Shown: positions 1 to 49,084 of the stretch, one piece after another
Position numbering within the stretch: the stretch's first letter is position 1
Layout of the letters: every line of letters starts with the position of its first letter
Origin: a virus
Taxonomy: Duplodnaviria > Heunggongvirae > Uroviricota > Caudoviricetes
IMG/VR virus record: IMGVR_UViG_2851982317_000003
Length of the DNA: 49,084 bases
Strand: one strand, 5' to 3'
Position numbers and translations under genes: made by a program
Notes under the pieces: generated by a model
The model's input: only the letters and a program-made list of their open reading frames with translations
What the model was told of the DNA's origin: nothing
The model's database searches: none

Positions 1-1284
1 TTACTTCTTCGCCTCTGCAACCACTTTACTACCCACGCCGCGGTTATTGTATTCCCACATGCGGTTGTAGTTAGTGTCATTCAGATTGCGCTGTATTTCG
101 TCGTTATCATCTACGCTGCCGGTATTACCCGCAAACGGACGATTAGAGATCACCGCATCGGCCCACGGTTTAGCCGTGTTAAAACCTTCGTTGATGGCGC
201 TATCACGGATCACCACCTGACCGTTGGTATTGGCATCAACATCCAGCGAGCGGCCCAGTTGCGCCACACCATCACCGAAAGCATTGAAACGGCTGTTTAC
301 GGCGAGGAAACCGTAGTAAATGTTGGACAGCGTAGCCGGTGCAAACACATACGCTTCTTGCTGAGTACGTGAGTTCACCACGCGGAATTCGGTGTTATCG
401 AACACCACTGCGCCGCGACCAGAAACGATATCCACATCCCCTTCAATGTAGCTGTTGGTCACCAGCGTACGCGGCTGACGATTCGTTTCCAGACGGTTCT
501 GCACACCGCTGTTGGTGACAAAGAAGGTGTTCTGACGACCGAGAATGTTAACGTTGTTAATCTGTACCTGGTCACCATCAGTACGCAGTGCCACCGCCGG
601 ATGGTTACCTGCATCTACGCTATCGCCCAGCGTGTTTTCGATGGTCAGATTTTGCAGTTGCAGGCCATTGTTTTGTGACCAGAAGACCGCAGAGCAGAGA
701 ACACCGATACTGTCGCTGCGTTTGCTCTGGCAGCTATCGTACATATACCACGCTGGTTTACCTGGCATATATTTGCCGCGCGGGTTGACGTCGTGACGCC
801 AGTCGGCAGGGCTCATGCCACCATCAAGGGAAAGCCCAATCTTCACATCAATCGGTTTTTCACCTGTACCGTACAGAGTAATTCCACCCGGAGCGGCAGG
901 GACATATACCGTTCCCTGATACTCACCAGGCATCACGGCAATATACTGGCGCTTGTTGGTACGCTTGATAATTGCCGCATCTACCGCCGCCTGAATCGTG
1001 GTATGCGTTACACCTTGAGTGCCCGCCGGGCCGACAACAAAGTCAGGTTGCGCAGGCAGGGTAATCGGGGAAGGATTCCACGCTGCAGCACCTGGTGTCA
1101 GGGATGCAAAATAGTGTTGAGCATCGAAATTCTGCGCTTCTTTTGCCGACAGAATCGGGCGAGAAGAGGTACCAGGCGCGGTTTGATCAGAAGGACGTTG
1201 ATCGGGCGGGGTTGAGCTACAGGCGGTCAGCGTCACGCCAAAAGCCAATGCCAGCGCCAGACGGGAAACTGAAAATGTGTTCAC
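1..1284 (-). CDS. ybhC: YbhC-like outer-membrane lipoprotein (pectinesterase / acyl-CoA thioesterase family); chromosomal gene flanking the prophage
   Basis: 427-aa ORF with lipoprotein-type signal (LTLTAC); lies immediately outside the lambda att core, as at E. coli attB-lambda. Confidence 0.85.
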   Translation of the reverse strand: MNTFSVSRLALALAFGVTLTACSSTPPDQRPSDQTAPGTSSRPILSAKEAQNFDAQHYFASLTPGAAAWNPSPITLPAQPDFVVGPAGTQGVTHTTIQAAVDAAIIKRTNKRQYIAVMPGEYQGTVYVPAAPGGITLYGTGEKPIDVKIGLSLDGGMSPADWRHDVNPRGKYMPGKPAWYMYDSCQSKRSDSIGVLCSAVFWSQNNGLQLQNLTIENTLGDSVDAGNHPAVALRTDGDQVQINNVNILGRQNTFFVTNSGVQNRLETNRQPRTLVTNSYIEGDVDIVSGRGAVVFDNTEFRVVNSRTQQEAYVFAPATLSNIYYGFLAVNSRFNAFGDGVAQLGRSLDVDANTNGQVVIRDSAINEGFNTAKPWADAVISNRPFAGNTGSVDDNDEIQRNLNDTNYNRMWEYNNRGVGSKVVAEAKK

Positions 1285-1320
1285 AGGTTGCTCCGGGCTA
1301 TGAAATAGAAAAATGAATCC

Positions 1321-1418
1321 GTTGAAGCCTGCTTTTTTATACTAAGTTGGCATTATAAAAAAGCATTGCTTATCAATTTGTTGCAACGAACAGGTCACTA
1401 TCAGTCAAAATAAAATCA
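1321..1418. other. attL: attL of a lambda-type integration (bacterial arm - core - P' arm); core GCTTTTTTATACTAA at 1331-1345
   Basis: Exact lambda 15-bp core followed by sequence recalled as the lambda P' arm (GTTGGCATTATAAAAAAGCATTGCTTATCAATTTGTTGCAACGAACAGG...) running into int. Confidence 0.9.
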
Positions 1419-2489
1419 TTATTTGATTTCAATTTTGTCCCACTCCCTGCCTCTGTCATCACGATACTGTGATGCCATGGTGTCCGACTTATGCCCGAGA
1501 AGATGTTGAGCAAACTTATCGCTTATCTGCTTCTCATAGAGTCTTGCAGACAAACTGCGCAACTCGTGAAAGGTAGGCGGATCCCCTTCGAAGGAAAGAC
1601 CTGATGCTTTTCGTGCGCGCATAAAATACCTTGATACTGTGCCGGATGAAAGCGGTTCACGACGAGTAGATGCAATTATGGTTTCTCCGCCAAGAATCTC
1701 TTTGCATTTATCAAGTGTTTCCTTCATTGATATCCCGAGAGCATCAACATGCAATGTTGTTGGGATGGCAATTTTTACGCCTGTTTTGCTTTGCTCGACA
1801 TAAAGATATCCATCTACGATATCAGACCACTTCATTTCGCATAAATCACCAACTCGTTGCCCGGTAACAACAGCCAGTTCCATTGCAAGTCTGAGCCAAC
1901 ATGGTGATGATTCTGCTGCTTGATAAATTTTCAGGTATTCGTCAGCCGTAAGTCTTGATCTCCTTACCTCTGATTTTGCTGCGCGAGTGGCAGCGACAGG
2001 GTTTGTTGTTATATGGCCTTCAGCTATTGCCTCTCGGAATGCATCGCTCAGTGTTGATCTGATTAACTTGGCTGACGCCGCCTTGCCCTCGTCTATGTAT
2101 CCATTGAGCATTGCCGCAATTTCTTTTGTGGTGATGTCTTCAAGTGGAGCATCAGGCAGCCCCCTCCTTATTGCTTTAATTTTGCTCATGTAATTTATGA
2201 GTGTCTTCTGCTTGATTCCTCTGCTGGCCAGGATTTTTTCGTAGCGATCAAGCCATGAATGTAACGTAACGGAATTATCACTGTTGATTCTCGCTGTCAG
2301 AGGCTTGTGTTTGTGTCCTGAAAATAACTCAATGTTGGCCTGTATGGCTTCAGTGATTGCGATTCGCCTGTCTCTGCCTAATCCAAACTCTTTACCCGTC
2401 CTTGGGTCCCTGTAGCAGTAATATCCATTGTTTCTTATATAAAGGTTAGGGGGTAAATCCCGGCGCTCATGACTTCGCCTTCTTCCCAT
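1419..2489 (-). CDS. int: Lambda integrase (tyrosine recombinase)
   Basis: 356-aa ORF matching lambda Int as recalled (MGRRRSHERRDLPPNLYIRNNGYYCYRDPRTGKEFGLG...); adjacent to attL. Confidence 0.97.
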   Translation of the reverse strand: MGRRRSHERRDLPPNLYIRNNGYYCYRDPRTGKEFGLGRDRRIAITEAIQANIELFSGHKHKPLTARINSDNSVTLHSWLDRYEKILASRGIKQKTLINYMSKIKAIRRGLPDAPLEDITTKEIAAMLNGYIDEGKAASAKLIRSTLSDAFREAIAEGHITTNPVAATRAAKSEVRRSRLTADEYLKIYQAAESSPCWLRLAMELAVVTGQRVGDLCEMKWSDIVDGYLYVEQSKTGVKIAIPTTLHVDALGISMKETLDKCKEILGGETIIASTRREPLSSGTVSRYFMRARKASGLSFEGDPPTFHELRSLSARLYEKQISDKFAQHLLGHKSDTMASQYRDDRGREWDKIEIK

Positions 2490-2685
2490 TTCTGATCCTC
2501 TTCAAAAGGCTACCTGTTACTGGTCGATTTAAGTCAACCTTTACCGCTGATTCGTGGAACAGATATTCTCTTCCATCCTTAACCGGAGGAGGGAATATCC
2601 TGCATTCGCGCACCCATCGACGAACTGTTTCAAGGCTTCTTGGGCGTCGCTGGCGAGCGTTCCACTCCTGAAGTGTCAAGTACAT
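2467..2685 (-). CDS. xis: Excisionase
   Basis: 72-aa ORF (MYLTLQEWNARQRRPRSLETVRRWVRECRIFPPP...) overlapping int start, as in lambda. Confidence 0.95.
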   Translation of the reverse strand: MYLTLQEWNARQRRPRSLETVRRWVRECRIFPPPVKDGREYLFHESAVKVDLNRPVTGSLLKRIRNGKKAKS

Positions 2686-2710
2686 CGCAAAGTCTCCGCA
2701 ATTACACGCA

Positions 2711-2733
2711 AGAAAAAACCGCCATCAGGCGGC
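2711..2733 (-). terminator. Candidate intrinsic terminator on minus strand (stem CCGCC/GGCGG + T-run)
   Basis: Plus-strand AAAAAACCGCCATCAGGCGG reads on the minus strand as a GC hairpin followed by TTTTTT. Confidence 0.4.
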
Positions 2734-2892
2734 TTGGTGTTCTTTCAGTTCTTCAATTCGAATATTGGTTATGTCTGCATGTGCTATCTGCGCCCATATC
2801 ATCCAGTGGTCGTAGCAGTCGTTGATGTTCTCCGCTTCGATAACTCTGTTGAATGGCTCTCCATTCCATTCTCCTGTGACTCGGAAGTGCAT
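2725..2892 (-). CDS. Small hypothetical early-left ORF (55 aa), not in the supplied ORF track
   Basis: ATG...TGA read by hand (MHFRVTGEWNGEPFNRVIEAENINDCYDHW...); sits between xis and ea8.5 on the early-left strand. Confidence 0.35.
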   Translation of the reverse strand: MHFRVTGEWNGEPFNRVIEAENINDCYDHWMIWAQIAHADITNIRIEELKEHQAA

Positions 2893-2979
2893 TTATCATC
2901 TCCATAAAACAAAACCCGCCGTAGCGAGTTCAGATAAAATAAAACCCGCGAGTGCGAGGATTGTTATGTAATATTGGGT

Positions 2980-3261
2980 TTAATCATCTATATGTTTTGT
3001 ACAGAGAGGGCAAGTATCGTTTCCACCGTACTCGTGATAATAATTTTGCACGGTATCAGTCATTTCTCGCACATTGCAGAATGGGGATTTGTCTTCATTA
3101 GACTTATAAACCTTCATGGAATATTTGTATGCCGACTCTATATCTATACCTTCATCTACATAAACACCTTCGTGATGTCTGCATGGAGACAAGACACCGG
3201 ATCTGCACAACATTGATAACGCCCAATCTTTTTGCTCAGACTCTAACTCATTGATACTCAT
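2980..3261 (-). CDS. ea8.5: Lambda Ea8.5-like protein
   Basis: 93-aa ORF in the lambda ea8.5 position; length and sequence recalled as Ea8.5. Confidence 0.8.
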   Translation of the reverse strand: MSINELESEQKDWALSMLCRSGVLSPCRHHEGVYVDEGIDIESAYKYSMKVYKSNEDKSPFCNVREMTDTVQNYYHEYGGNDTCPLCTKHIDD

Positions 3262-3452
3262 TTATAAACTCCTTGCAATGTATGTCGTTTCAGCTAAACG
3301 GTATCAGCAATGTTTATGTAAAGAAACAGTAAGATAATACTCAACCCGATGTTTGAGTACGGTCATCATCTGACACTACAGACTCTGGCATCGCTGTGAA
3401 GACGACGCGAAATTCAGCATTTTCACAAGCGTTATCTTTTACAAAACCGATC

Positions 3453-4001
3453 TCACTCTCCTTTGATGCGAATGCCAGCGTCAGACATCATATGCAGATA
3501 CTCACCTGCATCCTGAACCCATTGACCTCCAACCCCGTAATAGCGATGCGTAATGATGTCGATAGTTACTAACGGGTCTTGTTCGATTAACTGCCGCAGA
3601 AACTCTTCCAGGTCACCAGTGCAGTGCTTGATAACAGGAGTCTTCCCAGGATGGCGAACAACAAGAAACTGGTTTCCGTCTTCACGGACTTCGTTGCTTT
3701 CCAGTTTAGCAATACGCTTACTCCCATCCGAGATAACACCTTCGTAATACTCACGCTGCTCGTTGAGTTTTGATTTTGCTGTTTCAAGCTCAACACGCAG
3801 TTTCCCTACTGTTAGCGCAATATCCTCGTTCTCCTGGTCGCGGCGTTTGATGTATTGCTGGTTTCTTTCCCGTTCATCCAGCAGTTCCAGCACAATCGAT
3901 GGTGTTACCAATTCATGGAAAAGGTCTGCGTCAAATCCCCAGTCGTCATGCATTGCCTGCTCTGCCGCTTCACGCAGTGCCTGAGAGTTAATTTCGCTCA
4001 C
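3453..4001 (-). CDS. ea22: Lambda Ea22-like protein
   Basis: 182-aa ORF in the lambda ea22 position; length matches. Confidence 0.8.
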   Translation of the reverse strand: MSEINSQALREAAEQAMHDDWGFDADLFHELVTPSIVLELLDERERNQQYIKRRDQENEDIALTVGKLRVELETAKSKLNEQREYYEGVISDGSKRIAKLESNEVREDGNQFLVVRHPGKTPVIKHCTGDLEEFLRQLIEQDPLVTIDIITHRYYGVGGQWVQDAGEYLHMMSDAGIRIKGE

Positions 4002-4219
4002 TTCGAACCTCTCTGTTTACTGATAAGTTCCAGATCCTCCTGGCAACTTGCACAAGTCCGACAACCCTGAACGGCCAAGCGTCTTCGTTCATCTATCGGA
4101 TCGCCACACTCACAACAATGAGTGGCAGATATAGCCTGGTGGTTCAGGCGGCGCATTTTTATTGCTGTGTTGCGCTGTAATTCTTCAATTTCTGATGCTG
4201 AATCAATGATGTCTGCCAT
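3998..4219 (-). CDS. orf73: TraR/DksA-type C4 zinc-finger protein (lambda Orf73-like)
   Basis: 73-aa ORF with CxxC...CxxC motif (CCECGDPIDERRRLAVQGCRTCASCQ). Confidence 0.8.
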   Translation of the reverse strand: MADIIDSASEIEELQRNTAIKMRRLNHQAISATHCCECGDPIDERRRLAVQGCRTCASCQEDLELISKQRGSK

Positions 4220-4272
4220 CTTTCATTAATCCCTGAATTGTTGGTTAATACGCTTGAGGGTGAATGCGAATA

Positions 4273-4295
4273 ATAAAAAAGGAGCCTGTAGCTCC
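4273..4295 (-). terminator. Candidate intrinsic terminator within the early-left operon
   Basis: Plus-strand AAAAAAGGAGCCTGTAGCTCC reads on the minus strand as a GGAGC/GCTCC hairpin followed by TTTTTT. Confidence 0.4.
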
Positions 4296-4317
4296 ATGAT
4301 GATTTTGTTTTTCATGC

Positions 4318-4533
4318 TCACCGTTCCTTAAAGACGCCGTTTAACATGCCGATCGCCAGGCTTAAATGAGTCGGTGTGAATCCCATCAGCGTTACCGTTT
4401 CGCGGTGCTTCTTCAGTACGCTACGGCAAATGTCATCGACGTTTTTATCCGGAAACTGCTGTCTGGCTTTTTTGATTTCAGAATTAGCCTGACGGGCAAT
4501 GCTGCGAAGGGCGTTTTCCTGCTGAGGTGTCAT
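4318..4533 (-). CDS. Lambda orf61-region small protein (start taken at internal Met MTPQQENAL; ORF extends to 4599)
   Basis: ORF in the lambda orf61 position; start choice uncertain. Confidence 0.6.
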   Translation of the reverse strand: MTPQQENALRSIARQANSEIKKARQQFPDKNVDDICRSVLKKHRETVTLMGFTPTHLSLAIGMLNGVFKER

Positions 4534-4609
4534 TGAACAAGTCCCATGTCGGCAAGCATAAGCACACAGAATATGAAGCCCGCTGCCAGAAAAATGCATT
4601 CAGTGGTTG

Positions 4610-4801
4610 TCATACCTGGTCTCTCTCATCTGCTTCTGCTTTCGCCACCATCATTTCCAGCTTTTGTGAAAGGGATGCGGCTAACGTGTGAAATTCTTCG
4701 TCTGTTTCTACTGGTATTGGCACAAACCTGACTCCAATTTGAGCGAGGCTATGTGCCATCTCGATACTCGTTCTTAACTCAACGGGAGATGCTTTGTGCA
4801 T
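4610..4801 (-). CDS. orf63: Lambda Orf63-like protein
   Basis: 63-aa ORF ([23 protein letters not shown]...) in the lambda orf63 position. Confidence 0.8.
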   Translation of the reverse strand: MHKASPVELRTSIEMAHSLAQIGVRFVPIPVETDEEFHTLAASLSQKLEMMVAKAEADERDQV

Positions 4802-4962
4802 ACAGCTCCCCGTTTATTATTTATCTCCTCAGCCAGCCGCTGTGCTTTCAGGGGATTTCGGATAACAGAAAGGCCGGGAAATACCCAGCCTCGCTTCGTA
4901 ACGGAGTAGACGAAAGTGATCGTGCCTACGCGGATATTATCGTGAGGATGTTTCATCGCCAT
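4774..4962 (-). CDS. orf60a: Lambda Orf60a-like protein
   Basis: 62-aa ORF just upstream of exo on the minus strand. Confidence 0.7.
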
Positions 4963-5633
4963 TGCTCCCCAAATACAAAACCAATTTCAGCCAGTGCCTC
5001 GTCCATTTTTTCGATGAACTCCGGCACCATCTCGTCAAAACTCGCCATGTACTTTTCATCCCGCTCAACCACGACATAATGCAGTCCTTCACGCTTCATA
5101 CGCGGGTCATAGTTGGCAAAGTACCAGGCATCTTTTCGCGTCACCCACATGCTGTACTGCACCTGGGCCATGTAAGCCGACTTTATGGCCTCGAAACCAC
5201 CGAGCCGGAACTTCATGAAATCCCGGGAGGTAAACGGGCATTTCAGCTCAAGGCCATTGCCGTCACTGCATAAACCATCGGGAGAGCAGGCGGTACGCAT
5301 ACTTTCGTCGCGATAGATGATCGGGGATTCAGTAACATTCACGCCGGAAGTGAATTCAAACAGAGTTCTGGCGTCGTTCTCGTACTGTTTTCCCCATGCC
5401 AGCGCCTTAGCATTAACTTCCGGAGCCACACCGGTGCAAACCTCAGCCAGCAGGGTGTGGAAGTAGGACATTTTCATGTCAGGCCACTTTTTTCCGGAGC
5501 GGGGTTTTGCTATCACATTGTGAACTTCTGAAGCGGTGATGACGCCGAGCCGTAATTTGTGCCACGCATCATCCCCCTGTTCGACAGCTCTCACGTCGAT
5601 TCCGGTACGCTGCAGGATAATGTCCGGTGTCAT
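4953..5633 (-). CDS. exo: Lambda exonuclease (Red-alpha)
   Basis: 226-aa ORF ([43 protein letters not shown]...). Confidence 0.97.
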
Positions 5634-6415
5634 GCAGCCACCTTCTGCTCAGTGGCTTTCTGTTTCAGGAATCCAAGAGCTTTCACTGCTTCGGCCTGTG
5701 TCAGTTCTGACGATGCGCGAATGTCGCGGCGAAATATCTGGGAACAGAGCGGCAATAAGTCGTCATCCCATGTTTTATCCAGGGCAATCAGCAGAGTGTT
5801 AATCTCCTGCATGGTTTCATCGTTAACCGGAGTGATGTCGCGTTCCGGCTGACGTTCTGCAGTGTATGCGGTATTTTCGACAATGCGCTCGGCTTCATCC
5901 TTGTCATAGATACCAGCAAATCCGAAGGCGAGACGGGCACACTGAATCATGGCTTTATGCCGTAACATCCGTTTGGGATGCGACTGCCACGGCCCCGTGA
6001 TTTCTCTGCCTTCGCGGGTTTTGAATGGTTCGCGGCGGCATTCATCCATCCACTCGGTAACGCAGATCGGATGATTGCGGTCTTTGCGGTAAATCCGGCA
6101 TGTGCAGGATTCGTTGTCCTGTTCAAAGTCCATGCCGTCAAACTGCTGGTTTTCGTTGATGATGCGGGACCAGCCATCAACGCCCACCACCGGAACGATG
6201 CCGTTCTGCTTATCAGGGAAGGCGTAAATTTCTTTCGTCCACGGATTAAGACCGTACTGGTTGGCGACGATCAGCAATGCGATGAACTGCGCATCGCTGG
6301 CATCACCTTTAAATGCCGTCTGGCGAAGAGTGGTGATCAGTTCCTGTGGGTCGACAGAATCCATGCCGACTCGTTCAGCCAGCTTCCCAGCCAGCGTTGC
6401 GAGTGCTGTACTCAT
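5630..6415 (-). CDS. bet: Bet single-strand annealing protein (Red-beta)
   Basis: 261-aa ORF ([37 protein letters not shown]...); overlaps exo start. Confidence 0.97.
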
Positions 6416-6420
6416 CCGTT

Positions 6421-6717
6421 TTATACCTCTGAATCAATATCAACCTGGTGGTGAGCAATGGTTTCAACCATGTACCGGATGTGTTCTGCCATGCGCTCCT
6501 GAAACTCAACATCGTCATCAAACGCACGGGTAATGGCTTTTTTGCTGGCCCCGTGGCGTTGCAAATGATCGATGCATAGCGATTCAAACAGGTGCTGGGG
6601 CAGGCCTTTTTCCATGTCGTCTGCCAGTTCTGCCTCTTTCTCTTCACGGGCGATCTGCTGGTAGTGACGCACCCAGCTCTGAGCCTCAAGACGATCCTGA
6701 ATGTAATAAGCGTTCAT
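6421..6717 (-). CDS. gam: Gam, RecBCD inhibitor (98-aa GamS-length form)
   Basis: [56 protein letters not shown]... Confidence 0.95.
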
Positions 6718-6792
6718 GGCTGAACTCCTGAAAATGGCTGTGAAAATATCGCCCGCGAAATGCCAGGCTGATTAGAAAAACAGGAAAGGGGA

Positions 6793-6999
6793 TTAGTGAT
6801 TCAGGCCGTTGCCGCGTCCGTCGAGAAAAACTTCCACGAGCAAGTCACGGGTATAAGTGCGCTCGATGCCGCGATGCAGATAAAGCCGTCCGCGTAAATT
6901 AGCTGATGCAGTCCAGGTACCATCTTTGTGTTTGACCAGCATTCCTGGCATGACCGCACCGCGATTAACGGTCTGCGTTCCGTAATGTTGATGAACCAT
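6793..6999 (-). CDS. kil: Kil-family host cell-division inhibitor (KilR-like), start at internal Met with AGGAG RBS
   Basis: 68-aa reading MVHQHYGTQTVNRGAVMPGMLVKHKDGTWTASANLRGRLYLHRG...VFLDGRG with KilR-like pattern (H..GT...PG..V.H...T..ASAN...LY...VFLGRDG); kil position next to gam. Confidence 0.6.
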   Translation of the reverse strand: MVHQHYGTQTVNRGAVMPGMLVKHKDGTWTASANLRGRLYLHRGIERTYTRDLLVEVFLDGRGNGLNH

Positions 7000-7259
7000 A
7001 AAAACTCCTGCCCGTAAGCTGGGCTGCTGAACATATAAAGACTTCTGCGCGTATTCAGGCGGTGGATGGCCGCCGGTTGTCATAACTAAGCCGCCTCGTT
7101 GAAGCGACTGAGGTATGAAGTGTTGAGTTGATTTCAGCTGGTCACACCGACGTTCACGCGTCCGCTTCACCCCTCGCACTCCCCGGAGCCTGCTGAAATT
7201 CAAGCTGCGGATCTAAGCGGTCATCGCAACGGTGAATCAGGTGATTGCCGTATCGTTGT

Positions 7260-7400
7260 GTTGTTGCGACATGGTGATAATAGCTATTGCTATTGATGAT
7301 ATCAATACTTATTGCTATTGATAGATGTGTTTTGATATTAAATATTTGATAGCAAAAAGAATTAATTTTGTGACTTGCATCGCATAGCGATAACTGAAGC
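7260..7400 (-). promoter_or_regulatory. Candidate OL/pL operator-promoter region (leftward early promoter)
   Basis: AT-rich block with repeated TTGCTATTG / TATTGAT motifs and an ATTGATGATATCAAT inverted repeat; the same words recur in the cI-cro intergenic region. Confidence 0.45.
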
Positions 7401-7444
7401 GGGGTTGTGGTGGTTTTTTGAACGGTGTGTGTGATGAGGGGAGG

Positions 7445-7472
7445 TAAAAGAAAACCCGGCACGGTGGCCGGG
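7445..7472 (-). terminator. Intrinsic terminator downstream of the DUF4411 gene (hairpin CCCGGC-ACGGTG-GCCGGG, U-run on minus strand; plausibly bidirectional)
   Basis: Perfect 6-bp GC stem with T-rich tracts on both sides, immediately after the stop of the 7478-7990 gene. Confidence 0.6.
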
Positions 7473-7477
7473 ACGTT

Positions 7478-7990
7478 TTATTTCAAAGAAAAATTATGAC
7501 TAGCGTATCTTGGAAGAAATTCATATAGTGTTAATGTCTTAACGCCGTGAGAAGCAGCAGCATCCGGGATCATTATTCTTTTTTTAGGTTTGCCACCGGA
7601 TGGTTTCTCATGGGTAATAATAGTATATCCATGTGTCATCGCATGGGCTATTAAAAAAGCATCTGCTTTTTCATGGCTTGCAAAATCAAACTTTGCCTTT
7701 TCGGTAACATCTAATTTAGTTGACCAATTTATTAACTTTGCATAATTTTCTATTGAACTATGCTCATCTTCGAAGAATGATGATGGTAACTCTTCTTTAA
7801 TCCATTTACACAATGGATCATCTTTTGCACATAGTTCTTTTTTTACAGCATTAATGCTATAAATCAGACCATTAATGTGTAAAGCGAGAAGAAAATCCCA
7901 AAATATTTTGCAATAATTGAAGTTATATGCAAAGTTTTTTGCCTCTATGAAGACATTACTATCAATTAAGAATTTTCCATTATGAATCAT
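7478..7990 (-). CDS. DUF4411-family (PIN-like fold) protein; second gene of the cI-proximal accessory cassette
   Basis: 170-aa ORF (MIHNGKFLIDSNVFIEAKNF...); start overlaps the stop of the upstream peptidase gene (ATGA), i.e. translationally coupled. Confidence 0.65.
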   Translation of the reverse strand: MIHNGKFLIDSNVFIEAKNFAYNFNYCKIFWDFLLALHINGLIYSINAVKKELCAKDDPLCKWIKEELPSSFFEDEHSSIENYAKLINWSTKLDVTEKAKFDFASHEKADAFLIAHAMTHGYTIITHEKPSGGKPKKRIMIPDAAASHGVKTLTLYEFLPRYASHNFSLK

Positions 7991-8581
7991 AGAGATTCTC
8001 GTTTTTTATAAAATTCAACAACTGTATCTGCTTTTACATTTAGCAGTACGCCTGCTTCCCTTAATGGTAATTGTTGAGACATTGCTTTGGAAATTATTAT
8101 ATTCGTAAGTTTTGGACTGTTGCGAACAGGTAATGTGTTAAAGAAAGAACCACCATTAGATTCTTTTTTGGGCTTATTGTAAGCTTGATCTTTAATTATC
8201 TCCAAAGTGTTTCTTTCTATCAAATCTAATTGTAACGCTTTGATTGCACAAGCGAAATCACTAACCTTAAATAACTTAGAAACCTCTTTTACTCGATAAT
8301 AATTATTATCGCTGGATGCATTAAGCCAGAAAGATTTGAAGAGATTATCAGGCATTAAGATTTCAGCAGCAACTTTATTACAAAAAGATTCTATGTTTTT
8401 TTCTGTGTCCCACCCAGAGACTCCATCGACTCCAAGCCAAAGATGAGCCACCTCATGAAATAATGTAAATACCTGCGCAGATAACGCGTCCGAGCTATTT
8501 ACAAAAATGATCGGAGCAACGCTATCAGATATACAGAAACCACGAAACTCTCGCGTGTCAAGTTTTCTTTTATTATTATTA

Positions 8582-8590
8582 CCCACAACA
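8582..8590. repeat. IS1 target-site duplication, left copy (CCCACAACA)
   Basis: 9-bp direct repeat abutting the IS1 left terminus. Confidence 0.9.
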
Positions 8591-8645
8591 GGTGATGCTG
8601 CCAACTTACTGATTTAGTGTATGATGGTGTTTTTGAGGTGCTCCA

Positions 8646-8921
8646 GTGGCTTCCATTTCCATCAGATGTCCTTCCTGCTCCGCTACTGAAGGCGTGGTGC
8701 GTAACGGCAAAAGCACTGCCGGACATCAGCGCTATCTCTGCTCTCACTGCCGTAAAACATGGCAACTGCAGTTCACTTACACCGCTTCTCAACCCGGTAC
8801 GCACCAGAAAATCATTGATATGGCCATGAATGGCGTTGGATGCCGGGCAACAGCCCGCATTATGGGCATTGGCCTCAACACGATTTTACGTCACTTAAAA
8901 AACTCAGGCCGCAGTCGGTAA
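8646..8921 (+). CDS. insA: IS1 InsA
   Basis: 91-aa [46 protein letters not shown]... Confidence 0.95.
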
Positions 8922-9343
8922 CCTCGCGCATACAGCCGGGCAGTGACGTCATCGTCTGCGCGGAAATGGACGAACAGTGGGGCTATGTCGGGGCTAAATC
9001 GCGCCAGCGCTGGCTGTTTTACGCGTATGACAGGCTCCGGAAGACGGTTGTTGCGCACGTATTCGGTGAACGCACTATGGCGACGCTGGGGCGTCTTATG
9101 AGCCTGCTGTCACCCTTTGACGTGGTGATATGGATGACGGATGGCTGGCCGCTGTATGAATCCCGCCTGAAGGGAAAGCTGCACGTAATCAGCAAGCGAT
9201 ATACGCAGCGAATTGAGCGGCATAACCTGAATCTGAGGCAGCACCTGGCACGGCTGGGACGGAAGTCGCTGTCGTTCTCAAAATCGGTGGAGCTGCATGA
9301 CAAAGTCATCGGGCATTATCTGAACATAAAACACTATCAATAA
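8840..9343 (+). CDS. insB: IS1 InsB (made as an InsAB' fusion by frameshifting)
   Basis: 167-aa ORF in the -1 frame overlapping insA. Confidence 0.9.
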
Positions 9344-9358
9344 GTTGGAGTCATTACC

Positions 9359-9367
9359 CCCACAACA
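9359..9367. repeat. IS1 target-site duplication, right copy (CCCACAACA)
   Basis: Identical 9-mer abutting the IS1 right terminus. Confidence 0.9.
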
Positions 9368-9934
9368 CCATTCTTGAAAACTAATACGCCAGTGTCTTCT
9401 ATTAGTTTTGCCACTTTAGAAAAATAGCTCTCAAAAGTGACATTTTTTATCTCTTTTTGTATATCAAAATGTATTGTGTTTGCTATGTCTGTAGCAACAA
9501 CCTTATAATTTAATTTTCTATTAAATTTAAATTTACCAATAAAATCGAGTGGATCATCATTACCATTTTCTCTTAAATAGTCTTTGTACCACTCAAGTTT
9601 ATATTCTATATCATAGTAAACATCAAAAAAATCTTTTCCTAACTCACGGCTATTTATAGCTTGCCTTAAGTCAGGGATCTTGGGTTTGGCTGGAGTTGGT
9701 GGCGTTTCAAGAAATAAAAAACCGAAAGGGATTCCTCCAATTTTTGCCAGTTTTTCTGCTGCGGATTTACTTACCACTCCGTTAAGAAATTTATTAATCT
9801 TTTTGGGCATGACTTGGTCAGCAAGAGTTTCGATAGAAACTCCTTGAGAATTTGCTATCCAATCAATCATCTTCCTAGACAATTGAAATTCAACCGCTGC
9901 CATGTTATCACCTAGTTAAAAAAACCTATTATTC

Positions 9935-9998
9935 AACAATTATTGTTGTGCACCTGATAGCTAACGTCAAGCCTAATTTATTGCCTTACTACAGTAAG
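9935..9998. promoter_or_regulatory. Two inverted repeats in the promoter-proximal gap between cI and the peptidase gene: CAACAATTATTGTTG (9935-9949) and CTTACTACAGTAAG (9985-9998)
   Basis: Perfect 7-1-7 and 6-2-6 palindromes in the 129-bp intergenic region; candidate operator sites. Confidence 0.35.
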
Positions 9999-10032
9999 CT
10001 GAAAAGCGAAGTGCATAATTTTGTTCTGATTT

Positions 10033-10761
10033 CTACCCATGCTTTCTATATGTCTGCGGCATGCTCCCGATGACTTTCCCGAAGATGAACACGCGGTTCA
10101 TCTCGTCTTTCTCGATCGGGTCCCACGGTGAGTAGCTCTTGTTATCAGAGATAACCAGCAGCTTATCCTTCATCATTTGCAGGCGTTTTACATGGGCGGT
10201 GTCGTCATACAGAAACGCATAGATACCATCACCGTCGAAAGATTTAACCGTGATATCAACGAACAGCAGATCACCTGGTTCGATCGTTCCTGACATGCTG
10301 TCACCACGCACGTTAATGATGCGGATATTTTCCGCCTTCCTGCCATCGAACATGTGACGAGCATCGTCAAACGAGTATTCAACCGAGCGTAGAACTTCTA
10401 CAAACTCACGGTTGATTACACCCGGCCCGGCACTGACTTCTATATCAAGAACGTCAATTTTGAAGTATTTGGAATGGCTGATAGCAGGCTTCCCTGATTG
10501 TTGACCGTCATTTCTCATCGGGCCTATGCCTGAAGAGAGCCATTCTGTTCGAACACCCAATGCATTAGCTATTTCAACAATTTTTGTTGAGCCGCGCGCG
10601 TTGCCGCTTGTCAGTCTCCAGATTGTGGGTTGAGCTACGCCAGACGCCTTTGCAAGAGCGCCTTGAGACATTCCAGATTGTTCCATCGCTAGATTTAAGC
10701 GATCAGCAAGAGTTTCTTTTTTCATAAGTTTTAATTTATACGCTTGCGTATTGATGGTCAA
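10033..10761 (-). CDS. cI: CI-type prophage repressor (N-terminal HTH + C-terminal LexA-like S24 self-cleaving domain); true start probably the internal Met MKKETLAD
   Basis: HTH (QGALAKASGVAQPTIWRL) and S24 motif (VRGDSMSGTIEPGDLLFVD...VKRL); divergent from the cro-like gene. Confidence 0.85.
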   Translation of the reverse strand: MTINTQAYKLKLMKKETLADRLNLAMEQSGMSQGALAKASGVAQPTIWRLTSGNARGSTKIVEIANALGVRTEWLSSGIGPMRNDGQQSGKPAISHSKYFKIDVLDIEVSAGPGVINREFVEVLRSVEYSFDDARHMFDGRKAENIRIINVRGDSMSGTIEPGDLLFVDITVKSFDGDGIYAFLYDDTAHVKRLQMMKDKLLVISDNKSYSPWDPIEKDEMNRVFIFGKVIGSMPQTYRKHG

Positions 10762-10829
10762 AACACGTTTTGCTATTGCTTGGATTAATACGCATTGCTA
10801 TTATTCATTCATTGCAATACCAATAGGAA
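10735..10829. promoter_or_regulatory. OR / pRM-pR divergent operator-promoter region
   Basis: Intergenic region between divergent cI and cro-like genes; palindrome ATACGCTTGCGTAT (10738-10751) and TTGCTATTG motifs. Confidence 0.55.
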
Positions 10830-11063
10830 TTGATAATGACAAATCAAACCATTCAACTCGCAATCAGTATTACAGGTAGTCAAAAACGACTGGCAGATCT
10901 ATGCGGTGTAGCCCAACCCACAGTTTGGCGTTGGCTACACGGTGGCGGAATTGATGCCCGCTATGTAATGAAAATTGTCTCAGCCACTGGTGGAAAGATT
11001 AAACCAGCAGATATTCGTCCCGACCTCGCACCATTGTTTAACGCGAGTAATTCTGCCGCCTAA
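10830..11063 (+). CDS. Cro-like / YdaS-like HTH regulator
   Basis: 77-aa HTH protein (QKRLADLCGVAQPTVWRWL) divergent from cI. Confidence 0.7.
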   Translation: MIMTNQTIQLAISITGSQKRLADLCGVAQPTVWRWLHGGGIDARYVMKIVSATGGKIKPADIRPDLAPLFNASNSAA

Positions 11064-11087
11064 ACTGCGGCGTTAACTGATAAGGCA

Positions 11088-11633
11088 ATGACTATGCAAC
11101 CACTTACATACCAACAGACTAGCGGATTTAGCCCGACTGCGGTGATAAATCGTTCTCAAACAAAACAGGTGCCAGGCCACGAAAAAATCCGTGATGCCGT
11201 CCGCGCCTGGTCGGCTGCAGATAATCAGGATGTTGTTGCCGCACTCATTGTGAATGAGTATCGGGAGCAGGGCGGCGGCACCATCGATTTCCCTGATGAT
11301 GTCAGCCGTGCACGCCAGAAGCTGTTCCGCTTCCTCGATAACAAATTCGATTCTGAAAAATACCGAAATAACGTGCGTGAACTGACCCCGGCAATTCTGG
11401 CGGTACTACCGCTGGAATATCGCGGTTACCTGGTTGAGCAGGATAGCTTCATGACTCGGTTGGCTGAAATGGAAAAGGAACTCAGTGAGGCAAAACAGGC
11501 TGTCATTCTCAACGCACCACGCCACCAGAAACTGAAGGAGATGAGTGAAGGTATTGTGTCGATGTTTCGTGTGGACCCGGATCTGGCTGGTCCATTGATG
11601 GCGATGGTTACCACCATGTTGGGGGCAATATGA
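11088..11633 (+). CDS. YdaT-like protein in the cII position
   Basis: 181-aa ORF with YdaT-like motifs (EYREQGGGTIDFP, LTPAILAVLPLEYR). Confidence 0.6.
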   Translation: MTMQPLTYQQTSGFSPTAVINRSQTKQVPGHEKIRDAVRAWSAADNQDVVAALIVNEYREQGGGTIDFPDDVSRARQKLFRFLDNKFDSEKYRNNVRELTPAILAVLPLEYRGYLVEQDSFMTRLAEMEKELSEAKQAVILNAPRHQKLKEMSEGIVSMFRVDPDLAGPLMAMVTTMLGAI

Positions 11634-11719
11634 CAGGTTTAAAAATGGCGAAAGTCGGTCTGCGGGAACAGAACCGACTTTCAGGTGCAAATCGTAACAC
11701 ACTCATTGCGGGAGGAATT

Positions 11720-12649
11720 ATGGCAAACACTGCTGAGATATTCAATTTTCCTGTGCCGGATGCGGCACAAAAGGAGCCGCGCGTGGCAGATCTCGATGAT
11801 GGTTATACGCGCATTGCAAATGAGTTGCTGGAAGCTGTAATGCTGGCCGGATTAACACAGCACCAGCTTCTGGTCTTCCTGGCTGTCATGCGCAAAACAT
11901 ATGGCTTTAATAAAAAACTGGATTGGGTGAGCAACGAGCAACTTTCCGAGTTGACCGGGATATTGCCGCACAAGTGTTCTGCTGCAAAAAGTGTTCTGGT
12001 AAAGCGTGGGATTTTTATTCAGAGCGGGCGGAATATAGGCATTAATAATGTGGTCAGTGAATGGTCAACATTACCCGAATCAGGTAAGAAAAATAAAGTT
12101 TACCTGAAAGAGGTAAATTTACCTGAATCAGGTAAGAAAAGTTTACCCAAATCAGGTAAAGGCACTTACCCGAATCAGGTAAACACAAAAGACAAACTAA
12201 CAAAAGACAATATAAAACCTTATTCGTCCGAGAATTCTGGCGAATCCTCTGACCTGCCAGAAAACGACCTTCCTGTGGTGAAAGCGGATGCTGCGATTCA
12301 GAACGGCAGCAAGTGGGGGACAGCAGAAGACCTGACCGCCGCAGAGTGGATGTTTGACATGGTGAAGACCATCGCGCCATCAGCCAGAAAACCGAATTTT
12401 GCAGGGTGGGCTAACGATATCCGTCTGATGCGTGAACGTGATGGACGTAACCACCGCGACATGTGTGTACTGTTCCGCTGGGCCTGCCAGGACAACTTCT
12501 GGTCCGGTAACGTGCTGAGTCCGGCCAAACTCCGCGACAAGTGGACCCAGCTCGAAATCAACCGAAACAAGCAACAGGCTGGCGTGACAGCCGGCAAACC
12601 AAAACTCGACCTGACAAACACAGACTGGATTTACGGGGTGGATCTATGA
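11720..12649 (+). CDS. O: Replication initiator O (non-lambda N-terminal iteron-binding domain, lambda-like C-terminal domain)
   Basis: ATG with GGAGG RBS; ori iterons inside the gene; C-terminus lambda O-like; stop overlaps the P start (ATGA). Confidence 0.85.
   Translation: MANTAEIFNFPVPDAAQKEPRVADLDDGYTRIANELLEAVMLAGLTQHQLLVFLAVMRKTYGFNKKLDWVSNEQLSELTGILPHKCSAAKSVLVKRGIFIQSGRNIGINNVVSEWSTLPESGKKNKVYLKEVNLPESGKKSLPKSGKGTYPNQVNTKDKLTKDNIKPYSSENSGESSDLPENDLPVVKADAAIQNGSKWGTAEDLTAAEWMFDMVKTIAPSARKPNFAGWANDIRLMRERDGRNHRDMCVLFRWACQDNFWSGNVLSPAKLRDKWTQLEINRNKQQAGVTAGKPKLDLTNTDWIYGVDL
12071..12183. repeat. ori iterons: five ~18-bp inverted-repeat units (TTACCCGAATCAGGTAAG and variants) followed by an A-rich tract
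   Basis: Units at about 12071, 12100, 12119, 12143 and 12166, then AAACACAAAAGACAAACTAACAAAAGACAATATAAAACC. Confidence 0.85.
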
Positions 12650-13347
12650 AAAACATCGCCGCACAGATGATTAACTTTGACCGTGAGCAGATGCGCCGGA
12701 TCGCCAACAACATGCCGGAACAGTACGACGAAAAGCCGCAGGTACAGCAGGTAGCGCAGATCATCAACGGTGTATTCAGCCAGTTGCTGGCAACTTTCCC
12801 TGCGAGCCTGGCTAACCGTGACCAGAACGAACTGAACGAAATTCGCCGCCAGTGGGTTCTGGCTTTCCGGGAAAACGGGATCACCACAATGGAACAGGTT
12901 AACGCTGGAATGCGCGTAGCCCGTCGGCAGAATCGACCATTCCTGCCATCACCCGGGCAGTTTGTCGCCTGGTGCCGGGAAGAAGCATCCGTTACCGCCG
13001 GGCTGCCAAACGCCAGCGAGCTGGTTGATATGGTTTACGAGTATTGCCGGAAGCGCGGGCTGTATCCGGATGCAGAGTCTTATCCGTGGAAATCAAACGC
13101 GCACTACTGGCTGGTTACCAACCTGTATCAGAACATGCGGGCCAATGCGTTGACTGACTCGGAATTACGGCGCAAGGCTGCCGATGAACTTGCCCATATG
13201 ACTGCGAGAATTAACCGTGGTGAGGCTATACCTGAACCAGTAAAACAACTTCCTGTCATGGGCGGTAGACCTCTAAATCGTGCACAGGCTCTGACGAAGA
13301 TTGCAGAAATCAAAGCTAAGTTCGGACTGAAAGGAGCCAGTGTATGA
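12646..13347 (+). CDS. P: Replication protein P (DnaB helicase loader)
   Basis: 233-aa reading from MKNIAAQMINFDREQMRRIANNMPEQYDEKPQVQQ..., lambda P-like. Confidence 0.95.
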   Translation: MKNIAAQMINFDREQMRRIANNMPEQYDEKPQVQQVAQIINGVFSQLLATFPASLANRDQNELNEIRRQWVLAFRENGITTMEQVNAGMRVARRQNRPFLPSPGQFVAWCREEASVTAGLPNASELVDMVYEYCRKRGLYPDAESYPWKSNAHYWLVTNLYQNMRANALTDSELRRKAADELAHMTARINRGEAIPEPVKQLPVMGGRPLNRAQALTKIAEIKAKFGLKGASV

Positions 13348-13637
13348 CGGGAAAAGAAGCAATTATTCATTACCTGGGGACGCATAAGAGCTTCTGTGCG
13401 CAGGACGTTGCTGCGGTAACAGGCGCAACAGTAACCAGCATAAATCAGGCTGCGGCTAAAATGGCGCGGACAGGAATCTTAGTTATTGATGGTAAGGTCT
13501 GGCGAACGGTGTATTACCGGTTCGCTACCAAGGAAGAACGGGAAGGAAAGGTGAGCACGAATCTGATTTTCAAGGAGTGTCGCCAGAGTGCCGCGATGAA
13601 GCGGGTGTTGGCATTTTATCGCGGCAATTTTCAATAG
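13344..13637 (+). CDS. ren: Ren
   Basis: 97-aa ORF overlapping the P stop (ATGA); lambda Ren-like. Confidence 0.9.
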   Translation: MTGKEAIIHYLGTHKSFCAQDVAAVTGATVTSINQAAAKMARTGILVIDGKVWRTVYYRFATKEEREGKVSTNLIFKECRQSAAMKRVLAFYRGNFQ

Positions 13638-13674
13638 ACTATGTACATAAAAATATCATTTTTTTAATACATGT

Positions 13675-13881
13675 CTAATTATTGGACGAAATTGGTTTTT
13701 GCTTTGGTTTAGTTAGCCTAGCAATCAAGCCAGAGGCAATAATGATGATCCAAGCAATTTGATGCAATGCTACTCCAATATAAGAACCTTTATAGATAAT
13801 AAAGGCATAGATCGCTAGAAACGAAATAAATATCCATAACGAAAGTTGATAAATTTTGGCGCGCATATTTAATCCAATCAA
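13675..13881 (-). CDS. Small hydrophobic two-TM membrane protein (hypothetical)
   Basis: 68-aa ORF in an AT-rich tract; two hydrophobic segments. Confidence 0.35.
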   Translation of the reverse strand: MIGLNMRAKIYQLSLWIFISFLAIYAFIIYKGSYIGVALHQIAWIIIIASGLIARLTKPKQKPISSNN

Positions 13882-14122
13882 TCAGAAAGACGAGTAATCA
13901 TAGAGGTACTATCACCCGGGTAACTATTGCTATTATGAACGGATAGGATAGAGGCTTCAATAACATATGCATCAAGTATGATGGAATATGTAGATGAAAA
14001 TGACTTGTGTCAAATTTGTGGAAATGAGTACCATGTTTCTCTGAAATTGATGTCGTTAATGGCTAGTGATAGTGAACTTTTTTACTTTATAATTCCTTTG
14101 GTTATAACAATAAGGTAAATTT

Positions 14123-14683
14123 ATGAAGAAGATAATATTATTAGCCATGATTATTGGTTCTTTAACAGGTTGCGCTAGTGTGCCACCATTGAATTTTTCA
14201 ACACCTAACGTGGGAGTTAGCCAGAAAAAAATAGATGCTGAAATTAAGTCATTAACGGTATCACTTGCTCGTCCAGATGAGCAGAAAGGGGATATCACTG
14301 CTGGTATGGAGGCTATAACTCCAATTTGGCGTGAATCTTTGCAGGAAGCACTCGACCGAATGACTATTTTTCGTGATAGTTCACCAAATACGGTTAGCTT
14401 AAATGTTAAAGTGTTGGCTCTTGACGTTCCTGCTTTTGGTGTTTCAATGACAACTAAAGCAATTGCAAGGTATGAAATAATCAACCGTGCGAATGGTGAT
14501 ATTATATATACGCAGGATATTGAGTCTACCGGTACTGTTCCAGCCAGTTACGCATTCTACGGTATTGTTCGAGCACGCGAATCTGTTAATCGCGCGGTGC
14601 AAAACAACATAACGCAGTTCTTGCAAGCATTAGAAAGTGTTGATCTTTCTCGTCCAATGTTTCCTGTTAGGGTAGCTAAATGA
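14123..14683 (+). CDS. Lipoprotein of unknown function (signal peptide + lipobox LTGC)
   Basis: 186-aa ORF MKKIILLAMIIGSLTGCAS...; good RBS; in AT-rich accessory DNA after ren. Confidence 0.7.
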   Translation: MKKIILLAMIIGSLTGCASVPPLNFSTPNVGVSQKKIDAEIKSLTVSLARPDEQKGDITAGMEAITPIWRESLQEALDRMTIFRDSSPNTVSLNVKVLALDVPAFGVSMTTKAIARYEIINRANGDIIYTQDIESTGTVPASYAFYGIVRARESVNRAVQNNITQFLQALESVDLSRPMFPVRVAK

Positions 14684-15132
14684 AGCGATTATTCGTAATT
14701 GCTCCACTCTTAGTGTTGGTTGGATGCGCACAAAATATATCGCCAAATAATTATTCTGTTGGCTCTGTGGGCATGGTTAATCGAACTATCGCTGGTACAG
14801 TTATTAGTGCCAGGGGGGTTGATATCAGTGGGACTTCCGCGTTAGGCGGGACTGCTGGGGCTGCCGTGGGGGCAACCGCTGGTTCTGCGCTTGGTGGGGG
14901 AGTTCGTTCTAATATCGTTGGTGCCGTTGGTGGTGCAGTCATTGGTGGTATTGCCGGGGCAGCAATCGAATCTTCAGTAACAAAACAAACAGGCATGGAA
15001 TATGTTGTCGAAACTGAGAATGGGAATTTAATGACCATTGTTCAAGGCAAAGATCCGTTATTTACTCAAGGAAGTAAGGTCCTTGTTTTATACGGAAACT
15101 CTTCTCGCATAATAACAGACCCGCGTCACTAA
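14680..15132 (+). CDS. SlyB-like glycine-zipper outer-membrane lipoprotein
   Basis: 150-aa ORF with lipobox (LVGCAQ) and Gly-zipper (GGTAGAAVGATAGSALGGGV...GAVGGAVIGGIAGAAI); start overlaps the upstream stop (ATGA). Confidence 0.7.
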   Translation: MKRLFVIAPLLVLVGCAQNISPNNYSVGSVGMVNRTIAGTVISARGVDISGTSALGGTAGAAVGATAGSALGGGVRSNIVGAVGGAVIGGIAGAAIESSVTKQTGMEYVVETENGNLMTIVQGKDPLFTQGSKVLVLYGNSSRIITDPRH

Positions 15133-15322
15133 CATACCTTTTGATTTTGTAAAATCAATTCGTAATAATAAAGTCATCGGAGCTTGAACAACTCCGGTGA
15201 CTTCTGCGCTAAACGGGGACGTTTATGCGCACATACAATCCAAACTCTCTTCTCCCTTCACAGATGCAGAAATGCACCTGCGATTTTTTGCATCCAGCGT
15301 CTGACCTCTGCGGAGGTGAAGC

Positions 15323-15778
15323 GTGAACCTACCACAAGATGGCATCAAACTGCATCGCGGTAACTTCACCGCTATCGGCCAGCAGATCCAGCCTTATCTG
15401 GAGGACGGAAAATGCTTTCGCATGGTGCTTAAACCGTGGCGTGAGAAACGCAGTCTTTCCCAGAATGCACTCAGCCACATGTGGTACAGCGAAATCAGTG
15501 AATACCTCATCAGCAGGGGGAAATCGTTCGCTACCGCAGCATGGGTAAAAGATGCTCTCAAACACACATACCTCGGTTATGAAACCAAGGACCTGGTTGA
15601 TGTCGTAACCGGCGAAATCACTACTATCCAGTCGTTACGCCATACTTCCGATCTTGATACCGGAGAGATGTATGTCTTCCTGTGTAAGGTTGAAGCCTGG
15701 GCGATGAATATTGGCTGCCACCTGACTATTCCGCAGAGCTGCGAGTTCCAGCTGCTGCGCGACAAGCAGGAGGCGTAA
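15323..15778 (+). CDS. ybcN: YbcN-like nin-region protein (DLP12 ybcN homolog)
   Basis: 151-aa [58 protein letters not shown]... Confidence 0.75.
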
Positions 15779-15948
15779 TGGCTACACCGCTTATTCGTGT
15801 CATGAACGGACACATCTACAGAGTACCAAATCGTCGTAAGCGTAAGCCTGAGCTGAAGCCATCCGAAATACCAACACTGCTCGGATATACCGCTAGCCTG
15901 GTTGATAAAAAATGGTTGCGACTGGCAGCAAGGAGGAATCATGGCTGA
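15778..15948 (+). CDS. ninE: NinE-like small protein (56 aa), not in the supplied ORF track
   Basis: ATG overlapping the ybcN stop (TAATG); [37 protein letters not shown]... Confidence 0.6.
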   Translation: MATPLIRVMNGHIYRVPNRRKRKPELKPSEIPTLLGYTASLVDKKWLRLAARRNHG

Positions 15949-16231
15949 TTTGAGAAAAGCAGCGCGTGGTCGGGAATGCCAGGTAAGAATCACTGGCGTA
16001 TGTAATGGCAACCCTGAAACGTCTGTACTGGCACATATCCGGCTGGCTGGATTGTGCGGCACCGGTATTAAACCGCCAGACCTTATTGCCACCATTGCCT
16101 GTTCTGCCTGTCACGACGAAATCGACCGCCGCACGCATTTTGTCGATGCTGAGTACGCAAAAGAATGCGCGCTGGAAGGTATGGCGAGAACGCAGGTTAT
16201 CTGGCTGAAAGAGGGGGTAATCAAGGCGTGA
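15941..16231 (+). CDS. ybcO: YbcO-like (DUF1364) nin-region protein; start taken at [10 protein letters not shown]
   Basis: Cys/His-rich protein ([11 protein letters not shown]...[11 protein letters not shown]) as in DLP12 ybcO. Confidence 0.8.
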
Positions 16232-16590
16232 ATACTTACCACATCACACTACCCTGGCCTCCGAGCAATAACCGCTATTACCGCCATAATCGCGGGCGCA
16301 CACACATCAGCGCAGAAGGGCAGGCATACCGCGATAACGTCACCCGAATCATTAAAAACGCAATGCTGGATATCGGCCTGGCTATGCCAGTGAAAATCCG
16401 TATTGAGTGCCACATGCCGGATCGCCGTCGCCGTGACCTGGATAATCTGCAAAAGGCCGCTTTTGACGCACTCACCAAAGCAGGTTTCTGGCTGGATGAT
16501 GCTCAGGTCGTTGATTACCGCGTTGTGAAGATGCCTGTTACCAAAGGTGGGAGGCTGGAACTGACCATCACCAAAATGGGGAATGAATGA
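16228..16590 (+). CDS. rusA: RusA Holliday-junction resolvase (GTG start overlapping the ybcO stop)
   Basis: 120-aa reading [37 protein letters not shown]... Confidence 0.9.
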
Positions 16591-16727
16591 TGTTTGAGTC
16601 TTATATGGCAGAGCGTCTTCGCCGCCGCTGGGTGCGCCTGCGCTTATATCGTTTTCCTGGTTCTGTTTTGACCGATTACCGGATACTGAAGAATTACGCC
16701 AAAACCCTGACAGGAGCAGGAGTATGA
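16587..16727 (+). CDS. ylcG: YlcG-like small protein (46 aa), not in the supplied ORF track
   Basis: ATGATG start overlapping the rusA stop; [25 protein letters not shown]... Confidence 0.5.
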
Positions 16728-16812
16728 AGTCAGAGATAACAATCAACTAATACTATTTTGTTGATTTTTGCTTGTAATTGGCGTTCTGGTCTGATTTTTG
16801 TGGAGTAAGTTG

Positions 16813-17196
16813 ATGCGTGATATTCAGATGGTTCTTGAGCGTTGGGGAGCGTGGGCGGCTAATAATCATGAAGATGTGACCTGGTCGTCCATTGCCGCCG
16901 GTTTTAAGGGATTAATTACTTCAAAAGTAAAATCTCGCCCGCAATGTTGTGACGATGACGCGATGATCATTTGCGGGTGCATGGCCCGTCTGAAAAAGAA
17001 CAACAGCGATTTGCACGATTTATTAGTAGATTATTATGTAGTCGGTATGACATTCATGTCACTGGCAGGTAAGCATTGCTGCTCTGATGGTTATATCGGG
17101 AAAAGGTTACAGAAGGCTGAGGGTATAATTGAAGGGATGTTAATGGCATTAGATATCCGGTTAGAGATGGATATCGTTGTTAATAACTCTAATTAA
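16813..17196 (+). CDS. quuD: Late-gene antiterminator Q (DLP12 QuuD / phage-21-82 type)
   Basis: 127-aa reading [33 protein letters not shown]...[16 protein letters not shown]. Confidence 0.85.
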
Positions 17197-17204
17197 TATG
17201 CCAG

Positions 17205-17260
17205 TTGTTTACTAAAAGTTATTAAAAATGGGGCGTTGCAACGCCCCCAAAAATAAAGGG
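17205..17260 (+). promoter_or_regulatory. Candidate pR'/qut region containing a perfect 18-bp palindrome GGGGCGTTGCAACGCCCC (17230-17247)
   Basis: Immediately downstream of Q, where lambdoid phages carry pR' and the Q-utilisation site. Confidence 0.35.
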
Positions 17261-17335
17261 TAATATATAACAGAAGGTTTATATAGTTAGAAGCAAGGTT
17301 GTGCTCCTAAAGGAAGTGGCTTGAGGGAGCCACTT

Positions 17336-17377
17336 ATATGTTGGGGAGGCAAAGCCTCCCGCAACATATCTTTTTCG
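17336..17377 (+). terminator. Strong intrinsic terminator, candidate tR' (15-bp stem ATATGTTGGGGAGGC / GCCTCCC-G-CAACATAT followed by CTTTTT)
   Basis: Long GC-rich hairpin plus T-run about 140 nt downstream of Q, consistent with a short 6S-like late leader. Confidence 0.55.
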
Positions 17378-17385
17378 TAATCAGA

Positions 17386-18468
17386 TTAGAACTGATACAC
17401 CAGACCTACAGCGACGATGTCGTCGGTATCAATACCAGCTGTTTTGGTAAACTTACTATCGTCAATTAAGTTGATTTTGTAATCAACAAAAGTGGACATG
17501 TTTTTATTAAAGTAGTAAGTAGCACCGACATCGACATACTTGACTAAGTCTCGGTCACCATGAACACCAAGGTCTTTACCTTTTGACTGAAGGTAAGCAA
17601 CAGATGGTCGCAGACCGAAGTCAAACTGATATTGTGCTACTGCTTCAAAGTTTTGTGCTTTGTTTGCAATATGGTTATTACCAAAAACGGTCATATTCTG
17701 AGTTTCAGAATATGTGGTAGCCAGATAGATATTGTTCGCATCATATTTCAGGCCTGCAGCCCATACTTCCGCATTTTTGCCGGAGGCATTGAATTTGCTC
17801 TTACCATAGGCGACCTGACCGTCAGTGCGATCTGATTTAGCATAGGTTGCACCCACGCCGAATCCTTCATACTCATAAGTAGTGGAGAAACCGAAACCAT
17901 CACCATTGGCTTCAGTTACGTCAGTGCGGTCATTTTTACCCTGATACTGAGCAGCAAAGTTCAGGCCATCGACCAGACCAAAGAAGTCGTTGTTACGATA
18001 GGTTGCAACACCAGTGGTGCGACCAGTCATGAACACATCTGTTTGGGTCCAGGTATCGCCACCGAATTCTGGCAGAACGTCAGTCCACGCACCGATGTCG
18101 TATGCTACACCGTAGTTACGGCCGTAATCGATTGAGCCGTAGTCACCGAATTTCAGGCCTGCAAATGCAAGACGGGTTTTGTCTTTGGAGGAACCTTGAG
18201 ATTCAGCGCGGTTGCCTTTGAATTCATATTCCCACTGACCGAAACCAGTCAGTTGATCGTTGATTTGGGTTTCACCTTTGAAGCCAAGACGGGCATAAGT
18301 AGTATCACCATCATCTGCATCATTAGAGGAGAAGTAGTGCTTAGCATTAACTTTCCCGTACAGATCCAGCTTGTTACTGTCTTTATTATAAATTTCAGCT
18401 GCCTGAGCAGACATCGCCATCAGTACTGATGCAGCTACAGCAGAAATTGCCACTGTTAATTTTTTCAT
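17386..18468 (-). CDS. nmpC: OmpC-family trimeric porin, phage-borne (Lc / NmpC-like lysogenic-conversion gene)
   Basis: 360-aa ORF with signal peptide ([23 protein letters not shown]), AEIYNKD...C-terminal VYQF; between Q and holin in opposite orientation. Confidence 0.9.
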
Positions 18469-18896
18469 CGTGAGCCCTTTTTTTTGAACTATTATTAAAA
18501 AATGATGTCACTGCGCGATAAATATTCATCTAATCAATGTGATTATTTCAAGATGTAAGTTTTGGTTTCTCGTTTGATTTGTGAAGTAGATCTCTATTTT
18601 TATCTGAACTTTTTTCTATCGAATCCTATTCATGGCTCTTGGCTGAATAAAAATAAATCTATTAGCCAATTTATATTAACGGCTATTATTTATAAGTGCT
18701 CTATAATTTGAAGGTTCAATTTAAACCAGCTAAAAATAACACTGGAAATTATTTGTTGGTTATTTGTTGAGATTTGCTTATGTATTTGTAGTGGTGTTTT
18801 CAATACTCGGTAGCATTCTCGCAAATATCATTTAGTGGTTTACGTACGTAAAAAATTGGTTATGCTGTTAAGAGTGGTTACTTCGTCACACAGCTT

Positions 18897-18921
18897 AAAC
18901 CCGCCGTCGAGCGGGTTTTTC
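18897..18921 (+). terminator. Candidate intrinsic terminator upstream of the holin (CCCGC-CGTCGA-GCGGG + TTTTT)
   Basis: GC hairpin followed by a T-run in the long AT-rich intergenic region. Confidence 0.4.
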
Positions 18922-19057
18922 CATTTTTTGAGTCTCGATATTAGCTGATAACCCAATACCTGAGTTATTCACTGACTCCGAGTCTGTTACGTTTCTGCTT
19001 TTTTGCGATACGTTGTATTCCCTCAATTTACACCCGCTTTGTCTGCGAGGTGGGGTT

Positions 19058-19273
19058 ATGAAATCCATGGATAAGTTAACAACGGGTGTCGCCTATGGCA
19101 CCTCAGCAGGTAGTGCCGGGTACTGGTTTTTACAGCTGCTAGATAAAGTCACGCCCTCACAGTGGGCGGCAATTGGAGTGCTGGGTAGCCTGGTATTTGG
19201 CCTGCTGACGTACCTGACAAACCTTTATTTCAAGATTAAAGAAGACAAGCGTAAGGCTGCACGGGGAGAGTAA
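19058..19273 (+). CDS. essD: Class II holin / pinholin (S21-like) with dual-start MKSM motif; ORF-track start 19013 is upstream
   Basis: 71-aa reading [31 protein letters not shown]...; two TM segments. Confidence 0.9.
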
Positions 19274-19277
19274 TTCA

Positions 19278-19622
19278 ATGACTCAAAACTATGAACTGAT
19301 TGTGAAAGGGATCCGCAATTTTGAGAATAAAGTTACGGTAACTTTAGCGTTACGGGACAAAAAACGCTTTGACGGTGAAATTTTTGACCTAGACATCTCG
19401 CTGGACCGTGTTGAAGGTGCCGCGCTGGAGTTTTATGAGGCAGCAGCCAGAAGGAGCATCAGACAGGTCTTCCTGGATGTTGCTGCCGGGTTATGTGAAG
19501 GGGATGAGCTGTCGCCGGAAAAGCGCCCCATAATTTTAGAGGCGCAGAATGTGTGGATAACCTACAAAGGAAAGCTACCGGGAAGAATTACTGGTTCTCT
19601 GAAGACTCCGCCGAAATGGTAA
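19278..19622 (+). CDS. Hypothetical soluble protein inserted between holin and endolysin
   Basis: 114-aa ORF with GGGGAGAG RBS just after the holin stop; no recognisable motif. Confidence 0.5.
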   Translation: MTQNYELIVKGIRNFENKVTVTLALRDKKRFDGEIFDLDISLDRVEGAALEFYEAAARRSIRQVFLDVAAGLCEGDELSPEKRPIILEAQNVWITYKGKLPGRITGSLKTPPKW

Positions 19623-19860
19623 TTTCACCAGCATATTTTTCTTCCAGTAATACCGCCAGCCACTTGAAAGAATTTTGTTGTTGCTGGGACCATTTGGGGT
19701 TGAGTGATTCAAGCTGGAGCGATGCCAGTGTTGGTTGCATTTGTTCCTTGGGAATTGAGAATGCCAGATATGAAAATGCGACAGTAAGGGCATTTACATC
19801 ATCCCGAAGCCTGGAAATGCAGTCGAGCAACTCCTGTAGAGAAATGGTGCTATTGTCCAT
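19588..19860 (-). CDS. Hypothetical protein, convergent with and overlapping the 3' end of the preceding ORF by about 35 bp
   Basis: 90-aa reading from MDNSTISLQELL... with GAGAGG RBS. Confidence 0.4.
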   Translation of the reverse strand: MDNSTISLQELLDCISRLRDDVNALTVAFSYLAFSIPKEQMQPTLASLQLESLNPKWSQQQQNSFKWLAVLLEEKYAGEITISAESSENQ

Positions 19861-19965
19861 AAACAATCCTCTCTATTGTATTTAACTATTCCTTGCCTGA
19901 TTCAACAGGCCGGGACAGATAAACATATCCAGGGTTCAGAAACCGATAAATCCTGATAAATATCC

Positions 19966-20499
19966 ATGAACGCAAAAATCAGATACGGCCTGTCGGCTGC
20001 CGTTCTGGCACTGATTGCCGTCGGTGCGCCTGCGCCTGATATTCTCGACCAGTTTCTGGATGAAAAAGAAGGTAACCACACAACGGCATACCGCGATGGT
20101 TCCGGCATCTGGACCATCTGTCGGGGTGCCACGGTGGTGGATGGAAAACCCGTTTTTCCCGGTATGAAACTGTCGAAGGAAAAATGCGACCAGGTTAACG
20201 CCATTGAACGGGATAAGGCGCTGGCATGGGTGGAGCGCAATATTAAAGTGCCACTGACCGAACCACAGAAAGCGGGTATCGCGTCATTTTGTCCCTATAA
20301 CATTGGCCCCGGTAAGTGTTTCCCGTCGACGTTTTATAAGCGGCTGAATGCCGGTGATCGTAAAGGTGCATGCGAGGCGATTCGCTGGTGGATAAAAGAT
20401 GGTGGGCGCGATTGCCGCATACGTTCAAATAACTGCTATGGACAGGTTATTCGTCGTGACCAGGAAAGCGCATTAGCCTGTTGGGGGATAGATCAGTGA
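19966..20499 (+). CDS. SAR-endolysin (T4-lysozyme-like GH24 muramidase with N-terminal signal-anchor-release domain)
   Basis: 177-aa ORF; hydrophobic N-terminus ([18 protein letters not shown]) and E-x8-D-x5-T catalytic triad ([16 protein letters not shown]). Confidence 0.9.
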
Positions 20500-20954
20500 G
20501 CAGAGTCGCCGCGATTATTTATGCTCTGGTTATCTGCATCATCGTCTGCCTGTCATGGGCTGTTAATCATTACCGTGATAACGCAATCGCCTACAAAGAG
20601 CAGCGCGATAACAAGGCCAGTGAACTGGAGAAGGCGAACGCCACCATCGCTGACATGCGGAAGCGTCAACGTGATGTAGCAGAACTCGACGCAAGATACA
20701 CAAAGGAGCTTGCTGATGCTAACGCGACTATCGAAAGTCTCCGTGCTGATGTTTCTGCTGGGCGTAAGCGCCTGCAAGTCGCCGCCACCTGTGCAAAGTC
20801 AACGACCGGAGCCAGCGGCATGGGCGATGGAGAAAGCCCAAGACTTACAGCAGATGCTGAACTCAATTATTACCGTCTCCGAAGTGGAATCGACAGGATA
20901 ACCGCGCAGGTTAACTACCTGCAGGAGTACATCAGGACGCAATGTCTGAAATAA
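20496..20954 (+). CDS. Rz: Rz i-spanin (GTG start overlapping the endolysin stop)
   Basis: N-terminal TM segment then coiled-coil-like region; Rz position. Confidence 0.85.
20710..20901 (+). CDS. Rz1: Rz1 o-spanin lipoprotein embedded in the +1 frame of Rz (true start probably the internal Met before LLGVSAC)
   Basis: Lipobox (GVSAC) followed by Pro-rich mature region ([16 protein letters not shown]), fully nested in Rz. Confidence 0.75.
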
Positions 20955-20985
20955 TTTTTTTGCAAATCACAAAGTCCATTTAATG

Positions 20986-21010
20986 AGCCTCGCGATGCGG
21001 GGCTTTTTTG
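20986..21010 (+). terminator. Intrinsic terminator after the lysis cassette (AGCCTCGC-GAT-GCGGGGCT + TTTTT)
   Basis: GC hairpin with T-run directly downstream of the Rz stop. Confidence 0.6.
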
Positions 21011-21158
21011 CAATAAATGCGTACCGCAACGCATGTTTTTTTTACACCGAACCTGCCCCTTTGGAATGGGCCTTTGAGGATACCAGTTAGTGCTGGCGAG
21101 CCTCGGTGGGCTGGTTTCCTGTGCGGCAAAGGTTCATTTCAAATGGTAGGTAAACGTT

Positions 21159-21680
21159 ATGAATATCGTGCCACTTAATTACAAAGGTGAAATTGTCAGT
21201 TTCAACACTGATGGTTGGATCAACGTCACAGGTGTTGCTGAGAGATTTGGGAAACGCATTGATAACTGGATGCGTTTGGCAGAAACGCTTGAATACGTTC
21301 GTGCTTTAGACGAAGCGTTGACCGGGAAAGAATCTCAAATTTTACATCCCTCACAATCGAGGTATGTAAAAACCAGCAAGGCACGAAAGGACAGGGGTGG
21401 TGGTACGTGGCTACATCCAAAACTTTCAGTTGCATTTGCCCGTTGGTGTGATGCTCGTTTTGCTGTGTGGTGCGACCTGCACATTGATAGTCTGCTTCGC
21501 GGTGAACTGACTGAGCAGCAGAAATATGAGCAAGCATGTCGCATTCGCGATGACCGGAAATCAAAAGCCAGCAATGGGGCAAGAGAGATGGCTCGCTGGC
21601 GATGGGATAAGCCGGTTATTGAAGCAAATGTTGAGTACTGGCGCGAGCAACTGCAGTTGACTCTCGATATCGCGTGCTGA
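21159..21680 (+). CDS. KilA-N domain protein
   Basis: 173-aa ORF with KilA-N-like core (GTWLHPKLSVAFARWCDARFAVWCD). Confidence 0.55.
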   Translation: MNIVPLNYKGEIVSFNTDGWINVTGVAERFGKRIDNWMRLAETLEYVRALDEALTGKESQILHPSQSRYVKTSKARKDRGGGTWLHPKLSVAFARWCDARFAVWCDLHIDSLLRGELTEQQKYEQACRIRDDRKSKASNGAREMARWRWDKPVIEANVEYWREQLQLTLDIAC

Positions 21681-21748
21681 TGGCAAACGCAAAACGTAAC
21701 CGGCTCATTTAAACCGTCTGGTCTGTTTCCTCCGGCTCTACAAAAATA

Positions 21749-22426
21749 ATGTCCATCATTTTTAATGGACACTATCGTATGAAACACCGGACCTGGATCA
21801 CTGAAGCTTTACGTCTTCACTTTGAAGAACATTTACCCCGGGTTGTGGCCGGGCGTCGCCTGGGTGTACCAAAATCAACAGTTTGTAGTATGTTCGTGCG
21901 CTTTCGGAGAGCTGGCCTTTCGTGGCCTTTGCCCGCAGGCATGTCGGAGCAGGAACTTGATGCCTGCCTTTACGGACAATTTTCCACGGTACCAGTCGTA
22001 CGTCCTGAAAGCACCGTTATATCCGAAGCCCCCGTGGTAAAAAAACGTCCCCGGCGGCCCAACTTCCCTTATGAGTTTAAAATCGCCTTAGTGGAGCAGT
22101 CACTGCAGCCCGGAGCCTGTGTGGCGCAGATCGCCCGGGAAAACGGAATCAACGATAACCTGCTCTTCAACTGGCGCCATCAATACCGGAAAGGTGGCCT
22201 GCTGCCTTCCGGAAAAAATATGCCGGCACTGCTTCCCGTGACGTTAACGCCGGAGCCGGATAATAAAATCCCGGCCCCCGCACAGGAACCAGAGCAGATA
22301 AATACACCGTCCGACAGTCTGTGTTGTGAGCTGGTTCTGCCGGCCGGAACTCTCAGGCTTAAAGGTAAACTGACGCCGGCGTTATTACAGACACTTATCC
22401 GCGAAATAAAAGGGAGCAGCCACTGA
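21749..22426 (+). CDS. IS66-family accessory protein TnpA (orfA); start uncertain
   Basis: Contains the PRRPNFPYEFKIALVEQSLQPGACVAQIARENGINDNLLFNWRHQYRKG motif. Confidence 0.7.
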   Translation: MSIIFNGHYRMKHRTWITEALRLHFEEHLPRVVAGRRLGVPKSTVCSMFVRFRRAGLSWPLPAGMSEQELDACLYGQFSTVPVVRPESTVISEAPVVKKRPRRPNFPYEFKIALVEQSLQPGACVAQIARENGINDNLLFNWRHQYRKGGLLPSGKNMPALLPVTLTPEPDNKIPAPAQEPEQINTPSDSLCCELVLPAGTLRLKGKLTPALLQTLIREIKGSSH

Positions 22427-22773
22427 TGATATCTCTCCCTGCAGGTTCGCGTATCTGGCTGGTTGCAGGTATCACCGATATGCGAAATGGCTTTAACGGC
22501 CTGGCATCAAAAGTTCAGAACGTCCTGAAGGATGACCCGTTCTCCGGACACCTGTTCATCTTCCGCGGACGCCGGGGTGACCAGATAAAAGTGTTGTGGG
22601 CTGACAGTGACGGACTGTGCCTCTTCACCAAACGCCTGGAGCGGGGCCGCTTCGTCTGGCCAGTCACCCGTGACGGCAAGGTGCACCTTACTCCGGCTCA
22701 GTTATCCATGCTTCTTGAAGGTATCAACTGGAAGCACCCGAAACGAACGGAACGCGCTGGAATCCGCATATAA
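22426..22773 (+). CDS. IS66-family TnpB (orfB)
   Basis: 115-aa ORF MISLPAGSRIWLVAGITDMRNGFNGLASKV..., start overlapping the orfA stop. Confidence 0.85.
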   Translation: MISLPAGSRIWLVAGITDMRNGFNGLASKVQNVLKDDPFSGHLFIFRGRRGDQIKVLWADSDGLCLFTKRLERGRFVWPVTRDGKVHLTPAQLSMLLEGINWKHPKRTERAGIRI

Positions 22774-22792
22774 CCCGTTGTAAAGTGAGGAT

Positions 22793-24364
22793 ATGGACAC
22801 CTCACTTGCTCATGAGAACGCCCGCCTGCGGGCACTGTTGCAGACGCAACAGGACACCATCCGCCAGATGGCTGAATACAACCGCCTGCTCTCACAGCGG
22901 GTGGCGGCTTATGCTTCCGAAATCAACCGGCTGAAGGCGCTGGTTGCGAAACTGCAACGTATGCAGTTCGGTAAAAGCTCAGAAAAACTTCGTGCAAAAA
23001 CCGAACGGCAGATACAGGAAGCACAGGAGCGAATCAGCGCACTTCAGGAAGAAATGGCGGAAACGCTGGGTGAGCAATATGACCCGGTACTGCCATCCGC
23101 CCTGCGCCAGTCTTCAGCCCGTAAACCGTTACCGGCCTCACTTCCCCGTGAAACCCGGGTTATCCGGCCGGAAGAGGAATGCTGTCCTGCCTGTGGTGGT
23201 GAACTCAGTTCTCTGGGATGTGATGTGTCAGAGCAACTGGAGCTTATCAGCAGCGCCTTTAAGGTTATTGAAACACAACGTCCGAAACAGGCCTGTTGCC
23301 GGTGCGACCATATCGTGCAGGCACCAGTACCTTCAAAACCCATTGCACGCAGTTATGCCGGAGCGGGGCTTCTGGCCCATGTTGTCACCGGGAAATATGC
23401 AGACCATCTGCCGTTATACCGCCAGTCAGAAATATACCGTCGTCAGGGAGTGGAGCTGAGCCGTGCCACACTGGGGCGCTGGACAGGTGCTGTTGCTGAA
23501 CTGCTGGAGCCGCTGTATGACGTCCTGCGCCAGTATGTGCTGATGCCCGGTAAAGTCCATGCTGATGATATCCCCGTCCCGGTCCAGGAGCCGGGCAGCG
23601 GTAAAACCCGGACAGCCCGGCTGTGGGTCTACGTCCGTGATGACCGTAACGCCGGTTCACAGATGCCCCCGGCGGTCTGGTTCGCGTACAGTCCGGACCG
23701 GAAAGGTATCCATCCACAAAATCACCTGGCCGGTTACAGCGGTGTGCTTCAGGCCGATGCTTACGGTGGTTACCGGGCGTTATACGAATCCGGCAGAATA
23801 ACGGAAGCCGCGTGTATGGCTCATGCCCGGAGAAAAATCCACGATGTGCATGCAAGAGCGCCCACCTACATCACCACGGAAGCCCTGCAGCGTATCGGTG
23901 AACTGTATGCCATCGAGGCAGAGGTCCGGGGCTGTTCAGCAGAACAGCGTCTGGCGGCAAGAAAAGCCAGAGCCGCGCCACTGATGCAGTCACTGTATGA
24001 CTGGATACAGCAACAGATGAAAACACTGTCGCGTCACTCAGATACGGCAAAAGCGTTCGCATACCTGCTGAAACAGTGGGATGCACTGAACGTGTACTGC
24101 AGTAATGGCTGGGTGGAAATCGACAACAACATCGCAGAGAACGCCTTACGGGGAGTGGCCGTAGGCCGGAAAAACTGGATGTTCGCGGGTTCCGACAGCG
24201 GTGGTGAACATGCGGCGGTGTTGTACTCGCTGATCGGCACATGCCGTCTGAACAATGTGGAGCCAGAAAAGTGGCTGCGTTACGTCATTGAACATATCCA
24301 GGACTGGCCGGCAAACCGGGTACGCGATCTGTTGCCCTGGAAAGTTGATCTGAGCTCTCAGTAA
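22793..24364 (+). CDS. IS66-family transposase TnpC (leucine zipper, zinc finger, DDE domain)
   Basis: 523-aa ORF with CPACGG...CxxC zinc-finger and DDE region. Confidence 0.9.
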
Positions 24365-24807
24365 ATATCAATACGGTTCTGACGAGTCGCTTACGACTGA
24401 TGGAAAGACATCCTAATTTCAGCCAAACATTGAAGGAGTTGTTATGTCAGCAGAAGGTTTCAATAACCCATCAAAATTCCGGGATGAGTGGGATAGCAGC
24501 GTAAAGAGTAAGTGATGCCATCACAAAAGCCATTCCCTACAGAGTGGCTTTGATAATGGCTTATACCCTACACGGGATAACTTAACTGATATCCCTTTTA
24601 AAGGATAAAGGTATTCAAGCCTGACACATCATGCGCTGTATCGTCGCCGTATTCCCGTATTAACAGAGACCGTAGCCCGACGGGGAACTCCTTCTGCGCG
24701 AGTGTGCGGGAATAATCAAAAACGATGCACACCGGGGTTACCGGGTACACATATTTCATCATGCCAGCGAGTCCGGTTCTGGCACGGAAGAAACCGGACG
24801 TTATGAT

Positions 24808-25218
24808 TTAGTGCGGAAATATTTGTGTAGTGTTCTGAATGTTCTCAGTAAAGAGTAATGAATTATCAAAGGTATAGTAATACCTTTTGTTTTCGTGGAT
24901 ATTTGTAATCCATCTGAAAACCCCTGCTGTAGCAAGATTTTTCCTGTATTCGTAAAATGATAACTCTCCTGATTTGAATCCTTTTAAGGTGGCTTCTATA
25001 AGGCATTTATTTTTTGAAAATCTTACATTTACAACCTTACCCTGTCCTTTTATTAAAACCGTATTATCGTTTTCAAGAACAAGATGAATATTCTCTGTGG
25101 CTAAATAGTAAATGTAATGTGAGACATTGTGACGTTTTAGTTCAGAATAAAACCAGTGATAGTTTAAATTATTTCGCACTTTATCGAATATTTGTTTAAA
25201 AATGGCAACCTGAGCCAT
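24808..25218 (-). CDS. ybcV: YbcV-like (DUF1398) prophage protein; start at MAQVAIF
   Basis: [58 protein letters not shown]... Confidence 0.8.
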
Positions 25219-25275
25219 TGTAGTACCTTCCATGTGATATGAGGGGGCGTAGTCTGCACGATTATCTAGATTGCT

Positions 25276-25509
25276 TCAATCTGGTCTAACCTGTTTTCTG
25301 AGCAATTCAGTAATGTCACTCTTTTCTTTGTTTGCTTCAGGCGAAACTCTTTTTTCTGAGCACAGTCTCCGGCGGCAGGCTTCAATGACCCAGGCTGAGA
25401 AATTCCCGGACCCTTTTTGAACAAGAGCGATGTTAATTTGTTCAATCATTTGGTTAGGAAAGCGGATGTTGCGGGTTGTTGTTCTGCGGGTTCTGTTCTT
25501 CGTTGACAT
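25276..25509 (-). CDS. ylcI: YlcI-like small protein; real gene is the C-terminal 77 codons of the 25276-25782 track ORF
   Basis: MSTKNRTRRTTTRNIRFPNQMIEQINIALVQKGSGNFSAWVIEACRRRL...; the track ORF runs spuriously across cos. Confidence 0.7.
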   Translation of the reverse strand: MSTKNRTRRTTTRNIRFPNQMIEQINIALVQKGSGNFSAWVIEACRRRLCSEKRVSPEANKEKSDITELLRKQVRPD

Positions 25510-25707
25510 GAGGTTGTCCCGTATTCTGTGTTGCTGATTTGTATTGTCTGAAGTTTTTTTTACGTTAAGTTGATGCAGATCAATTAATACGATACCTGCG
25601 TCATAATTGATTATTTGACGTGGTTTGATGGCGTAGATGCACGTTGTGACATGTAGATGATAATTATTATCATTTTGCGGGTCCTTTCCGGCGATCCGAC
25701 AGGTTAC

Positions 25708-25719
25708 GGGGCGGCGACC
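25708..25719. other. cos: cosN cohesive-end site (GGGCGGCGACCT); cosB extends to about 25897
   Basis: Lambda 12-nt cohesive-end sequence preceded by the lambda right-end sequence (CGGCGATCCGACAGGTTACG) and followed by the lambda left-end sequence up to Nu1. Confidence 0.95.
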
Positions 25720-25897
25720 TCGCGGGTTTTCGCTATTTATGAAAAATTTCCGGTTTAAGGCGTTTCCGTTCTTCTTCGTCATAACTTAATGTTTTTATTT
25801 AAAATACCCTCTGAAAAGAAAGGAAACGACAGGTGCTGAAAGCGAGCTTTTTGGCCTCTGTCGTTTCCTTTCTCTGTTTTTGTCCGTGGAATGAACA

Positions 25898-26417
25898 ATG
25901 GAAGTCAACAAAAAGCAGCTGGCTGACATTTTCGGTGCGAGTATCCGTACCATTCAGAACTGGCAGGAACAGGGAATGCCCGTTCTGCGAGGCGGTGGCA
26001 AGGGTAATGAGGTGCTTTATGACTCTGCCGCCGTCATAAAATGGTATGCCGAAAGGGATGCTGAAATTGAGAACGAAAAGCTGCGCCGGGAGGTTGAAGA
26101 ACTGCGGCAGGCCAGCGAGGCAGATCTCCAGCCAGGAACTATTGAGTACGAACGCCATCGACTTACGCGTGCGCAGGCCGACGCACAGGAACTGAAGAAT
26201 GCCAGAGACTCCGCTGAAGTGGTGGAAACCGCATTCTGTACTTTCGTGTTGTCGCGGATCGCAGGTGAAATTGCCAGTATTCTCGACGGGCTCCCCCTGT
26301 CGGTGCAGCGGCGTTTTCCGGAACTGGAAAACCGACATGTTGATTTCCTGAAACGGGATATTATCAAAGCCATGAACAAAGCAGCCGCGCTGGATGAACT
26401 GATACCGGGGTTGCTGA

Positions 26418-26443
<26 letters not shown>
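25898..26443 (+). CDS. nu1: Terminase small subunit Nu1
   Basis: 181-aa ORF (MEVNKKQLADIFGASIRTIQNWQEQGMPV...). Confidence 0.97.
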
Positions 26444-30124
<3,681 letters not shown>

Positions 30125-30144
<20 letters not shown>

Positions 30145-31443
30145 TCTCCCGCATATTGCCAGCATGGCCTTTAATGAGCCGCTGATGCTTGAACCCGCCT
30201 ATGCGCGGGTTTTCTTTTGTGCGCTTGCAGGCCAGCTTGGGATCAGCCGCCTGACGGATGCGGTGTCCGGCGACAGCCTGACTGCCCAGGAGGCACTCGC
30301 GACGCTGGCATTATCCGGTGATGATGACGGACCACGACAGGCCCGCAGTTATCAGGTCATGAACGGCATCGCCGTGCTGCCGGTGTCCGGCACGCTGGTC
30401 AGCCGGACGCGGGCGCTGCAGCCGTACTCGGGATGACCGGTTACAACGGCATTATCGCCCGTCTGCAACAGGCTGCCAGCGACCCGATGGTGGACGGCAT
30501 TCTGCTCGATATGGACACGCCAGGCGGAATGGTGGCGGGGGCATTTGACTGCGCTGACATCATCGCCCGTGTGCGAGACATAAAACCGGTATGGGCGCTG
30601 GCCAACGACATGAACTGCAGTGCAGGTCAGCTGCTTGCCAGTGCCGCCTCCCGGCGTCTGGTCACGCAGACCGCCCGGACAGGCTCCATCGGCGTCATGA
30701 TGGCTCACAGTAATTACGGTGCTGCCCTGGAGAAACAGGGTGTGGAAATCACGCTGATTTACAGCGGCAGCCATAAGGTGGATGGCAATCCCTACAGCCA
30801 TCTTCCGGATGACGTCCGGGAGACACTGCAGTCCCGGATGGACGCAACCCGCCAGATGTTTGCGCAGAAGGTGTCGGCATATACCGGCCTGTCTGTGCAG
30901 GCTGTGCTGGATACCGAGGCTGCAGTGTACAGCGGTCAGGAGGCCATTGATGCCGGACTGGCTGATGAACTTGTTAACAGCACCGATGCGATCACCGTCA
31001 TGCGTGATGCACTGGATGCGCGTAAATCCCGTCTCTCAGGAGGGCGAATGACCAAAGAGACTCAATCAACAACTGTTTCAGCCACTGCTTCGCAGACTGA
31101 CGTTACTGACGTGGTGCCAGCGACGGAGGGCGAAAACGCCAGCGCGGCGCAGCCGGACGTGAACGCGCAGATCACCGCTGCGGTTGCGGCAGAAAACAGC
31201 CGCATTATGGGGATCCTCAACTGTGAGGAGGCTCACGGACGCGAAGAACAGGCCCGCGTGCTGGCAGAAACCCCCGGTATGACCGTGGAAACGGCCCGCC
31301 GCATTCTGGCAGCTGCACCACAGAGTGCACAGGCGCGCAGTGACACTGCGCTGGATCGTCTGATGCAGGGGGCACCGGCACCGCTGGCTGCAGGTAACCC
31401 GGCATCTGATGCCGTTAACGATTTGCTGAACACACCAGTGTAA
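30125..31443 (+). pseudogene. C: Head protease/scaffold gene C with an apparent 1-bp deletion at about 30431-30436 (GTG start)
   Basis: N-terminal 103 codons end PYSG-stop; the rest (MTGYNGIIARLQQ...) continues in the +2 frame from an overlapping ATG; span is 1319 nt against the recalled 1320. Confidence 0.7.
30838..31443 (+). CDS. nu3: Scaffolding protein Nu3 (in-frame internal start within the C-terminal part of C)
   Basis: ATG at 30838 in the frame of the C-terminal C reading, ending at the C stop. Confidence 0.75.
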   Translation: MDATRQMFAQKVSAYTGLSVQAVLDTEAAVYSGQEAIDAGLADELVNSTDAITVMRDALDARKSRLSGGRMTKETQSTTVSATASQTDVTDVVPATEGENASAAQPDVNAQITAAVAAENSRIMGILNCEEAHGREEQARVLAETPGMTVETARRILAAAPQSAQARSDTALDRLMQGAPAPLAAGNPASDAVNDLLNTPV

Positions 31444-31452
31444 GGGATGTTT

Positions 31453-31785
31453 ATGACGAGCAAAGAAACCTTTACCCATTACCAGCCGCTGGGCAACAGT
31501 GACCCGGCACATACGGCAACCGCGCCCGGCGGATTGAGTGCGAAAGCGCCTGCAATGACCCCGCTGATGCTGGACACCTCCACCCGTAAGCTGGTTGCGT
31601 GGGATGGCACCACCGACGGTACTGCCGTTGGCATTCTGGCGGTTGATGCTGACCAGACCAGCACCACGCTGACGTTCTACAAGTCCGGCACGTTCCGTTA
31701 TGAGGATGTGCTCTGGCCGGAGGCTGCCAGCGACGAGACGAAAAAACGGACCGCGTTTGCCGGAACGGCAATCAGCATCGTTTAA
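31453..31785 (+). CDS. D: Head decoration protein D
   Basis: [41 protein letters not shown]... Confidence 0.95.
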
Positions 31786-31805
31786 CCTTACCCTTCATCA
31801 CTAAA

Positions 31806-31828
31806 GGCCGCCTGTGCGGCTTTTTTTA
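31806..31828 (+). terminator. Intrinsic terminator/attenuator between D and E (GCCGC-CTGT-GCGGC + T7)
   Basis: GC hairpin plus TTTTTTT. Confidence 0.55.
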
Positions 31829-31840
31829 CGGGATTTTTTT

Positions 31841-32866
31841 ATGTCGATGTACACAACCGCCCAGCTGCTGGCGGCAAATGAGAAGAAATTTAAGTTTGAT
31901 CCGCTGTTTCTGCGTCTCTTTTTCCGTGAGAGCTATCCCTTCACCACGGAGAAAGTCTATCTCTCACAAATTCCGGGACTGGTAAACATGGCGCTGTACG
32001 TTTCGCCGATTGTTTCCGGTGAGGTTATCCGCTCTCGTGGCGGCTCCACCTCTGAATTTACACCGGGATATGTCAAGCCGAAGCATGAGGTGAATCCGCA
32101 GATGACCCTGCGTCGCCTGCCGGATGAAGATCCGCAGAATCTGGCGGACCCGGCTTACCGCCGCCGTCGCATCATCATGCAGAACATGCGAGACGAAGAG
32201 CTGGCCATTGCTCAGGTCGAAGAGATGCAGGCAGTTTCTGCTGTGCTTAAGGGCAAATACACCATGACCGGTGAAGCCTTCGATCCGGTTGAGGTGGATA
32301 TGGGCCGCAGTGCGGCGAACAACATCACACAGTCCGGTGGTACGGAGTGGAGCAAGCGTGACAAGTCCACGTATGACCCGACCGACGATATCGAAGCCTA
32401 TGCGCTGAACGCCAGCGGAGTGGTGAATATCATCGTGTTTGATCCGAAAGGCTGGGCGCTGTTCCGTTCCTTCAAAGCCGTCAAGGAGAAGCTGGATACC
32501 CGTCGCGGCTCTAATTCCGAGCTGGAGACAGCGGTAAAAGACCTGGGCGAAGCGGTGTCCTATAAGGGGATGTATGGCGATACGGCGATCGTCGTGTATT
32601 CCGGACAGTACGTGGAAAACGACGTCAAAAAGAACTTCCTTCCGGACAACACGATGGTGCTGGGGAACACTCAGGCACGCGGTCTGCGCACCTATGGCTG
32701 CATTCAGGATGCGGACGCACAGCGCGAAGGTATTAACGCCTCTGCCCGCTACCCGAAAAACTGGGTGACCACCGGCGATCCGGCGCGTGAGTTCACCATG
32801 ATTCAGTCAGCACCGCTGATGCTGCTGGCTGACCCTGATGCGTTCGTGTCCGTACAACTGGCGTAA
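31841..32866 (+). CDS. E: Major capsid protein E
   Basis: MSMYTTAQLLAANEKKFKFDPLFLRLFFRESYPFTTEKVYLSQIPG... Confidence 0.97.
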   Translation: MSMYTTAQLLAANEKKFKFDPLFLRLFFRESYPFTTEKVYLSQIPGLVNMALYVSPIVSGEVIRSRGGSTSEFTPGYVKPKHEVNPQMTLRRLPDEDPQNLADPAYRRRRIIMQNMRDEELAIAQVEEMQAVSAVLKGKYTMTGEAFDPVEVDMGRSAANNITQSGGTEWSKRDKSTYDPTDDIEAYALNASGVVNIIVFDPKGWALFRSFKAVKEKLDTRRGSNSELETAVKDLGEAVSYKGMYGDTAIVVYSGQYVENDVKKNFLPDNTMVLGNTQARGLRTYGCIQDADAQREGINASARYPKNWVTTGDPAREFTMIQSAPLMLLADPDAFVSVQLA

Positions 32867-32907
32867 TCATGGCCCTTCGGGGCCATTTTCTCTCTGTGGA
32901 GGAGTCT

Positions 32908-33303
32908 ATGACGAAAGATGAACTGATTGCCCGTCTTCAGGTGCTGGGTGAGCAACTGAACCGTGATGTCAGCCTGACGGGGACGAAAGAAGAACTGGTG
33001 CTCCGTGTGGCAGAGCTGGAAGAGGAGCTTGATGACACGGATGACGCTGCCGGTCAGGACACATCTGTCAGCCCGGAAAATGCGCTGACCGGACATGAAA
33101 ATGAGGTGGTATCAGCGCAGCCGGATACCGTGATTGATACGGCTGCTCTGGTCACGGTCGTGGCACTGGTGACGCTGCATACTGATGCACTTCACGCCAC
33201 GCGGGATGAGCCTGTGGCATTTGTGCTGCCGGGAACGGCGTTTCGTGTCTCTGCCGGTGTGGCAGCCGAAATGACAGAACATGGCCTGGCCAGAATGCAA
33301 TAA
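32908..33303 (+). CDS. FI: DNA-packaging protein FI
   Basis: MTKDELIARLQVLGEQLNRDVSLTGTKEELVLRVAELEEELDD... Confidence 0.9.
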   Translation: MTKDELIARLQVLGEQLNRDVSLTGTKEELVLRVAELEEELDDTDDAAGQDTSVSPENALTGHENEVVSAQPDTVIDTAALVTVVALVTLHTDALHATRDEPVAFVLPGTAFRVSAGVAAEMTEHGLARMQ

Positions 33304-33314
33304 CGGGAGGCGCT

Positions 33315-33668
33315 GTGGCTGATTCCGATAACCTGTTCGATGCTGCCATTGCCCGCGCCGATGAAACGATACGCGGGTACATGGGAACGTCAGCCACCAT
33401 GACATCCGGTGAGCTGTCCGGTGCTGTGATACGTGGTGTTTTTGATGACCCTGAAAATATCAGCTATGCCGGACAGGGGGTGCGCGTTGAAGGCTCCAGC
33501 CCGTCCCTGTTTGTCCGGACTGATGATGTGCGGCAGCTGCGGCGTGGAGACACACTGACCATCGGCGAGGAAAACTTCTGGGTGGACCGGATTTCGCCGG
33601 ATGATGGCGGAAGCTGTCATCTCTGGCTTGGGCGTGGCGTGCCGCCTGCCGTTAACCGTCGCCGCTGA
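33315..33668 (+). CDS. FII: Head completion protein FII
   Basis: 117-aa ORF MADSDNLFDAAIARADETIRGYMG... Confidence 0.95.
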   Translation: MADSDNLFDAAIARADETIRGYMGTSATMTSGELSGAVIRGVFDDPENISYAGQGVRVEGSSPSLFVRTDDVRQLRRGDTLTIGEENFWVDRISPDDGGSCHLWLGRGVPPAVNRRR

Positions 33669-33679
33669 AAGGGGGATGT

Positions 33680-34258
33680 ATGGCCATAAAAGGTCTTGAG
33701 CAGGCCGTTGAAAACCTCAGCCGTATCAGCAAAACGGCGGTGCCTGGTGCCGCCGCAATGGCCATTAACCGCGTTGCGTCATCCGCGATATCGCAGTCTG
33801 CGTCACAGGTTGCCCGTGAGACAAAGGTACGCCGGAAACTGGTAAAGGAAAGGGCCAGGCTGAAAAGGGCCACGGTCAAAAATCCGCAGGCCAGAATCAG
33901 GGTTAACCGGGGGGATTTGCCCGTAATCAAGCTGGGTAACGCGCGGGTTGTCCTTTCCCGCCGCAGACGTCGTAAAAAGGGGCAGCGTTCATCCCTGAAA
34001 GGTGGCGGCAGCGTGCTTGTGGTGGGAAACCGTCGTATTCCCGGCGCGTTTATTCAGCAACTGAAAAATGGCCGGTGGCATGTCATGCAGCGTGTGGCCG
34101 GGAAAAACCGTTACCCCATTGATGTGGTGAAAATCCCGATGGCGGTGCCGCTTACCACGGCGTTTAAACAGAATATTGAACGGATACGGCGTGAACGTCT
34201 TCCGAAAGAGCTGGGCTATGCGCTGCAGCATCAACTGAGAATGGTAATAAAGCGATGA
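33680..34258 (+). CDS. Z: Tail completion protein Z
   Basis: 192-aa ORF. Confidence 0.95.
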   Translation: MAIKGLEQAVENLSRISKTAVPGAAAMAINRVASSAISQSASQVARETKVRRKLVKERARLKRATVKNPQARIRVNRGDLPVIKLGNARVVLSRRRRRKKGQRSSLKGGGSVLVVGNRRIPGAFIQQLKNGRWHVMQRVAGKNRYPIDVVKIPMAVPLTTAFKQNIERIRRERLPKELGYALQHQLRMVIKR

Positions 34259-34650
34259 AACATACTGAACTCCGTGCAGCCGTACTGGATGCACTGGAGA
34301 AGCATGACACCGGGGCGACGCTTTTTGATGGTCGCCCCGCTGTTTTTGATGAGGCGGATTTTCCGGCAATTGCCGTTTATCTCACCGGCGCTGAATACAC
34401 GGGCGAAGAGCTGGACAGTGATACCTGGCAGGCGGAGCTGCATATTGAAGTTTTCCTGCCTGCTCAGGTGCCGGATTCAGAGCTGGATTCGTGGATGGAG
34501 TCCCGGATTTATCCGGTGATGAGCGATGTCCCGGCACTGTCAGATTTGATCACCAGTATGGTGGCCAGTGGCTATGACTACCGGCGCGACGATGATGCGG
34601 GCCTGTGGAGTTCAGCCGATCTGACTTATGTCATTACCTATGAAATGTGA
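34255..34650 (+). CDS. U: Tail terminator protein U
   Basis: 131-aa ORF overlapping the Z stop. Confidence 0.95.
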
Positions 34651-34657
34651 GGACGAT

Positions 34658-35398
34658 ATGCCTGTACCAAATCCAGTAATGCCGGTGAAAGGGGCCGGGA
34701 CCACACTGTGGGTTTATAAGGGGAACGGTGACCCTTATGCGAACCCGCTTTCAGACGTTGACTGGTCGCGTCTGGCTAAAGTTAAAGACCTGACGCCCGG
34801 CGAACTGACCGCTGAGTCCTATGACGACAGCTATCTCGATGATGAAGATGCGGACTGGACTGCGACCGGGCAGGGGCAGAAATCTGCCGGAGATACCAGC
34901 TTCACGCTGGCGTGGATGCCCGGAGAGCAGGGGCAGCAGGCGCTGCTGGCGTGGTTTAATGAAGGCGATACCCGTGCCTATAAAATCCGCTTCCCGAACG
35001 GCACGGTCGATGTGTTCCGTGGCTGGGTCAGCAGTATCGGTAAGGCGGTGACGGCGAAGGAAGTGATCACCCGCACGGTGAAAGTCACCAATGTGGGACG
35101 TCCGTCGATGGCAGAAGATCGCAGCACGGTAACAGCGGTAACCGGTATGACCGTGACGCCAGCCAGCGCTTCCGTAGTGAAAGGGAAGAGCACCACGCTG
35201 ACCGTGGCATTCCAGCCGGAAGGCGCAACCGACAAGAGCTTCCGTGCGGTGTCAGCGGATAAAACAAAAGCCACCGTGTCGGTCAGTGGTATGACCATCA
35301 CCGTGAATGGCGTTGCTGCAGGCAAGGTCAACATTCCGGTTGTATCCGGTAATGGTGAGTTTGCTGCGGTTGCAGAAATCACCGTCACCGCCAGTTAA
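34658..35398 (+). CDS. V: Major tail tube protein V
   Basis: [42 protein letters not shown]... Confidence 0.95.
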
Positions 35399-35413
35399 TC
35401 CGGAGAGTCAGAG

Positions 35414-35836
35414 ATGTTCCTGAAAACCGAATCATTTGAACATAACGGTGTGACCGTCACGCTTTCTGAACTGTCAGCCCTGCAGCGTATTGAGCATCTC
35501 GCCCTGATGAAACGGCAGGCAGAACAGGCGGAGTCAGACAGCAACCGGAAGTTTACTGTGGAAGACGCCATCAGAACCGGCGCGTTTCTGGTGGCGATGT
35601 CCCTGTGGCATAACCATCCGCAGAAGACAAAGCAGCCTTCCATGAATGAAGCCGTTAAACAGATTGAGCAGGAAGTGCTTACCACCTGGCCCACAGAGGC
35701 AATTTCTCATGCTGAAAACGTGGTGTACCGGCTGTCCGGTATGTCTGAGTTTGTTGTGAATGATGCACCTGAACAGGCAGATGACGCCGGGCCAGCAGAG
35801 CCTGTTTCTGCGGGAAAGTGTTCGACGGTGAGCTGA
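35414..35836 (+). CDS. G: Tail assembly chaperone G
   Basis: 140-aa ORF; slippery GGGAAAG heptamer at 35812-35818 near its 3' end. Confidence 0.95.
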   Translation: MFLKTESFEHNGVTVTLSELSALQRIEHLALMKRQAEQAESDSNRKFTVEDAIRTGAFLVAMSLWHNHPQKTKQPSMNEAVKQIEQEVLTTWPTEAISHAENVVYRLSGMSEFVVNDAPEQADDAGPAEPVSAGKCSTVS

Positions 35837-36252
35837 GTTTTGCCCTGAAACTGGCGCGTGAGATGGGGCGACCCGACTGGCGCGCCATGCTTGCCGGGAT
35901 GTCATCCACGGAGTATGCCGACTGGCACCGCTTTTACAGTACCCATTATTTTCATGATGTTCTGCTGGATATGCACTTTTCCGGGCTGACGTACACCGTA
36001 CTCAGCCTGTTTTTCAGCGATCCGGATATGCATCCGCTGGATTTCAGTCTGCTGAACCGGCGCGAGGCTGACGAAGAGCCTGAAGATGATGTGCTGATGC
36101 AGAAAGCGGCAGGGCTTGCCGGAGGCGTCCGCTTTGGCCCGGACGGGAATGAAGTTATCCCCGCTTCCCCGGATGTGGCGGACATGACGGAGGATGACGT
36201 AATGCTGATGACAGTATCAGAAGGGATCGCAGGAGGAGTCCGGTATGGCTGA
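35818..36252 (+). CDS. T: Tail assembly protein T, expressed as a G-T fusion by -1 programmed frameshift
   Basis: ORF in the -1 frame overlapping the G 3' end, downstream of the slippery site. Confidence 0.9.
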   Translation: MFDGELSFALKLAREMGRPDWRAMLAGMSSTEYADWHRFYSTHYFHDVLLDMHFSGLTYTVLSLFFSDPDMHPLDFSLLNRREADEEPEDDVLMQKAAGLAGGVRFGPDGNEVIPASPDVADMTEDDVMLMTVSEGIAGGVRYG

Positions 36253-38824
36253 ACCGGTAGGCGATCTGGTCGTTGATTTGAGTCTGGATGCGGCCAGATT
36301 TGACGAGCAGATGGCCAGAGTCAGGCGTCATTTTTCCGGTACGGAAAGTGATGCGAAAAAAACAGCGGCAGTCGTTGAACAGTCAATGAACCGGCAGGCG
36401 CTGGCTGCACAGAAAGCGGGGATTTCCGTCGGACAGTATAAAGCCGCCATGCGTATGCTGCCTGCACAGTTCACCGACGTGGCCACGCAGCTTGCAGGCG
36501 GGCAAAGCCCGTGGCTGATCCTGCTGCAACAGGGGGGTCAGGTTAAGGACTCCTTCGGCGGGATGATCCCCATGTTCAGGGGGCTTGCCGGTGCGATCAC
36601 CCTGCCGATGGTGGGGGCCACCTCGCTGGCGGTGGCGACCGGTGCGCTGGCGTATGCCTGGTATCAGGGCAACTCAACCCTGTCCGATTTCAACAAAACG
36701 CTGGTCCTTTCCGGCAATCAGGCGGGACTGACGGCAGATCGTATGCTGGTCCTGTCCAGAGCCGGGCAGGCGGCAGGGCTGACGTTTAACCAGACCAGCG
36801 AGTCACTGACGGCGCTGGTGAATGCCGGTGTGCGTGGTGGTGAGCAGTTTGAGGCGATCAGCCAGAGTGTGGCGCGTTTCTCCTCTGCATCCGGCGTGGA
36901 GGTGGACAAGGTCGCTGAAGCCTTCGGGAAGCTGACCACAGACCCGACGTCGGGACTGACAGCGATGGCACGTCAGTTCCATAACGTGACGGCGGAGCAG
37001 ATTGCGTATGTTGCTCAGTTGCAGCGTTCCGGAGATGAAGCCGGCGCATTGCAGGCGGCGAGCGAGGCCGCAACGAAAGGGTTTGATGACCAGACCCGCC
37101 GCCTGAAAGAGAACATGGGCACGCTGGAGACCTGGGCAGACAGGACAGCACGGGCATTCAAATCCATGTGGGATTCGGTGCTGGATATTGGTCGCCCGGA
37201 CACTGCCCAGGGAATGCTGGAGAAAGCAGAAAAGGCTTTTGATGAGGCGGACAAAAAATGGCAGTGGTATCAGAGCCGGAGCCACCGGCGCGGTAAAACC
37301 TCAGCATTTCTTGCCAATCTCCGGGGAGCATGGGAGGACAGAGCGAATGCGCAACTTGGACTTTCAGCCGCCACGTTGCAGGCCGATCTTGAAAAGGCCA
37401 GAGAGATGGCAGCAAAGGACTGGGCCGAGTCTGAGGCATCACGGCTGAAATATACCGAAGAGGCGCAGAAGGCTTACGAACGGCTGCAGACGCCGCTGGA
37501 GAAATATACCGCCCGTCAGGAAGAACTGAACAAGGCACTGAAGGACGGGAAAATCCTGCAGGCGGATTACAACACGCTGATGGCGGCGGCGAAAAAGGAT
37601 TATGAAGCGACGCTGAAAAAGCCGAAACAGTCCGGCGTGAAGGTGTCTGCGGGCGATCGTCAGGAAGACAGTGCTCATGCTGCCCTGCTGACGCTTCAGG
37701 CAGAACTCCGGACGCTGGAGAAGCATGCCGGAGCAAATGAGAAAATCAGCCAGCAGCGCCGGGATTTGTGGAAGGCGGAGAGTCAGTTCGCGGTACTGGA
37801 GGAGGCGGCGCAACGTCGCCAGCTGTCCGCACAGGAGAAATCCCTGCTGGCGCATAAAGATGAGACGCTGGAGTACAAACGCCAGCTGGCTGCACTTGGC
37901 GACAAGGTTACGTATCAGGAGCGCCTGAACGCGCTGGCGCAGCAGGCGGATAAATTCGCACAGCAGCAACGGGCAAAACGGGCCGCTATTGATGCGAAAA
38001 GCCGGGGGCTGACTGACCGGCAGGCAGAACGGGAAGCCACGGAACAGCGCCTGAAGGAACAGTATGGCGATAATCCGCTGGCGCTGAATAACGTCATGTC
38101 AGAGCAGAAAAAGACCTGGGCGGCTGAAGACCAGCTTCGCGGGAGCTGGATGGCAGGCCTCAAGTCCGGCTGGAGTGAGTGGGAAGAGAGCGCCACGGAC
38201 AGTATGTCGCAGGTTAAAAGTGCAGCCACGCAGACCTTTGATGGTATTGCGCAGAATATGGCGGCGATGCTGACCGGCAGTGAACAGAACTGGCGCAGCT
38301 TCACCCGCTCCGTGCTGTCCATGATGACAGAAATTCTGCTTAAGCAGGCAATGGTGGGGATTGTCGGGAGTATCGGCAGCGCCATTGGCGGGGCTGTTGG
38401 TGGCGGCGCATCAGCGTCAGGCGGTACAGCCATTCAGGCAGCTGCGGCGAAATTCCATTTTGCGACCGGAGGATTTACGGGAACCGGCGGCAAATATGAG
38501 CCAGCGGGGATTGTTCACCGTGGTGAATTTGTCTTCACTAAGGAGGCAACCAGCCGGATTGGCGTGGGGAATCTCTACCGGCTGATGCGCGGCTATGCCA
38601 CCGGCGGTTATGTCGGTACACCGGGCAGCATGGCAGACAGCCGGTCGCAGGCGTCCGGGACGTTTGAGCAGAATAACCATGTGGTGATTAACAACGACGG
38701 CACGAACGGGCAGATAGGTCCGGCTGCTCTGAAGGCGGTGTATGACATGGCCCGCAAGGGTGCCCGTGATGAAATTCAGACACAGATGCGTGATGGTGGC
38801 CTGTTCTCCGGAGGTGGACGATGA
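36245..38824 (+). CDS. H: Tail tape-measure protein H
   Basis: 859-aa ORF MAEPVGDLVVDLSLDAARFDEQMARVRRHFSG... Confidence 0.97.
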   Translation: MAEPVGDLVVDLSLDAARFDEQMARVRRHFSGTESDAKKTAAVVEQSMNRQALAAQKAGISVGQYKAAMRMLPAQFTDVATQLAGGQSPWLILLQQGGQVKDSFGGMIPMFRGLAGAITLPMVGATSLAVATGALAYAWYQGNSTLSDFNKTLVLSGNQAGLTADRMLVLSRAGQAAGLTFNQTSESLTALVNAGVRGGEQFEAISQSVARFSSASGVEVDKVAEAFGKLTTDPTSGLTAMARQFHNVTAEQIAYVAQLQRSGDEAGALQAASEAATKGFDDQTRRLKENMGTLETWADRTARAFKSMWDSVLDIGRPDTAQGMLEKAEKAFDEADKKWQWYQSRSHRRGKTSAFLANLRGAWEDRANAQLGLSAATLQADLEKAREMAAKDWAESEASRLKYTEEAQKAYERLQTPLEKYTARQEELNKALKDGKILQADYNTLMAAAKKDYEATLKKPKQSGVKVSAGDRQEDSAHAALLTLQAELRTLEKHAGANEKISQQRRDLWKAESQFAVLEEAAQRRQLSAQEKSLLAHKDETLEYKRQLAALGDKVTYQERLNALAQQADKFAQQQRAKRAAIDAKSRGLTDRQAEREATEQRLKEQYGDNPLALNNVMSEQKKTWAAEDQLRGSWMAGLKSGWSEWEESATDSMSQVKSAATQTFDGIAQNMAAMLTGSEQNWRSFTRSVLSMMTEILLKQAMVGIVGSIGSAIGGAVGGGASASGGTAIQAAAAKFHFATGGFTGTGGKYEPAGIVHRGEFVFTKEATSRIGVGNLYRLMRGYATGGYVGTPGSMADSRSQASGTFEQNNHVVINNDGTNGQIGPAALKAVYDMARKGARDEIQTQMRDGGLFSGGGR

Positions 38825-39150
38825 AGACCTTCCGCTGGAAAGTGAAACCCGGTATGGATGTGGCTTCGGTCCCTTCTGTAAGAAAGGTGCGCTTTGGTGA
38901 TGGCTATTCTCAGCGAGCGCCTGCCGGGCTGAATGCCAACCTGAAAACGTACAGCGTGACGCTTTCTGTCCCCCGTGAGGAGGCCACGGTACTGGAGTCG
39001 TTTCTGGAAGAGCACGGGGGCTGGAAATCCTTTCTGTGGACGCCGCCTTATGAGTGGCGGCAGATAAAGGTGACCTGCGCAAAATGGTCGTCGCGGGTCA
39101 GTATGTTGCGTGTTGAGTTCAGCGCAGAGTTTGAACAGGTGGTGAACTGA
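38821..39150 (+). CDS. M: Tail tip protein M
   Basis: 109-aa ORF. Confidence 0.95.
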   Translation: MKTFRWKVKPGMDVASVPSVRKVRFGDGYSQRAPAGLNANLKTYSVTLSVPREEATVLESFLEEHGGWKSFLWTPPYEWRQIKVTCAKWSSRVSMLRVEFSAEFEQVVN

Positions 39151-39848
39151 TGCAGGATATCCGGCAGGAAACACTGAATGAATGCACCCGTGCGGAGCAG
39201 TCGGCCAGCGTGGTGCTCTGGGAAATCGACCTGACAGAGGTCGGTGGAGAACGTTATTTTTTCTGTAATGAGCAGAACGAAAAAGGTGAGCCGGTCACCT
39301 GGCAGGGGCGACAGTATCAGCCGTATCCCATTCAGGGGAGCGGTTTTGAACTGAATGGCAAAGGCACCAGTACGCGCCCCACGCTGACGGTTTCTAACCT
39401 GTACGGTATGGTCACCGGGATGGCGGAAGATATGCAGAGTCTGGTCGGCGGAACGGTGGTCCGGCGTAAGGTTTACGCCCGTTTTCTGGATGCGGTGAAC
39501 TTCGTCAACGGAAACAGTTACGCCGATCCGGAGCAGGAGGTGATCAGCCGCTGGCGCATTGAGCAGTGCAGCGAACTGAGCGCGGTGAGTGCCTCCTTTG
39601 TACTGTCCACGCCGACGGAAACGGATGGCGCTGTTTTTCCGGGACGTATCATGCTGGCCAACACCTGCACCTGGACCTATCGCGGTGATGAGTGCGGTTA
39701 TAACGGTCCGGCTGTCGCTGATGAATATGACCAGCCTACATCCGATATCACGAAGGATAAATGCAGCAAATGCCTGAGTGGCTGTAAGTTTCGCAATAAC
39801 GTCGGCAACTTTGGCGGCTTCCTTTCCATTAACAAACTTTCGCAGTAA
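39150..39848 (+). CDS. L: Tail tip protein L
   Basis: 232-aa ORF. Confidence 0.95.
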   Translation: MQDIRQETLNECTRAEQSASVVLWEIDLTEVGGERYFFCNEQNEKGEPVTWQGRQYQPYPIQGSGFELNGKGTSTRPTLTVSNLYGMVTGMAEDMQSLVGGTVVRRKVYARFLDAVNFVNGNSYADPEQEVISRWRIEQCSELSAVSASFVLSTPTETDGAVFPGRIMLANTCTWTYRGDECGYNGPAVADEYDQPTSDITKDKCSKCLSGCKFRNNVGNFGGFLSINKLSQ

Positions 39849-39853
39849 ATCCC

Positions 39854-40597
39854 ATGACACAGACAGAATCAGCGATTCTGGCGCACGCCCGGCGATGTGC
39901 GCCAGCGGAGTCGTGCGGCTTCGTGGTAAGCACGCCGGAGGGGGAAAGATATTTCCCCTGCGTGAATATCTCCGGTGAGCCGGAGGCGTATTTCCGTATG
40001 TCGCCGGAAGACTGGCTGCAGGCAGAAATGCAGGGTGAGATTGTGGCACTGGTCCACAGCCACCCCGGTGGTCTGCCCTGGCTGAGTGAGGCCGACCGGC
40101 GGCTGCAGGTGCAGAGTGATTTGCCGTGGTTGCTGGTCTGCCGGGGGGCGATTCATAAATTCCGCTGTGTGCCGCATCTCACCGGGCGGCGCTTTGAGCA
40201 CGGTGTGACGGACTGTTACACACTGTTCCGGGATGCTTATCATCTGGCGGGGATTGAGATGCCGGACTTTCATCGTGAGGATGACTGGTGGCGTAACGGC
40301 CAGAATCTCTATCTGGATAATCTGGAGGCCACAGGGCTGTATCAGGTGCCGTTGTCATCAGCACAACCGGGCGATGTGCTGCTGTGCTGTTTTGGTTCAT
40401 CGGTGCCGAATCATGCCGCCATTTACTGTGGTGATGGCGAGCTGCTGCACCATATTCCTGAACAACTGAGCAAACGAGAGAGGTATACCGACAAATGGCA
40501 GCGACGCACACACTCCCTCTGGCGTCACCGGGCATGGCGCGCATCTGCCTTTACGGGGATTTGCAACGATTTGGCCGCCGCATCGACCTTCGTGTGA
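39854..40597 (+). CDS. K: Tail tip assembly protein K (the real start may be an internal codon)
   Basis: MTQTESAILAHARRCAPAESCGFVV...; 102-nt overlap with I. Confidence 0.9.
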   Translation: MTQTESAILAHARRCAPAESCGFVVSTPEGERYFPCVNISGEPEAYFRMSPEDWLQAEMQGEIVALVHSHPGGLPWLSEADRRLQVQSDLPWLLVCRGAIHKFRCVPHLTGRRFEHGVTDCYTLFRDAYHLAGIEMPDFHREDDWWRNGQNLYLDNLEATGLYQVPLSSAQPGDVLLCCFGSSVPNHAAIYCGDGELLHHIPEQLSKRERYTDKWQRRTHSLWRHRAWRASAFTGICNDLAAASTFV

Positions 40598-41166
40598 AAA
40601 CGGGGGCTGAAGCCATCCGCGCACTGGCCACACAGCTCCCGGCGTTTCGTCAGAAACTGAGCGACGGCTGGTATCAGGTACGGATTGCCGGGCGGGACGT
40701 CAGCACGTCCGGGTTAACGGCGCAGTTACATGAGACTCTGCCTGATGGCGCTGTGATTCATATTGTTCCCAGAGTCGCCGGGGCCAAGTCAGGTGGCGTA
40801 TTCCAGATTGTCCTGGGGGCTGCCGCCATTGCCGGATCATTCTTTACCGCCGGGGCCACCCTTGCAGCATGGGGGGCAGCCATTGGGGCCGGTGGTATGA
40901 CCGGCATCCTGTTTTCTCTCGGTGCCAGTATGGTGCTCGGTGGTGTGGCGCAGATGCTGGCACCGAAAGCCAGAACTCCCCGTACACAGACAACGGATAA
41001 CGGCAAACAGAACACCTATTTCTCCTCACTGGATAACATGGTTGCCCAGGGCAATGTTCTGCCGGTTCTGTACGGTGAAATGCGCGTGGGGTCGCGGGTG
41101 GTCTCTCAGGAGATCAGCACGGCAGACGAAGGGGATGGTGGTCAGGTTGTGGTGATTGGTCGCTGA
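40495..41166 (+). CDS. I: Tail tip assembly protein I
   Basis: 223-aa ORF. Confidence 0.95.
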   Translation: MAATHTLPLASPGMARICLYGDLQRFGRRIDLRVKTGAEAIRALATQLPAFRQKLSDGWYQVRIAGRDVSTSGLTAQLHETLPDGAVIHIVPRVAGAKSGGVFQIVLGAAAIAGSFFTAGATLAAWGAAIGAGGMTGILFSLGASMVLGGVAQMLAPKARTPRTQTTDNGKQNTYFSSLDNMVAQGNVLPVLYGEMRVGSRVVSQEISTADEGDGGQVVVIGR

Positions 41167-41225
41167 TGAAAAACGTTTATGTGAAACCGCCTCCGGGCGG
41201 TTTTGTCGTTTATGGAGCGTGAGGA

Positions 41226-44200
41226 ATGGGTAAAGGCAGCAGTAAGGGGCATACTCCGCGCGAAGCGAAGGACAACCTGAAGTCCACGCAGTTGCTGAGT
41301 GTGATCGATGCCATCAGCGAAGGGCCGGTTGAAGGTCCGGTGGATGGATTAAAAAGCGTGCTGCTGAACAGTACGCCAGTGCTGGACAGTGAGGGGAATA
41401 CCAATATCTCCGGCGTCACGGTGGTGTTCCGGGCCGGTGAGCAGGAGCAGACACCGCCGGAGGGATTTGAATCCTCCGGCTCCGAGACGGTGCTGGGTAC
41501 GGAAGTGAAATACGACACGCCGATCACCCGGACCATCACGTCGGCAAACATTGACCGACTGCGTTTTACCTTCGGCGTGCAGGCACTGGTGGAAACCACC
41601 TCAAAGGGGGACAGGAATCCGTCGGAAGTCCGCCTGCTGGTTCAGATCCAGCGTAATGGTGGCTGGGTGACGGAAAAAGACATCACCATTAAGGGCAAAA
41701 CCACCTCGCAGTATCTGGCCTCGGTGGTGGTGGGTAACCTGCCGCCGCGCCCGTTCAATATCCGGATGCGCAGGATGACGCCGGACAGCACCACAGACCA
41801 GCTGCAGAACAAAACGCTCTGGTCGTCATACACCGAAATCATCGATGTGAAACAGGGCTACCCGAACACGGCACTGGTCGGCGTGCAGGTGGATTCGGAG
41901 CAGTTCGGCAGCCAGCAGGTGAGCCGTAATTATCATCTTCGCGGGCGCATTCTGCAGGTGCCGTCGAACTATAACCCGCAGACGCGGCAATACAGCGGTA
42001 TCTGGGACGGAACGTTTAAACCGGCATACAGCAACAACATGGCCTGGTGTCTGTGGGATATGCTGACCCATCCGCGCTACGGCATGGGGAAACGTCTTGG
42101 TGCGGCGGATGTGGATAAATGGGCGCTGTATGTCATCGGCCAGTACTGCGACCAGTCAGTGCCGGACGGCTTTGGCGGCACGGAGCCGCGCATCACCTGT
42201 AATGCGTACCTGACCACACAACGTAAGGCGTGGGATGTGCTCAGTGATTTCTGCTCGGCGATGCGCTGTATGCCGGTATGGAACGGGCAGACGCTGACGT
42301 TCGTGCAGGACCGACCATCAGATAAGGTGTGGACCTATAACCGCAGTAATGTGGTGATGCCGGATGATGGCGCGCCGTTCCGCTACAGCTTCAGCGCCCT
42401 GAAGGACCGCCATAATGCCGTTGAGGTGAACTGGATTGACCCGAATAACGGCTGGGAGACGGCGACAGAGCTTGTGGAGGACACGCAGGCCATTGCCCGT
42501 TACGGTCGTAACGTCACGAAGATGGATGCCTTTGGCTGTACCAGCCGGGGGCAGGCACACCGCGCCGGGCTATGGCTGATTAAAACAGAACTGCTGGAAA
42601 CGCAGACCGTGGACTTCAGCGTGGGCGCAGAAGGGCTTCGCCATGTGCCGGGCGATGTTATTGAAATCTGTGATGATGACTATGCCGGTATCAGCATCGG
42701 CGGGCGCGTGCTGGCGGTAAACAGCCAGACCCGGACGCTGACGCTCGACCGTGAAATCACGCTGCCATCCTCCGGTACCACGCTGATAAGCCTGGTTGAC
42801 GGAAGTGGCAATCCGGTCAGCGTGGAGGTTCAGTCCGTCACCGACGGCGTGAAGGTGAAAGTGAGCCGTGTTCCTGACGGCGTTGCTGAATACAGCGTGT
42901 GGGGGCTGAAGCTGCCGACGCTGCGCCAGCGCCTGTTCCGCTGCGTGAGTATCCGTGAGAACGACGACGGCACGTATGCCATCACCGCCGTGCAGCATGT
43001 ACCGGAAAAAGAAGCCATCGTGGATAACGGGGCGCACTTTGACGGCGACCAGAGCGGCACGGTGAATGGTGTCACGCCGCCAGCGGTGCAGCACCTGACT
43101 GCCGAAGTCACCGCAGACAGCGGGGAATATCAGGTGCTGGCGCGCTGGGACACGCCGAAGGTGGTGAAGGGCGTGAGCTTCCTGCTCCGTCTGACCGTAA
43201 CAGCGGATGACGGCAGTGAGCGGCTGGTCAGCACGGCCCGGACGACGGAAACCACATACCGCTTCACGCAGCTGGCGCCAGGAAACTACAGGCTGACAGT
43301 CCGGGCGGCAAATGCCTGGGGACAGCAGGGCGATCCTGCATCGGTATCGTTCCGGATTGCCGCACCGGCAGCACCGTCGAGGATTGAGCTGACGCCGGGC
43401 TATTTTCAGATAACCGCCACGCCGCATCTTGCCGTTTATGACCCGACGGTACAGTTTGAGTTCTGGTTCTCGGAAAAGCGGATTACCGATATCAGGCAGG
43501 TTGAAACCACAGCACGCTATCTTGGCACGGCGCTGTACTGGATAGCCGCCAGTATCAATATCAAACCGGGCCATGATTATTACTTTTATATCCGCAGTGT
43601 GAACACCGTTGGCAAATCGGCATTCGTGGAGGCTGTTGGTCAGCCGAGTGATGATGCATCCGGTTATCTGGATTTTTTCAAAGGCGAGATAGGGAAAACC
43701 CATCTGGCTCAGGAGCTGTGGACGCAGATTGATAACGGTCAGCTTGCGCCTGACCTGGCTGAAATCAGGACGTCCATTACGGATGTCAGCAATGAAATCA
43801 CGCAGACCGTCAATAAGAAACTGGAAGACCAGAGTGCGGCAATTCAGCAGATACAGAAGGTTCAGGTTGATACAAATAATAACCTGAACAGCATGTGGGC
43901 TGTGAAGCTGCAGCAGATGCAGGACGGACGCCTTTATATCGCGGGTATTGGTGCCGGTATTGAGAACACCCCTGACGGCATGCAGAGTCAGGTGCTGCTG
44001 GCGGCAGACAGGATTGCGATGATTAATCCTGCGAATGGCAACACAAAGCCGATGTTTGTTGGGCAGGGCGATCAGATATTCATGAATGACGTGTTCCTGA
44101 AACGCCTGACGGCTCCCACCATTACCAGCGGCGGTAATCCTCCGGTATTTTCCCTGACACCGGACGGGCGGCTGACGGCGAAAAATGCCGATATCAGCGG

Positions 44201-44705
44201 TAACGTGAATGCGAACTCCGGGACGCTCAACAACGTCACGATTAACGAGAACTGTCGGGTTCTGGGAAAACTGTCCGCCAACCAGATTGAAGGCGATCTC
44301 GTTAAAACAGTGGGCAAAGCTTTCCCCCGGGACTCCCGTGCACCGGAACGGTGGCCATCAGGGACCATCACCGTCAGGGTTTATGACGATCAGCCGTTTG
44401 ACCGGCAGATTGTTATTCCGGCGGTGGCATTCAGCGGCGCTAAACATGAGCGGGAGAATAACGATATTTATTCGTCATGCCGCCTGATAGTACGGAAAAA
44501 CGGTGCTGAAATTTATAACCGTACCGCGCTGGATAATACGCTGATTTACAGTGGTGTTATTGATATGCCTGCCGGTCACGGTCACATGACACTGGAGTTT
44601 TCGGTGTCAGCATGGCTGGTAAATAACTGGTATCCCACAGCAAGTATCAGCGATTTGCTGGTTGTGGTGATGAAGAAAGCCACTGCAGGCATCACGATTA
44701 GCTGA
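41226..44705 (+). CDS. J: Central tail fibre / host-specificity protein J
   Basis: 1159-aa ORF ([41 protein letters not shown]...). Confidence 0.95.
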
Positions 44706-44723
44706 ATTTTATAACCCAGATAC

Positions 44724-44749
44724 GGGCGCCAGAAATGGCGCCTTTTTTA
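44724..44749 (+). terminator. Intrinsic terminator after J (GGCGCC-AGAAAT-GGCGCC + T6)
   Basis: Perfect GC hairpin followed by TTTTTT. Confidence 0.6.
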
Positions 44750-44772
44750 TTGCAGAAAAGCGAGAGGTAATT

Positions 44773-45372
44773 ATGCGTAAATTATGTGCTGTTATTTTGT
44801 CCGCAGCCATCTGTCTGTCCGTATCCGGTGCGCCTGCATGGGCGTCTGAACATCAGGCCACACTGAGCGCAGGGTATCTTCATGCCCGTACGAACGCTCC
44901 CGGCAGCGATAATCTGAACGGGATTAACGTGAAATACCGTTATGAGTTTACGGACACGCTGGGGCTGATTACGTCATTCAGTTATGCCAACGCTGAAGAT
45001 GAGCAAAAAACGCATTACAGCGATACCCGCTGGCATGAAGATTCCGTGTGTAACCGCTGGTTCAGCGTGATGGTGGGGCCGTCTGTGCGCGTGAATGAAT
45101 GGTTCAGCGCGTATGCGATGGCGGGTATGGCTTACAGCCGTGTGTCGACTTTCTCCGGGGATTATCTCCGCGTAACTGACAACAAGGGGAAAACGCACGA
45201 TGTGCTGACCGGAAGTGATGACGATCGCCACAGCAACACGTCTCTGGCGTGGGGAGCTGGCGTGCAGTTTAACCCGACCGAATCCGTGGCCATTGATATT
45301 GCTTATGAAGGCTCCGGCAGTGGCGACTGGCGCACTGACGGTTTCATCGTGGGTGTCGGTTATAAATTCTGA
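44773..45372 (+). CDS. lom: Lom outer-membrane protein (Ail/Lom family beta-barrel)
   Basis: 199-aa ORF with signal peptide and terminal GYKF. Confidence 0.9.
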
Positions 45373-45398
45373 TTAGCCAGGTAACACAGTGTTATGAC

Positions 45399-45426
45399 AG
45401 CCCGCCGGTTCAGGCGGGCTTTTTTG
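45399..45426 (+). terminator. Intrinsic terminator after lom (AGCCCGCC-GGTTCA-GGCGGGCT + T5)
   Basis: 8-bp GC stem plus T-run. Confidence 0.6.
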
Positions 45427-45436
45427 TGGAGTGGAT

Positions 45437-47788
45437 ATGGCAGCAGTAAAAATCTCAGGTGTGCTGAAAGATGGTGCGGGAAAACCAATACAGAACTGCA
45501 CTATTCAACTGAAGGCAAAGCGTAACAGCACCACGGTACTGGTGAACACGGTGGCCTCTGAAAATCCGGATGAAGCCGGACGTTACAGCATGGATGTTGA
45601 GTATGGCCAGTACAGCGTCACCCTGCTGGTTGAAGGTTTTCCGCCTTCACATGCCGGGACCATTACCGTCTATGAAGGCTCCAGACCAGGTACGCTGAAT
45701 GATTTTCTCGGTGCCATGACGGAAGATGATGTCATGCCGGAGGCATTGCGTCGTTTTGAGGCAATGGTGGAAGAAGTGGCACGCAACGCCGAAGCCGCCT
45801 CTCAGAGCGCAGCGGCGGCAAAGAAATCCGAAACTGCAGCGGCATCATCAAAGAACGCGGCGAAAACCTCAGAAACGAATGCAGCTAATAGTGCACAGGC
45901 GGCAGCGACCTCACAGACTGCATCAGCAAACTCCGCGACAGCAGCCAAAAAATCAGAAACCAACGCGAAAAACAGCGAGACAGCCGCAAAGACGAGCGAA
46001 ACCAACGCAAAGTCCAGCCAGACGGCAGCGAAAACCAGCGAAACGAATGCCAAAGCCAGTGAAACTGCGGCAAAAAACAGCCAGGTTGCGGCAGCCGGTT
46101 CTGCGACTTCAGCAGCTGGATCAGCAACTGCTGCGGCTAACAGCCAGAAAGCTGCGAAGACGAGTGAAACTAACGCAAAGTCCAGCCAGACGGCAGCGAA
46201 GACCAGCGAAACGAATGCCAAAGCCAGCGAAACTGCGGCGAAAAACAGCCAGGATGCAGCAGCCCAAAGCGAGAGTGCCGCAGCTGGTTCTGCAAGTGCG
46301 GCGGCTTCTTCTGCCACTGCATCAGCCAACAGTCAAAAAGCAGCAAAAACCAGTGAAACCAACACAAAGGCGAGCGAGACTGCGGCGACTAACTCGGCGA
46401 AAGCATCCGCTGCAAGCCAGATGGCTGCAAAAGCAAGTGAAGACGCAGCCAGAGAGTATGCAAGCCAGGCAGCAGAGCCGTATAAATATGTCTTACAGCC
46501 ACTGCCTGATGTGTGGATACCGTTTAATGACTCGATGGATATGATTACAGGATTTGGCCCGGGATATAAAAAAATAACAGTGCGCGATGATGTGGTCACT
46601 ATACCATCCGACAAAATTGTCCCGTTTTCCCGCGCGAGTTCCGCGACCTATATCAATAAGTCCGGCGCTCTTACCATTGCAGAAATTAATGAGCCACGTT
46701 TTGAAAAAGAAGGGCTGTTAATTGAAGGGCAGAGAACAAATTACTTCACAAACTCAAACGCTCCGGAATTGTGGAATAAAAATCCAGGCCTGAAGATAAG
46801 CGAGACAAAAACCGATTCCAGGGGTTTTAAATATGCAACGTTTACCCCAGAAAAATATTTAGATAGTTCTGGCTCATATGGAATTATATCAGGGGCAGCA
46901 GCAAATAAGATAGCGGTAGTCAAAAATGATGCAGTTACAATATCCTTTAGAGCAAAAGGGGATAATGTAAGATTTGCGGCTAGATTTGATAAAGGGGATT
47001 CGCCAGTTGCTGTAGCTGCCATTTTTATTGATAGCGCCACACTAGATACATTCACGTCTGGAGCAGATGCGTCTAATATTGCTGTGAAAAATGTTGTTCG
47101 TGACGGTGAGTGGGTTGCTGTAGAGGCTGTTTATAAAGTAACAGACGACTCTACATATATTAACGGCGCCATTCTGATGTCAAACAAACTGGGTGCTAAT
47201 TTTGATAAGACTAGTTTTATGGATGTAACCACCCCTCAAATAGAGCTAGGTTCTTGCTTATCATCATTTATTGTCACACCAGGTGTTCCTGCGACAAGGG
47301 CGAGTGATATGGTTATTTTTTCAACCAGAAATAACATAAGTTCTGTCCCTTTAAGCTGTCTTGTTGAAATACATAAAAATTGGGACTCTACGCCAAATCA
47401 GGCCCCACGAATTTTAACCACTATTGGCGTGGCGACTAATGATGAACAACTGGTATTGGCTTTCAGGACGCCTACAAGTCCGGATGTAGAACCTTTACCT
47501 TATGTTCAGTTTGGAGTGAGATCTGCATATCTTAGTCCATCTGTGAAGGCCGGGCGCAAAATGATTGCTGGTTTTGTCTGTAATAGCTCGACTGAATTTC
47601 GTTGCTGTTGTAATGGTTACCTGTCACCTGTTCAGACTTCGTCATGGAAGAATACCGGAGCTGCACATGAAATACGTATTGGGGGAACTTCTGCTGGAGG
47701 AGAACGTCACTTGTTTGGTCACGTTCGTAACCTGAGAATATGGCATAAAGAATTAACTGATGCGCAAATGGGGGAGAGTATTAAATGA
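45437..47788 (+). CDS. stf: Side tail fibre Stf (lambda-like N-terminus, Ala/Ser/Thr-rich repeat shaft, divergent low-GC C-terminal domain)
   Basis: MAAVKISGVLKDGAGKPIQNCTIQLKAKRNSTTVLVNTVASENPDEAGRYSMDVEYGQYSV... is lambda Stf-like at the N-terminus. Confidence 0.85.
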   Translation: MAAVKISGVLKDGAGKPIQNCTIQLKAKRNSTTVLVNTVASENPDEAGRYSMDVEYGQYSVTLLVEGFPPSHAGTITVYEGSRPGTLNDFLGAMTEDDVMPEALRRFEAMVEEVARNAEAASQSAAAAKKSETAAASSKNAAKTSETNAANSAQAAATSQTASANSATAAKKSETNAKNSETAAKTSETNAKSSQTAAKTSETNAKASETAAKNSQVAAAGSATSAAGSATAAANSQKAAKTSETNAKSSQTAAKTSETNAKASETAAKNSQDAAAQSESAAAGSASAAASSATASANSQKAAKTSETNTKASETAATNSAKASAASQMAAKASEDAAREYASQAAEPYKYVLQPLPDVWIPFNDSMDMITGFGPGYKKITVRDDVVTIPSDKIVPFSRASSATYINKSGALTIAEINEPRFEKEGLLIEGQRTNYFTNSNAPELWNKNPGLKISETKTDSRGFKYATFTPEKYLDSSGSYGIISGAAANKIAVVKNDAVTISFRAKGDNVRFAARFDKGDSPVAVAAIFIDSATLDTFTSGADASNIAVKNVVRDGEWVAVEAVYKVTDDSTYINGAILMSNKLGANFDKTSFMDVTTPQIELGSCLSSFIVTPGVPATRASDMVIFSTRNNISSVPLSCLVEIHKNWDSTPNQAPRILTTIGVATNDEQLVLAFRTPTSPDVEPLPYVQFGVRSAYLSPSVKAGRKMIAGFVCNSSTEFRCCCNGYLSPVQTSSWKNTGAAHEIRIGGTSAGGERHLFGHVRNLRIWHKELTDAQMGESIK
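45790..46440 (+). repeat. Tandem and direct DNA repeats inside stf (about 33-bp periodicity; near-identical ~95-bp copies at about 45991-46088 and 46158-46252)
   Basis: Repeated GACGAG(C/T)GAAAC(C/T)AACGCAAAGTCCAGCCAGACGGCAGCGAA...; encodes AAKTSETNAKxS repeats. Confidence 0.85.
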
Positions 47789-48066
47789 AAGATTTAACAC
47801 TCAAATTTGCAGACAGGGCCGACTTTTCGGCCTTTATGGATAGCACGGGCTATTATGATGACGAGTCGATGCAGGATGATATTCTTATTGACGTGATAGG
47901 TAACGTGTACAAAGAAACCGGAGAACTGACTGAAGATGGCGAACCGGTGTGTGTTAAGGAAGACGGATATTTTGTAAACGTGCGCATCATTAATGATGCA
48001 AAAAAATCGTCAATATTCGATGAATACGCGGTTGTTGTTGAACATCAACTTCGTGGCTGGATGTGA
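47785..48066 (+). CDS. Small acidic hypothetical protein translationally coupled to stf (possible fibre accessory/chaperone)
   Basis: 93-aa ORF whose ATG overlaps the stf stop (ATGA). Confidence 0.45.
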   Translation: MKDLTLKFADRADFSAFMDSTGYYDDESMQDDILIDVIGNVYKETGELTEDGEPVCVKEDGYFVNVRIINDAKKSSIFDEYAVVVEHQLRGWM

Positions 48067-48075
48067 GGGAGACAA

Positions 48076-48780
48076 ATGGCTACATCGACAGTAATTCCGG
48101 GAGACATCACCACGCTGAAGGGAGATGTCAGTAAAGCGAAGGAAGATATTTCCTCAATTAACGGTAAAGTATCAACGCTTCAGACTGATATGACCAGTGC
48201 AAAGCAGGATATCAGCTCCAGATACACAAAAACTGAAGTTGATAATAAGCTGAAAAACAAAGTGGAAGTGAACGATCTGGAAAGTGGTCGTTATGGCGGA
48301 GATTTTTATCCACTGACAGGTCGTGAAGCGTTTTATTTATGGAGTTTGGCCACGACTACAGCGGCGGCAAACCTTTATCTTAATCCTGACCCTGCAATTT
48401 CGTCTGTACTGCGGTCAACATCGTCTATCCGCTATAAACATTCAGTAGAGACGATAGATTAAGAGCACGCCGATCTCATTTTCAGGATGCGCCCTGTATG
48501 GTACAGGTCACAATGCGAAAATGACAGGCGTGACTGGGGATTCTACGGATTGATTGCCGAGGAAGTAGGAGAAATTGCCCCTCAGTTTGTACACTGGCGA
48601 TCAGCTAACGAAGATGATGCACCGGAAGCTATTTCCAGCAATGGCCTTGTTGCCGAAGGTGTAATGTACGAACGTCTGGTTGTTCCACTGATTCACCATA
48701 TCCAGAAACTGACTGAAAGAGTTGATGAACTTGAGTCAGAATTGAAGTTGTTATCAACTTCCCGAAGCGATATCGGATAA
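48076..48780 (+). pseudogene. Tail-fibre-like protein with C-terminal intramolecular-chaperone (peptidase S74-like) domain, interrupted by an in-frame TAA at 48460-48462
   Basis: Track ORFs 48076-48462 and 48487-48780 share a frame; the stop falls inside the recognisable motif (SSIRYKHSVETID-stop-...GFYGLIAEEVGEIAPQFV...YERLVVPLIHHIQKL). Confidence 0.5.
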
Positions 48781-48790
48781 AGGAGGAGTA

Positions 48791-49084
48791 ATGGATATAA
48801 CACCTTTTCTTCATGCGCTTTGTGCTGTGGCTGCGCAGGTACTGATTGGTCTTTTTACCGGAAACTGGGTTTACGGGGCGATAGCCGGTTGTACGTTCTT
48901 CATTGCGCGTGAACACACCCAGGCAGAATATCGCTGGATTGAAATGTTCGGGCATGGCAAGCGAATGAATATGCCGTGGTGGGGCGGTTTTGATCCGCGT
49001 GTTTGGGATGTGGCAAGCCTGATGGATTTTGCTGTGCCGGTGGTGGCGTGTCTGCTGATCTGGCTGTTGGTTAATCGTGGGTGA
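48791..49084 (+). CDS. Hypothetical membrane protein (two or three hydrophobic segments)
   Basis: 97-aa ORF with good RBS (AAGGAGGAG); no recognisable family. Confidence 0.4.
   Translation: MDITPFLHALCAVAAQVLIGLFTGNWVYGAIAGCTFFIAREHTQAEYRWIEMFGHGKRMNMPWWGGFDPRVWDVASLMDFAVPVVACLLIWLLVNRG

Follow-up and report, generated by a model that had tools for sequence, protein, structure and literature searches.

A complete porin gene lies between the late-gene antiterminator gene Q and the lysis genes of a lambdoid prophage, and the DNA that separates it from the holin gene contains a terminator hairpin. This locus raises the question of what kind of porin the phage carries, and of whether the upstream DNA with its hairpin serves the porin gene or the late operon. 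We addressed this question for a window of 49,084 nt, i.e. the whole stretch of viral DNA that was analysed. As an overall explanation, the locus very probably represents an intact nmpC/lc moron with its own CRP-aided promoter, located between Q and a late switch composed of a pR′-type promoter and a terminator. The coordinates of the features are compiled in Table 1.

Table 1. Features of the Q–porin–holin region, in window positions, and the evidence on which each of them is based.
Feature	Position	Strand	Basis
Late-gene antiterminator Q, quuD type	16813-17196	+	Pfam Phage_antitermQ, E=4e-53
GC-rich hairpin GGGGCGTTGCAACGCCCC, followed by ATTTTTAATA	17230-17247	minus	terminator scan
Pair of stable hairpins in tandem (17314-17335, 17336-17369), immediately 3′ of the porin stop codon	17314-17377	both	fold
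Porin CDS, 360 aa, NmpC/Lc-family allele	17386-18468	minus	ORF, Pfam, NCBIfam, structure match
Porin 5′-UTR, putative core promoter PnmpC, proximal CRP site	18469-18600	minus	homology to K-12, PA-2
AT-rich spacer between the divergent promoters (GC 0.29)	18601-18836		least conserved part of the gap
Predicted late promoter, pR′-type (TTTACG, 16 nt, TATGCT)	18839-18866	+	homology to phi345 ‘Promoter’
Candidate extended -10-like sigma70 pause element TGgTTACTT	18875-18883	+	position and form
Predicted leader terminator hairpin with T-run (stem 18897-18918)	18897-18930	+	terminator scan, fold, homology
Holin essD, S21 type, first late-operon gene	19058-19273	+	Pfam Phage_holin_2_1, E=2e-35

The porin gene is an intact nmpC/lc allele, i.e. 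an ordinary porin of lambdoid prophages. This family has been known since the 1980s, with Lc of phage PA-2 and NmpC of DLP12 as its namesakes, and both proteins have been described as trimeric diffusion channels in the outer membrane. The ORF starts with ATG and contains no frameshift, internal stop or insertion. Pfam Porin_1 covers residues 29-360, i.e. positions 1-337 of the 337 profile positions (E=1.9e-151), and the best solved-structure match is to OmpC structures, which align with residues 24-360 (E=5.8e-137). Residues 1-23 (nt 18400-18468) form a signal peptide that ends with AQA before AE and matches the annotated signal peptide of PA-2 lc exactly. The C-terminus, GLVYQF, is the usual outer-membrane-protein motif with an aromatic last residue, and the loop-3 motif PEFGG is present, as it is invariably among the compared relatives.

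For the assignment to a family, several NCBIfam porin models were compared. The generic OmpC subfamily model was the only one whose cutoff was passed (521 bits, cutoff 484), while the scores for the PhoE and OmpF equivalogs were below the respective cutoffs (504 vs 599 and 482 vs 583). In a large protein collection, the nearest proteins bear the names NmpC or LC, with identities of 91-92%; OmpD of Salmonella is ~79-81% identical, and the DNA identity of the porin CDS to K-12 ompC is 66%. These values place the porin (RefSeq protein WP_000737271.1), as judged from its sequence, in the NmpC/Lc/OmpD clade. From synteny together with flank and protein identities it follows that the PGAP label ‘porin OmpC’ is generic and that the gene is an allele of nmpC/lc.

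The porin is embedded in the gene order ybcN-ninE-ybcO-rusA-ylcG-quuD-porin-essD. Q, which is named quuD in the identical RefSeq record, is related to the Q group of phage 82 and the Stx phages; it shares 78% of its amino acids with Stx-phage Q and has a distant match only (E=7e-7) to the solved Q21 structure. The holin has a dual start (MKSM...), as the 434B record also gives in its annotation, with dual starts for antiholin and holin. Downstream of the holin, Pfam identified a DUF1327/YdfR protein, a lysozyme and an Rz protein. The porin has the opposite orientation to Q upstream and to the holin downstream, and its flanks are 96-100% identical to those in DLP12 and PA-2.

Much of what the earlier note had read from this part of the locus was recovered. 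It had described a complete 360-aa porin with signal peptide, and the uninterrupted ORF, the end-to-end Porin_1 match and the 23 N-terminal residues shared with Lc agree with this. The slot between Q and the lysis genes is, as it had claimed, the same in place and orientation as those of nmpC in DLP12 and lc in PA-2, and the porin, encoded on the minus strand, indeed runs against the late operon, with Q and the holin on the plus strand. Its designation as an OmpC-family porin holds insofar as the OmpC subfamily model is passed, but the name does not describe the clade.

For comparison, we considered the known systems one by one. Gene order and orientation are the same in DLP12 of K-12, but nmpC (b0553) is a pseudogene split by IS5 there, while the copy in the window is intact. 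In addition, ~17 nt of the late leader are missing in DLP12 relative to the window, and the window has a YdfR gene and a reverse ORF between holin and endolysin. An intact NmpC-like protein, P0008, comprises 365 aa as compared with 360 in the window and is ~92% identical, with divergence in the C-terminal 200 residues. PA-2 Lc (protein 2, J02580) occupies the same slot by the lysis genes with the same layout; identities are 355/370 in the porin upstream DNA (96%, including the proximal CRP site), 215/219 in the late leader and 183/189 in the 3′ spacer. Perceval of strain LF82 (OV696612) has the same Q–porin–S arrangement and encodes a porin that is 100% identical to the window protein. Perceval has been described as one of five complete LF82 prophages, while the prophage in the window is marked by IS elements and by a disrupted portal gene. 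OmpD of Salmonella enterica belongs to the same porin clade, but it is chromosomal and not located between a prophage Q and S; relative to the window porin, five residues are inserted in its loop assigned L6, and regulation by small RNAs is documented for ompD. OmpC of E. coli shares the fold, the family and the PEFGG motif, but has an 11-residue insertion in loop 4 that is missing from the window porin. Unlike chromosomal OmpC, the window porin is not divergent from micF.

The distance from the porin ATG to the holin ATG is 589 bp. The earlier note had described ~540 bp of AT-rich DNA with a plus-strand terminator hairpin at 18897-18921, and had treated all of it as the upstream region of the porin. 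The hairpin was recovered by the terminator scan, and the AT-richness holds for 18469-18836 (GC 0.29-0.30), while the GC content rises to 0.42-0.45 over 18837-19057 and the length was stated too short. The gap is bipartite: two conserved islands, one with the porin promoter and CRP site and the other with pR′ and the leader, flank a variable middle. The identities between the window and Perceval are 94.7% for the porin promoter island, 85.6% for the AT-rich middle and 98.6% for the pR′–leader island. No conserved ORF and no Rfam family was found in the spacer. An Rfam search of 16500-20000 with a permissive threshold returned a Trp-leader match only (20.8 bits vs a gathering threshold of 41, E=0.67), which was rejected because it is sub-threshold and merely recognises the terminator hairpin. 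Small ORFs of 49 aa on the plus strand and of 44 and 57 aa on the minus strand are present in the gap, in promoter and leader DNA.

The terminator scan of the 3-kb region found four sites vs 2.7 expected, so as a bare pattern the hairpin is unremarkable; it is meaningful because it is conserved and homologous to an annotated ‘Terminator’ of Stx phages. It consists of an 8-bp stem followed by TTCCATTTTT. A comparison of the gap with phage genomes showed that 18838-18920 is 77-78% identical to DNA at the end of Q in hundreds of Stx phages, and in Stx phage phi345 the homologous stretch is annotated as ‘Promoter’ and ‘Terminator’ directly after Q. In the alignment with phi345, the late promoter of Table 1 falls on the annotated promoter base for base, the initial transcribed block AAGAGTGGTTAC is conserved and the hairpin falls on the first terminator. 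Over 18837-18982, the identity to the window is 100% for K-12 DLP12 and 98.6% for Perceval, in contrast to the adjoining DNA, which varies by 14%; the pR′ promoter and the leader hairpin are invariant in both. A pattern of 43 nt comprising promoter and leader occurs once in the window, with 0 expected. Homology and pattern together predict a constitutive promoter with a close intrinsic terminator upstream of the lysis genes. By this sequence evidence, the hairpin belongs to the late-gene switch, as the first leader terminator ~30 nt past a pR′-type promoter. Because it lies as a leader terminator behind that promoter, only ~370 of the 589 bp are porin upstream DNA and the remainder is late promoter and leader, contrary to the reading of the whole gap as one porin upstream region.

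Could the hairpin nevertheless serve the porin locus, be it as an insulator or roadblock for the porin promoter or as part of a distal CRP operator? It lies in the divergent region, at a distance of ~430 bp from the porin ATG on its upstream side, and the PA-2 record J02580 of 1986 annotates a CRP site beside it, at the equivalent of 18873-18893. However, in Stx phages, which entirely lack a porin there, the same promoter–leader–hairpin block follows Q immediately, and the T-run is present on the plus strand only. The match of the distal operator to the CRP consensus, counted by hand, is 7/10 in the window and ~5/10 in an Stx phage, i.e. below the scan threshold of 8/10. We thus regard a role of the hairpin in the porin locus as quite improbable, and retain the assignment to the late switch. 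Since the distal block is also conserved in the porin-less Stx phages, we think that its conservation reflects the late switch rather than CRP.

The candidate pause element overlaps this annotated distal CRP site. In phage 82, the pR′ pause element is a -10-like sequence with an extended -10 and leads to a pause at +25 (PMC5001585). The hexamer of the element TGgTTACTT matches TATAAT at 3/6 positions, and its position and form fit the phage 82 element, the comparison being one with the published description only. We infer that it is a candidate for the promoter-proximal pause, which would be the site of Q loading.

In Stx phages, the pR′ transcript has a length of 258 nt (Sy et al., PMC7547250). 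The start implied by the Stx-phage promoter is ~257 nt from the second Stx-phage terminator, in agreement with this length. The window lacks a counterpart of the second terminator as well as of the StxS-yielding 3′ part of the leader: a second terminator was not found in 18922-19057 by terminator scan and fold, and a search for the functional 3′ part of StxS across the window gave chance matches only (E>4). Because no second terminator precedes the holin, the hairpin is taken as the equivalent of tR′ and would act as the sole terminator of the leader. As a separate observation, the first hairpin may be leaky, since the homologous 258-nt pR′ transcript of Stx phages reaches the second terminator. 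Two more speculative roles appear very unlikely. A constitutive pR′ RNA of ~50 nt ended by the hairpin might serve, like StxS, as a small regulatory RNA in trans, or the weak CRP-like sequence at the pause could make Q loading as well as the divergent porin promoter responsive to the catabolite state.

On the Q side of the porin, the homology to the Q–pR′ unit of Stx phages extends up to 17145; beyond the porin it sets in again at 18838. Promoter and 3′ end of Q overlap in Stx phages, while in the window 1.7 kb with the porin lie between them. Because the homology breaks and resumes at these positions, the porin would be part of a cassette of ~1.7 kb (~17146-18837) that has been inserted between the Q gene and the site of action of Q and so lies outside the late operon. 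The spacer between Q and the porin, including the hairpin at 17230-17247, is 93-100% conserved in all 36 of the 36 porin-carrying phage records, and in phage records it occurs together with the porin only (36/36), which argues that it is part of the cassette as well.

These observations bear on another arrangement, in which the late promoter follows Q directly, as in lambda, so that late transcription would run antisense through the porin gene and shut it off upon induction. Such an arrangement has a precedent in lambda and in the Stx phages, in which pR′ abuts or overlaps the end of Q, and the hairpins in the Q–porin spacer could be read as tR′. However, the Stx-phage homology is interrupted after Q and is taken up again only beyond the porin, the scan found no sigma70-like promoter on the plus strand in 17197-17385, and the spacer in question belongs to the cassette by its distribution. 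A late promoter next to Q is therefore extremely improbable, and the promoter at 18839-18866 is retained as the start of late transcription.

The hairpin at 17230-17247, which is followed by a T-run on the minus strand, is a possible distal terminator of the porin transcript. The two tandem hairpins adjacent to the porin stop fold with z-scores of -4.4 on the plus strand and -6.7 on the minus strand, and 0/200 shuffled sequences fold as well as the native one. The second of the two is followed by CTTTTTCG on the plus strand. This segment is likely to be a two-way terminator zone between read-through from Q and the convergent porin transcript.

We next turn to the promoter of the porin gene itself. 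Over 18469-18600, 130/132 positions are identical to K-12 DLP12 (98.5%) and 125/132 to Perceval. A CRP-like site, TGTGAAGTAGATCTCT at 18580-18595, has an 8/10 match with 0.29 expected by chance; it is the sole strong CRP-like sequence in the gap at a threshold of 8/10, and its position is that of the proximal CRP site in the annotation of PA-2 J02580. In K-12, PnmpC has been reported as an active sigma70 promoter within -199 to -1 of nmpC, with a start mapped by 5′RACE at a G and with activation by Crp through two operators (PMC11677980). With this geometry, the core promoter in the window would be TTGAAA (18551-18546), a spacing of 18 nt and GAATAT ending at 18522, with a start at a G at ~18516, and such a start would centre the CRP site at about -71.5. 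The hexamers are weak (8/12), and a relaxed scan yielded six weak candidates on the minus strand, several of them equally weak. A generic sigma70 scan of the region was not enriched (three sites vs 7.0 expected). Because the scan was not enriched and the relaxed candidates are weak, the assignment of PnmpC rests on literature and geometry rather than on the scan, and the exact hexamers, the start and the dependence on CRP in this strain are given as putative.

A BLAST comparison with chromosomal ompC revealed no homology upstream of the porin CDS, and a derivation of the porin regulatory DNA from chromosomal ompC was rejected for this reason. A presumed likeness of 18537-18556 to an OmpR box of ompC could not be substantiated and was dropped.

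An intact gene may still be a silent one, like the quiescent nmpC of laboratory K-12 and B strains, either by nucleoid proteins on the upstream DNA of 29% GC or by repression through OmpR, IHF or MprA. The reported absence of nmpC expression in many E. coli strains (PMC3333887), the reported repression of PnmpC by these three regulators (PMC11677980), the very AT-rich upstream DNA and the decay of the host prophage are all compatible with silence. However, the silence in K-12 has been attributed to an insertion element (PMC3333887), and there is no IS in the gene in the window. Even the IS-interrupted K-12 gene is still transcribed from PnmpC (PMC11677980), and core promoter and CRP site in the window are nearly the same as in K-12. 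Moreover, the Perceval porin gene is listed among prophage morons and transcribed ~10-fold above the local background in the LF82 lysogen (PMC9928086). Because the Perceval protein is identical, the porin is a published moron expressed in lysogeny, and a silent gene in the window is unlikely. This indirectly supports the earlier note, which had read the region as a lysogenic-conversion locus. Further reports on regulation concern CFT073, in which nmpC homologues are elevated at 37 °C at both the RNA and the protein level (PMC12890032), and RybB, for which the nmpC mRNA is a target in E. coli (PMC3333887).

The allele was then compared with lc along its length. The first 480 nt are at least 99.6% identical, nt 481-1098 have identities of 53-83% per 60-nt block and two indels, and the 3′ flank is back to 97%; such a pattern is the signature of mosaicism by recombination. 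In the protein, residues 161-360 contain 27 of the 29 substitutions relative to Lc as well as both indels, while residues 1-160, including PEFGG, are essentially invariant. An AlphaFold model of the porin is of moderate quality overall, with a mean pLDDT of 69.8; over residues 180-360 the means of 10-residue blocks are 66-89, mostly >80, which suffices for placing the variable segments there. The strands of the model alternate, and their long connections (177-190, 214-231, 299-305 and 334-350) are separated by short turns. The loop-3 region (132-166) was modelled with a pLDDT below 50, which is too weak for reading the constriction loop. The variable clusters (182-187, 216-227, 263-267, 303-306 and 335-347) coincide with every second inter-strand connection of the model. 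By the standard topology of porins, the long connections are external loops. The clusters would thus correspond to the predicted surface loops L4-L8. Substitutions are enriched outside of strands (22/150 positions vs 7/187, Fisher p=6e-4). From the invariance of residues 1-160 and the clustering of substitutions in loops, it follows that the pore is likely conserved and that the exposed surface differs from that of Lc.

Taken together, these elements suggest the following mode of operation. The product would be a general-diffusion, 16-stranded trimeric outer-membrane porin. In the lysogen, its gene would be read leftward from a sigma70 promoter of its own, PnmpC, which would lie no more than ~130 bp from the ATG; CRP at 18580-18595 would aid this transcription, which would be independent of phage induction. 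After export via the 23-residue signal peptide, the porin with its own surface loops would join the outer membrane, and this addition would change both the permeability and the set of surface receptors. On the late side, RNA polymerase starting at pR′ would synthesize ~50 nt and stop at the hairpin unless Q is present. Q loaded at the promoter-proximal pause would allow read-through into the genes for holin, endolysin and Rz. Since pR′ lies beyond the porin, late transcription would start downstream of it and never cross it. The porin and the late operon would be divergent, with starts ~350 bp apart, so that only early-operon read-through past Q could cross the porin gene, with the hairpin zone at 17314-17377 in its way.

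The locus is widespread. Of 5,426 complete E. coli genomes, 2,502 contain at least 80% of the porin gene; 627 records match the allele with an identity of at least 99%, and 35 phage records have most of the Q–porin–S block. E. coli O25:H16 F5505-C1 and several other strains have the 3-kb Q–porin–holin block in their chromosomes with an identity of 100%. In F5505-C1, it is part of a lambda-like prophage adjoining ybhC that has an integrase, bet/exo/gam, replication genes, a nin region and lambda-type head and tail genes. This prophage also carries an IS3 element and, between its lysis and packaging genes, ISCro1 of the IS66 family. Its portal gene is interrupted by an internal stop, and the window accordingly has two ORFs in the same frame (28543-28887 and 28948-30144) in place of one portal gene. 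The host prophage is probably defective and decaying, as far as its gene content indicates, with the porin module untouched.

The locus as such is already known, and the gene occurs in nearly half of the complete E. coli genomes. The refinements described here, i.e. the hairpin as a leader terminator, the cassette between Q and pR′, the bipartite gap, the loop mosaic and the decaying prophage, all fit known biology, and these anatomical by-products open no new question. One of them concerns the ‘distal CRP site’ that was annotated for PA-2 in 1986 and that falls on the pause region of the late promoter. The location of the cassette between Q and pR′ would insulate the porin from late transcription. 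That the allele differs from Lc almost solely in predicted surface loops is what a shuffling of its exposed half by recombination would be expected to produce. Prophage porins alter the permeability and antigenicity of the outer membrane and its receptors for phages, colicins and contact-dependent toxins. Although the importance of the locus is modest, it is worthwhile to annotate an intact allele from a clinical lineage as NmpC/Lc-type and not as ‘OmpC’.

Comparison of the porin coding sequence with lc, the porin gene of phage PA-2, revealed a sharp boundary at about nt 480, where the identity falls from at least 99.6% to 53-83%. The diverged part comprises the 3′ ~600 nt of the gene (17386-17990), and directly after the stop codon the identity is back to 97%. 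The sharp drop together with the recovery implies that the gene is a mosaic, in which the half encoding the surface loops was replaced by recombination.

A stretch of about 17 nt in the late leader (~18995-19011, around CTGCTTTTTTGCGATA) is common to the window, PA-2, and Perceval, the LF82 prophage that encodes an identical porin protein, whereas DLP12 of K-12 and the part of phage 434B that derives from DLP12 both have it deleted. The “distal CRP site” of the 1986 PA-2 lc record (J02580, 1067-1087) corresponds to window positions 18873-18893. These positions belong to the late promoter's initial transcribed region, and the annotated site shares part of its sequence with the putative sigma70 pause element. 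The site agrees with the CRP consensus at no more than 7/10 positions, and Stx phages lacking the porin have conserved this block as well. Further downstream, a stem-loop (19033-19066; CCCGCUUUG...CGAGGUGGG) covers the ribosome-binding site of the holin gene, just 5′ of the dual-start motif MKSM. It is similar to the antiholin/holin start control that is annotated for the same holin gene in phage 434B.

Judging from the IS3 element, the IS66-family element, and the split portal gene, the prophage that carries the porin looks defective.

Positions of accessory genes, insertion elements, and portal gene pieces (window coordinates unless a phage is named)
Feature	Position	Strand	Remarks
IS3 element	within 13048-14210		nin region
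Two overlapping ORFs, 186 aa and 150 aa	14123-15132	+	lipoprotein-like N-termini; adjoin the IS3 element
DUF1327/YdfR gene	19278-19622	+	between holin and endolysin
92-aa ORF	19588-19866	-	between holin and endolysin; hypothetical protein in RefSeq
IS66-family element ISCro1 (tnpA, tnpB, transposase)	within 21749-24364		between Rz/KilA-N genes and packaging genes
Portal gene, two pieces	28543-28887 and 28948-30144		common frame, in-frame stop between the ORFs
LpxR-type outer-membrane lipid A deacylase gene	phage 434B (OL657227), 1594-2553	-	beside a lambda-Q fragment

The holin gene essD directly adjoins the lysozyme gene in DLP12 of K-12. In contrast, the lysis cassette of the window is broken up at 19278-19866 by the YdfR gene and the reverse-strand ORF, which may represent a second small moron; a Pfam search gave no match for the 92-aa ORF. 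The overlapping ORF pair has a low GC content at its start (0.31-0.42), and its second ORF contains a weak glycine-zipper match, under the Pfam cutoff. This pair may be a further, envelope-directed moron in the nin region. The LpxR-type gene of phage 434B is another outer-membrane moron, located in the same general Q-region slot as the porin gene of the window.

Follow-up and report, generated by a model that had tools for sequence, protein, structure and literature searches.

Sequence comparisons point to a selected reverse-strand gene in a polymorphic slot beside the lysis genes of Escherichia coli lambdoid prophages

The morons of lambdoid phages, among them bor, lom and the porin genes Lc of PA-2 and NmpC of DLP12, are independently transcribed accessory genes that lie between otherwise adjacent genes. 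A different arrangement is found in the operons of pore-forming colicins, where the activity gene, a reversed immunity gene and the lysis gene follow one another in that order, and where the immunity proteins are membrane proteins. A third point of reference is YdfR of the Qin prophage in E. coli K-12, a protein of 103 aa whose N-terminal domain (~72 residues) binds the catalytic half of RNase E, with RNA binding also possible (PMC13232886). Our search of the literature on DUF1327, ydfR/essQ and ybl58 returned no description of the locus considered here, and PMC13232886 alone bears on YdfR function.

The locus lies in a stretch of 49,084 nucleotides (the window, referring to this whole stretch), whose source element is an E. 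coli lambdoid prophage and which contains a full S21 pinholin/SAR-endolysin cassette. Specifically, an S21-type (class II) holin of 71 aa (19058..19273, + strand; PF04971, E 2e-35) with a TM-grade segment is followed on the same strand by a SAR-type endolysin (lysozyme) of 177 aa (19966..20499; PF00959, E 1.4e-24), by the Rz spanin gene that completes the cassette (20496..20954; PF03245, E 1.4e-40) and by Rz1, which is embedded in Rz (20710..20901; PF06085, E 2.4e-20). The hydrophobic N-terminal segment of the endolysin, with a maximum Kyte-Doolittle 19-residue mean (KD19) of 1.87, suggests SAR behavior for this enzyme. The same window also contains a reversed porin gene just upstream of the holin. 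The anatomy of the holin-to-endolysin interval (19274-19965, 692 bp) is as the earlier note had claimed, with a 114-aa ORF on the + strand and a 90-aa ORF on the − strand that overlap by 35 bp.

The forward frame belongs to the ydfR family of late genes. This frame (19278..19622, + strand, stop codon included) scores 142.8 bits against PF07041 (DUF1327; cut-off 25), with residues 1-112 aligned to profile positions 1-92 of 93, matches phrog_406 with an E value of 1.5e-67, and is annotated as "YdfR family protein" in RefSeq and GenBank records. Its Shine-Dalgarno sequence, GGGGAGAG (19263-19270, + strand), is located 8-9 nt upstream, where it overlaps the stop codon of the holin. Like YdfR of K-12, it is a full-length PF07041 member placed after a class II holin and before a lysozyme, and the RNase E-binding N-terminal ~72 residues of the K-12 protein fall in the core conserved in the window allele. 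The premise of the earlier note that holin and endolysin are normally adjacent fails for E. coli lambdoid prophages, in which a YdfR-family gene usually stands between the class II holin and the lysozyme. The order holin, ydfR, lysozyme is annotated in BP-4795, PhiR40_1, mEp460 and the CP53 prophage, as well as in Stx phages and many RefSeq genomes, and ydfR core DNA is present in 4,348 of 5,426 complete E. coli genomes. Because a YdfR-family gene is the usual occupant of this interval, only ~308 bp of the ~690 bp that had been taken as intervening count as inserted.

Alignments and an anchor analysis of 92 loci place the conserved YdfR core at codons 1-112 (19278..19613, + strand), ending ...ITGSLKTPP, and this core sequence is common to all slot variants through 19613. 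Past the core, C-terminal variants are numerous in the family, whose members range from 104 to about 296 aa; the window allele has no C-terminal domain there and ends ...TPPKW at the cassette border. AF2 models this allele with low confidence (pLDDT 59), and its KD19 of 0.69 compares with 1.72 in the holin and 1.87 in the SAR segment of the endolysin.

The variable cassette itself (~308 bp, about 19614..19921) comprises the final two codons and the stop of ydfR, the body of the 90-aa reverse-strand ORF (orf90) and the orf90 5′ region. Homology to phages that lack it breaks at ~19614 and resumes at ~19921 (BP-4795 type) or at ~19939 (PhiR40_1 type). The distance from the YdfR core to the endolysin gene (R) is 351 nt in 41 of the 92 loci; in 38 others it is 77 or 58 nt, with YdfR at least 95% identical and the cassette absent. 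Overall, roughly one in five complete E. coli genomes (1,220/5,426) contains the cassette, and as judged from these loci it is dispensable. Phage Chlobot and an E. coli B derivative are among its carriers. Its GC content is about 0.43 as against 0.50-0.54 in ydfR and R, a modest difference.

Elsewhere, the same slot is occupied by at least three other reversed ORFs of 86, 104/118 and 91 aa, which are unrelated. The forward and reverse ORFs form sets of 114/90 aa, of 172, 176 or 183/86 aa, of 268/104 aa and of 161/91 aa, and the four cassettes occur at 1,357 (orf90), 335, 134 and 50 places, compared with 8,616 places for ydfR. These comparisons clearly mark the slot that separates the YdfR core from the endolysin as a polymorphic hotspot for small reversed genes, of which our literature search found no published description. 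Homology between the different reversed ORFs, suggested by eye from a shared MD...Q...D.I..LR pattern, was rejected by BLASTP and hhalign. At the R-proximal end of the window cassette, a small hairpin (GCCTG-ATTCAA-CAGGC, 19895..19910) can be read from the sequence, and in other cassettes a hairpin CGCCAGTG...CACTGGCG is found at the same relative position. Short repeats are also seen at the cassette borders (CTGAAGAYT, and TCC(A/T)CCG in the hairpin arm); they are not established as a site-specific signal.

With respect to the reverse strand, several lines of evidence identify orf90 (19588..19860, − strand, stop codon included) as a gene. The frame starts with an ATG at 19860 and stops at 19588-19590 (a TTG start at 19866 would instead yield 92 aa), and it matches phrog_2411 of PHROGs v4 over its entire length, with residues 1-90 on profile positions 1-90 of 90 (E 1.6e-59). 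It is intact across four lineages at 68-91% DNA identity, and the mirrored + frame that shares the orf90 wobble positions contains 1-4 stop codons in three of these four lineages. The dN/dS ratio is 0.2-0.4 within Escherichia and ~0.1 relative to the Citrobacter homologue, in which dS is saturated. We also considered the open + strand frame 19553-19885, as well as the idea that it extends YdfR through a −1 frameshift, and rejected both, as the frame contains stops in other lineages. Taken together, these comparisons argue firmly that orf90 is a real gene under selection. Of 41 loci, 39 keep it intact and two carry nonsense alleles, and several of its database entries are frameshifted 94-aa forms, which indicates that the gene is dispensable in some hosts.

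The predicted product of orf90 is a small, acidic, soluble three-helix protein. Its AF2 model is confident (pLDDT 83.5), with helices at residues 8-34, 38-52 and 59-77, and residues 81-90 are modeled as disordered (pLDDT below 50). The KD19 maximum is 0.88, which provides no TM segment (the corresponding value for the holin is 1.72). Searches of orf90 against Pfam, NCBIfam and PADLOC gave no match, defense and toxin-antitoxin profiles likewise matched nothing, a profile search of the PDB returned only noise at E 0.54, and Foldseek comparison of the model with BFVD yielded nothing at E ≤ 0.001, leaving no informative fold match. The lack of a TM segment, of a defense or toxin-antitoxin profile and of an informative fold match fits a small binding protein.

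Distant homologues of the same length, with 30-45% identity, are found in six other genera. In Serratia, Chania and Chimaeribacter the homologue is a chromosomal gene, X, in the order rne-ABM-pyrC-dinI-X-bssS-solA (the Chania locus lacks the ABM gene), where it comes after the dinI terminator and is preceded by a Shine-Dalgarno sequence of its own. This ~90-aa protein has the motif ELL..I..LR..VN.L..AFSYLAFS...E....T...L.FES in common with orf90; unlike orf90, its gene is co-oriented with its neighbors and has no phage genes nearby. A CTG-N10-CAG sequence upstream of the Serratia proteamaculans homologue near dinI raised the possibility of SOS regulation of the family, which was rejected as the sequence is not kept in S. 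marcescens, Chania or Chimaeribacter. The Sodalis homologue stands alone, the homologue in a Citrobacter prophage lies on the upstream side of the holin and is here too antisense to the lysis genes, and in E. coli an iha-adjacent remnant retains an intact orf90 copy at about 70% DNA identity between ydfR and R flanks that are truncated or decayed. The family, for which there is no Pfam entry, therefore extends to chromosomal genes of Serratia and relatives, and orf90 is independent of ydfR. The suggestion of an independent small module is thus borne out for the reverse ORF, which is missing at this site in sister phages and occurs without ydfR in other genera. Functionally, the two ORFs probably do not make up a pair.

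In terms of expression, the Shine-Dalgarno sequence of orf90, GAGAGGAT (GAGAGGA; 19866..19873, − strand), is located 7 nt before the ATG, and its GAGGA core does not vary among the five upstream alleles of the 41 loci. Directly upstream is a candidate weak sigma-70 promoter (19875..19905, − strand) with a −10 hexamer TACAAT (19875-19880) and a −35 hexamer TTGAAT (19900-19905) separated by a 19-nt spacer; across the alleles of the 41 loci these hexamers are kept as (T/G)ACAAT and TTG(A/C)(A/C)T. We infer that TTGAAT-19 nt-TACAAT may serve as the orf90 promoter. The standard scan called no orf90 promoter, since it accepts spacers of 16-18 nt only and the candidate has a 19-nt spacer. The leader of the candidate would also be very short. 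No minus-strand intrinsic terminator was found in 18400-21200, so that the textbook promoter-gene-terminator structure of a moron does not apply. Like the morons, orf90 separates two genes that sister phages carry side by side; it runs opposite to the late operon, and its GC content is below that of its flanks. Unlike them, it has no clear flanking promoter or terminator and overlaps a neighboring gene.

On balance, we favor, with moderate confidence, the reading of orf90 as a self-contained, moron-like gene that is driven from its own promoter, is opposed by late transcription and is not partnered with YdfR. On this account ydfR is one of the usual late-operon genes of lambdoid coliphages and shares its transcript with S, R and Rz, and orf90 rides on the ~308-bp cassette in a recombination-prone slot that extends from the YdfR core to the endolysin ribosome-binding region. 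Being antisense to the only late transcript, orf90 could be expressed from its own promoter only, and the candidate promoter directly upstream of the invariant Shine-Dalgarno sequence would permit expression in the prophage state. Upon Q-dependent late transcription, convergent RNA polymerase traffic and sense-antisense pairing should switch orf90 off. The 35-bp overlap is explained by the cassette abutting the ydfR end, with the reverse frame continuing to its first stop inside ydfR. The protein itself most likely binds a host protein conserved across Enterobacterales, because members of its family are encoded chromosomally in Serratia and relatives.

What runs against this reading is that each of the four forward 3′ modules is found repeatedly with a reversed ORF of its own, as functional pairs also would be. 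The interval could accordingly be viewed as a functional two-gene cassette composed of a late effector (YdfR, with a modular C-terminus) and a constitutive reversed partner, for instance an immunity protein or antidote, of which the window would have kept an orphan partner after loss of the effector domain. That at least four different forward 3′ ends are found, each accompanied by a reversed ORF of its own, is in keeping with such pairs, as is one locus at which the YdfR core is replaced yet a 147-aa forward domain (81% identical) and the reversed ORF (68% identical) remain together, both under purifying selection (dN/dS 0.28 and 0.47, respectively). Moreover, the Citrobacter orf90 homologue also converges on and overlaps a forward ORF, which ends ...ITGSLRAPIKL and so has the ...ITGSL(K/R)xPxK motif of YdfR; this shared end implies that the junction with the reverse ORF predates any recent insertion. 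Nonetheless, we regard a functional pair as unlikely. The window YdfR has no C-terminal domain past the core, the known cassettes occupy a minority of ydfR places, so that co-occurrence is not obligatory, orf90 homologues in Yersiniaceae and Sodalis have no ydfR-like neighbor, and toxin, immunity, toxin-antitoxin and defense profiles (PADLOC, Pfam and NCBIfam) match none of these proteins beyond DUF1327. In addition, neighboring or overlapping genes are physically linked whether they interact or not.

The antisense cross-regulation suggested in the earlier note is plausible on geometric grounds. As an explanation in its own right it would make the antisense transcript, and not a protein, the product: minus-strand transcription through the ydfR 3′ end into S would damp leaky expression of holin and ydfR in the lysogen or tune lysis timing. 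The convergent, overlapping arrangement, its repetition with unrelated reversed ORFs, and the lack of a minus-strand intrinsic terminator between orf90 and the holin all suit this proposal, which we nevertheless consider quite improbable in view of the protein-level purifying selection on the reverse frame, its invariant Shine-Dalgarno sequence and its non-phage protein homologues. Rfam searches of the whole window at gathering thresholds gave 0 matches, and the fold of the orf90 leader RNA is unremarkable (z = −1.08). The length of the overlap also varies widely among cassettes, from the 35 nt seen here through 53, 68, 21 and 14 nt to 0. In the window the overlap (19588..19622) joins ydfR codons 104-114 with orf90 codons 80-90, and it looks incidental, because the last ~10 residues of orf90 are modeled as disordered and the Citrobacter homologue stops at a homologous position 7 codons before the end of orf90. 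An RNA role could exist beside the orf90 protein.

The likeness to colicin operons permits a more far-reaching proposal. The slot resembles them in order and orientation, with a forward gene of variable C-terminus, a small convergent gene and then the lysis genes, and in the pairing of different forward modules with different reversed genes. By this analogy the slot after the YdfR core would hold polymorphic, convergent two-gene cassettes, in which swappable forward C-terminal modules affect bacteria at the time of lysis or afterwards, or else a host target, for example the RNA degradosome, and in which a cognate reversed protector or modulator is expressed by the lysogen, as a phage analogue of colicin-immunity-lysis operons. 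The window would then retain an orphan protector, kept for defending the lysogen against relatives with a matching effector. We view this idea as decidedly doubtful. Unlike the immunity proteins of pore-forming colicins, orf90 is predicted to be soluble, the forward gene of the window lacks a C-terminal module, and the two genes need not occur together. Comparison of the slot proteins with colicins, immunity proteins and polymorphic toxins gave no sequence or profile match.

A direct part in lysis, with orf90 as an antiholin-like or endolysin-controlling regulator, is very unlikely. Position is what speaks for it, between S and R here and beside the holin in Citrobacter. The gene, however, is on the strand opposing the late transcript, its product has no segment approaching the TM grade of the holin (KD19 0.88 vs 1.72), it is missing from about half of near-identical lysis cassettes, and its homologues in Yersiniaceae are chromosomal genes in a housekeeping context. 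The view of the earlier note that neither ORF resembles a known lysis protein agrees with our searches, in which both were without a Pfam lysis family, a PADLOC match or a TM-grade hydrophobic segment. Finally, that orf90 is no gene at all, simply an open antisense frame or annotation artefact, is scarcely credible: its shortness, its lack of a Pfam or NCBIfam family and the long opposite-strand open frame of the window (19553-19885) would fit such an origin, which is countered by the unbroken minus frame in lineages where the + frame is stopped, by the low dN/dS relative to Citrobacter (about 0.1, with saturated dS), by the same-length homologues that profile searches recover from six other genera and by the confident AF2 model.

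The ydfR/orf90 pair is common, labeled "YdfR family protein" and "hypothetical protein" by RefSeq in more than a thousand genomes, and as it is already annotated there our analysis is no discovery of a new element. What is useful is, first, that a widely repeated reversed ORF is a real gene under selection whose family, without a Pfam entry, reaches the chromosomes of Serratia and relatives. Second, the S21-type holin-endolysin interval emerges from these comparisons as a hotspot with at least four alternative reversed genes, each tied to a different forward 3′ end. Expression of these reversed genes in lysogens would make them a pool of uncharacterized lysogenic-conversion factors; if they are instead partners of the forward modules, the locus would represent a new kind of phage effector-protector system beside the lysis genes.

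The window contains a complete S21-type lysis cassette, in which the holin gene (19058-19273; PF04971, E = 2e-35) is accompanied by the lysozyme gene R (19966-20499; PF00959), Rz (20496-20954; PF03245) and an embedded Rz1 (20710-20901; PF06085). The N-terminal segment of the lysozyme is hydrophobic, with a 19-residue Kyte-Doolittle mean of 1.87. The holin stop and the R start are 692 bp apart, and, as proposed in an earlier note, this interval is occupied by two convergent ORFs. The first is a 114-aa ORF on the late strand (19278-19622) with GGGGAGAG 8-9 nt upstream, and the second is a 90-aa ORF on the opposite strand (orf90; 19588-19860), whose ATG at 19860 is preceded by GAGAGGA 7 nt upstream. 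Their 3′ overlap, previously put at about 35 bp, is 35 bp (19588-19622). The accompanying interpretation, of an inserted pair suggestive of antisense cross-regulation or an independent small module, stands in part. The reversed gene is real, and the forward gene is known and normally placed.

A strong hairpin of terminator type (AAACCCGCCGTCGAGCGGGTTT, then a T-run; 18897-18918, plus strand), some 140 nt before the start of the holin gene, is possibly the late-operon tR′ terminator, the site of action of Q. A complete OmpC/NmpC-like porin gene in reverse orientation (17386-18468; PF00267, E = 2e-151) lies a short way upstream of the holin and would count as a further reversed accessory gene beside the lysis cassette; a very AT-rich stretch (GC 0.28-0.35; 18469-18900) comes after it. 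Downstream of Rz, a KilA-N domain ORF (21159-21680) is directly followed by IS66-family genes (an HTH_Tnp_1 ORF and IS66 Orf2/TnpB; 21749-22773), which suggests that the prophage is interrupted by an insertion sequence in this region.

An ordinary member of the YdfR family, the forward ORF reaches 142.8 bits against PF07041 (DUF1327; cut-off 25) and matches phrog_406 (E = 1.5e-67). GenBank and RefSeq apply the label "YdfR family protein" at the equivalent position, between a class II holin and a lysozyme, in BP-4795, PhiR40_1, mEp460 and vB_EcoS-783R2. An otherwise lambda-like prophage of strain CP53 has the order Q, tRNAs, essD, ydfR, hypothetical protein, rrrQ, Rz. DNA of the YdfR core (codons 1-112; 19278-19614) occurs at 8,616 places, spread over 4,348 of the 5,426 complete E. 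coli genomes. Given this distribution and the annotated examples, the adjacency of holin and endolysin that the earlier note took as the norm holds for phage 21 but not for E. coli lambdoid prophages generally. With respect to function, K-12 YdfR binds the catalytic N-terminal half of RNase E via its first 72 residues (two-hybrid and co-purification), RNA co-purified with the protein, and its overexpression changed few transcripts (PMC13232886, 2026); our literature search found no other functional study of YdfR.

The reversed ORF is likewise a real gene, catalogued, uncharacterised and probably of the moron kind (an independently transcribed accessory gene in lambdoid phage). It matches phrog_2411 end to end (E = 1.6e-59), and searches of Pfam, NCBIfam and PADLOC gave no match. 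Its minus frame is intact across four Escherichia lineages at 68-91% DNA identity, with dN/dS of 0.21-0.38 and substitutions concentrated at third codon positions (for example 7, 7 and 27); the mirrored plus frame, taken as a control, has wobble positions in common and a similar ratio, and is interrupted by stops in three of the four lineages, which have 1, 2 and 4 of them. Comparison with a Citrobacter homologue gives a saturated dS, a dN of 0.34 and a ratio of approximately 0.1. Among the 41 cassette-bearing loci, orf90 is intact in 39 and its GAGGA Shine-Dalgarno is invariant, and frameshifted 94-aa forms make up a minority of database entries. As frameshifted (94-aa) or nonsense alleles are found in some E. 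coli genomes (proteins P0045, P0047, P0050, P0051, P0059 and P0064; two of the 41 loci with a 351-nt spacer), a minority of hosts are losing orf90.

Alignment with related phages reveals homology that continues to YdfR codon 112 (...SLKTPP; position 19613), breaks, and returns ~30-45 bp before the R start. With the end of the YdfR core and the start of R as anchors, we measured the intervening spacer in 92 loci. It is 351 nt in 41 loci (the window type), 77 nt in 36 and 58 nt in two (no cassette), 534-536 nt in five and 922 nt in two (different cassettes), and 1,603 nt in one, where an IS element is inserted; the remaining four loci could not be anchored at both ends. The window cassette (~19614-19921) has a GC content of 0.43, versus 0.50-0.54 in its flanks, and is present in 1,220 of the 5,426 complete genomes. 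By these sequence comparisons, the orf90 cassette is dispensable and its slot polymorphic.

Each of the other cassettes likewise has a short reversed ORF, which is preceded by a good Shine-Dalgarno and converges on a YdfR whose 3′ end differs. An 86-aa ORF (phrog_2572; L004, L090, L100 and L104; 314/5,426 genomes) overlaps a YdfR of 172, 176 or 183 aa by 21-53 nt, a 104-aa ORF (phrog_1853; 104/118 aa in L050/L110; 95/5,426) is separated from a 268-aa YdfR by a 10-nt gap, and a 91-aa ORF (L102; 45/5,426) overlaps a 161-aa YdfR by 68 nt. Relatedness among the four reversed proteins of the slot was ruled out by BLASTP and hhalign. At the slot (19614-19921), at least four unrelated small reversed ORFs each face a forward 3′ module of a distinct type (core only, coiled coil, 147-aa domain or coil variant), and the forward proteins combine core, coil and 147-aa domain variously, one form being without the core. 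At the R-proximal border of the cassette there is a hairpin, CGCCAGTG-N6-CACTGGCG, and short repeats, CTGAAGAYT and TCC(A/T)CCG, flank the slot; these features are located at 19895-19930 in the window, ~3700-3760 in L050, ~3300-3370 in L090 and 2837-2896 in L091. In L050 and Citrobacter a terminator-like T-run follows the hairpin on the reverse strand, upstream of the reversed gene. The repeats, the second of which occurs both in the SLKTPP codons and in the hairpin arm, may mark the junctions of deletions or insertions.

Profile searches recovered orf90 homologues of 81-97 aa (30-45% identity) in Serratia, Chania, Chimaeribacter, Gibbsiella, Sodalis and Acerihabitans. The chromosomal order in Serratia, Chania and Chimaeribacter is rne-ABM-pyrC-dinI-X-bssS-solA, where X is the homologue (the Chania locus is without the ABM gene); X is co-oriented with the genes around it, lies after the dinI terminator and has a separate Shine-Dalgarno (L092 5001-5279, L106 2501-2782, L107 2501-2770, L108 2501-2779). 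In these genera its place is invariably the dinI-bssS interval, with rne a few genes upstream. A LexA-like box apparent at the homologue in one species is not conserved in the others. In Sodalis the homologue stands alone. These relatives without ydfR bear out the earlier suggestion of an independent module, and orf90 does not depend on ydfR.

A Citrobacter freundii prophage has an 83-aa homologue (62% identical) upstream of the holin and antisense to the lysis genes, overlapping a forward ORF of 63/77 aa by 14 nt (L095 4533-5472); the reversed gene is preceded by a hairpin, CGCCAGTGGTAGGACACTGGCG, with TTT after it. From 72 E. coli records in the 60-80% identity band, one was examined, an intact copy adjacent to iha at ~70% DNA identity with the ydfR flank cut by IS2 and the R start decayed. 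In this decayed lysis-region fragment (ydfR 3′ end, orf90 and R start; E. coli VTB97379v, L006 1305-1900), beside the iha adhesin/siderophore-receptor gene, orf90 is the sole intact ORF. The Stx2k phage phiSTEC1575-Stx2k (L009 1201-1886) also has the ydfR and orf90 unit, with a YdfR N-terminus of the BP-4795 type, different downstream lysis genes (two holin-family genes and an M15 peptidase) and a reversed IraM anti-adaptor gene upstream of the holin.

That forward gene and reversed ORF form a true functional pair seems to us quite improbable. In strain ERL03-1416, a forward gene without the YdfR core retains the coiled-coil module and, at 81% identity, the 147-aa domain of the 268-aa form, the matching reversed ORF still follows it (68% identical), and both are under purifying selection. 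The forward ORF of Citrobacter is similar to the coiled-coil module of long YdfRs and ends ...KITGSLRAPIKL, as YdfR ends ...RITGSLKTPPKW. In view of these two cases, forward 3′ modules and reversed ORFs travel together, and their layout resembles that of pore-forming colicin operons, in which the activity gene is followed by a reversed immunity gene and then by the lysis gene. Adjacent genes are linked anyway, however, and the window YdfR is without a C-terminal module, most ydfR copies are without a reversed neighbour, and orf90 relatives exist without ydfR; moreover, no toxin, immunity or defence profile was matched.

The reading that we favor is of orf90 as a gene expressed on its own account. 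Lambdoid phage late genes are all read from one strand, and orf90, reversed in the late operon, would therefore be expressible only from its own promoter. The best candidate, TTGAAT (19900-19905) and TACAAT (19875-19880) with a 19-nt spacer, is conserved across alleles; it is weak and was not called by a standard scan, and the scan found no minus-strand terminator after orf90. On the basis of this requirement and the candidate promoter, we regard orf90 as a moron-like accessory gene that is probably active in the prophage and that convergent late transcription would oppose after induction. Its product is a small soluble protein and probably acts by binding a host protein that Enterobacterales have in common. 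The overlap of 35 bp looks like a by-product, since the protein tail is modelled as disordered and differs between homologues, and the Citrobacter homologue ends 7 codons earlier at the homologous position. The literature searched yielded no description of the polymorphic slot or of the wider orf90 family, and both are worth following up.

Follow-up and report, generated by a model that had tools for sequence, protein, structure and literature searches.

Genes and features at the locus

The window (the whole 49,084-nucleotide stretch of DNA analyzed here, IMG/VR record IMGVR_UViG_2851982317_000003) carries a lambda-like, defective prophage from an E. coli lineage with O25 and ETEC strains among its members. 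An insertion sequence (IS) occupies a non-essential slot in this prophage, with the lysis genes and kilA-N on one side and the DUF1398, YlcI and terminase genes on the other. An earlier note on this DNA, made from the sequence alone, had placed a three-ORF element of IS66 type after the KilA-N gene, and this is borne out by the positions of three ORFs on the plus strand and by their matches to NF038385, PF05717 and PF03050 (Table 1).

Table 1. Features at and around the insertion sequence (positions in the window).
Feature	Position	Strand	Basis or remark
KilA-N domain gene, intact	21159..21680	+	PF04383, 8e-22; WP_001028465.1 (PGAP, identical DNA)
Original intergenic DNA, 15 bp, TGGCAAACGCAAAAC, between kilA-N stop and IS	21681..21695	.	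Last base at the secondary (deletion) junction
ISCro1 (IS66 family), complete, consensus sequence type	21696..24394	+	2699 bp
Left terminal inverted repeat, GTAACCGGCTCATTTAAACCGTCTGG	21696..21721	+	18/26 positions match right repeat
tnpA, IS66 accessory protein, long form, 225 aa	21749..22426	+	NF038385, residues 13-206, 1e-88
tnpB, IS66 Orf2-type accessory protein, 115 aa	22426..22773	+	PF05717, 4.7e-40; NF033819
tnpC, IS66 DDE transposase, 523 aa	22793..24364	+	PF03050, 2.5e-103; NF033517, 2e-143
Right terminal inverted repeat, ends ...GAGTCGCTTAC	24369..24394	+	Comparison of copies
GACTGATG, surviving right copy of original 8-bp duplication	24395..24402	.	GACTGATG on both sides at same site in NCCP 13717 and in copy 2 of 2014EL-1343-2 and E1441
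Right remainder of ~360-bp cassette, 123 bp	24395..24517	+	Comparison with ev099, IS-free sibling, HK544, Emek
23-codon ORF, complete, MSAEGFNNPSKFRDEWDSSVKSK	24444..24515	+	Same length in IS-free relatives
Stable hairpin, second copy of ~40-bp repeat bounding cassette	24517..24560	+	Inverted repeat I7; -22.4 kcal/mol, z = -4.0
54-codon ORF in conserved backbone	24598..24762	-	Annotated gp70 in phage ev099; PGAP calls none

Extent and identity of the element

The gene content is that of the IS66 family, with tnpA, tnpB and tnpC on one strand and a DDE domain accompanied by a zinc finger and a leucine-zipper region. The matches to NF038385, NF033819 and NF033517 all exceed the curated cut-offs. 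HTH_Tnp_1 matches residues 102-159 of the tnpA product, the stop codon of tnpA and the start codon of tnpB overlap in ATGA, and the tnpC product additionally matches zf-IS66 (zinc finger), LZ_Tnp_IS66 (leucine zipper) and DDE_Tnp_IS66_C (Pfam PF13005, PF13007 and PF13817). Residues 1-100 of TnpA have no Pfam match and were considered as an IS21-type fusion or as the mark of a truncated left end; both were ruled out, as NF038385 spans residues 13-206 and the segment is present in every copy.

A megablast search of complete E. coli genomes returned strain E2528-C1 as a 100% match to all of window positions 21500-25300, junctions included. PGAP labels this locus 'IS66-like element ISCro1 family transposase', and it is through PGAP labels on 100% identical DNA that the element is named ISCro1 here. 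The three products are identical to the PGAP-named ISCro1 proteins WP_001339397.1, WP_000624622.1 and WP_000381395.1. At the DNA level the element shows no differences from three copies in sister genomes and 1-2 differences from copies in unrelated strains. Being full-length, with intact tnpA, tnpB and tnpC, it is probably still active.

Imperfect terminal inverted repeats starting with GTAA are a hallmark of the IS66 family. A generic inverted-repeat scan could not single out the true ends of the IS (pair I3 was one of many chance pairs of equal quality), and the ends were therefore set by comparing copies with one another. The left end is at 21696 (GTAACCGG...) and the right end at 24394 (...GAGTCGCTTAC). 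The left repeat begins with GTAACCG, and GTAAGCG is found at the right terminus only, as had been noticed earlier together with the imperfect left repeat. Both had been cited in support of an adjacent deletion or rearrangement; they are no evidence of damage, since all 12 other copies inspected, which lie in unrelated contexts, start with GTAACCGGCTCA and end with GAGTCGCTTAC (GAGCCGCTTAC in one copy). Judged by these copies, both termini in the window are native and intact, and the imperfection of the left repeat belongs to ISCro1 as such and is not damage.

Eleven of these 12 copies have an 8-bp duplication at their ends, imperfect in one case (7/8 positions). The duplications found are GAACTGAG, GACTGATG, GGGGTTAC, CCTGAAAC, GGGAATAA, TGAACAGT, CTAAAATC, GCTGAACG and TAACAAGA/TAACAAAA (the 7/8 case), and some are seen again in sister genomes. 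Strain 203740 holds the twelfth copy, which is not bracketed by a duplication and is a further deletion product (see below).

DNA to the right of the element

A remnant segment is indeed present to the right of the IS, as the earlier note had proposed; its extent is 123 bp and not the 400 bp given there. Ordinary phage backbone follows from about 24518 onward, common to the window and phage ev099 and, from 24632, to lambda as well.

The remnant holds the 23-codon ORF that had been described as a fragment. The ORF itself is confirmed, its fragmentary nature is not, as it is just as long in IS-free relatives. It is preceded by a Shine-Dalgarno sequence, GAAGGAG at 24432-24438, with a spacing of 5 nt. 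IS-free relatives have the identical ORF, and phage Emek departs from it at two positions, both synonymous. No record examined has it annotated; orf53 of Emek overlaps it in another frame. The purely synonymous changes and the ribosome-binding site hint weakly at coding, and that the ORF is a real phage micro-protein gene is a lesser possibility.

The hairpin behind this ORF has an upstream counterpart in the empty site described below, where the fold energy gives z = -5.6. For the segment 24395-24560, a phage moron with its own promoter, a coding gene and a terminator was considered; the ORF there has a good ribosome-binding site and the stable hairpin behind it, and searches of the intact cassette returned no sigma-70-like promoter and no Rfam family passing the respective threshold.

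Contrary to what had been stated, the 400 bp that follow the IS also hold a second ORF, the minus-strand one of 54 codons. The homologous stretch of lambda has no start codon and contains frame-breaking indels, and the 54-codon ORF is probably non-coding.

Junctions and lost DNA

Immediately outside the IS, the left 8 bp read CGCAAAAC and the right 8 bp GACTGATG; the two differ at 6 of 8 positions, so that the reported lack of a visible target duplication is confirmed. BLAST matches starting 16-19 bp to the left of the IS raised the prospect that the left junction is shared with O26 and O103 strains, a phage and a plasmid. This was ruled out: the flanks there are unrelated and the copies have their own duplications, and the matches are therefore only BLAST extension.

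Phage ev099 and an IS-free sibling prophage match the window at 100% up to 21695, and both go on with TGCGTTATCG... at this point. The sibling, in strain S1-CAM-01-C, encodes the same prophage proteins and has CGCAAAAC and GACTGATG 281 bp apart. The window has 281 bp less than this empty site, and 289 bp less than the occupied site of strain NCCP 13717, which also holds the second copy of the duplication. Comparison with related prophages, proposed earlier as the way to reconstruct what was displaced, thus identifies 281 bp of missing DNA.

The lost DNA is part of a hairpin-bounded cassette of ~360 bp, in which no feature is annotated in S1-CAM-01-C. The cassette is present in the IS-free sibling, in HK544 and in Salmonella phage Emek (in HK544 and Emek in full), and is missing entirely from ev099, which is identical to the window up to 21695 and again from 24518. 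HK620 and Sf6 have only its left part, the part deleted in the window. To go by this distribution, the cassette is itself composite.

The slot had been likened earlier to the one in which DLP12-type phages carry bor. The position is the same: in lambda and DLP12 the bor/moron slot lies between Rz and DUF1398 (a ybcV-like gene), and bor of lambda (46462-46752) is found just on the left side of the backbone segment aligned with window positions 24632-25292. Unlike lambda and DLP12, however, the window prophage has kilA-N and the small hairpin-bounded cassette there, without bor. No bor homologue was detected in the window by tblastn, with lambda bor as a positive control, and none is annotated in the corresponding slot of the IS-free ev099 or S1-CAM-01-C. 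The displaced DNA was therefore not bor, and no cargo gene of this kind was lost, only 281 bp of the unannotated cassette.

States of the site in sister prophages

The same prophage with the same right junction is found in six other complete genomes. All six sister loci show no differences from the window over 1900 bp to the right of the element. To the left, four have none over 1418 bp; E1441 has none over the 316 bp compared, and 2014EL-1343-2 was not comparable.

These genomes preserve several states of the site. NCCP 13717 has a simple insertion with GACTGATG on each side and flanks identical to those of the window. In 2014EL-1343-2 and E1441, the GACTGATG-flanked copy is joined by a second copy in direct orientation, located 259 bp upstream and flanked by GAACTGAG. 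F5505-C1 has a single IS with the left flank of the upstream copy and the right flank of the downstream copy, and is thus a recombinant; HMDUC-17 is assigned to the same state solely from its identical match span. In the window, and equally in E2528-C1, the left flank ends 38 bp further to the left, at CGCAAAAC. In 203740 the left junction lies within kilA-N, after window position 21507, and the gene is cut short by this larger IS-anchored deletion. Against one fixed right junction there are thus three left end-points, nested one beyond the other: one follows ..GAACTGAG, one follows CGCAAAAC and one lies in kilA-N.

By these comparisons, GACTGATG|IS|GACTGATG as seen in NCCP 13717 is the probable ancestral state of the window insertion. 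The sister loci also show the right junction (IS|GACTGATG) to be the original insertion junction and the left one (CGCAAAAC|IS) to be secondary, with 281 bp and the left copy of the duplication missing relative to the uninterrupted site. The window copy has no duplication because its left flank was replaced. As 11 other copies and the same insertion in NCCP 13717 have one, its absence here is secondary and no argument against membership in ISCro1. The adjacent deletion or rearrangement suspected earlier is in this way substantiated by the sister genomes and the empty site.

The IS copies also differ internally. A tract of 21 SNPs (IS positions 772-1719) is found in the copy at this site in NCCP 13717 and F5505-C1 and in copy 2 of E1441, and in 203740 the tract comprises about 60 SNPs and reaches out to position 2609. 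The consensus type is found in the window IS, in the upstream copy of E1441 and in both copies of 2014EL-1343-2; copy 2 of 2014EL-1343-2 was apparently converted to this type by gene conversion. None of the variant-tract SNPs (21-60) seen at this site in four sister loci occur in the window. The body of the window IS is therefore not the variant allele of the sister single-copy insertion, which requires homologous exchange with a consensus copy at some stage. This exchange would have been either a crossover to the right of position 1719 with a copy inserted upstream or gene conversion.

Origin of the deletion

That the window holds ISCro1 with an IS-mediated loss of adjacent DNA is close to certain. 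For the explanation as a whole, namely a complete ISCro1 with its original right junction, a secondary left junction and a loss in two steps as the likeliest route, we estimate a probability of roughly 0.75. The particular two-step route is somewhat favored over its alternatives. According to it, a second consensus-type ISCro1 would have inserted at CGCAAAAC, in direct orientation and a few hundred bp upstream of the resident copy. Homologous recombination between the two copies would then have removed one IS equivalent together with the DNA between them, leaving one IS copy that has hybrid flanks and a body of the consensus type.

At the left junction the boundary coincides exactly with the first IS base, and microhomology to the deleted DNA is absent; this points to a transposase-defined end and not to random deletion. 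Two-copy intermediates and a recombinant exist at the same locus, and a second insertion at CGCAAAAC followed by recombination is therefore favored. For the product ending after ..GAACTGAG, the two-copy intermediate that supplied the new left flank is at hand in 2014EL-1343-2 and E1441. The corresponding CGCAAAAC-flanked intermediate, in which the right end of the IS would be followed by CGCAAAACTGCG... (predicted junction GAGTCGCTTAC+CGCAAAACTGCGTTATCG), was not found among 5,426 complete E. coli genomes; no record covered at least 80% of the synthetic junction query.

This negative search would also be expected if the left end of the resident ISCro1 had attacked a target 281 bp upstream intramolecularly, deleting the DNA in one step without a second stable copy ever having been present. 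The junction exact to the IS terminus and the three nested left end-points with their common right junction fit such an event as well, and the 8 bp to the left of two of the deletion junctions (CGCAAAAC and CGGTGAAC) resemble CCTGAAAC, a genuine ISCro1 target. Against it, the window IS is without the 21-SNP tract of the sister single-copy insertion, so that a separate gene conversion has to be added to this route, and for the GAACTGAG end-point two-copy intermediates do exist. A literature search on the IS66 transposition mechanism and on adjacent deletions gave nothing relevant, and no worked-out transposition chemistry for the family was found in it. We consider the one-step event unlikely overall, and it is similarly doubtful that one-ended intramolecular transposition of an IS66-family element, driven by its transposase, is what the nested deletions on one fixed ISCro1 end have recorded in nature. 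Nevertheless, the consensus body in the window could stem from gene conversion of the resident copy, in which case a one-step transposase-mediated deletion would be equally possible.

The other explanations are far less probable than either route. A collapse of a tandem two-copy arrangement into one IS during assembly is conceivable in principle, given the direct 2.7-kb repeats 259 bp apart in sister strains, which are hard to assemble. Yet if the known two-copy form had collapsed, the left flank would be ..GAACTGAG and not CGCAAAAC, leaving the absence of the extra 38 bp to be explained, and the finished genome of E2528-C1 shows the same arrangement, junctions included; an artefact is thus very improbable. 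Even less credit is due to a simple insertion without loss, in which ISCro1 would have entered a variant already devoid of the 281 bp and point mutations would later have erased the duplication. The mosaic nature of the slot, with the cassette missing from ev099 and present only as its left part in HK620 and Sf6, speaks in favor of such a variant. However, CGCAAAAC and GACTGATG disagree at the six positions noted above, no IS-free relative was found in which they are joined (CGCAAAAC followed by GACTGATGGAAAG), and the flanks are otherwise 100% identical to those of sister prophages that retain the missing DNA and have the same right junction. The earlier note had named intact ends plus a perfect duplication as the signature of a simple recent insertion; intact ends were found, a perfect duplication was not, and this reading is close to refuted.

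The missing duplication thus has an ordinary explanation, which matters little beyond annotation: a known IS in textbook behavior, already known biology and well explained. What the locus does offer is a natural series within sequenced E. coli, consisting of the empty site, single and double insertions, a recombinant and two further deletions. This series could serve as a worked example of prophage erosion by IS copies and as a point of departure for tests of the way IS66-family elements generate deletions.

Comparison with known systems

The first listing of ISCro1, with 24 copies, concerned Citrobacter rodentium ICC168 (PMC3072379); in E. coli ST131 it has been described upstream of afaA (PMC8764528). 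The ST131 element is quoted as 2,824 bp (PMC8764528), compared with 2699 bp measured between the termini in the window. The window copy has the three genes of ISCro1, and in its termini and its 2699-bp length it matches the other E. coli copies that we examined; unlike eleven of the other copies, it has no 8-bp duplication.

Two further IS66 elements, ISEc8 of Stx phages and an element with a short TnpA on plasmid NZ_OZ040275, share the tnpA-tnpB-tnpC layout and the zinc-finger DDE transposase with the window element, but only ~71% DNA identity over part of tnpC. Their tnpA is short (a 405-bp gene), whereas TnpA of the window has 225 aa, and the long form constitutes an NCBIfam family of its own (NF038385).

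Adjacent deletion and recombination between direct IS copies are textbook events for IS1, IS26, IS629 and other elements. As in the deletions made by IS1, IS26 and IS629, one IS end is fixed here and the other flank is replaced, there is no duplication, and related strains have nested end-points. The sole mildly unusual aspect is how fully the intermediate states survive: unlike in the textbook picture, sequenced sister genomes still hold the single insertion together with its duplication, the form with two copies and several of the products.

Neighboring insertions and sequence states of ISCro1

In unrelated prophages, independent ISCro1 insertions were found a few hundred bp away, each with its own duplication. 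The duplicated sequences were GGGAATAA in APEC17, GGGGTTAC in 64EVA and CCTGAAAC in CFSAN018748, where the insertion lies within the small terminase gene, and the element has the same orientation in all three. This region may be a local hotspot for ISCro1 insertion, with the reservation that the search design was biased toward such cases.

At one single insertion site, the ISCro1 copy itself occurs in three sequence states, which differ from the consensus by about 60, 21 or 0 SNPs; the flanks are identical across all three. In the copies of the sister strains NCCP 13717, F5505-C1, E1441 (copy 2) and 203740 (L005, L004, L008 and L006, respectively), the SNP tracts span ISCro1 positions 772-1719 (21 SNPs, the first three) and 772-2609 (about 60 SNPs, 203740). 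The pattern suggests that the copy at this site underwent gene conversion in steps, with other genomic copies as donors.

Prophage features around the element

Coordinates of the features discussed in the text
Feature	Location	Strand	Remark
ISCro1 insertions, APEC17, 64EVA and CFSAN018748	window 24708-24715 and 24734-24741; L009 5459-8157		
Lambda-type portal gene	window 28543-30144		stop codon 28885-28887
360-codon ORF	window 17386-18468	minus	upstream of lysis genes
Cassette, ~360 bp	L014 (IS-free sibling prophage) 2601-2960		unannotated

Two hairpin copies of ~40 bp form the borders of the ~360-bp cassette, of which only the final 123 bp (24395-24517) survive in the window. The left half of the cassette is 94-96% identical to DNA of the P22-like phages HK620 and Sf6, which is unannotated there as well, and contains a hydrophobic minus-strand ORF of 26 codons, preceded by an AGGAGG motif, with a C-terminus that varies in Emek and HK544. 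Searches of the cassette gave neither an Rfam nor a promoter match.

An in-frame stop interrupts the lambda-type portal gene at codon 115 (...EVEAA*KEFAEDD), which argues that the prophage of the window is probably defective. In the sister strains 203740 and E1441, PGAP annotation also flags this gene with an "internal stop".

At the position of the 360-codon ORF, a porin OmpC gene is annotated in the sister prophages and an OmpD porin in phage ev099. The ORF is a putative prophage cargo gene.

Comparison with described IS66 elements

Between its termini, ISCro1 measures 2699 bp in every copy examined, including that of the window (21696-24394), as opposed to the 2,824 bp given in the ST131 paper (PMC8764528). 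Its TnpA has 225 amino acids, including an N-terminal extension of ~100 residues (residues 1-100, window 21749-22050) without a Pfam domain match. The extension is spanned by NCBIfam NF038385 and is therefore a subfamily trait, whereas TnpA of other E. coli IS66 elements has only ~134 amino acids.

Follow-up and report, generated by a model that had tools for sequence, protein, structure and literature searches.

A single-base gap in a short G run splits head gene C of a defective lambdoid prophage

Layout of gene C and its neighbours

The DNA analysed here, a stretch of 49,084 nt to which we refer as the window, holds a lambdoid prophage at att-lambda, with ybhC at 1..1284, an integrase gene at 1419..2489 and the structural genes running out to the right-hand end. 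The head genes follow the order portal B, C, D and E, with a start for Nu3 lying in frame inside C. Gene C itself (30125..31443, plus strand) measures 1319 nt, against 1320 nt for lambda C (4418..5737), and opens with a GTG at 30125 behind the ribosome-binding site GAGGAGGAGAAGA, the combination GAGGAGGAGAAGA-GTG being the same as in lambda. From there, frame 0 continues for 103 sense codons, the last of which read ...CAG CCG TAC TCG GGA, and then meets a TGA at 30434-30436. The resulting 5' fragment (30125..30436, plus strand) covers gpC residues 1-103. The ATG of the native Met104 (30433) overlaps the TGA as ATGA and opens an ORF of 336 codons (30433..31443, plus strand), which contains the whole Peptidase_S49 match, the position of Ser166 and a scaffold tail identical to Nu3. 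In place of the single uninterrupted ORF of about 439 codons by which a gpC is recognised, the window therefore has a gene in two pieces of 103 and 336 codons, as a first-pass annotation of the sequence had described and as both the ORF list and the sequence bear out.

That annotation had also attributed the shortfall of one nucleotide to the loss of a G from a GGGG run at about 30430. Base-by-base comparison with lambda and with a sister genome leads to the same place: the lesion is a change from GGGG to GGG at 30430..30432 (plus strand), where lambda has CTCGGGGATG and the window CTCGGGATG, one G being absent from the latter. Putting this G back leaves 19 nt and four amino acid differences from lambda C (S42R, V260A, A325T and K389E) and yields WP_000123309.1, the intact 439-aa protein recorded in every sister genome. 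Judged by its sequence, C in the window is a gpC-type member by descent and a pseudogene as recorded. Nu3, the scaffold gene nested in frame at 30838..31443 (plus strand; 201 codons), lies downstream of the gap, has the same start context as in lambda and is intact; the expectation that it would be unaffected holds.

The suspicion that C is the site of a second lesion in head morphogenesis likewise stands, the first being found in portal gene B (28543..30144, plus strand; 1602 nt, as in lambda). Here, an opal codon replaces Trp115 (TGG to TGA at 28885-28887), and the same codon is present in all five complete sister genomes, where PGAP records it as an 'internal stop'. In theory, tRNA-Trp might occasionally read through such an opal. 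In a gene with a tail-fibre domain (Peptidase_S74-like; ORF 48076..48462), Ser129 has become an ochre codon (TCA to TAA at 48460-48462), a change common only to the window, E. coli E2528-C1 and one draft assembly (L023), which marks their sub-lineage. Two insertion sequences complete the inventory: an IS1 at about 8591-9358 in the immunity region, adjoining ImmA/IrrE-like and DUF4411 genes, and an IS66-family ISCro1 at about 21700-24400, between a KilA-N gene and Nu1, with tnpA at 21749-22426, tnpB at 22426-22773 and tnpC at 22793-24364. The ISCro1 copy at the same site in strain 203740 differs from that of the window at about 60 sites.

Because these older lesions are nested on the tree of the clone and recur in independent assemblies, they are real. 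Relaxed selection on the head genes preceded the change in C. With the opal at portal codon 115 the prophage was already defective, so that the gap in C is without consequence for it. An exact match to the tape-measure protein is present in 225 blocks of the protein collection, which indicates a common lineage that decays in many independent ways. Among members of this lineage in other hosts, one prophage carries a Mu-like element (Mor, GemA, Gam and an rve transposase) after tail gene I (L020, 15447-22580; GCA_012449285.1), and another is devoid of tail genes M to J (L022, 12580-14056; GCA_033843425.1). The window also encodes an OmpC-like porin (17386..18468, minus strand) between a Q-type antiterminator gene (quuD-like) and the lysis cassette; porin genes are a known kind of moron in lambdoid prophages, nmpC of DLP12 being one example.

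Position of the break within the protease fold

The repaired gpC contains a Peptidase_S49 (SppA/ClpP-like) domain. Pfam PF01343 matches residues 150-297 (E=1.4e-44) and matches the 336-aa ORF on its own about equally well (E=9e-45), and weaker Pfam matches to ClpP and NfeD begin at residue 107-110 or thereabouts. The alignment with Bacillus subtilis SppA (3RST) reaches further upstream, covering gpC residues 81-298 (E=6e-22) and starting at GIAVLPVSGTLV, in the first strand of the SppA/ClpP-like fold, which corresponds to gpC residues 81-92 approximately. In this alignment, Ser166 of gpC (NCSAG) stands opposite the serine of the SppA AASGG motif, at a conserved position; we take these two residues to be the catalytic serines.

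As the SppA alignment starts at residue 81, the break at codon 103/104 falls inside the protease fold rather than ahead of it. The N-terminal fragment retains residues 1-103 and with them the first strand; what remains of the fold lies in the 336-aa fragment, together with the serine and the scaffold tail. Neither fragment alone would be expected to act as an active, portal-targeted protease. Some of the 336-aa fragment might nevertheless be made by termination and reinitiation at the ATGA, although no Shine-Dalgarno sequence is found upstream of the ATG at 30433.

Relatives and other carriers of the gapped allele

The window is colinear with the chromosome of E. coli ETEC E2528-C1 (NZ_CP035870.1, 1636008-1685092; 49,084 against 49,085 nt). 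This strain, an LT-only O25:NM ETEC, is known from a cruise-ship outbreak and as a challenge strain (PMC6663128); the literature we found on it says nothing of the technology by which its genome was sequenced. Compared base by base over 49,084 nt, the two sequences differ only by the missing G at 30430-32 and a C to T change at 37987, and the G is therefore the sole indel in 49 kb to separate the window from its closest relative. The C to T change lies at the third position of Ala581 (GCC to GCT, synonymous) in the tape-measure gene (36245..38824) and was seen nowhere else among the assemblies examined.

All five complete sister genomes (E2528-C1, 203740, F5505-C1, L4_E1441 and NCCP 13717) read GGGG and encode the intact 439-aa WP_000123309.1. 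When they are aligned with the window over 24,786 bases, eight SNP sites are seen along with a single indel, that of the window. Sisters beyond the complete genomes were found by looking up the exact tape-measure protein, and six further assemblies with the identical protein also read GGGG. Among them is L023 (draft GCA_037005285.1), which is the third member of the E2528-C1 sub-lineage and has C at 37987; the look-up yielded no second assembly of the source strain.

To cover more distant copies, we used a 71-nt query centred on the G run, which matched at 4,478 sites across 3,157 complete E. coli genomes as well as in 81 phage records, the latter again reading GGGG and encoding an intact 439-aa C. 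None of these places gave an ungapped match to the GGG allele; the best, in either collection, reached 98.6%, equivalent to one gap, and it follows that copies sharing these flanks do not have GGG. Exact-pattern scans for the GGG allele returned nothing from the GTDB representative genomes or from the JGI metagenomes. The scan of IMG/VR returned one contig, belonging to a prophage separate from that of the window (L014, see below).

Protein look-ups in a collection of 15 billion proteins need to be read with some care. The intact C allele (P0001) is present on at least 1000 contigs, whereas the 336-aa ORF (P0002) is recorded on two only, of which one is a chromosome, presumably the source of the window, and the other a draft contig (L003) that begins at GGATGACC and is truncated by the contig end. 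Matches to the 103-aa product fall in 31 blocks; of these, the ten carriers listed all stop at a contig end, reading ...TCGGG, ...TCGGGG or ...TCGGGGA, and where the contig extends past the run the letters are GGGG(A). Among these ten, there is no short-read or draft contig in which the 103-aa ORF continues into further sequence. We therefore rejected the exact matches to the 103-aa and 336-aa proteins as carriers of a split gene, since they are truncations of intact C at contig ends. That at least ten contigs from unrelated assemblies (L004-L013, draft and Logan) stop within 1-2 nt of the G run is most likely a selection effect of looking up a product of exactly 103 aa, and other members of the cluster of this product end at many other lengths. 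A junction common to lambdoid prophages resident in one host might be one reason for assemblies to break there.

This leaves L014 (IMGVR_UViG_2896595138_000002), a different lambdoid prophage that is about 96% identical to the window and has the same GGG allele with the same ...PYSG*/MTGYNG split in C. Its G run is not the only one to be recorded a base short. Three more 1-bp deletions in G/C runs lie at sites matching window positions 31368, 33909 and 39940, the first of them amounting to a second frameshift in C. Measured over 9 kb against its best E. coli relatives, L014 falls short by 12 nt, a difference made up of a 9-nt in-frame indel and three single bases. This pattern fits an assembly in which G/C runs were under-called; otherwise, L014 would be a heavily decayed prophage.

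The first-pass annotation had allowed that related phages might also encode C as two ORFs; the relatives examined all encode one ORF of 439 codons. The searches show the two-ORF layout to be neither conserved nor programmed, and private, within the assemblies covered, to a single one.

Miscall, deletion and the remaining readings

How did the G come to be missing? Under the explanation we favour, the gene would be the ordinary lambda C/Nu3 head protease-scaffold gene, split in the record by a G4 run that is one G short. An under-call, made either in sequencing or when the consensus was built, would have removed the G, and the strain would carry an intact C of 439 codons, as its relatives do. 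We put the probability of such a homopolymer miscall at roughly 0.55, the technical cause being one that we infer from sequence comparison. Single-base deletions in G/C homopolymers are a typical residual error of long-read and flow-based consensus sequences. Consistent with an error of this kind, the window equals E2528-C1 apart from the gap and one synonymous SNP, while five sisters and six further assemblies read GGGG; the gap is a singleton against at least 1000 contigs with the same C allele and finds no support from a short-read assembly; and the one other GGG carrier, L014, has three further 1-bp deletions in G/C runs.

Several observations argue against a miscall, however. The assembly is not noisy overall: the 232 homopolymers of at least 5 nt in the window all match the sister genome, as do all but one of about 136 G/C 4-mers. 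Real lesions (the opal in B, the tail-fibre ochre and the IS insertions) have piled up in this lineage and are common to independent assemblies, and the ratio of SNP sites to indels in the clone, 8:1, is a natural one. Given its private C to T change at 37987, the window probably also comes from a separate isolate, one that has truly diverged to some degree.

The chief rival is thus a real deletion, that is, a very recent loss of one G by replication slippage on the terminal branch leading to this strain, representing neutral decay of the prophage. We consider this a strong contender, if at somewhat less than even chances. In its favour are the absence of a second indel in 49 kb against the nearest sister, longer homopolymers that are all intact, a private SNP that is true divergence, the biologically normal proportion of SNPs to indels and a nested series of older lesions that independent assemblies prove to be real. 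As the portal gene is already null, a deletion in C, if real, would be selectively neutral. Its expected products are the 103-aa N-terminal fragment, possibly some 336-aa protein through reinitiation at the ATGA, and normal Nu3. Weighing against it are the same facts that speak for the miscall, namely a singleton among at least 1000 contigs of one allele, the lack of short-read support and the company of L014 with its further run deletions, and the change belongs to exactly the class that sequencing errors produce.

To weigh the two we used a rough likelihood, in which assembly indel error had a log-uniform prior of 0.5-500 per genome and real indels were taken to number about 0.1-0.15 for each SNP. 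By our own inference, this yields about 55:45 for error, and up to 65:35 when the absence from short-read assemblies is counted. Homopolymer length statistics were rejected as a discriminator because slippage mutation and miscalling both rise with run length.

The other readings, in which C retains a function, fare far worse. The deletion might be real and some functional gpC still be made, by a -1 slip or by ATGA-coupled fragments, which together with read-through of the portal TGA by tRNA-Trp would give a leaky prophage; we regard this as very improbable, and of a -1 slip at C-GGG-A at a useful rate there is no evidence. Slimmer still is the chance that the two-ORF C is functional as such, either because a -1 slip restores full-length gpC or because the ATGA-coupled fragments complement each other. 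In the slip version, tRNA-Gly would move from GGA to GGG at C-GGG-A with the TGA in the A site, recreating the wild-type ...YSGMTG.... By sequence logic only, such a slip would yield exactly wild-type gpC; the ATGA overlap is a classic arrangement for translational coupling, and the 336-aa fragment does hold the whole Pfam S49 match. The relatives examined all have a single C ORF, and this lack of conservation effectively refutes an evolved two-ORF feature. Moreover, the canonical X XXY YYZ heptamer is absent from CTCGGGATGA, and the 80 nt downstream fold no better than shuffled sequence (-21.2 kcal/mol, where the shuffles average -23.6; z = +0.8). A programmed frameshift site was therefore rejected, given a layout that is not conserved, no slippery heptamer and no downstream structure. 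A functional split also has against it that no Shine-Dalgarno sequence lies before the ATG, that the break is within a fold that aligns with SppA from residue 81 onwards and that the portal gene is null regardless. Lastly, a phase-variable contingency locus was rejected, the run being only 4 nt long and GGGG invariant in the sisters and same-flank copies examined, whereas phase-variable tracts are typically at least 7 nt long and polymorphic in length among close relatives.

The split C is, then, a one-base homopolymer gap of an ordinary kind in a well-known gene, the prophage being already dead, and nothing novel. If the miscall we favour is correct, there is one consensus error to be corrected in one genome record; a real deletion would add a further neutral step to the decay of a prophage already without a functional portal gene. 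In either case, annotation should label C as a frameshifted pseudogene or a possible sequencing error, and not as two genes. Whether or not C is intact, particle formation should not be regarded as inducible from the prophage of this ETEC O25 clone.

Set beside known systems, the locus resembles several in part. Lambda C/Nu3 (NP_040584.1 and NP_040585.1), the S49 prohead protease-scaffold pair, occupies the same site between portal B and D/E and shares with the window the 20-nt overlap of B and C, the GTG start, the ribosome-binding site and the Nu3 start. The two C genes are 98.5% identical at the nucleotide level and differ by four amino acids once one G has been restored; unlike lambda C, that of the window is short of one G of the G4 run (codons 102-103) and has no uninterrupted ORF of 439 codons. 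WP_000123309.1, an S49 family peptidase encoded in the att-lambda prophage of the ETEC O25 clone, comes from a gene identical in nucleotide sequence apart from the gap. Its genomes contain this defective prophage too, portal opal included, but with GGGG and an intact C. L014 has the same GGG allele as the window, yet no fewer than four deletions of this kind within about 13 kb of structural genes, where the window has one in 49 kb. Homopolymer under-calls in long-read or flow-based assemblies likewise take the form of a 1-bp deletion in a G/C run that makes an apparent frameshift. Finally, E. coli has cryptic or defective lambdoid prophages of the DLP12, Rac and Qin type, whose structural genes have gathered nonsense mutations, frameshifts and IS insertions step by step without the prophage leaving its att site; decay in the window prophage is of the same type but far less advanced, the prophage being nearly full length, with point lesions and two IS elements.

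Follow-up and report, generated by a model that had tools for sequence, protein, structure and literature searches.

In this study we focus on a distal tail fibre gene broken by one in-frame TAA, and ask whether the interruption is real, when it arose and what the intact protein would have done. The window, i.e. the whole 49,084-nucleotide stretch of DNA analysed, is a lambda-like prophage at the lambda attachment site, between ybhC and bioA, with J, lom and stf in that order upstream of the fibre gene. Its side-tail-fibre block consists of four co-directional genes: stf, a small acidic ORF (orf93), the 234-aa distal fibre gene and orf97. A terminator-like hairpin (45399-45420, + strand) lies 3' of lom and 5' of stf, and between stf and orf97 the + strand shows neither a promoter-like nor a terminator-like site. 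We hold with high confidence that the distal gene is an S74 fibre pseudogene created by one real and recent C-to-A change, in a prophage that was already defective.

The distal, or second, fibre gene (48076-48780, + strand) is a single reading frame, 234 codons long before its terminal TAA, in which the ochre codon at 48460-48462 (codon 129) is the sole internal stop, exactly as the first-pass annotation had described it. The frame matches phrog_3299 (E=1.8e-139) and the tail fibre family phrog_454 (E=6.5e-33), while NCBIfam returned nothing for this gene, orf93 or orf97. Its pseudogene status is already known, the PGAP annotation in RefSeq being 'tail fiber domain-containing protein, internal stop'. 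In the 234-aa protein, a short conserved docking N-terminus would be followed by an alpha-helical coiled coil, then by a small tip and, at the C-terminus, by the S74 chaperone domain. Its N-terminal 32 residues (48076-48171, + strand) are common to otherwise unrelated second-fibre proteins: phage Tritos has a second fibre of 346 aa that is 66% identical here and shows no similarity further on, and phrog_4563 and phrog_19752 match residues 1-32 only. We infer that they form a docking segment. The coiled-coil-like repeats claimed at first came out less firmly, as one long helix at residues 11-47 of a low-confidence model and as matches below threshold to the coiled coil of the P22 gp26 tail needle (E=0.003) and to the Lpp zipper.

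The chaperone domain predicted in the first-pass annotation was recovered by profile search. Against PF13884 (Peptidase_S74, gathering score 22 bits) the joined reading scores 26.6 bits (E=7.7e-6), residues 116-172 covering profile positions 1-57 across the stop, and the repaired allele reaches 27.3 bits. Taken alone, each half stays below the threshold (13 bits for the C-terminal half). Profile position 1 corresponds to residue 116, where a Ser/Lys catalytic dyad of the type defined previously (PMC3742443) is found within S-S-I-R-Y-K (48421-48438, + strand). Lys121 follows Ser116 by five residues, at the beginning of the domain, and neither residue varies among 23 homologues; Ser116 is the predicted self-cleavage site of the distal fibre protein. 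The TAA falls 13 residues past Ser116 and 8 past Lys121. It is thus inside the S74 domain, as had been proposed, but not at a conserved position, which varies (S/D/N) within the family.

Structural comparison gave this family too, though at weak scores. The AlphaFold2 monomer of an intact homologue has a mean pLDDT of 56 and is therefore good for secondary structure only; it places a helix at residues 198-233, and in solved domains of this type a C-terminal helix makes up the trimeric zipper. A Foldseek search with this low-confidence model returned intramolecular-chaperone domains for all of its top eight matches (including 7dc3, 4uw8 and 3gw6), with a best E of 2e-3 and low TM-scores. Among solved structures there is just one sequence relative, namely the chaperone end of a DT57C-type L-shaped tail fibre (8hqz). 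The same type of C-terminal domain is carried by the K1F endosialidase, the T5 L-shaped tail fibre pb1, DT57C LtfA (8hqz) and the eukaryotic MyRF, and the present protein resembles these PF13884 domains in that the match starts at the catalytic Ser, Ser-x4-Lys is invariant and a long predicted helix follows. In characterised relatives the domain drives folding of the trimer and afterwards removes itself at a Ser/Lys dyad. The present protein differs in leaving a mature fibre of only ~115 aa, where the characterised carriers have 300 to over 1000 aa, and the domain in the window is cut by the stop after its 13th residue.

The proximal partner, stf (45437-47788, + strand; 783 aa, a PGAP CDS), is of the lambda Stf type, both by its N-terminus (PF08400 phage_tail_N, E=5.3e-67, residues 3-132) and by its place after J and lom. 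Residues 428-622 match the NCBIfam GTA_spike_fiber domain, and residues 715-777 give a sub-threshold match to Laminin_G_3 (23.5 bits against a cut-off of 27.6 bits). When compared with five homologues, residues 1-350 are conserved, identity drops to 16-58% over residues 450-750, and the last 33 residues return to 66-78%. The C-terminal region thus looks variable and lectin-like, followed by a conserved end of ~33 residues that would fit the idea of a junction to the distal fibre.

The small size of the distal protein leaves room for another function, namely that the intact 234-aa product is a trans-acting chaperone of Stf, in which case assembly of Stf, and not a second fibre, would be lost through the mutation. 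Indeed, Drexlerviridae records name homologues 'putative lateral tail fiber chaperone' or 'chaperone of endosialidase', the former name being given, in place of fibre, to a 231-aa homologue in BASEL phage records, and a mature part of this length would hold no large receptor-binding domain. S74 domains, however, act on their own polypeptide, from which they are afterwards cleaved off (PMC3742443; PMC4728585). Moreover, the N-terminal 32 residues are common to the 346-aa Tritos fibre, which has a ~190-aa distal domain and an S74 domain of its own, and an N-terminus joined to differing distal parts looks like the pattern of exchangeable distal fibres with a common anchor. Finally, the stf of phage 21 has the same domain architecture (phage_tail_N and a sub-threshold Laminin_G_3) and is accompanied by orf93, without the 234-aa gene; such an Stf therefore does not need the 234-aa protein. 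We consider the chaperone function unlikely, and retain that of a distal fibre.

The ancestral state of the stop codon could be read from intact relatives, a comparison that the first-pass annotation had called for. Homologues exist as single 234-aa ORFs, also in viable phages, and four intact 705-nt genes that align without gaps all carry TCA (Ser129) at codon 129. Since these homologues carry TCA, the stop corresponds to a single C-to-A change at 48461, a transversion that turned Ser129 into TAA very recently. Whole-frame dN/dS among the four intact genes and the window, with the stop codon skipped, is 0.13-0.23 between the more diverged pairs; the nearest pair gives 0.45, from five substitutions only. 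At codon 129 the gene in the window is thus interrupted in frame, whereas its intact homologues, which are under purifying selection, encode an amino acid there, and this defines a pseudogene here. Of 737 matching complete E. coli records, a single one has the 61-mer containing the TAA, and the other 736 lack it.

Could the two halves nevertheless work as separate genes, either as a split chaperone supplied in trans from a 97-aa ORF starting at the ATG at 48487, or through ochre readthrough? Automatic gene callers do give a 97-aa or a 76-aa ORF past the stop, and everything up to the cleavage motif, docking segment and coiled coil included, is retained in the N-terminal fragment. Against this, the split is confined to a small clone, the 736 remaining complete records having a sense codon, and intact homologues are single ORFs. 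No Shine-Dalgarno sequence at usable spacing is evident before 48487, where an AGG abuts the ATG, and an ORF starting there would miss domain residues 116-137. Readthrough by a suppressor tRNA was rejected, as no tRNA gene was found in the window and hence no suppressor is present there; an internal promoter or terminator dividing the halves was likewise rejected, none being found on the + strand. The prophage would in any case be unable to package because of a stop in the portal gene, which also counts against a working split. Two functional genes are therefore very improbable, and the mechanically called 97-aa ORF (48487-48780, + strand, in the same frame as 48076-48462) is best taken as the untranslated S74 C-terminal remainder of the pseudogene, not as a separate gene.

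The least probable alternative is the one that the first-pass annotation had left standing, namely that the TAA is a sequencing or assembly error in a truly intact gene, which would agree with its presence in just one complete RefSeq genome and with a window whose assembly may be imperfect (compared with that RefSeq record, one nucleotide is missing at ~30432 and the base at 37987 is private to the window), but which is excluded because the exact truncated product recurs in at least six of the listed samples, in both NCBI and Logan assemblies. This 128-aa product was called on 14 contigs. The six listed places, taken as independent from their differing accessions, come from six samples, half of them NCBI assemblies and half Logan run assemblies (three each), and around the TAA every one of them has 100% identity to the window; a substitution common to different runs is not a random error. 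By exact look-up, 10 contigs carry the truncated protein, as against 228 with the exact ancestral allele, and the truncated product has four separate NCBI protein accessions. Whether a stop within a conserved domain is a real mutation or an artefact was thus decidable from public data alone.

Sister prophages place the mutation in time. In the records of three sister strains (203740, F5505-C1 and 2014EL-1343-2) the gene is intact (WP_001735044.1), and position 48461 is the sole difference between the window and these loci in the fibre gene, which has accumulated no further damage besides the TAA. The proposal of a recently inactivated second fibre or tip protein is thereby upheld, down to a single base. 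Furthermore, in the two sister records that extend over the entire prophage, the nonsense codon of the portal gene (codon 115) and the IS66 insertion are present as in the window. The fibre gene therefore broke in a prophage that was probably unable to make particles, the portal nonsense codon and the IS insertions being already in place before the fibre-gene stop. The product ends at residue 128; it still has the cleavage motif, whereas the chaperone domain has lost ~105 residues. By inference, such a protein could neither trimerise nor mature, and the gene would be dead. Because the prophage already had the portal nonsense codon, the stop is best read as neutral decay, and nothing in the evidence contradicts the assignment as a pseudogene. 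It is one further step of ordinary gene decay in a cryptic prophage and carries little weight for wider biology, while the C-to-A change at 48461 offers a clean clonal marker for a small E. coli sublineage.

The gene between the two fibres had been described as a 93-aa acidic ORF translationally coupled to stf. orf93 (47785-48066, + strand) indeed has 21 D/E against 9 K/R (pI 4.17), and the two genes overlap as ATGA, the stf stop TGA being at 47786-47788 and the ATG of orf93 at 47785-47787; from this overlap we infer the coupling. It has no match in Pfam or NCBIfam, only in phrog_1361 (E=2e-46) and phrog_18574, neither with a named function; its homologues bear solely the name 'hypothetical protein', and its AlphaFold2 model, for which the alignment was shallow (85-97% identity), is poor (mean pLDDT 48). 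A candidate role as a Tfa-type assembly chaperone found no support, no Tfa or other fibre-chaperone family being matched. A tblastn search found the family in 181 phage records, and in the listed matches that carry annotation the relatives lie at or adjoin a lateral or side tail fibre gene, so that the family appears to trail lateral-fibre genes in many phage groups. As phage 21 has stf and orf93 without the second fibre gene, orf93 goes with the proximal fibre and not with the broken gene.

The block ends with orf97 (48791-49084, + strand; phrog_1443, E=6.7e-59), a small membrane protein whose phage 21 counterpart is annotated as a putative membrane protein with 2 TMDs. In many lambda-like phages, DNA ~95% identical to it lies 3' of differing fibre modules. 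The stf / orf93 / S74-fibre cassette also occurs in the T1-like phage PeterMerian. The literature contained no study on the cassette itself, just a general two-component fibre model. In DT57C, LtfA and LtfB form a branched lateral tail fibre (PMC4728585), and in IrisVonRoten the proximal fibre Gp22 has a galectin-like domain and the distal Gp24 a chaperone domain (PMC11990801). As in these phages, the proximal fibre gene carries a variable lectin-like domain, and behind it lies a distal gene with a C-terminal S74 domain, whose protein is conserved among alleles at its short N-terminus alone. Unlike in these phages, a small acidic ORF lies between the fibre genes, the proximal fibre has a lambda-Stf N-terminus, and the attachment of the 234-aa protein to Stf is putative, being read from the genes.

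A branched architecture of Stf and the distal fibre is thus suggested by the gene arrangement. One might go further and speculate, entirely from synteny and conservation patterns, that the stf / orf93 / S74 mini-fibre block is an uncharacterised branched side-fibre system of lambdoid, T1-like, T5-like and rV5-like phages, in which the orf93 family (phrog_1361) would be a new assembly factor or connector unrelated to Tfa and the 234-aa protein a minimal exchangeable distal tip; we regard this as possible, though doubtful. The cassette, and chiefly the widespread orf93 family beside lateral-fibre genes, could be a modest lead for phage host-range engineering.

When compared with Stf/Tfa of lambda, the locus is alike in the place of stf after J and lom and in its N-terminal PF08400 domain, and it differs in that the distal half of stf is another module and no Tfa chaperone is encoded. 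In the matching genome, a tfa remnant is seen just outside the window.

The last genes of the window all lie on the plus strand: J (41226-44705), lom (44773-45372), a terminator-like hairpin (45399-45420), the proximal side tail fibre gene stf (45437-47788), the small acidic orf93 (93 aa, 47785-48066), whose start codon and the stf stop overlap in an ATGA, a second fibre reading frame of 234 codons (48076-48780) with one internal TAA at codon 129 (48460-48462), and orf97 (97 aa, 48791-49084), which encodes a small membrane protein of phrog_1443. The first-pass annotation had delimited this module, and all its coordinates hold on re-reading of the sequence, as does its description of an acidic ORF, probably coupled to stf: the orf93 product has a pI of 4.17, with 21 Asp/Glu against 9 Lys/Arg.

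Several lines of sequence evidence indicate that the joined 48076-48780 frame is one gene. With the stop masked, it matches the Pfam intramolecular chaperone domain Peptidase_S74 at 26.6 bits (gathering score, 22 bits) over residues 116-172, straddling the stop, as had been proposed from the sequence alone. Searched on their own, the C-terminal ORF scored just 13 bits and the N-terminal ORF did not match S74. The repaired protein matches phrog_3299 (1.8e-139) as well as several tail-fibre PHROGs, and its sole relative by sequence with a solved structure is 8hqz, the chaperone end of an L-shaped tail fibre. Moreover, the suggested comparison with intact homologues yielded four genes of the same length, found in E. 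coli 118UI (WP_000235985.1), in phages IdasGreatGrand and PhiR49_1, and in the sister strains (WP_001735044.1); all give gap-free alignments with the window, and at codon 129 their only difference from the window is TCA for TAA. Pairwise dN/dS over the whole frame was 0.13-0.23 in the more diverged pairs, and 0.45 in the nearest pair, where it rests on only five substitutions; these values argue that both halves are constrained as coding sequence in relatives.

The premature stop had been ascribed either to recent inactivation of a second fibre protein or to a sequencing error. The latter is ruled out by the identical TAA in six samples from both NCBI and Logan assemblies. Indeed, the exact 128-aa truncated product is recorded on 14 contigs, and in all six samples listed among them (NCBI GCA_018884505.1, GCA_017761065.1 and GCA_026423035.1; Logan ERR054682, SRR5605997 and SRR11280901) the TAA is present, with 100% identity to the window over 2.9-4.0 kb. 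An exact-sequence look-up gave 10 contigs with the truncated protein, which has four NCBI protein accessions, and 228 contigs with the ancestral Ser129 allele, which sits in a 90%-identity cluster of 2928 members. A 61-base query centred on the TAA matched 737 complete E. coli records, only one of them at 100% (NZ_CP035870.1, strain E2528-C1), the others having at least one mismatch each. The fibre block is common to sister strains 203740, F5505-C1 and 2014EL-1343-2, and position 48461 is the sole difference within the gene between the window and these three loci. Across some 25 kb of late genes, with the IS66 element excluded, the window and RefSeq E2528-C1 jointly depart from both full-length sister prophages at two positions only, 41939 and 48461; strain-specific differences occur as well. 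The multiple samples and the sister comparison thus identify the TAA as a real, recent and clonally inherited C-to-A transversion. The 41939 change is taken to be synonymous in J, since E2528-C1 and both full-length sisters share a single accession for the J protein. Both changes are G:C-to-T:A transversions, a class associated with oxidised guanine; with two events only, this may be chance.

PGAP labels the gene 'tail fiber domain-containing protein, internal stop' in NZ_CP035870.1, a record nearly identical to the window, with differences at two sites. Relative to it and to the sister loci covering these positions, the window has T for C at 37987 and a 1-nt deletion near 30432, an apparent frameshift that breaks an S49 peptidase/gpC gene into two ORFs (29978-30436 and 30433-31443). 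It therefore stems from another assembly than RefSeq E2528-C1, or from a sibling isolate.

In an alignment of 23 homologues of the intact protein, conserved residues form a block from about position 93 to the C-terminus, and Ser116 and Lys121 are invariant. In characterised chaperone domains the catalytic dyad consists of a Ser and a Lys five residues apart, the domain has to fold and trimerise before cleavage, and constructs without it do not trimerise (PMC3742443). The predicted mature product would be about 115 residues. A low-confidence model (pLDDT 56) predicts long helices at the N-terminus (11-47) and C-terminus (198-233), which would fit a coiled-coil shaft and a chaperone zipper, and the top eight Foldseek matches are MyRF, T5 and K1F chaperone domains, with weak scores. 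The truncated 128-aa product would keep the anchor, shaft and cleavage motif, lose the body of the chaperone domain, and should not trimerise.

The prophage, inserted between ybhC and bioA, carries other lesions. Its portal gene (28543-30144) has an in-frame TGA at codon 115 (28885-28887); this internal stop is also marked by PGAP in 203740 and F5505-C1, whose bases across the codon are those of the window. An IS66-family element (ISCro1, about 21700-24400), also present in these two sisters, separates the lysis genes from the packaging (terminase) genes. A porin gene annotated OmpC (17386-18468, minus strand) lies between the Q antiterminator and the lysis genes. Only in the window does an IS1 (8591-9358) interrupt an ImmA/IrrE-family gene, which is intact in the sisters; these instead have IS1 in a replication gene or IS3 elsewhere, and the differing positions indicate independent IS traffic within one prophage lineage. 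Since sister strains have the portal stop too, DNA packaging had probably been lost, and particle formation very probably so, by the time the fibre gene broke, so that the TAA is most simply explained as neutral decay. Furthermore, in phage 21, whose stf has the same domain architecture, homologues of orf93 and orf97 come next, one after the other, without a second fibre gene in between; the gene is thus probably dispensable even in a live phage. The observation and main interpretation of the first-pass annotation were both right, and what it describes is an ordinary pseudogene, previously annotated, that belongs to a known protein family and is carried by a prophage in decay; the analysed data gave no sign of recoding, of a new mechanism or of a functional split.

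One mildly interesting by-product stands out, the widespread, unstudied orf93 family with its modular fibre cassette. The product belongs to phrog_1361, a PHROG without known function, and had no Pfam or NCBIfam match. By tblastn the family occurs in 181 phage records, which span at least six groups (among them lambda-like phages, T1-like Drexlerviridae, Dhillonvirus, Queuovirinae, T5-like phages and rV5-like myoviruses), at or beside a lateral or side tail fibre gene in the listed records that carry annotation, a neighbourhood borne out in three loci inspected in detail. As orf93 is found with stf where the second fibre gene is absent, its partner is the proximal fibre, for which it may be an assembly factor or a structural piece. 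The entire three-gene cassette recurs in the T1-like phage PeterMerian (product identities of 43%, 47% and 57%).

Stf is conserved over residues 1-350, highly variable over 450-750 (16-58% identity) and conserved again in its last 33 residues, even in PeterMerian. This pattern complements the N-terminal-only conservation of the second fibre: residues 1-32 of the 234-aa protein share 66% identity with the start of the phage Tritos second fibre (346 aa), which has its own strong S74 domain (52.8 bits), and the two show no similarity beyond. From these sequences we infer a two-part fibre: Stf, bearing a lectin-like receptor-binding domain of its own, would form the proximal part, and an exchangeable trimer, anchored via its N-terminus, the distal one. 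The same layout was proposed for LtfA/LtfB of DT57C (PMC4728585) and predicted for Gp22/Gp24 of IrisVonRoten (PMC11990801). Because of long, near-perfect repeats in the stf shaft (45800-46400; KTSETNAK and SSQTAAK-type units), other frames and the opposite strand contain long spurious ORFs.

In many lambda-like phages orf97 stands 3' of fibre modules that are quite different from one another, with about 95% conservation of its own DNA; it may serve as a conserved flank for recombination or act in lysogenic conversion. In the matching genome a tfa tail-fibre-assembly remnant follows orf97 just past the window end (L001, the E2528-C1 locus, 4405-4524), which suggests that the present cassette replaced a lambda-type stf-tfa distal module through recombination.
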